Positions 1 to 14,683 of a stretch of DNA of 14,683 nt are shown here, one piece after another. The stretch lies in NCBI GenBank assembly GCA_048885865.1, contig JBHLLF010000056.1, positions 1 through 14,683 on the forward strand, in the 5' to 3' direction. The stretch comes from Candidatus Hermodarchaeota archaeon. Lineage in GTDB: Archaea; Asgardarchaeota; Thorarchaeia; Thorarchaeales; Thorarchaeaceae. Made by a program: the position numbers and the translations under genes. Each line of letters opens with the position of its first letter. The first letter of the stretch is position 1. Below the pieces are notes generated by a model. The model made no database searches. It was not told the origin of the DNA and saw only the letters and a list, made by a program, of their open reading frames with translations.

Positions 1-1671
1 CTGGTGGAACGTGAATCAACCATTGGTGGTCATGTAGTCCAATTGCCGGTTGTCGCACCCACAGGTAAGTCCGGAAAGGAGGTCTTCAGCAGCCGACTCA
101 ACGCCCTTGAGAACGACAAGAACATTGATGTGATGACTGACACGACTGTGAAATTTGCTGAGGGCGAGATGGGCAACTTCACAATTCATTATACTATTCC
201 AGATGAAGAGGATGACAAGACACTAAAGACCTCAGCAGTGGTTTTGGCAACAGGGTTCCAAGAGTTCAAACCCACAATGATGGACGAGTATCATTATGGG
301 AAGAATCCGGATGTCATAACACAGCTCGAGTTCTCCCAGATGTTGACAAATGGTAGCATGACACGTCCTTCAGATGGAACACCTGTGAATGACGTAGTAA
401 TGGTCCAATGTGTTGGCAGTAGGTCTGAGGATTACAAGCGTGACTGCAGCAAACTCTGTTGCACATTTGCGATTGATAACTCATTGGAGCTTCTTGAGAA
501 GAACCCTGATGCGAATGTACAGGTCGTGTACATGGACATTCGTGTACCATTCGAGAATGAGATGATATACAAGGAGTCTAGAGAGCGAGGAGTCGACTAC
601 ATCCGAGGCAGAGTCAGCATGGTCTGGGAGAATGATAATAAAACTCACATTCGTATCTATGACTCACTTCTCAATCAATATCTAGAGAGTACCCCCGATC
701 TTGTGGTTCTCTCCACTGCCATTCTTCCGTCGGATGGTATAGCTGAACTGTCTGAAACATTCGGCTATGCACTTGAGGAGGATGGCCATGTCAAGGACCT
801 CTATGGCAAATTGAGACGGACTGAAACACGCAGACGTGGTGTTGTTGCAGTAGGTGCTATCACACGCCCACAGTTCGTCTTTGAAGCAGTCACAGATGCT
901 CAAGCTGCTGCTCTTGTCTTGCATAACGAGCTTCAGGGAGGCAAGATTGAGAAACTGGCACGAGGCGCAGTCCTTGATGTTGATGAATGCGTGGGCTGTA
1001 GTCTTTGTGCACAGCAATGTCCTCGTGGCGTTCCTCTGATGATCGAACAGACAGACTCTGAGGAGGAGGACGAGGCACAGAAGATCTTGTTCAAAGCAGC
1101 AATTGACACACTGAATTGCCACTCATGCGGAGTATGTCAGAGCCTATGTCCTTCAGGTGCTACACAACTCAATTTCCTATCAAACTCACAGTTATGGTCT
1201 GAAATCGAAGCAGTTCTTGAAGGAGCGGACTCTCAGTACCCAATCACTGTGTGCTTCTATTGTGAGGAGTGTTCTGTTTCGACGATAGACATCGTAGGCA
1301 CTCGAAAGATGGAGTATGATGCTAGCTCTCGGTTGATTCCAGTGCCATGTGCAGGAAGAGTTTCTATTATTGACATCTTGAAGGCCTTTGAACATGGAGC
1401 CAGTGCTGTGATGATTGCCGCCTGCGAGAAAGACCGATGCCATATTGGAGGGACTGGCAATGAGATTGCACAAGTCCAAGTAGATGTCACTCGTGATATA
1501 CTGAATGCAATTGGCTGGAAAGGCGAACGTGTCGATATGTTTCGAATGTTCAGTGCTGAGCCTGAGAGATTCACAAGTGCAATCCGTGAGATGGTTAAAC
1601 GAGCCAAAAAGCTCGGGCCTACACCAGTGCATACGGGAACGGCTGGCAAATGGATGGAGGTGACCGAGTGA
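1..1671 (+). CDS. hdrA: HdrA/QmoB-like FAD/Fe-S flavoprotein fused to a 2x[4Fe-4S] ferredoxin and a C-terminal MvhD domain (5'-truncated by window edge)
   Basis: Frame is open from base 1 (LVERESTIGGHVVQL resembles the HdrA 'LVEKxPxIGG' segment). Has the motifs VVLATG, RPSDG, QCVGSR..CSKLCC, YMDIR and DLVVLS, two CxxCxxCxxxCP motifs (CVGCSLCAQQCP, CHSCGVCQSLCP), and an MvhD-like tail (FYCEEC, VPCAGRV, AACEKDRCH, ERV..KLGPTP). Confidence 0.88.
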   Translation: MVERESTIGGHVVQLPVVAPTGKSGKEVFSSRLNALENDKNIDVMTDTTVKFAEGEMGNFTIHYTIPDEEDDKTLKTSAVVLATGFQEFKPTMMDEYHYGKNPDVITQLEFSQMLTNGSMTRPSDGTPVNDVVMVQCVGSRSEDYKRDCSKLCCTFAIDNSLELLEKNPDANVQVVYMDIRVPFENEMIYKESRERGVDYIRGRVSMVWENDNKTHIRIYDSLLNQYLESTPDLVVLSTAILPSDGIAELSETFGYALEEDGHVKDLYGKLRRTETRRRGVVAVGAITRPQFVFEAVTDAQAAALVLHNELQGGKIEKLARGAVLDVDECVGCSLCAQQCPRGVPLMIEQTDSEEEDEAQKILFKAAIDTLNCHSCGVCQSLCPSGATQLNFLSNSQLWSEIEAVLEGADSQYPITVCFYCEECSVSTIDIVGTRKMEYDASSRLIPVPCAGRVSIIDILKAFEHGASAVMIAACEKDRCHIGGTGNEIAQVQVDVTRDILNAIGWKGERVDMFRMFSAEPERFTSAIREMVKRAKKLGPTPVHTGTAGKWMEVTE

Positions 1672-3935
1672 GCGAATCCAAGAGTCTGTCTGATATGGCA
1701 CCAAAACGAAGACGCATGATGGACATGGTCTTGGCACTTGGCGGTCTGAAAGAGGAAGCCGTTATCCCCCTCAGCAAGGTCAGTGAGGAGATATCCATTC
1801 TGAAGAGCGAGCTAGAGCCACTTACTGCTGAGATTCTTGCATTTCCCGATGCCTACTTCAAAAAGTTCCTTGACGCCTCTGAGAAGTCTGACACCATCAG
1901 TCGAATAACCGATAAAGGGCTACTGAGCCAGGCCACCAAGAACCTTCAGGAGGCAGTTTCTCTCCGTGACACACAGGGCACTCGTGGCCTCCTCAATTTG
2001 ATAAGTAGCGCATTAGAGGTTTTAGAAGTCACAGATGAGATTGCAGACACTGCAACGGTCGATATCGAGTCAGTTCTGAGTCCAGTATCTGGTCTAATCA
2101 CACAGATTGAAGAGGCAGTCACAGAGTTTGAGGCTGATGCTGAAACTGCTGCGGAATCAGCTCGATCTGAGCTGCAATCGCTGATCGCCTCGATATCAGA
2201 GGCCGTTTCAGGAATCCAAGATGACGTCACATCAGCTTTGGACGCTCTTCAGAAGCTAGGGACGAAGACCAGATATGGGCCATTTCTTAGAACCTCAGCT
2301 CAAGTGAAACGAGGGATTCGCGAGGGGCGTATTGATGAAACACGCGCATTATGGTTAGTTTCTGAGAATATACTGACTGAACTCAGACGTGGAGTAATCA
2401 TGTTCATCCTGTCCAAGATGGGCTCTCGCACGGTCCTCGAAATCAGCAGACTGATGGAAGCACGTTCGCCCGACATCCAGACAGCCATAGTAAGCATGAT
2501 TCAAAGAGGTGAGGTTGAGATGGTTGGTCTCGACGAGGACGCGCCTATATTTTCACGAGTTCTTGAATCCATTCCAAGTTCTACATTGGTATTCAAGAGA
2601 CTACTGCAACAACTCAATGGCATAGGAAAGTCGCTTGAGGGTGATGTACAAGCCTCTGTCAACCAATCGGTAGAAAGAATGGAGCTTTTGCTTGGTAGGC
2701 TTCAGAAGCTTGGCCAATACGATGAAACCAGTCTTGCTGAACCCATGAACAACCTACGAGAAACTATCGATCACGCAACTGAGGCTGTTCTCAAATCAAA
2801 GCCCGCAGACAGCTCTGAAGATCTTCGCCTACTTGTTTCTGCAGGTCTTGAGGCCTTTGCCAGATTCAGACTGAAGATTACACTGGAAAAGGGTCCTAAT
2901 CTTGTTTCCGGGACCAACGTCTATGGGGAGAAACTAGACCCAGAAGTCTATGAGAGAATGATGTCCAGCTATCTGGATAACGAGATTGAACGTGGAACAA
3001 TCCTCATTCTCATCCGCGAATTAGGCGCAATGACTGCCAAGGATCTTGGAGAGAAGACGAACATCCCCAAAGACCGGATCTTGCAGCATCTGCTTCGCAT
3101 GAAAAGAGACGAGCTGCTCACTTCAGCAGGCGAGAGTCACGGATATCTTCTCTATGATGTTCCTAGGACCCCCACAGAGGCCGAACTCGCAATTGAAACA
3201 GCAAGTTCTCTGGCACTTCAACTCAATGAGGCATCATCTAAACTTGAGGCCCTTCTTCAAGAACTGAAGGCTGAGGACATTGGCAAAGTCGTTAATGCTC
3301 TAGAAACCCTGTCAAAGGGTCGCGACAAGTTGGTCAAGCTCACGATTGAGGGAACTGTGGTGGGAGAGGAGTTGCTCATGGAAATCGAGGAGAAGATACT
3401 TTCAGCTGTATCCCTTTCCTACCGTACACGAGCCAAGATTCCCAGTACTCGTCCAAAGGTGACATTGGACGACTTAGCCGAAGTAGATGTTCCATCAGTT
3501 CTTGATGAATACAAGGCAATGATGGGCTATGCTCCCTTGCTTGGATTTGGCACAATTGAGTGGGACATTTCCAAGTGTCTTGGCTGCAAGTCCTGTGAAA
3601 TTGCATGTCCTGAGGACGCAATTGAACTGAAGCCAGTGATGGAGGTATCCAAGATTTTTGATATCTCCGATGAGGCTCTCGATGATTTGCCCGTTAACAG
3701 ATCACTCTTCTACAAGACTGTCAAGGCTCTTGCGACTGAGAAGCCCAAGAGAGATATTGTTCTGGCAGATGAATCACCTGGCTTTGGAAAAGTCGAGGTC
3801 GACCTCTGGCTGTGTGTAGCATGCCGGACATGTGTAAGACGATGTCCAGGTCCTAGAGAGGGTGCACTTGAACTGGAACTCAGATGGAGCCTTCCAGAGG
3901 TAGTTCGTCAGATTACAAGCCAGACCGATACCTAG
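1668..3935 (+). CDS. Large helical protein with two winged-helix-like modules and a C-terminal 2x[4Fe-4S] ferredoxin
   Basis: ORF track starts at 1650, but in-frame GTG at 1668 overlaps the hdrA TGA (GTGA) and is the likelier start. Two similar wHTH-like segments (ELRRGVIMFILSKMGSRTVLEISRLM..; EIERGTILILIRELGAMTAKDLGEKT..). Cys motifs CLGCKSCEIACP and CVACRTCVRRCP. Confidence 0.75.
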   Translation: MSESKSLSDMAPKRRRMMDMVLALGGLKEEAVIPLSKVSEEISILKSELEPLTAEILAFPDAYFKKFLDASEKSDTISRITDKGLLSQATKNLQEAVSLRDTQGTRGLLNLISSALEVLEVTDEIADTATVDIESVLSPVSGLITQIEEAVTEFEADAETAAESARSELQSLIASISEAVSGIQDDVTSALDALQKLGTKTRYGPFLRTSAQVKRGIREGRIDETRALWLVSENILTELRRGVIMFILSKMGSRTVLEISRLMEARSPDIQTAIVSMIQRGEVEMVGLDEDAPIFSRVLESIPSSTLVFKRLLQQLNGIGKSLEGDVQASVNQSVERMELLLGRLQKLGQYDETSLAEPMNNLRETIDHATEAVLKSKPADSSEDLRLLVSAGLEAFARFRLKITLEKGPNLVSGTNVYGEKLDPEVYERMMSSYLDNEIERGTILILIRELGAMTAKDLGEKTNIPKDRILQHLLRMKRDELLTSAGESHGYLLYDVPRTPTEAELAIETASSLALQLNEASSKLEALLQELKAEDIGKVVNALETLSKGRDKLVKLTIEGTVVGEELLMEIEEKILSAVSLSYRTRAKIPSTRPKVTLDDLAEVDVPSVLDEYKAMMGYAPLLGFGTIEWDISKCLGCKSCEIACPEDAIELKPVMEVSKIFDISDEALDDLPVNRSLFYKTVKALATEKPKRDIVLADESPGFGKVEVDLWLCVACRTCVRRCPGPREGALELELRWSLPEVVRQITSQTDT

Positions 3936-3943
3936 CCAGCTCT

Positions 3944-3967
3944 TTGCCATTTGGCAATGGCCTTATA
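3944..3967 (+). promoter_or_regulatory. Inverted repeat TTGCCA-tt-TGGCAA next to a TATA-like TTATA upstream of the acyl-CoA dehydrogenase
   Basis: Arms at 3944-3949 and 3952-3957, TTATA at 3963-3967, purine-rich GAGGGAG at 4004-4010 before ATG 4015. Confidence 0.35.
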
Positions 3968-4014
3968 CTGTGCAGTCCTACCAATTCAAGTTTCAATATC
4001 AATGAGGGAGAATA

Positions 4015-5214
4015 ATGGTCGATTTCAATCTCACAAAAGAACAGACTGATTTACAGGACAGAGCACGCGAATTCGCTCAGGAGTATATGATCCCATACGC
4101 CCATTACTATGACAAGACAGGTGAGTTTCCCCGCCCCATCATCAAGAAGTGTTGGGAAGCAGGTCTCATGAACTTGGCTATACCAAAGGAGTATGGTGGT
4201 TTGGGTTTAGGAGCCATAGAGCAGTGCATAGCAGTGGAAGAAATGGCTGCAGGCTGTGCGGGAATGACCACTAGCATCTATGTGAACAGTCTTGGTGCTG
4301 AACCGATCCTTATTGCTGGGAACGACGAGCAGAAGGAAACATATCTACGCCCCCTCATAGAAGACCTGAAGTTTGTGAGCTTCGCATGTTCAGAACCTGG
4401 TATGGGCAGTGATGTAGCTGGAATCAAGACACGCGTAGAGAAGGATGGTGATCATTATGTCCTCAACGGATCTAAGTTCTGGATAACAAATGCACCTCAT
4501 GCTGACTACTTCACAGTCTTTGCAAGTCTAGACCCTAGCCAGAGACACAAGGCATTATGTGCTTTCATTGTTGATGCAGATACCCCTGGAGTGAAGACCG
4601 GTCGTCCGGTAGAAAAGATGGGACACAGAGCATCCACGACCTCTTCGGTCATTTTTAGAGATGCGAGAGTTCCTGCCGAAAACCTGCTAGGTGAAGAGGG
4701 GAAGGGCTTCAGAATTGCAATGCAGACCTTCAGTATGACGAGGCCATCAATAGCAGCCTTCGCAACTGGACTGGCCCGGTCCGCAATGGAGTACGCTAGA
4801 GAATATGTCAACAGAAGAGAGGCATTCAATCAGAAACTGAAGGACTTCCAAGTCATCAGTTTCAAACTGGGTGATATGTATGCCAAGGTCGAGGCTGCAC
4901 GACTTCTATACTTGAAGGCTGCTTGGGCTGCTGATAATGGAATGGATCCCACAATTCCGGCGAGCGTTGCGAAGGTCATGGCGACAGAAGCCGCCATGGA
5001 AGTGGCTCATCAGGCTGTACAAGTTCATGGTGGGTATGGATACATCGATCAATACCCAGTGGAGAAGCTGTTCAGAGATGCGAAACTCTACGAGATTTAT
5101 GAAGGTACCAGTGAGATTCAAAGGCTTGTCATTTCCCGCCATGTGTTGGACGGCTATAAACCCGCAATGGAGAAGATTCCCAAGTGGTATAACAAGAGCC
5201 CTCCGGACTTCTAG
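4015..5214 (+). CDS. Acyl-CoA dehydrogenase
   Basis: FACSEPGMGSD, LNGSKFWITNA, KMGHRAS, AVQVHGGYGY, FRDAKLYEIYEGTSEIQR (catalytic Glu motif); 399 aa. Confidence 0.95.
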   Translation: MVDFNLTKEQTDLQDRAREFAQEYMIPYAHYYDKTGEFPRPIIKKCWEAGLMNLAIPKEYGGLGLGAIEQCIAVEEMAAGCAGMTTSIYVNSLGAEPILIAGNDEQKETYLRPLIEDLKFVSFACSEPGMGSDVAGIKTRVEKDGDHYVLNGSKFWITNAPHADYFTVFASLDPSQRHKALCAFIVDADTPGVKTGRPVEKMGHRASTTSSVIFRDARVPAENLLGEEGKGFRIAMQTFSMTRPSIAAFATGLARSAMEYAREYVNRREAFNQKLKDFQVISFKLGDMYAKVEAARLLYLKAAWAADNGMDPTIPASVAKVMATEAAMEVAHQAVQVHGGYGYIDQYPVEKLFRDAKLYEIYEGTSEIQRLVISRHVLDGYKPAMEKIPKWYNKSPPDF

Positions 5215-5298
5215 AAAGAACAGATTCCAAATCCACCCTAGTAGCGTCACACAACACAAATACGTCTGAATTCATAGCCATCAATTGAGTTGAATTGC

Positions 5299-5670
5299 AT
5301 GTGGGTTAGGCGATTTGATGACTGTGAAGAAATAGTGGCCTTGGATGGTACAATACTTAGAGAACTCATCAATCCCCGTCATGAAAAGGAGGACCTTAAG
5401 CTTGACTACAGCATTGCTCATGCTATTGTAAAGCCAGGCAAAGCCTCCTTTCCGCATAGATTCTTTGATGCATCTGAGGTCTACTTTATCATACAAGGCA
5501 CAGGAATCATGCATATTGATGATGAAGCTGAGGCGGTTTCACCCGGTGACGTGATCTACATTCCTCCAAAAGGCATCCAGTACATCGAGAACACGGGCGA
5601 CTCAGACCTGGTGTTTCTATGTATGGTATACCCTCCATGGTTTCCGGAGTCTGAAGAGCTAGTAGAGTGA
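5299..5670 (+). CDS. Cupin-domain protein
   Basis: PHRFFDASEVYFIIQGTG and PGDVIYIPPKGIQYIENTG cupin motifs. ATG at 5299 preferred to the TTG at 5290. Confidence 0.85.
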   Translation: MWVRRFDDCEEIVALDGTILRELINPRHEKEDLKLDYSIAHAIVKPGKASFPHRFFDASEVYFIIQGTGIMHIDDEAEAVSPGDVIYIPPKGIQYIENTGDSDLVFLCMVYPPWFPESEELVE

Positions 5671-5709
5671 CTCACGTCCTCAAGTTCTGCTTCTTTCCTC
5701 ATATCCGCA

Positions 5710-6630
5710 TTACTCGGTTTCAAATGGCACACAAAGTGATGAAGGCGCTCCTACGATACGCTTCACATTCTGCATATTCAATAACACTCCCCATATGACC
5801 AAGAAGAGGATTGTAGACATTGAAGGCAACATGTTCAGGAACGCGGTCGGTACACCTAGTGGCTGGAATGTATAACGAAGGACATCGAACGCACCAAAGA
5901 TGTAGCTTCCGACGAAAGCCCCGATAGGATGCCACAGTCCGACCACTACCAAGGCAATGACTATCCATCCACGTGCAGTCGTGATACCTTCGACCCACAT
6001 CGGAATCCATGCAAGAGTCAGATACGCACCTCCAAGGCCACACATCATCCCACCAAATATCACACTCAGATACCTGATTCGAACCACATCAACGCCCTGT
6101 GTATAGGCAGCCATTGGATTCTCTCCAACACTCCTTATCATTATTCCAAAACGTGTCTTGAAAAGAACAAACCAAAGGACGGGGATCATAATGTAGGAGA
6201 AGTAGACGAGCAGATTCTTGTTGAAGAAGATTGGCCCAATAATCGGTATCGCACTGAGGCCAGGAATGGCCACAGCCCGAAATGGGACTATTGGTATTCC
6301 TATCAGTCCTAGGCCCAGAATACTACTCAATCCTGTTCCAAGTATGGTCAGAGATATGCCTGAAACAACCTGGTTCCGCTTGAATGTTATCGTCACTATT
6401 GCATGAATGAGTGCCAGAAGGCCACCAACTAATGCACCGACCAATGCTCCAATCCAGAGGTTGCCTGTTATATGAGCCGCCGCGAAGGCGCCAGCCGCAC
6501 CCGAGATGACCATCCCTTCAACTCCCAGATTCAGTACGCCTGATCGTTCAGATATCATCTCACCCAATGTGGGTATCAGAAAGAACGTGGCGGCAACAAC
6601 AATCTGTGACCCAGTCTGCTCAATTGTCAC
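5710..6630 (-). CDS. Nucleoside/sugar ABC transporter permease 2 (CUT2 family)
   Basis: LGEMISERSGVLNLGVEG, KTRFGIMIRSVGENP, ARGWIVIALV; hydrophobic. Likely start GTG 6630 after GGAGG (ORF track start 6648). Confidence 0.9.
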   Translation of the reverse strand: MTIEQTGSQIVVAATFFLIPTLGEMISERSGVLNLGVEGMVISGAAGAFAAAHITGNLWIGALVGALVGGLLALIHAIVTITFKRNQVVSGISLTILGTGLSSILGLGLIGIPIVPFRAVAIPGLSAIPIIGPIFFNKNLLVYFSYIMIPVLWFVLFKTRFGIMIRSVGENPMAAYTQGVDVVRIRYLSVIFGGMMCGLGGAYLTLAWIPMWVEGITTARGWIVIALVVVGLWHPIGAFVGSYIFGAFDVLRYTFQPLGVPTAFLNMLPSMSTILFLVIWGVLLNMQNVKRIVGAPSSLCVPFETE

Positions 6631-7810
6631 GACGTAACCTCCCTTCAACTGTATATCGTAGGAAGAACTCGGTCACTAGAACAAAGAAGAGAATGGCTCC
6701 ATTGAAGAGATTTACCACCCCAAAGGGTAGACCTGCGGACTGTATTTCAATTCCTCCAGCCAAGAGCCCCGCAAAGAAGAGGGAACTCACTATGACTCCC
6801 AAAGGATTGAGACCGCCAAGCCACGCAACAGCAATGCCCGTGAATCCAAGTCCCGTAGAAATCTCCATTCGCAAACGGTAGAGATTGGGGTTTCCTGCGA
6901 CTTCACTCACTCCTGCAAGTCCAGCCAAGCCACCTGAGAGCAGAACAGTGATTATTGCTACTTTGAGAAAACTCATTCCCATGGCTTCTCCGGCCTCAGG
7001 ATTCTCTCCTATCACATTGATTTCATAGCCTAGCTTTGTTTCTGTTATCCCCTCCCTGGTTCTAACAAGATACTGATGAATAAGTAGCGTGAGGGCTATC
7101 GCCACAAGGATGGTAAGATGGATTCTAGTTGTCGGAAACAGAGGTATCTGGGCCGATTCGGGTATTATTGGCGATTGAGGGAAGCCCCACCCTTCTGGAT
7201 CCTGCCATGGACCAGTGACAAGGTACTCAACGAGATATAGTGCAGGGAATACAAGCAGAAAACTAATCACTACATCAGAGCCCTTGAACTGGCTCTTCAC
7301 CCTAAAGATTGCGATTGGCAGTGCCCAAAGAGCACCCGCAGCAAAACCTGCTACGAACATGAGTGGAATCAGAACCGCACTGGGCAGGTGCTGAAGAGAG
7401 AATGCCACTCCTGTTGCTGCAATGGCCCCAACGATGAGTTGACCTTCCGCCCCTATGTTGTCTATCTTAGCTCGAAACGGCACAGCCAGGCCTATGGCTA
7501 CCAGCAGCAATGGAATGAATCGGGAAAGAGTTTCAATAATTCCATATCTTGTGAAGAACGCCACCCTGAAGATGTTGATATAGAGCGCAATCGGATTTAT
7601 TCCATAAGCGAGAAATACGATGGCAACTACCGCTAATCCGAGAATCAGTGAGAGGATCCTAATTCGGACAGATTGCTCAAATGTCAGCTTAGAGGGTCTT
7701 TTCCGGAAAGTAATCTCAAACGGCCAGAGCTTTTTCTTGAGAAAAGCAATCCCTGTGCTGAGTCTAGTTTTGAGCCTACTGAGTTGAGTTCCTAGATTCT
7801 CCATATTCAC
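6620..7810 (-). CDS. Nucleoside/sugar ABC transporter permease 1 (CUT2 family)
   Basis: FRAKIDNIGAEGQ, TKLGYEINVIGENP, LSGGLAGLAG, GFTGIAVAWLGGLNP; multiple TM segments. Confidence 0.9.
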   Translation of the reverse strand: MNMENLGTQLSRLKTRLSTGIAFLKKKLWPFEITFRKRPSKLTFEQSVRIRILSLILGLAVVAIVFLAYGINPIALYINIFRVAFFTRYGIIETLSRFIPLLLVAIGLAVPFRAKIDNIGAEGQLIVGAIAATGVAFSLQHLPSAVLIPLMFVAGFAAGALWALPIAIFRVKSQFKGSDVVISFLLVFPALYLVEYLVTGPWQDPEGWGFPQSPIIPESAQIPLFPTTRIHLTILVAIALTLLIHQYLVRTREGITETKLGYEINVIGENPEAGEAMGMSFLKVAIITVLLSGGLAGLAGVSEVAGNPNLYRLRMEISTGLGFTGIAVAWLGGLNPLGVIVSSLFFAGLLAGGIEIQSAGLPFGVVNLFNGAILFFVLVTEFFLRYTVEGRLRRDN

Positions 7811-9391
7811 CTAGTTCCCCTCCTCTAGAGAATCAGCAACATATCCTCCCATCATGAGACCAACCGTTTCTCGAGTTGCCTGCTCAGATGGCAAAGTACC
7901 AATGATTTCCCCCTTGTAGATCACACTGATTCTATCACATAAGGTGAGAATCTCAGTCAAATCGCTGGAAACCAGAAGGACTGCTGCTCCCACATCACGT
8001 TGCTTTAGAAGTTCTTCACGGACGAATTGAGTGGTTGCAACGTCTAGCCCGAATGTTGGATTCTCAGCAATAAGAATCTGCTTTGAGCCCTGCCTTGGTT
8101 TGCGTGAGATTTCTCGCGCCACGACTACCTTCTGCTTGTTACCTCCGGATAGACTTCTCATCGGCGCTAGAGGACCAGGAGTGTCTATCGAGAACTGCTC
8201 TATGAGATGATTCGTCAGTTTGACCATTGCATCTCGATCTATCAATAATCCTTTCGAATCAGAATAGTAGCTCATCATCAGGTTATCTCTCACAGTGAGG
8301 TCCAACACCATGGCCTTTTTCCTATTCTCAGGGATGTATGACACACCTAGGTTCCTGATAGTCCCAACAGGCATATTCGTGATGTTCTGTTCGCCGTCGT
8401 CTGAGTGCAACAGGACTTCTCCCGTCTTCACATCTCGTAGATGCACTATCGCTTCCAGTAGTTCTCGCTGACCGTTACCTGCAATTCCAGCAACACCTAG
8501 AATCTCACCACTCCGGACACTGAGATTGATGCTGTTCACAACTTGCATTCCCATGTCATTATCGACGCACAAATCTCGAGTCTCTAGCACAATTTGACCC
8601 TCATGCAATTCCGTTCGCTTCAGGTCATATAGTGCATCTCGTCCCACCATTAGCTGAGCAAGTTCTCGAACACCCTTTCTCGGGTCTGACTTTAGATGCT
8701 CAACTCGTTTCTCATCAAGCGTATCGACTACCTGCCCTCTTCTCAGGACTGTTATTCGGTCACTAATCCGAATCGCTTCTTCCAAATGATGAGTTATTAT
8801 GACTATGCCCTTTCCTTTAGCTTTCAATGATTCGAGAAGAGCGAATAGACCATCGACTTCAGGTGGAGTCAGCATTGAAGTAGGCTCATCAAGAATTATT
8901 ATCCCTGGATCGGTGATGAGCGCCTTTAGTATCTCAACTCGTTGTTTCTCACCACCAGAGAGCTTCCACACCCTCATCTTTGGATCGAGTTCGCCCAAGT
9001 CAAACCTCTGTAACGCTTCTTTCACAGCCTTTTCTACTGTTTCTATTGATAGAAAGAAGCCCTCAGTCAGACTCAGGACATTCTCCGCAACGGTGTGTCT
9101 CTCAATCAGAGTGCGAGACAAATCTTGATAGGCTATTCCAATCCCGTTTTCAAGCGCATCTCGTGGTGTTCTTAATTCGAGTTCCTTTCCCTCTATGATT
9201 ACAGTTCCACTGTCAGGTCTTCGACATAGATTCATGACAAGAGTGCTCTTCCCCGCTCCATTCTCACCAAGAAGAGCATGTATCTCTCCTTTCTTGAGTG
9301 TGAAGTTGACATGGTCATTCGCACGAATCTCAACCTCACCCTCACCATAGTAGGTCTTACAGACTTCCCGCATCTCGAGCGCAGTTTCCAT
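7811..9391 (-). CDS. ABC transporter ATP-binding protein with tandem ATPase domains (CUT2 family)
   Basis: Walker A GENGAGKST, LSGGEKQRVEI, ILDEPT; second domain GIAGNGQ, LSGGNKQK, ENPTFGLDV. Likely start ATG 9391 (ORF track start 9418). Confidence 0.93.
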   Translation of the reverse strand: METALEMREVCKTYYGEGEVEIRANDHVNFTLKKGEIHALLGENGAGKSTLVMNLCRRPDSGTVIIEGKELELRTPRDALENGIGIAYQDLSRTLIERHTVAENVLSLTEGFFLSIETVEKAVKEALQRFDLGELDPKMRVWKLSGGEKQRVEILKALITDPGIIILDEPTSMLTPPEVDGLFALLESLKAKGKGIVIITHHLEEAIRISDRITVLRRGQVVDTLDEKRVEHLKSDPRKGVRELAQLMVGRDALYDLKRTELHEGQIVLETRDLCVDNDMGMQVVNSINLSVRSGEILGVAGIAGNGQRELLEAIVHLRDVKTGEVLLHSDDGEQNITNMPVGTIRNLGVSYIPENRKKAMVLDLTVRDNLMMSYYSDSKGLLIDRDAMVKLTNHLIEQFSIDTPGPLAPMRSLSGGNKQKVVVAREISRKPRQGSKQILIAENPTFGLDVATTQFVREELLKQRDVGAAVLLVSSDLTEILTLCDRISVIYKGEIIGTLPSEQATRETVGLMMGGYVADSLEEGN

Positions 9392-9468
9392 GTAAACTTC
9401 CCCTACAATCTTCGGCACTGTACGAGGATTTGTAGTATTTCAATAGTAGGCTTCTAGAAAAAATCATC

Positions 9469-9500
9469 AAAAAGAAAGAAATGGGGGATGCTAGTCCCCC
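9469..9500 (-). terminator. Hairpin plus U-rich tract after the substrate-binding gene (partial terminator or stabiliser)
   Basis: Minus strand reads GGGGGA-ctagca-TCCCCC (9500-9483) followed by ATTTCTTTCTTTTT, 10 nt after the stop codon. Confidence 0.6.
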
Positions 9501-9510
9501 TTAAGCTAGG

Positions 9511-10719
9511 TCATGGAGTGGGTATGTCCGCAATAATCCCTTCTACAAACCAATCTATTGTCAACAGCGTTCCCATGTCGGCGCGTTCTCCGGCTGCTAA
9601 CCATTCTGTTCCATTTTTATAATTCAATGGTCCTGAGAATGGATCAAAGACCACATTTGGATTGCTCATCTGTGCAATTCTTGTCATGACAAGATCGTAG
9701 ACACTTATGGTACCAAGAAGCGGATCTGTCACATCGATGGCCTTGAGATCATCTTCGAACAGGGGATTGATTGGAACTCCAAACTCGCCGCCGAGTTCGA
9801 TTCCGCCCTCCTGCAACAACCAAAGATAGTCGACATCTTCAAGGTTCGTGTTTGTATATTGACCAAGGTAAATCTTCTGGATTATATCGTCATAAATCAC
9901 ACCCCAGTCCGCCAACTGGCCACTAATCGTGCTAGTTGGAGCATAGGACTGCATGGGTGAATAGTGACTGAAGACATACACATCGTCTGTAGAGTTTGCC
10001 ACAAGTGGGACAGCCGTAGAGTCTTCCGTGAAGGCAAGCATGTCAACACCTGTTCCTATCAGAGCATTAGCTGCAGTTGTAGCTCCAGCAGGATCAAACC
10101 AATCTGTCTGAAGCCAACGAACATCACAGGTAACAGATGCATTGACCTCTCTTGCGCCAATAGCAAATGCATCGATGTGCCTAATTAGCTCTGGAAGTGG
10201 GAATGCTGCAACATAGCCAATCTTACCTGTCTGGGTGAGTGCACCTGCCATCAGTCCATTCAGATAATACAGCTGATAGAAGTCTGCAAAGTACGTGCCT
10301 ACATTATCACTCCTCAGATAGCCTGAACAGTGGAAGAATATCTTGTCAGGATGTCGAGATCCAGCTGCAATAGTCGCATCCATGAATCCAAATGACGTCG
10401 TGAAGACCACATCGCAGCCCTCATTCTCAATCAGATAATCGATTCTGTCCCCAGCCTGCGCCTCTGGCACAGACTCCAAATACGTCGTGGTGAGCCAGTC
10501 ATATTTGTTATCTATGAACAGCCTCCCCTGATCATGTGCATGGGTCCACCCGTAATCTCCTATAGGCCCCACGTAGATAAAGCCCGCCTTCAGAGTTCCA
10601 AGATCAGTACCTGGACCGCCTGGTGCACCAGCATAGGTCAGGAAGCCTACTCCGAAGCCGAGGCCAACGCCGACTATAAGAAGAATAACGGACATCGCCA
10701 TGGTTCTTGAACTACTCAA
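9511..10719 (-). CDS. BMP-family ABC transporter substrate-binding protein (probably purine nucleosides)
   Basis: N-terminal TM anchor, KAGFIYVGPIGDYGWTHAHDQGR, FTTSFGFMD, YLNGLMAG, KIGYVAAFP, WFDP. Confidence 0.92.
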   Translation of the reverse strand: MSSSRTMAMSVILLIVGVGLGFGVGFLTYAGAPGGPGTDLGTLKAGFIYVGPIGDYGWTHAHDQGRLFIDNKYDWLTTTYLESVPEAQAGDRIDYLIENEGCDVVFTTSFGFMDATIAAGSRHPDKIFFHCSGYLRSDNVGTYFADFYQLYYLNGLMAGALTQTGKIGYVAAFPLPELIRHIDAFAIGAREVNASVTCDVRWLQTDWFDPAGATTAANALIGTGVDMLAFTEDSTAVPLVANSTDDVYVFSHYSPMQSYAPTSTISGQLADWGVIYDDIIQKIYLGQYTNTNLEDVDYLWLLQEGGIELGGEFGVPINPLFEDDLKAIDVTDPLLGTISVYDLVMTRIAQMSNPNVVFDPFSGPLNYKNGTEWLAAGERADMGTLLTIDWFVEGIIADIPTP

Positions 10720-11491
10720 TTTTTCTCACGCTCACACATAAAGTGCTGAGGTGTTATCTCCCGGCAACAACCTCTAGCAAATCATGGCATCTCACGCCTA
10801 AATATCTTGTCAGAAATGCTCAATCAATCATTTGAGCGAAAGAGATGATTGAGTCTCCAAAACGCAGGAAAGCCGCCCAAGTCTTAGCTCCAACAGAGTT
10901 CGATCTTTCTCGTTCAGTCAAGCTACTTTTTGTGTATCTTGTACCATCGAACCAGTACTTCGACACATAGCCTAACCGTCCGCCAACCTGTTCTTGTACT
11001 GTCTTTATCGCTCAACCACTTTCGATTGGGTTCATGGTCTTGCTCAGTACGCAGAGCCCAGACGCTATTGGTAGGCGCCTCCTGAGCGGCTTAACTATAG
11101 TAAAGAAGCTTCCGCTAATAAAGTCTGAGATGTCTGCACAAATCTGAGTTTAGGCACTAGAATTACTCCATTTCGCAAATATCTGAACATTGATAGGATG
11201 GACATGTAAGTTCTTGATCGATTTTGATGAAGGTCTTCAAACCGTGCATCAATGGAATTCCTGTCCTGAAGAGAATGGGCACGGTGAAGGAAGTCGAATC
11301 TCTGGTAAAGGAAGTTGCACCAAGAAAAAGACACAAGCCCTCAAAGATGAAGGCTTGAACCAAGTCGGTGCATGCATCCGAAGATATCCACTTAATCAGC
11401 TGATGATTCCATCCAACAATGATTGCCATGTTTCGGTATCTGAAAGATTATATGCTGGATAGAAACCAGCTTCATTACATATCCTGGATGA

Positions 11492-11911
11492 ATGCGAATT
11501 ATGCCTCCGAAAGACATGAACATCATCGTGTTTGGCTGTATGCAGTGTATGTACGCCGCAGCGGACCTGGCAGGCACGATGAAGCTGCAGTACGATGTGG
11601 CGGCGAGAATCATCCGAATGCCGTGCACCGCGAGGCTCGATATCAACTTCATCCTGAAGGCGCTGCAGGAGGGGGCTGACGGCGTGCTGGTGGTGGGTTG
11701 TCATCCTGGAGACTGCGCGTACAAGACCGGAAATCTGGGGGCAGAGAGAAGAGTCCGTTTTGCTAGAAAGCTTGTTGGTCAATTGGGCCTAAATGAAGAC
11801 CGCGTAAAGATGGTGTTCGTGAGTGCCGCTGAGGGGGACAAGTTCGCCACTGAGGTCAACAAGTTCGCAGAGGAAATCAGGAAGATAGGACCGAATCCTA
11901 TCAGGCTTTAG
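11492..11911 (+). CDS. mvhD: Hydrogenase iron-sulfur subunit MvhD/FlpD ([2Fe-2S])
   Basis: FGCMQCMYAAADLAG, MPCTARLD, GADGVLVVGCHPGDCAY, GN..AERR, RVKMVFVSAAEG.KF, GPNP. The true start may be a few codons later (MPPKD). Confidence 0.93.
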   Translation: MRIMPPKDMNIIVFGCMQCMYAAADLAGTMKLQYDVAARIIRMPCTARLDINFILKALQEGADGVLVVGCHPGDCAYKTGNLGAERRVRFARKLVGQLGLNEDRVKMVFVSAAEGDKFATEVNKFAEEIRKIGPNPIRL

Positions 11912-11958
11912 CAGTACCATTTTAATTCATGAAGTTAATCCTTCCATGCGTGCTGAAT

Positions 11959-12486
11959 ATGCCAGAAACCGCTCTTCTTGTGATAGATATGCAATTGGGG
12001 AATTTCCAGGGGGAAAATCCCATCGAAAACGGAAGAGATCTGTTGTATAATGTGAATGCTTTAATCAACAAGGCACGAAAGGCCAATGTTTCAGTATTCT
12101 ACATAATGAACAAAGGTTCTGAAGGAGACCCAGATGAGCCTGGCACTGAAGGTTGGGAAATCCATCCTGAAATCACACCCCTTGAGGATGAAATAATTGT
12201 CGAAAAGGCAACTCCTGATGCCTTCCATGAAACCACACTCAAGCAGAGACTGGAGGAGTTGGATGTTTCAAGATTGATTATGGCTGGTCTTCAGACCGAG
12301 TATTGCATTGACACAACATGTAGACGTGGGTCGCTACTTGGCTATGAGGTCGTTTTAGTGAGCGATGCACATGGTACTTGGGATAGTGAATTGTTGAGTG
12401 CAGAACAAATCATTGCACATCACAACAGAGTACTTGCAGGATGGTTTGTGACTCTGAATAAAACGGATCAGATTGCCTTTGGATGA
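11959..12486 (+). CDS. Isochorismatase-family cysteine hydrolase (array unit 1)
   Basis: ALLVIDMQ (Asp), VEKATPDAF (Lys), GLQTEYCIDTT (Cys) triad, LVSDAHGT. Likely start ATG 11959 (ORF track start 11929). Confidence 0.9.
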   Translation: MPETALLVIDMQLGNFQGENPIENGRDLLYNVNALINKARKANVSVFYIMNKGSEGDPDEPGTEGWEIHPEITPLEDEIIVEKATPDAFHETTLKQRLEELDVSRLIMAGLQTEYCIDTTCRRGSLLGYEVVLVSDAHGTWDSELLSAEQIIAHHNRVLAGWFVTLNKTDQIAFG

Positions 12487-12518
12487 CTCCAGCGCTCAAG
12501 ATTGTCGGACTTATGAAT

Positions 12519-12599
12519 GAGGGTGACAAATTCGCAGCTTAAATCAACAAGTTTGCTGAGGAGATTCGGAAGATAGGACCGAACCCGATTGGGCTCTAG
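12519..12599 (+). repeat. mvhD 3'-end copy 1 (degenerate direct repeat of 11831-11911)
   Basis: Translates EGDKFAA*INKFAEEIRKIGPNPIGL* versus mvhD EGDKFATEVNKFAEEIRKIGPNPIRL*; 64/81 nt identical by hand alignment, no gaps. Confidence 0.96.
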
Positions 12600-12641
12600 T
12601 GAGCAATAATTTTTGAGCGCAAATACTGAGATAGAGCTAGG

Positions 12642-13340
12642 ATGACGGGAGACTTCGACGACAATCAGGACTTAGAAGAATCTGAGTTGTATGAATCTGG
12701 CACTGATATGGAAAGAGTGAAGGCAGAATATAGAGCGTCAGCACGCAGACATGCCATACGCGGAGTGGTATTGCTATTCACCCCCATATTGACATTCATT
12801 ATTCCACTCTTGGCATCTGCAGAGTATTATGACCAAGTCTTCGTTGGAACCCTTGTAGGTACCATGGTTTTGGCGATAATTGGAGTTGTCTGGCTTGCTT
12901 TTTACGGAGTAGGAACAATGATACTACTCAGAGGCTTCGATATATTGGCAAGGGTTAGCCCATCTGAACCAGTACTCGCAAGACGCTATGCCATAGCAAA
13001 GGTCAATGACGTGTATCTACTTGCTCATGGTATAAGTGGACATCTCATCGCAGTTGCCTTTAGAGGAATGCCTTTTGCAGCATCAGATAATCGGATCAAG
13101 CTGCCTAGAATGTTCTATAGATGGGAGAGCAAGGTTGACATTGCGGGAGTAACTATGTTCCGCAGAGAAGGCACTTTTTCGGTCCCCATATCACAAGAGG
13201 AGTGCATTATTGGAGATGCTGTTCTTTATGGGTCTCCATACCAACCATCAAAATACAATTGGAATGTTCCAGAATTCACGAAAGAGCAGCTGATGGCAAT
13301 TATCGAATACATCAAAGAAGATGTGAACCGTCAATACTAG
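12642..13340 (+). CDS. Hypothetical membrane protein, about two TM helices (array unit 2)
   Basis: 232-aa ORF with acidic N-terminus, two hydrophobic stretches and a soluble C-terminal domain; fills the space between repeat copies 1 and 2. Confidence 0.75.
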   Translation: MTGDFDDNQDLEESELYESGTDMERVKAEYRASARRHAIRGVVLLFTPILTFIIPLLASAEYYDQVFVGTLVGTMVLAIIGVVWLAFYGVGTMILLRGFDILARVSPSEPVLARRYAIAKVNDVYLLAHGISGHLIAVAFRGMPFAASDNRIKLPRMFYRWESKVDIAGVTMFRREGTFSVPISQEECIIGDAVLYGSPYQPSKYNWNVPEFTKEQLMAIIEYIKEDVNRQY

Positions 13341-13421
13341 AGAATAATCGTGCATCTTAAACTCATTCAGCCTATCGGAATCTTCATTCATCTCTGGACT
13401 ATAAACTCTCAGAGGTGTCCA

Positions 13422-13502
13422 GAGAGAAACAAGTTTGCCGCAAATGTCAATAAGATTGCTGAGAAGACTAGGAAGATTGGCCCAAATCCTATTAGGCTAT
13501 AG
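13422..13502 (+). repeat. mvhD 3'-end copy 2
   Basis: Translates ERNKFAANVNKIAEKTRKIGPNPIRL*; 60/81 nt identical to 11831-11911, no gaps. Confidence 0.95.
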
Positions 13503-13521
13503 CCTCAACTAGATCTGCTGC

Positions 13522-13890
13522 CTAGACCCTTTCAAGTTGAGCTTTGACACTAGATCCACAGTAGCTGCATTCAGCTTCAAGAGGGCCACCCCACTTAATC
13601 TCCGTTCCAGAGAGCAAAGTTCCGCAATTGGAGCAGCGGACCGACTCACGACCTGTACTAATCTCAGTGATGTTTGACCCCATCTGGCCGCGGTTTCCTT
13701 TACCAATAACAAATGACGGAGTTTCTAACACAAACCTTCCGCGCATCCTAGGGCGGAGCATAAAGAACCTTAGTAGCACGATAGCTAACACAATGAAGAC
13801 AATTGGCATTAAGATGACGAAAACCTCTCCTAAATACTCGGAATCCCAAAACCCTATGACCAGCATAATGCTCTTCTCACACAAAACCAT
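13522..13890 (-). CDS. Small membrane-anchored zinc-ribbon protein (array unit 3)
   Basis: TM helix (VFVILMPIVFIVLAIVLLRFF) followed by basic residues; C-terminal CSNC..CSYC pairs. Confidence 0.72.
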   Translation of the reverse strand: MVLCEKSIMLVIGFWDSEYLGEVFVILMPIVFIVLAIVLLRFFMLRPRMRGRFVLETPSFVIGKGNRGQMGSNITEISTGRESVRCSNCGTLLSGTEIKWGGPLEAECSYCGSSVKAQLERV

Positions 13891-13933
13891 GTTTAATTAA
13901 ACGCATATTAAGATAAACATTCTCATCTGCCTC

Positions 13934-13996
13934 ACAGAGATAAACAGGTTCGCAGCTGAGATTCGAAAAATCGGTCCAAATCCTATCAGGCCCTAG
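13934..13996 (+). repeat. mvhD 3'-end copy 3
   Basis: Translates TEINRFAAEIRKIGPNPIRP*; 47/63 nt identical to 11849-11911, no gaps. Confidence 0.94.
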
Positions 13997-13999
13997 ATA

Positions 14000-14446
14000 T
14001 CAGAGTCGTTTCTTCATAGCATAGGCACGGACCTCAAATCCCGTCTTCTGATATAGATGCAGTGCCGCTTCAGCCTCAACTGGACAGTGGAGAAGCACCA
14101 TGTCAACACCCCCTTCTCTGAGAGCATCAAGCAGTCTTTCCAACAATAATCTACCCACACCCTGACCACGTGATGAGGAGTCAACAGCTAAAAGCTCTAT
14201 CTGAGCCACCTTGGAAGCATGCCATCGGTCCAAGACCGCAGTGGGAACTTCTTTGATGTATCCAAAGACAAAGCCAACAATAGAGTGTCCGTCCTCTGCA
14301 ACAAGAAGTCCATTTGGAAAAGCGGCATCGACTTGAAAGTCGGCCTCAGTAACGTCTGAGTCAAAGGAGGCGTATCTGTTTGCTAGAGGAATTATATCTT
14401 CAATGTCATGAGGTGTGGAGGGACGAATAATCATAGATGCATTCAT
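14000..14446 (-). CDS. GNAT-family N-acetyltransferase (array unit 4)
   Basis: IIRPSTPHD, LLAVDSSSRGQGVGRLLL (acetyl-CoA motif A), ALHLYQKTGFE. Confidence 0.92.
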   Translation of the reverse strand: MNASMIIRPSTPHDIEDIIPLANRYASFDSDVTEADFQVDAAFPNGLLVAEDGHSIVGFVFGYIKEVPTAVLDRWHASKVAQIELLAVDSSSRGQGVGRLLLERLLDALREGGVDMVLLHCPVEAEAALHLYQKTGFEVRAYAMKKRL

Positions 14447-14509
14447 GTGACGCTACTATTTTAATTGGTGTCCTAGTTGAAGTCTGATTATACTTGACGA
14501 CTTAAGTGT

Positions 14510-14651
14510 GAAGACCGCGTGAAGACAGTGTTTGCGAGAGCAGCCGAGGGACAAAAGCTTGCCGCTGAGGTTGAAAAGCTCGCCGACTATAGTTGTAGCA
14601 AAATTCTGTACCTGTAGTAAAGAAGATATAACTTGAGCAGATAGGCTATAG
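14510..14651 (+). repeat. mvhD 3'-end copy 4 (interrupted or decayed)
   Basis: 14510-14587 translates EDRVKTVFARAAEGQKLAAEVEKLAD versus mvhD EDRVKMVFVSAAEGDKFATEVNKFAE (58/78 nt to 11795-11872). Weaker remnants follow: AAGATA at 14623-14628 and AGGCTATAG at 14643-14651. Confidence 0.88.
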
Positions 14652-14683
14652 CCATGAACGAATCCGATTCACTGGATTCATCA

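Follow-up and report, generated by a model that had tools for sequence, protein, structure and literature searches.

Displaced mvhD fragments at a Thorarchaeota locus: a probable fossil record of RNA-guided allele replacement

The window, the whole 14,683-nt stretch of DNA that was analysed, carries an intact mvhD gene followed by four decayed mvhD pieces, which lie on the same strand and alternate with four mutually unrelated genes. The array was very probably caused by a Thorarchaeota aCas1-TnpB element, of which this genome (G000) retains only the guide. Most likely the element is aimed at the mvhD of other strains, leaves untouched its own copy, recoded at synonymous sites, and carries passenger genes along. 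The array is read here as the probable relic of successive rounds of RNA-guided replacement of mvhD alleles, a form of allele-discriminating homing that exchanges mvhD halves and picks up cargo, with cutting and one-sided repair as the route; this reading was assigned a probability of roughly 0.6. The cleavage of mvhD and the enzyme that does the joining are both putative.

The mvhD array and its cargo

The current mvhD allele (FlpD, PF02662) was located at 11501-11911 (+), where a conserved ATG at 11501 opens a frame of 136 aa. A BRE/TATA-like motif at 11440-11454 (+), conserved 5' of mvhD in nearly all relatives, is its putative promoter. Displaced 3' remnants were found at 12518-12599 (79% nucleotide identity, with an internal stop), 13421-13502 and 13933-13996, all on the plus strand, and a fourth remnant at 14509-14587 (+) is an internal piece of about codons 99-124 with the stop-codon end missing. 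When blastn was run against the whole genome the four pieces gave E values of 1e-13 to 1.4e-5 at 76-79% identity, and no further copy of the mvhD tail was found elsewhere in the 3.58-Mb assembly. A sequence-only reading of the window had described four mvhD pieces in one orientation, each behind one unrelated short gene, and this was borne out; tail copies are not scattered through the genome, all of them lying at the mvhD locus. The fourth copy, which it had placed at 14510-14651, is mvhD-like at 14509-14587 only, and 14588-14651 is not. With 49 of 72 differences at third codon positions, the repeats are the displaced ends of former working mvhD alleles that were pushed aside, as that reading had supposed; they now carry stops and truncations. 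A diversity-generating retroelement was rejected, since the differences track codon position 3 and not adenines.

Cargo 1 (11959-12486, +) encodes an isochorismatase-family hydrolase (PF00857, E 2e-35) and matches, at 75%, the gene directly 3' of mvhD at locus L099. Cargo 2 (12642-13340, +) encodes a membrane protein of 232 aa that falls in no Pfam or NCBIfam family and whose homologues occupy the same hotspot at L170, L104 and L060. Cargo 3 (13522-13890, -) encodes a 122-aa membrane protein with Zn-ribbon motifs, and cargo 4 (14000-14446, -) a GNAT acetyltransferase (PF00583, E 7.8e-17), the most frequent cargo of the hotspot. Cargo classes of the hotspot include GNAT, toxin-antitoxin and HEPN/AbiV genes, and units recur in differing order. 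The proposed serial capture of genes at mvhD was upheld, cargo content and order differing among relatives downstream of the gene. Upstream of mvhD, an ABC-transporter operon (5710-10719, -) occupies a variable region; among the mvhD loci fetched it is common only to the close relatives G008, G010 and L169, and it is probably left-arm cargo.

Guide sequence, self-avoidance and the codon-14 boundary

Between the operon and mvhD lies the tip of a TnpB omega-RNA scaffold (11357-11368, +), a remnant with a match to the scaffold end that is conserved among mvhD-linked tnpB genes. It is followed by a guide sequence (11369-11385, +) antisense to mvhD codons 10-15. The protospacer-equivalent region is 11528-11544 (-; gene nt 28-44), with a putative TAM adjoining at 11545-11549. 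The guide mismatches the resident allele at positions 6, 9, 12 and 15, all third codon positions, and at 17; it matches the L170 allele perfectly over 17 nt and the L066 allele over 16 nt. At the level of sequence, the linked allele escapes its guide through synonymous changes. At 20 related loci the guide unit sits at the end of an intact TnpB/Cas12f-like gene, usually 100-320 nt from mvhD. Neither a scaffold HMM nor tblastn detected any of the scaffold beyond the tip in G000. A 226-nt piece of scaffold folded no better than shuffles, and Rfam yielded no credible match.

Of 193 scaffold-tip-like sites, 32 are followed by the antisense 14-mer, where chance alone predicts 6.7e-5 per site. Guides match their own allele far below expectation at position 9 (6% vs 36%), position 12 (6% vs 41%) and position 15 (6% vs 28%). 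The 68 pooled guides carry 2.6 wobble mismatches to the neighbouring allele vs 1.95 (0 of 10,000 permutations); as the genomes are related, such permutation P values overstate the significance. A 12-nt run to the own allele was found for one of these guides, and a match of at least 12 bases to another genome's allele for 56. In the metagenome replicate taken by itself, the 'perfect 11 nt' test did not reach significance (3 vs 5.0, P=0.19). The L081 guide follows an amino-acid change of its target, and tandem guides (two or three) cover alternative mvhD alleles. Candidate TAMs differ, being TTCAT from self-promoter targets and T-R-C-A-Y at mvhD; among the displaced copies CAA and CAG are equally frequent (16 vs 14). 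Guides of paralogous elements are directed against adjacent tRNA genes.

The breakpoint of mvhD coincides with the guide target. All 31 near-complete displaced copies in relatives, which fall into 12 unrelated upstream-context clusters, start at codon 14; the fixed boundary (gene nt 39|40, Cys13|Met14) corresponds to 11539-11540 (+) in the window. Positions +1 to +9 of the boundary match mvhD in 23-31 of the 31 copies, and the diagnostic upstream G positions in 3-5. Short tails have scattered starts (nt 239-366). As all near-complete copies begin at codon 14, the break lies near the mvhD 5' end and the short tails of the window are eroded remnants. The displaced copies are polyphyletic and 73-94% identical to the resident allele (ungapped identities of the three indel-bearing copies, L070, L073 at 5022 and L092, being left out), with mostly synonymous differences. 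Seven displaced 5' stubs, most of them preceded by an old promoter and an old guide, have their ends at nt 27-36; the stub and the present mvhD lie 13 kb apart in G024 and G018, with an insert that carries aCas1-tnpB between them. Displaced copies are present at 22 of 50 related loci, and at 18 of 32 loci with a guide or tnpB vs 8 of 28 with neither (p=0.039). By sequence comparison, then, old 3' parts from codon 14 are found downstream of mvhD and old promoters, together with codons 1 to about 11, upstream of it, and variable cargo occurs on both sides.

Several candidate features of the copies were dropped. A proximal-to-distal gradient of decay was seen in only 7 of 12 arrays, with no clear trend. 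The copies are not functional truncated proteins starting from Met14, since 8 of 31 lack that ATG base and several have stops or frameshifts. A five-base target-site duplication was rejected because the 5' stubs, with ends at nt 27-36, fail to reach nt 44.

Proposed mechanism and rival explanations

Replacement would begin when donor DNA with the element and a recoded mvhD meets the matching allele of a relative. The TnpB ribonucleoprotein would bind that allele and break it within the protospacer. One broken end would recombine by homology with the donor mvhD, and the other would be attached, with no homology involved, to a more distant part of the donor DNA. An event on the right arm would place the new mvhD 3' part and the donor's next gene or genes ahead of the old mvhD from codon 14 with its old cargo; a left-arm event would install cargo, element and new promoter, leaving the old 5' stub upstream. 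An existing displaced copy could serve as a second homology arm, which would spread units of an mvhD piece and one gene, hence the one-gene rhythm. Non-functional copies would then decay, as in the window, from which tnpB and aCas1 have also gone.

The TnpB-family protein of the relatives has RuvC and Zn-finger domains and resembles Cas12f/TnpB by fold comparison. Its RuvC-I D235, RuvC-III D431 and a relocated E397 are invariant in 15 loci, and Gly stands in place of the canonical RuvC-II Glu. The relocated-Glu arrangement is active in TvoTnpB, and the cut sites of those rearranged TnpBs that have been characterised lie 15-22 nt away from the TAM (10.1101/2023.06.13.544871). The 3' copies start 5 nt from the TAM; a plain break fails to explain the precision of the boundary. 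A giant partner protein gave no hits in sequence searches (Pfam, NCBIfam, PADLOC, PDB, Atlas features) and was placed by fold comparison: residues 1-215 align with more than 10 Cas1/casposase entries (Z 12.9, rmsd 3.9, 179 residues), where a Z of about 13 for a helical domain calls for caution, and residues 587-870 with RecA-like folds. E69, H157, D165 and D168 are invariant, and a PD-(D/E)xK motif is present. At 9 mvhD loci, and at many other sites, the partner gene and tnpB are arranged head-to-head. In G000 (87% complete) tnpB, the giant partner and canonical Cas1 were not found, and its array is therefore not tied to a resident enzyme.

The strongest rival, possible yet doubtful, is that TnpB picks the site and the giant aCas1 protein carries out strand transfer; integration would then be RNA-guided yet need no Tn7 machinery. 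In the manner of Cas1 or a casposase, the protein would link a free 3' end of the donor to mvhD at nt 39|40, and the RecA-like domain or host recombination would resolve the other side. The domains and invariant residues of the partner, its pairing with tnpB and a nucleotide-precise junction with arbitrary DNA on its other side speak for it. Scaffold-like units occur at both ends of tnpB, but no conserved element end or arm was found 5' of the displaced copies at mvhD junctions; the 5' stubs end variably and stop before the 3' copies begin, which leaves no target-site duplication; and the giant gene is missing at several loci with an intact tnpB.

It is unlikely that the guide only represses mvhD, as in TldR with deliberate mismatches, the copies being unrelated local duplications or products of homology-facilitated uptake at a conserved anchor gene. 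Repression would agree with the short guides that the same TnpB family aims at its own promoter, with the 5-8 seed bases of guides that match the own allele, and with the loss of the canonical Glu. Yet both Asp residues and the relocated Glu are invariant, as in active TvoTnpB; the mismatches fall where the gene, not the guide alone, is free to change; guides match foreign alleles perfectly; and the breaks of both gene halves fall within the 17-nt target.

Less likely still are one-gene circles with an mvhD tail, integrated in trans by a tyrosine or serine recombinase as in integrons or as by e14 and phage 21 at E. coli icd, where incoming DNA restores a protein-coding gene and the old 3' part is left as a pseudogene. 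The sequence-only reading had proposed such circles, in an integron-like platform with the mvhD 3' tail as attachment site. Single cargo genes of integron-type classes lie between repeats in variable units that recur in different order at one locus, with growth at a fixed proximal point. However, no tyrosine, serine or Y1 recombinase (PF00589, PF00239, PF01797) was found in G000; PF00589 was absent from 12 of 15 same-genus genomes (control positive in 14 of 14) and never lay beside mvhD in the genomes searched. Folding of all four repeats on both strands revealed no attC-like hairpins (z -0.8 to +1.3), the assembled contigs searched contained no excised-circle joints, and third positions at the boundary vary freely (0.39-0.61). 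The tail fails as an attachment site because intact copies reach back to codon 14, near the 5' end of the gene, and short tails start anywhere in nt 239-366. Guide and 5' stubs would be left unexplained. The mvhD array, with its cargo in both orientations and decayed protein-coding halves as repeats, has no IntI and is not an integron; from e14 and phage 21 it differs in lacking an integrase and a conserved att arm, in its 0.5-2 kb units and in the displacement of 5' halves as well.

The contig stops at 14683, and the conserved downstream block opens contig C5 with no overlap. Independent Logan contigs, from sediment runs of a single study, span 12100-14683 as one piece with 6 differences and 11211-12045 with 0 differences, and they show no joints. 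An assembly chimera of several strains is practically negligible even with a contig end inside the variable region and 5.3% contamination of this metagenome-assembled genome, since the independent contigs reproduce the four copies, these bear stops and truncations, and such copies recur in relatives.

Relation to known systems and meaning

The aCas1-associated TnpB loci of Asgard archaea (Cas1H-Asgard-1/-2) were catalogued by Altae-Tran et al. 2023 (PMC10691335), where target, guide boundary and mechanism are absent. The relatives share with them an Asgard TnpB, an adjacent Cas1-like gene and the GTTCACTCA motif at the tnpB 3' end, which is eroded in the window, where only a remnant is left. 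In contrast to those loci, the mvhD-linked guide comes directly after the scaffold tip and is aimed at a host gene that codes for protein; it discriminates against the allele linked to it, and its target is a breakpoint where cargo arrays occur. In intronless homing, free-standing homing endonucleases (T4 Seg/Mob; review PMC13565253) tell self from non-self by neighbour-gene differences, with co-conversion of flanks. As there, the nuclease gene adjoins a conserved target gene (the 20 intact loci) and the self allele differs at the recognition site; the mvhD system differs in being RNA-guided, reprogrammable, chromosomal and archaeal, with multi-guide mini-arrays and a Cas1-like partner, and in leaving displaced gene halves rather than clean conversion. 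The TnpB fold, an omega-RNA overlapping the gene 3' end and a guide of about 17 nt at its 3' end are shared with the TnpB-omegaRNA (OMEGA) systems of IS200/IS605 and IS607. Unlike theirs, the mvhD guide is not the flank of an empty donor site; it is antisense to a neighbour gene 130-170 nt off, and no Y1 or serine transposase lies beside mvhD-linked tnpB.

In the literature collection searched, no paper combined Thorarchaeota with RNA-guided and Cas12f. We tentatively raise the further possibility, which we consider improbable, that a natural gene drive and integrator guided by RNA exists in Thorarchaeota, in which TnpB would select foreign alleles of a conserved enzyme gene by synonymous differences and the giant Cas1-nuclease-RecA partner would join arbitrary donor ends at a fixed base in the R-loop. 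If true, RNA-guided DNA insertion would have a third route next to CASTs and bridge recombinases, with integron-like cargo arrays built of displaced gene halves. The aCas1-TnpB elements have been catalogued with no known target or job; the mvhD locus offers guide, target, immune and sensitive alleles and base-level junctions, and so makes their mechanism directly testable. The system would be a natural counterpart, in a protein-coding gene, of engineered recoded gene drives, and may allow Asgard archaea to gather genes for accessory functions and defence beside a core metabolic gene with no recombinase involved.

mvhD copies and cargo

In the window, which is contig C56 of a Thorarchaeota genome, mvhD (ATG at 11501, stop at 11911; PF02662) has four unrelated genes downstream, together with four mvhD pieces of 61–83 bp on the mvhD strand, the fourth an internal piece ending at 14587. 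These four units of gene plus mvhD piece, described in the sequence-only reading, were confirmed by blastn (E 1e-13 to 1.4e-5) and by independent contigs reproducing the array; no piece was found elsewhere in the assembly of this genome (G000; blastn, whole assembly). Contig C5 of G000 opens with the conserved downstream block. Third codon positions hold 49 of the 72 differences between the pieces and resident mvhD, and the pieces therefore diverged while parts of working genes. The gene at 1650–3935 is conserved upstream of the hotspot and overlaps the stop of an HdrA-MvhD fusion; its 761-aa product has long helices and two 4Fe-4S motifs, together with a weak match to a TrmB-like winged helix.

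Approximately 105 distinct mvhD loci were compared. The conserved HD-domain gene lies 199 to 8,953 bp beyond the mvhD stop (43 loci), and among the 50 loci for which 3 kb downstream of mvhD could be inspected, 22 have one to four mvhD copies. The variable cargo proposed earlier was borne out among relatives, the families (GNATs, MFS, DUF3368/UPF0175 and PIN toxin-antitoxin pairs, HEPN/AbiV) recurring in different order. Cargo begins no more than a few bases from an mvhD stop, and the same cargo was found behind working mvhD in one genome and behind a displaced copy in another; the unit is thus the mvhD 3' part with the gene that follows. Near-complete copies share 73–94% identity with the resident allele and are polyphyletic (13 changes for 16 copies), altered far more by synonymous codons than by replacements (e.g. 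52:2, 44:4, 68:10); they derive from related but distinct lineages. At L122 (G011) an mvhD piece from codon 14 onward lies on a contig other than that of the resident gene. At L055, L057, L061 and L068, mvhD is placed differently: the HD-domain block lies upstream in inverted orientation, and a tRNA gene follows directly downstream; neither copies nor guides were seen at these loci.

All 31 near-complete copies start at gene nt 40 ± 1 (Met14), with 12 unrelated upstream contexts. At the boundary, 23–31 of the 31 match at bases +1 to +9, but only 3–5 at the diagnostic G positions upstream. The starts of shorter copies are scattered, which is what erosion would produce. Upstream of mvhD there are also seven displaced stubs of its 5' end, which stop at nt 27–36 and in most cases are preceded by an earlier promoter and guide; in G024 and G018, an insert of 13 kb lies between the stub and the current mvhD. 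From these copies and stubs it follows that mvhD was repeatedly split within codons 10–14, near its 5' end and not in the 3' tail, where the junction had been placed.

The TnpB-like protein, its guides and its partner

An intact gene for a ~600-aa TnpB/Cas12f-like protein lies upstream of mvhD in 20 loci, usually at a gap of 100–320 nt. Structures of AsCas12f and TnpB are matched by its predicted model (E 3e-14). RuvC-I D235, RuvC-III D431 and E397, a relocated residue, do not vary, and the canonical RuvC-II position is occupied by Gly. TvoTnpB is active with a relocated-Glu RuvC arrangement (10.1101/2023.06.13.544871). The 3' end of tnpB carries a conserved omega-RNA scaffold with the GTTCACTCA motif, followed by ~17 nt antisense to mvhD codons 10–15; the antisense 14-mer follows 32 of 193 scaffold-tip-like sites, against 6.7e-5 per site by chance. 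Independent evidence for the guide register came from a second scaffold copy upstream of tnpB: its guide repeats tnpB's own promoter, which suggests RNA-guided autorepression. This copy lies ~90 nt upstream (L123–L162 and mvhD-linked loci), its guide of 9–16 nt repeating the upstream TATA-like promoter; the flank preceding this target is TTCAT in the mvhD clade (8/9) and mostly TTAAT in others. Tandem mvhD guides, two or three covering alternative wobble alleles as in a CRISPR-like mini-array, were found at L044, L081, L094, L097, L112, L183, L196, L197 and L205. A divergent sub-clade (L038, L053, L070, L107, L176, L193; 43–49% to others) has a different, hairpin-forming sequence after the scaffold tip.

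At non-degenerate positions the guides agree with the linked allele; they differ from it at wobble positions 9, 12 and 15, where own-allele match was 6% against 36%, 41% and 28% expected. A metagenome replicate pointed the same way, though less strongly (17/31/3% against 30/43/23%; perfect-11 test P=0.19). The 68 pooled guides (56 loci) had 2.6 wobble mismatches against 1.95 permuted (0/10,000), although the relatedness of the genomes means that the P values of self-avoidance overstate the significance. One of the 68 has a 12-nt run to self; 56 have one to another allele. The T-R-C-A-T flank is kept in only 6/20 alleles linked to intact tnpB versus 28/49 without tnpB, a loss that might possibly, if weakly, hint at TAM escape. 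The system in the window is a remnant; scaffold tip and guide are retained (11357–11385), the guide having four third-position mismatches to its own mvhD and a 17-nt match to the L170 allele, and tnpB was not found in G000 (87% complete).

A partner gene of 1,400–1,960 aa lies head-to-head with tnpB at nine mvhD loci and many other sites. In its predicted model (pLDDT 86.5), the N-terminal domain is Cas1-like (Z 12.9, rmsd 3.9, 179 residues) and another domain is RecA-like; E69, H157, D165 and D168 are invariant, and a PD-(D/E)xK motif is present. The pair agrees with the aCas1-TnpB loci described by Altae-Tran et al. 2023 (PMC10691335), where neither target nor mechanism is given. Paralogous elements carry guides to neighbouring tRNA genes. 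Guides of L138, L149, L150, L151, L153 and L157 match tRNA-Gln, tRNA-Arg and tRNA-Asp genes of G000, which adjoin homologues of each element's flanks. Mini-arrays of 2–4 scaffold-tip units lie 3' of tnpB at L129, L130, L132, L139, L142 and L159; their spacers resemble the 16S rRNA 3' region, as judged by the 1492R and anti-SD sequences.

Proposed mechanism

The sequence itself shows the guide, a self allele that has been recoded, mvhD split into halves, cargo that varies, and old and new modules in a nested arrangement. DNA transfer between relatives would be accompanied by a guided break in a matching mvhD allele, with one side repaired by homology and the other joined non-homologously; displaced copies may later be reused as homology arms, and would erode. 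The system would resemble the intronless homing of free-standing endonucleases (PMC13565253), differing in being RNA-guided.

Characterised TnpBs cut 15–22 nt from the TAM (10.1101/2023.06.13.544871), whereas the 3' copies start 5 nt from the putative TAM, a gap left unexplained by the break model. It is this precise start that most favours the rival explanation, in which aCas1 makes the joint. The integron-like platform of the sequence-only reading kept its serial variable cargo with displaced mvhD ends and lost support for its recombinase route, since tyrosine, serine and Y1 recombinase families were not found in G000 (87% complete), no hairpin folding of the repeats was found, the junction has no conserved arm, and the boundary varies freely at its wobble positions. 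PF00589 is present in only 3/15 same-genus genomes (g1; 62–92% complete) and was not found, even in XerA-like form, in G000 or the other 12.

The putative target, the self/non-self rule and the insertion scars of an aCas1-TnpB element are now readable from sequence.

Follow-up and report, generated by a model that had tools for sequence, protein, structure and literature searches.

Behind the working mvhD gene of a Thorarchaeota (Asgard) metagenome-assembled genome (G000; 117 contigs, 3.58 Mb, 87% completeness), partial copies of the end of this gene alternate with unrelated small genes. This raises the question of where the copies come from and why they differ from the gene that they adjoin. 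The DNA analyzed, here called the window, was an entire contig of 14,683 bases. We consider it probable that the three repeats closing the first units are stranded former ends of working mvhD genes, which stem from other alleles and were left behind by cassettes accreting at this site through recombination within mvhD sequence. The comparisons described below give good support to a divergence of the repeats as coding sequence.

The stand-alone mvhD gene has a conserved start (MPPKDMN) at position 11501, and its orthologs at approximately 100 Thorarchaeota loci are 85 to 99% identical at the amino acid level. Downstream of it are four single-gene units, and each of the first three is closed by a gapless copy of the mvhD end comprising the last 20 to 27 codons and the TAG (Table 1). 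The stop codon of the GNAT gene is located 3 nt beyond the TAG of copy 3. This gene is followed by copy 4, and the contig ends 97 nt further on. No mvhD-end repeats were detected elsewhere in the 3.58-Mb assembly. We do not think that the array is an assembly artifact, since the longest exact match between a copy and the gene, as read from the alignment, is about 17 bases, which we judge too short for an assembler to join strains.

Table 1. Features of the window at and around the mvhD array
Feature	Position	Strand	Remarks
Upstream motif CAAGTCGGTGCATGCA	11361-11376	+	~115 nt upstream of mvhD
Working mvhD/FlpD gene, stand-alone	11492-11911	+	139 codons; Pfam FlpD/MvhD, E=5e-47
Reference repeat (last ~27 codons of mvhD with TAG)	11830-11911	+	
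Cassette 1: isochorismatase-family gene with leader and trailer	11912-12517 (gene 11929-12486)	+	Pfam PF00857, E=2.5e-35
Copy 1 of the mvhD end, residues 114-139 and TAG	12518-12599	+	79% identity to the gene
Cassette 2 cargo: 232-aa predicted membrane protein (orf232)	12642-13340	+	No Pfam family
Copy 2 of the mvhD end, residues 114-139 and TAG	13421-13502	+	73% identity
Cassette 3 cargo: 122-aa zinc-ribbon protein	13522-13890	-	Weak Zn_ribbon matches
Copy 3 of the mvhD end, residues 120-139 and TAG	~13933-13996	+	65% identity over the gapless block 13915-13996
GNAT acetyltransferase gene, convergent to mvhD	14000-14446	-	Pfam PF00583, E=8e-17
Copy 4: internal fragment of mvhD lacking the terminal part, residues 102-127	14509-14586	+	76% identity

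MvhD-like sequences are also present at other places. The C-terminal part (1249-1629) of an HdrA-like ORF (1-1671) is a second, distant MvhD-like domain that is 32% identical to the stand-alone mvhD, and further MvhD paralogs were found on contigs C4, C19, and C75, none of which is accompanied by tail repeats. The upstream side of mvhD is variable too: it measures 0.77 kb here (10720-11491) and 5 kb in the nearest relative (L037:4966-10000), in which a methyltransferase/CdhD/ferredoxin fusion is encoded there along with further genes. An Rfam scan of the region gave no match.

The copies differ from mvhD in the manner of coding sequences. Copy 1 differs at 17 bases, of which 5, 0, and 12 fall on codon positions 1, 2, and 3, respectively; the corresponding numbers are 6, 1, and 14 for copy 2 and 2, 3, and 11 for copy 3. 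Pooled over the three copies (13/4/37), the skew toward position 3 is significant (chi-square, P=1e-7), and the even spread over codon positions that would have spoken against a coding history was not observed. Of the 17 differences in copy 1, 12 are synonymous codon changes (including GGG/GGT, AGG/CGG, and CCT/CCG). Four residues are changed (T120A, E121*, V122I, and R138G), E121* being an in-frame TAA at 12540-12542. RKIGPNPI and the final TAG are present in all three copies, with different codons for glycine (GGA, GGC, and GGT) and for arginine (CGG, AGG, and CGA). Both of these observations had been made in an earlier note on this DNA and were confirmed in the sequence, while its statement that the copies have no indels holds inside the aligned blocks and extends no further than these.

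Nei-Gojobori counts of synonymous and nonsynonymous differences (Sd/Nd) were 13/4, 13/8, and 11.5/4.5 for copies 1, 2, and 3, respectively (pooled, 37.5 versus 16.5). Thus, the silent sites are saturated (pS, 0.78 to 0.84), and the replacement sites are nearly untouched (pN, 0.065 to 0.13). As a null model, we used a neutral local duplicate beside a constrained gene, for which an average omega of about 0.5 is expected. In a binomial test, this value was rejected for each copy (P=0.0006, 0.011, and 0.002 for copies 1, 2, and 3) and for the pooled data (P=2.4e-7), and neutrality on both branches (omega=1) was rejected with P=3e-14. The binomial test is conservative, because saturation conceals silent changes.

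Furthermore, 7 of the 16 residue differences in copies 1 to 3 correspond to alleles of working mvhD in other Thorarchaeota. Among 93 distinct working mvhD genes, T120A occurs in 51, V122I in 41, K124R in 8, E127A in 3, and E128K in 2. Copy 1 has two novel and two allelic residue changes, copy 2 has five and two, copy 3 has one (L139P) and three, and copy 4 has six and three. The two, five, and one novel changes of copies 1, 2, and 3 imply fewer than one neutral silent change per copy, and 11 to 13 were observed; nearly all of the divergence therefore arose while both sequences were coding. The resident mvhD ranks 46th, 23rd, and 25th among 160 alleles by closeness to copies 1, 2, and 3, so the copies do not cluster with the gene of their own genome. 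The best match per copy among these 160 alleles still has 11 to 17 differences in 60 to 78 nt, which counts against the copies being stranded ends of other alleles. It is close to our rough estimate for the minimum of saturated comparisons, and it was rejected as a basis for naming donors. Since the silent sites are saturated, the donor lineage of any copy cannot be named; the proposal of the earlier note that these are former mvhD ends selected in different lineages is supported, with the limit that no copy is assignable to a named donor.

Together, these data make it highly improbable that the copies are local duplicates that arose within this genome and decayed neutrally beside a selected gene, as the earlier note had also argued, even though they adjoin the gene on the same strand and show some damage (the stop in copy 1 and eight novel residue changes in copies 1 to 3): the expected omega is rejected, saturated silent sites would predict a pN near pS, the novel changes leave room for less than one silent change per copy, and the resident gene is not the nearest allele.

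Movement between genomes was seen independently of the copies. At the DNA level, homology between the isochorismatase cassette and L090:10409-11000 starts from the base right after the mvhD stop, and in both genomes the cassette is located directly behind an intact mvhD. Between the two loci, the cassette has a dS of 0.40 and a third-position difference of 0.24, whereas hdrA, orf761, and the acyl-CoA dehydrogenase gene (acd) are saturated, with third-position differences of 0.56 to 0.62. The mvhD gene (dS, 1.8; third-position difference, 0.49) is saturated like the host genes. Judged by these silent-site distances, the comparison shows that in these distant genomes the cassettes have a much younger common ancestor than the host genes.

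The movement of units between genomes, which had been proposed from the window alone, is thus borne out for the isochorismatase cassette, but the moving unit is not simply cargo plus tail. Between the window and L090, the working tails differ at 20 of 78 positions and the stranded tails at 27 of 78, which does not match the low dS of the cargo. The parts in common are the cargo and the left edge of the tail only, and both tails are typical of each host's clade. Accordingly, a scheme in which each cassette brings its own coding tail fails for this cassette, the tails of which were not cotransferred with the cargo, and either later overwriting or a double crossover must be invoked. The restriction of the common parts to cargo and left edge suggests an exchange step in which two repeats serve as arms. 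Extending the L090 copy by eye to residue 80 found no support, which is limited to the part from residue ~107 onward. Movement is shown as well by the orf232 cassette: a homolog of orf232 (77% identical) stands directly behind an intact mvhD in L119, and the trailer and the left edge of the tail are also common to both loci.

One pair of loci shows the states before and after an insertion. L092 has the layout of L091 plus approximately 4.2 kb beginning at codon 17 of mvhD (L092:10040-14188). This insertion is lineage specific; it encodes a protein with a cytidine-deaminase domain, two HTH proteins, and an AbiV-type HEPN protein and includes an mvhD segment (codons 17 to 139) that looks foreign. 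The displaced copy in L092 corresponds in position to the working codons 17 to 139 of L091. It keeps the lineage signature DLFAKHIN and the L091 silent sites in codons 21 to 31, while the working mvhD of L092 has the foreign signature EKFAKEIN. The dS of the working mvhD was 0.58 to 2.15 in five close pairs of loci (L087/L089, L088/L082, L088/L150, L150/L082, and L091/L092), compared to 0.19 to 0.41 for a neighboring gene, a 3- to 6-fold excess indicating that the working gene itself turned over.

The excess of silent divergence in mvhD was seen even at collinear loci, for example L087/L089, without structural change. This would also be expected if no alleles were imported and mvhD mutated much faster than its neighbors, for instance by repeated breaks and repair, with purifying selection removing the replacements. 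We regard such an explanation as quite unlikely, since it does not account for stranded copies that stay coding-like without selection, for the foreign signature of the working gene in L092 beside a lineage-typical displaced copy, or for a cassette common to distant genomes.

Arrays of the same kind are found across the Thorarchaeota. We compared about 140 loci, 74 from genomes and 69 from metagenomes. Extra mvhD pieces downstream were found at 26 of the 59 genome loci with full-length mvhD, and remnants of the 3' part of the gene are more common than 5' remnants. The cargo of the arrays comprises toxin-antitoxin pairs, an AbiV-type HEPN protein, GNAT and isochorismatase genes, MFS transporters, HTH proteins, and a deaminase, whereas recombinase genes were absent from it. 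In 15 related loci, the GNAT gene is located 10 to 13 nt (31 nt in L085) past residue L139 of a working mvhD or a tail copy, and a tail copy also comes after the GNAT gene in L124 and L156. Homologs of the zinc-ribbon protein (43 to 46% amino acid identity) are encoded behind mvhD or a tail copy in L042, L045, L076, and L116.

Two contigs, L131 and L068, are identical except for a 342-nt deletion (L131, 4167-4508; L068, 4166), which begins 6 nt past the stop of a tail copy and takes out the start of the next cargo gene. The difference was considered as a cassette swap and turned out to be this deletion; it indicates that cassettes are eroding in present populations.

The pieces in the arrays are of two kinds. 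Short pieces have left edges scattered over residues 94 to 131, and about 20 pieces begin exactly at codon 17 (ATGCARTGYATG). The window's short copies were also considered as eroded remains of long copies (codons 17 to 139), an idea that is without support, since no significant residual similarity to longer mvhD copies was found in the spacers of the window. Compared with their own resident genes, the long copies have a dN of 0.009 to 0.07 and a dS of 0.24 to >1.8; in L091, for example, the long copy differs from the resident gene at 4, 1, and 53 sites of codon positions 1, 2, and 3.

Such low dN/dS values could reflect present function, with the copies selected in place as spare gene ends or as required recombination sites. 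Of 76 partial copies, 73 retain the stop, the majority of long copies have an open frame across their 123 codons, and the prevalence of 3' over 5' remnants would fit as well. However, copy 1 contains an in-frame stop, and no copy in the window has a start. In long copies, a few residues that are otherwise invariant have been replaced (C75I, G73R, D74G, and P134S), some have lost the start at codon 17 (ATA, CTG, AGG, or TCG is found there), and deletions erode the copies. Furthermore, a site required at the DNA level would conserve third positions. We compared the conservation profiles of 92 distinct working ends and 76 partial copies and found them to be alike: positions 1 and 2 are high, position 3 is at about 0.6 bit, and conservation ceases beyond the stop. 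TAG, TGA, and TAA are all used as stops, much as in working genes. The same profile with a free third position argues that the constraint acted on the protein and not on a DNA site. We regard selection in place as quite unlikely.

How the foreign DNA is joined to mvhD is a separate question, and here an alternative deserves more weight. The codon-17 edge recurs next to at least four unrelated kinds of left flank, three of them with named cargo. Among the flanks are a DUF3368-PIN toxin gene, which abuts with its stop codon, a vapBC pair on the minus strand, which abuts with its promoter side, and a different protein gene, again with its stop codon. At L059 (1440-4330), the promoter, the upstream motif, and mvhD codons 1 to 15 are present twice, and the 5' stub ends at codon 15, i.e., at the same breakpoint. 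The duplicated parts are 2.7 kb apart, and between them are a thioredoxin-reductase-like gene, a flavodoxin gene, and a gene for a PadR regulator. A sharp codon-17 edge beside unrelated flanks points to a site-specific cut or a recombinase, and plain homologous recombination does not explain it. The copies could thus have the origin proposed above and yet have been joined by a site-specific system acting at codons 15 to 18, either a TnpB/Cas12f-like nuclease that cuts mvhD and leads to homology-directed insertion or an unrecognized recombinase. We consider this possible, though it is not the explanation that we favor.

A candidate for such a nuclease is encoded at some loci. At 18 of 68 loci with enough upstream sequence, a protein of about 600 aa with a Cas12f1-like TNB domain is encoded directly upstream of mvhD on the same strand (e.g., L088:7886-9682, L092:8089-9843, and L091:2141-3895). 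Its presence in several genera, with 44 to 94% amino acid identity, suggests a long-term resident rather than a jumping insertion sequence. After the stop of this TnpB-like gene, the relatives have the motif CAAGTCGGTGCATGCA/CAGGTCGGTGCATGCA, which survives in the window and was found at 48 of 98 loci, mostly 60 to 200 nt upstream of mvhD. The motif has the 11-base word GGnTGCATGCA in common with mvhD codons 15 to 18, the recurrent breakpoint.

Several observations speak against the involvement of such a system. No TnpB-like gene was found in the G000 assembly (87% complete), and long-copy arrays are also present at loci without this gene (L055, L059, L060, and L061). The match between motif and breakpoint spans only 8 to 11 bases, and the following bases differ; a match of this length is too short for a TnpB guide. 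Moreover, the left edges of the short copies are scattered. A more specific proposal, which we put forward tentatively and hold to be rather unlikely, is that mvhD, a housekeeping redox gene, would serve as an integrase-free anchor for gene capture: a domesticated RNA-guided TnpB-like nuclease or another site-specific cutter would open codons 15 to 18, homology-directed repair would install foreign DNA together with a replacement for the rest of the gene, and cassettes and mvhD alleles would circulate family-wide.

For the stranded ends themselves, we favor the following scheme. In Thorarchaeota, mvhD is a hot spot that accretes small cassettes of accessory genes. Incoming DNA carrying mvhD sequence and cargo would recombine with mvhD in such a way that the gene remains whole, and the previously used 3' part would be pushed downstream, where it would begin to decay. 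The incoming mvhD piece would come from another lineage and would have evolved there as coding sequence, which would explain why the working gene and the stranded copies differ almost only at silent positions. Later events would add, swap, and delete cassettes, with the repeats as homology arms. Insertion would correspond to a single crossover of a circle and exchange to a double crossover, and joining is probably accomplished by the cell's own homologous recombination. The scheme also presupposes some route by which the DNA would travel between cells.

Searches for vehicles and enzymes gave negative results. Pieces of mvhD were not found on any circular intermediate, virus, or plasmid, which counts against the scheme, as does the lack of traces of longer copies in the spacers of the window; among viral contigs, none with an mvhD piece was detected. 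No autonomous element with an integrase recognizing these repeats was found in the arrays or in viral contigs; plasmids and unrecognized recombinases are possible. No tyrosine integrase of the IntI type was found near any array. G000 yielded no match to the tyrosine recombinase family PF00589. In the seven searched genomes for which both positions are known, PF00589 genes are on another contig or 246 kb from mvhD, and G017 (94% complete, with three copies) gave no PF00589 match at all. DNA folds of the working end and of copies 1 to 3, on one or both strands, gave z values of -1.6 to +0.6 relative to shuffled sequences and thus no attC-like hairpins. A tRNA scan of the window detected none; the window has no tRNA target of the tycheposon type, and its repeats are protein-coding sequence.

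PF00589 is sparse in the family as a whole: 23 of 61 genomes (G000 and 60 family genomes) gave a match, compared to 14 of 14 controls, and G000 lacks even a Xer-type recombinase.

In layout and logic, the mvhD arrays have much in common with known systems, although the defining features that were examined, namely, an integrase, attC hairpins, and a tRNA target, were not found. In the orphan-module arrays behind rhs, cdiA, and T6SS effector genes, displaced former 3' ends line up, and the homology between copies allows swapping. In those arrays, it is the variable toxic tip that is displaced, along with its immunity gene, whereas at mvhD the conserved part is displaced, and variability resides in the unrelated cargo between the copies.

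The accretion of the ICESt1/ICESt3 family and of CIMEs in the streptococcal fda gene (PMC7563491) is alike in that the target is the 3' end of a conserved protein gene, which is kept whole, and in that arrivals stack with direct repeats of the gene end between them, most units having no recombination genes of their own. In the window, too, direct repeats of the mvhD 3' end flank the units, and the gene is intact. The mvhD arrays differ from this family (PMC7563491) in that neither the genome nor the surroundings of any array yielded an integrase, the units are mostly single genes of 0.5 to 0.9 kb, the repeat comprises up to 123 codons and not ~27 bp, the repeats differ to saturation at silent sites, and the host belongs to the Asgard archaea.

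Integrons and CALINs, including archaeal ones, likewise consist of small, mostly single-gene cassettes closed by repeats at one fixed chromosomal site; their cargo is rich in toxin-antitoxin, acetyltransferase, and defense genes, and cassettes are common to several genomes (PMC9668308). The window corresponds to such a small-cassette array, with four single-gene units of ORF and repeat, sharing between genomes, and recurring cargo families. Unlike integrons and CALINs (PMC9668308), the mvhD arrays have no IntI, their repeats derive from a protein gene, are conserved only in the encoded residues, and do not fold as attC hairpins, and their cargo is present in both orientations. In the tycheposon islands of Prochlorococcus (bioRxiv 10.1101/2020.12.28.424599), newcomers also push older arrivals deeper into the island, but these elements use a tRNA target and tyrosine or serine recombinases, whereas mvhD is a protein gene and no recombinase was seen. 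Aloposons (PMC8813620) were considered as a relative and are unrelated, being giant-gene elements at tRNA sites. Literature searches found no published description of mvhD-anchored arrays.

Little is understood of how genes are acquired by Asgard archaea, the group nearest to eukaryotes among known organisms. The mvhD site is a clear and repeatable site of gene gain across the family, at which cassettes cross between distant genomes with no ordinary integrase. The stranded ends constitute a fossil record in which the working mvhD appears to have been overwritten repeatedly by foreign alleles. The search for the recombination machinery has a natural test bed in this site, and copies of the mvhD end provide a simple marker for freshly acquired genes in metagenomes.
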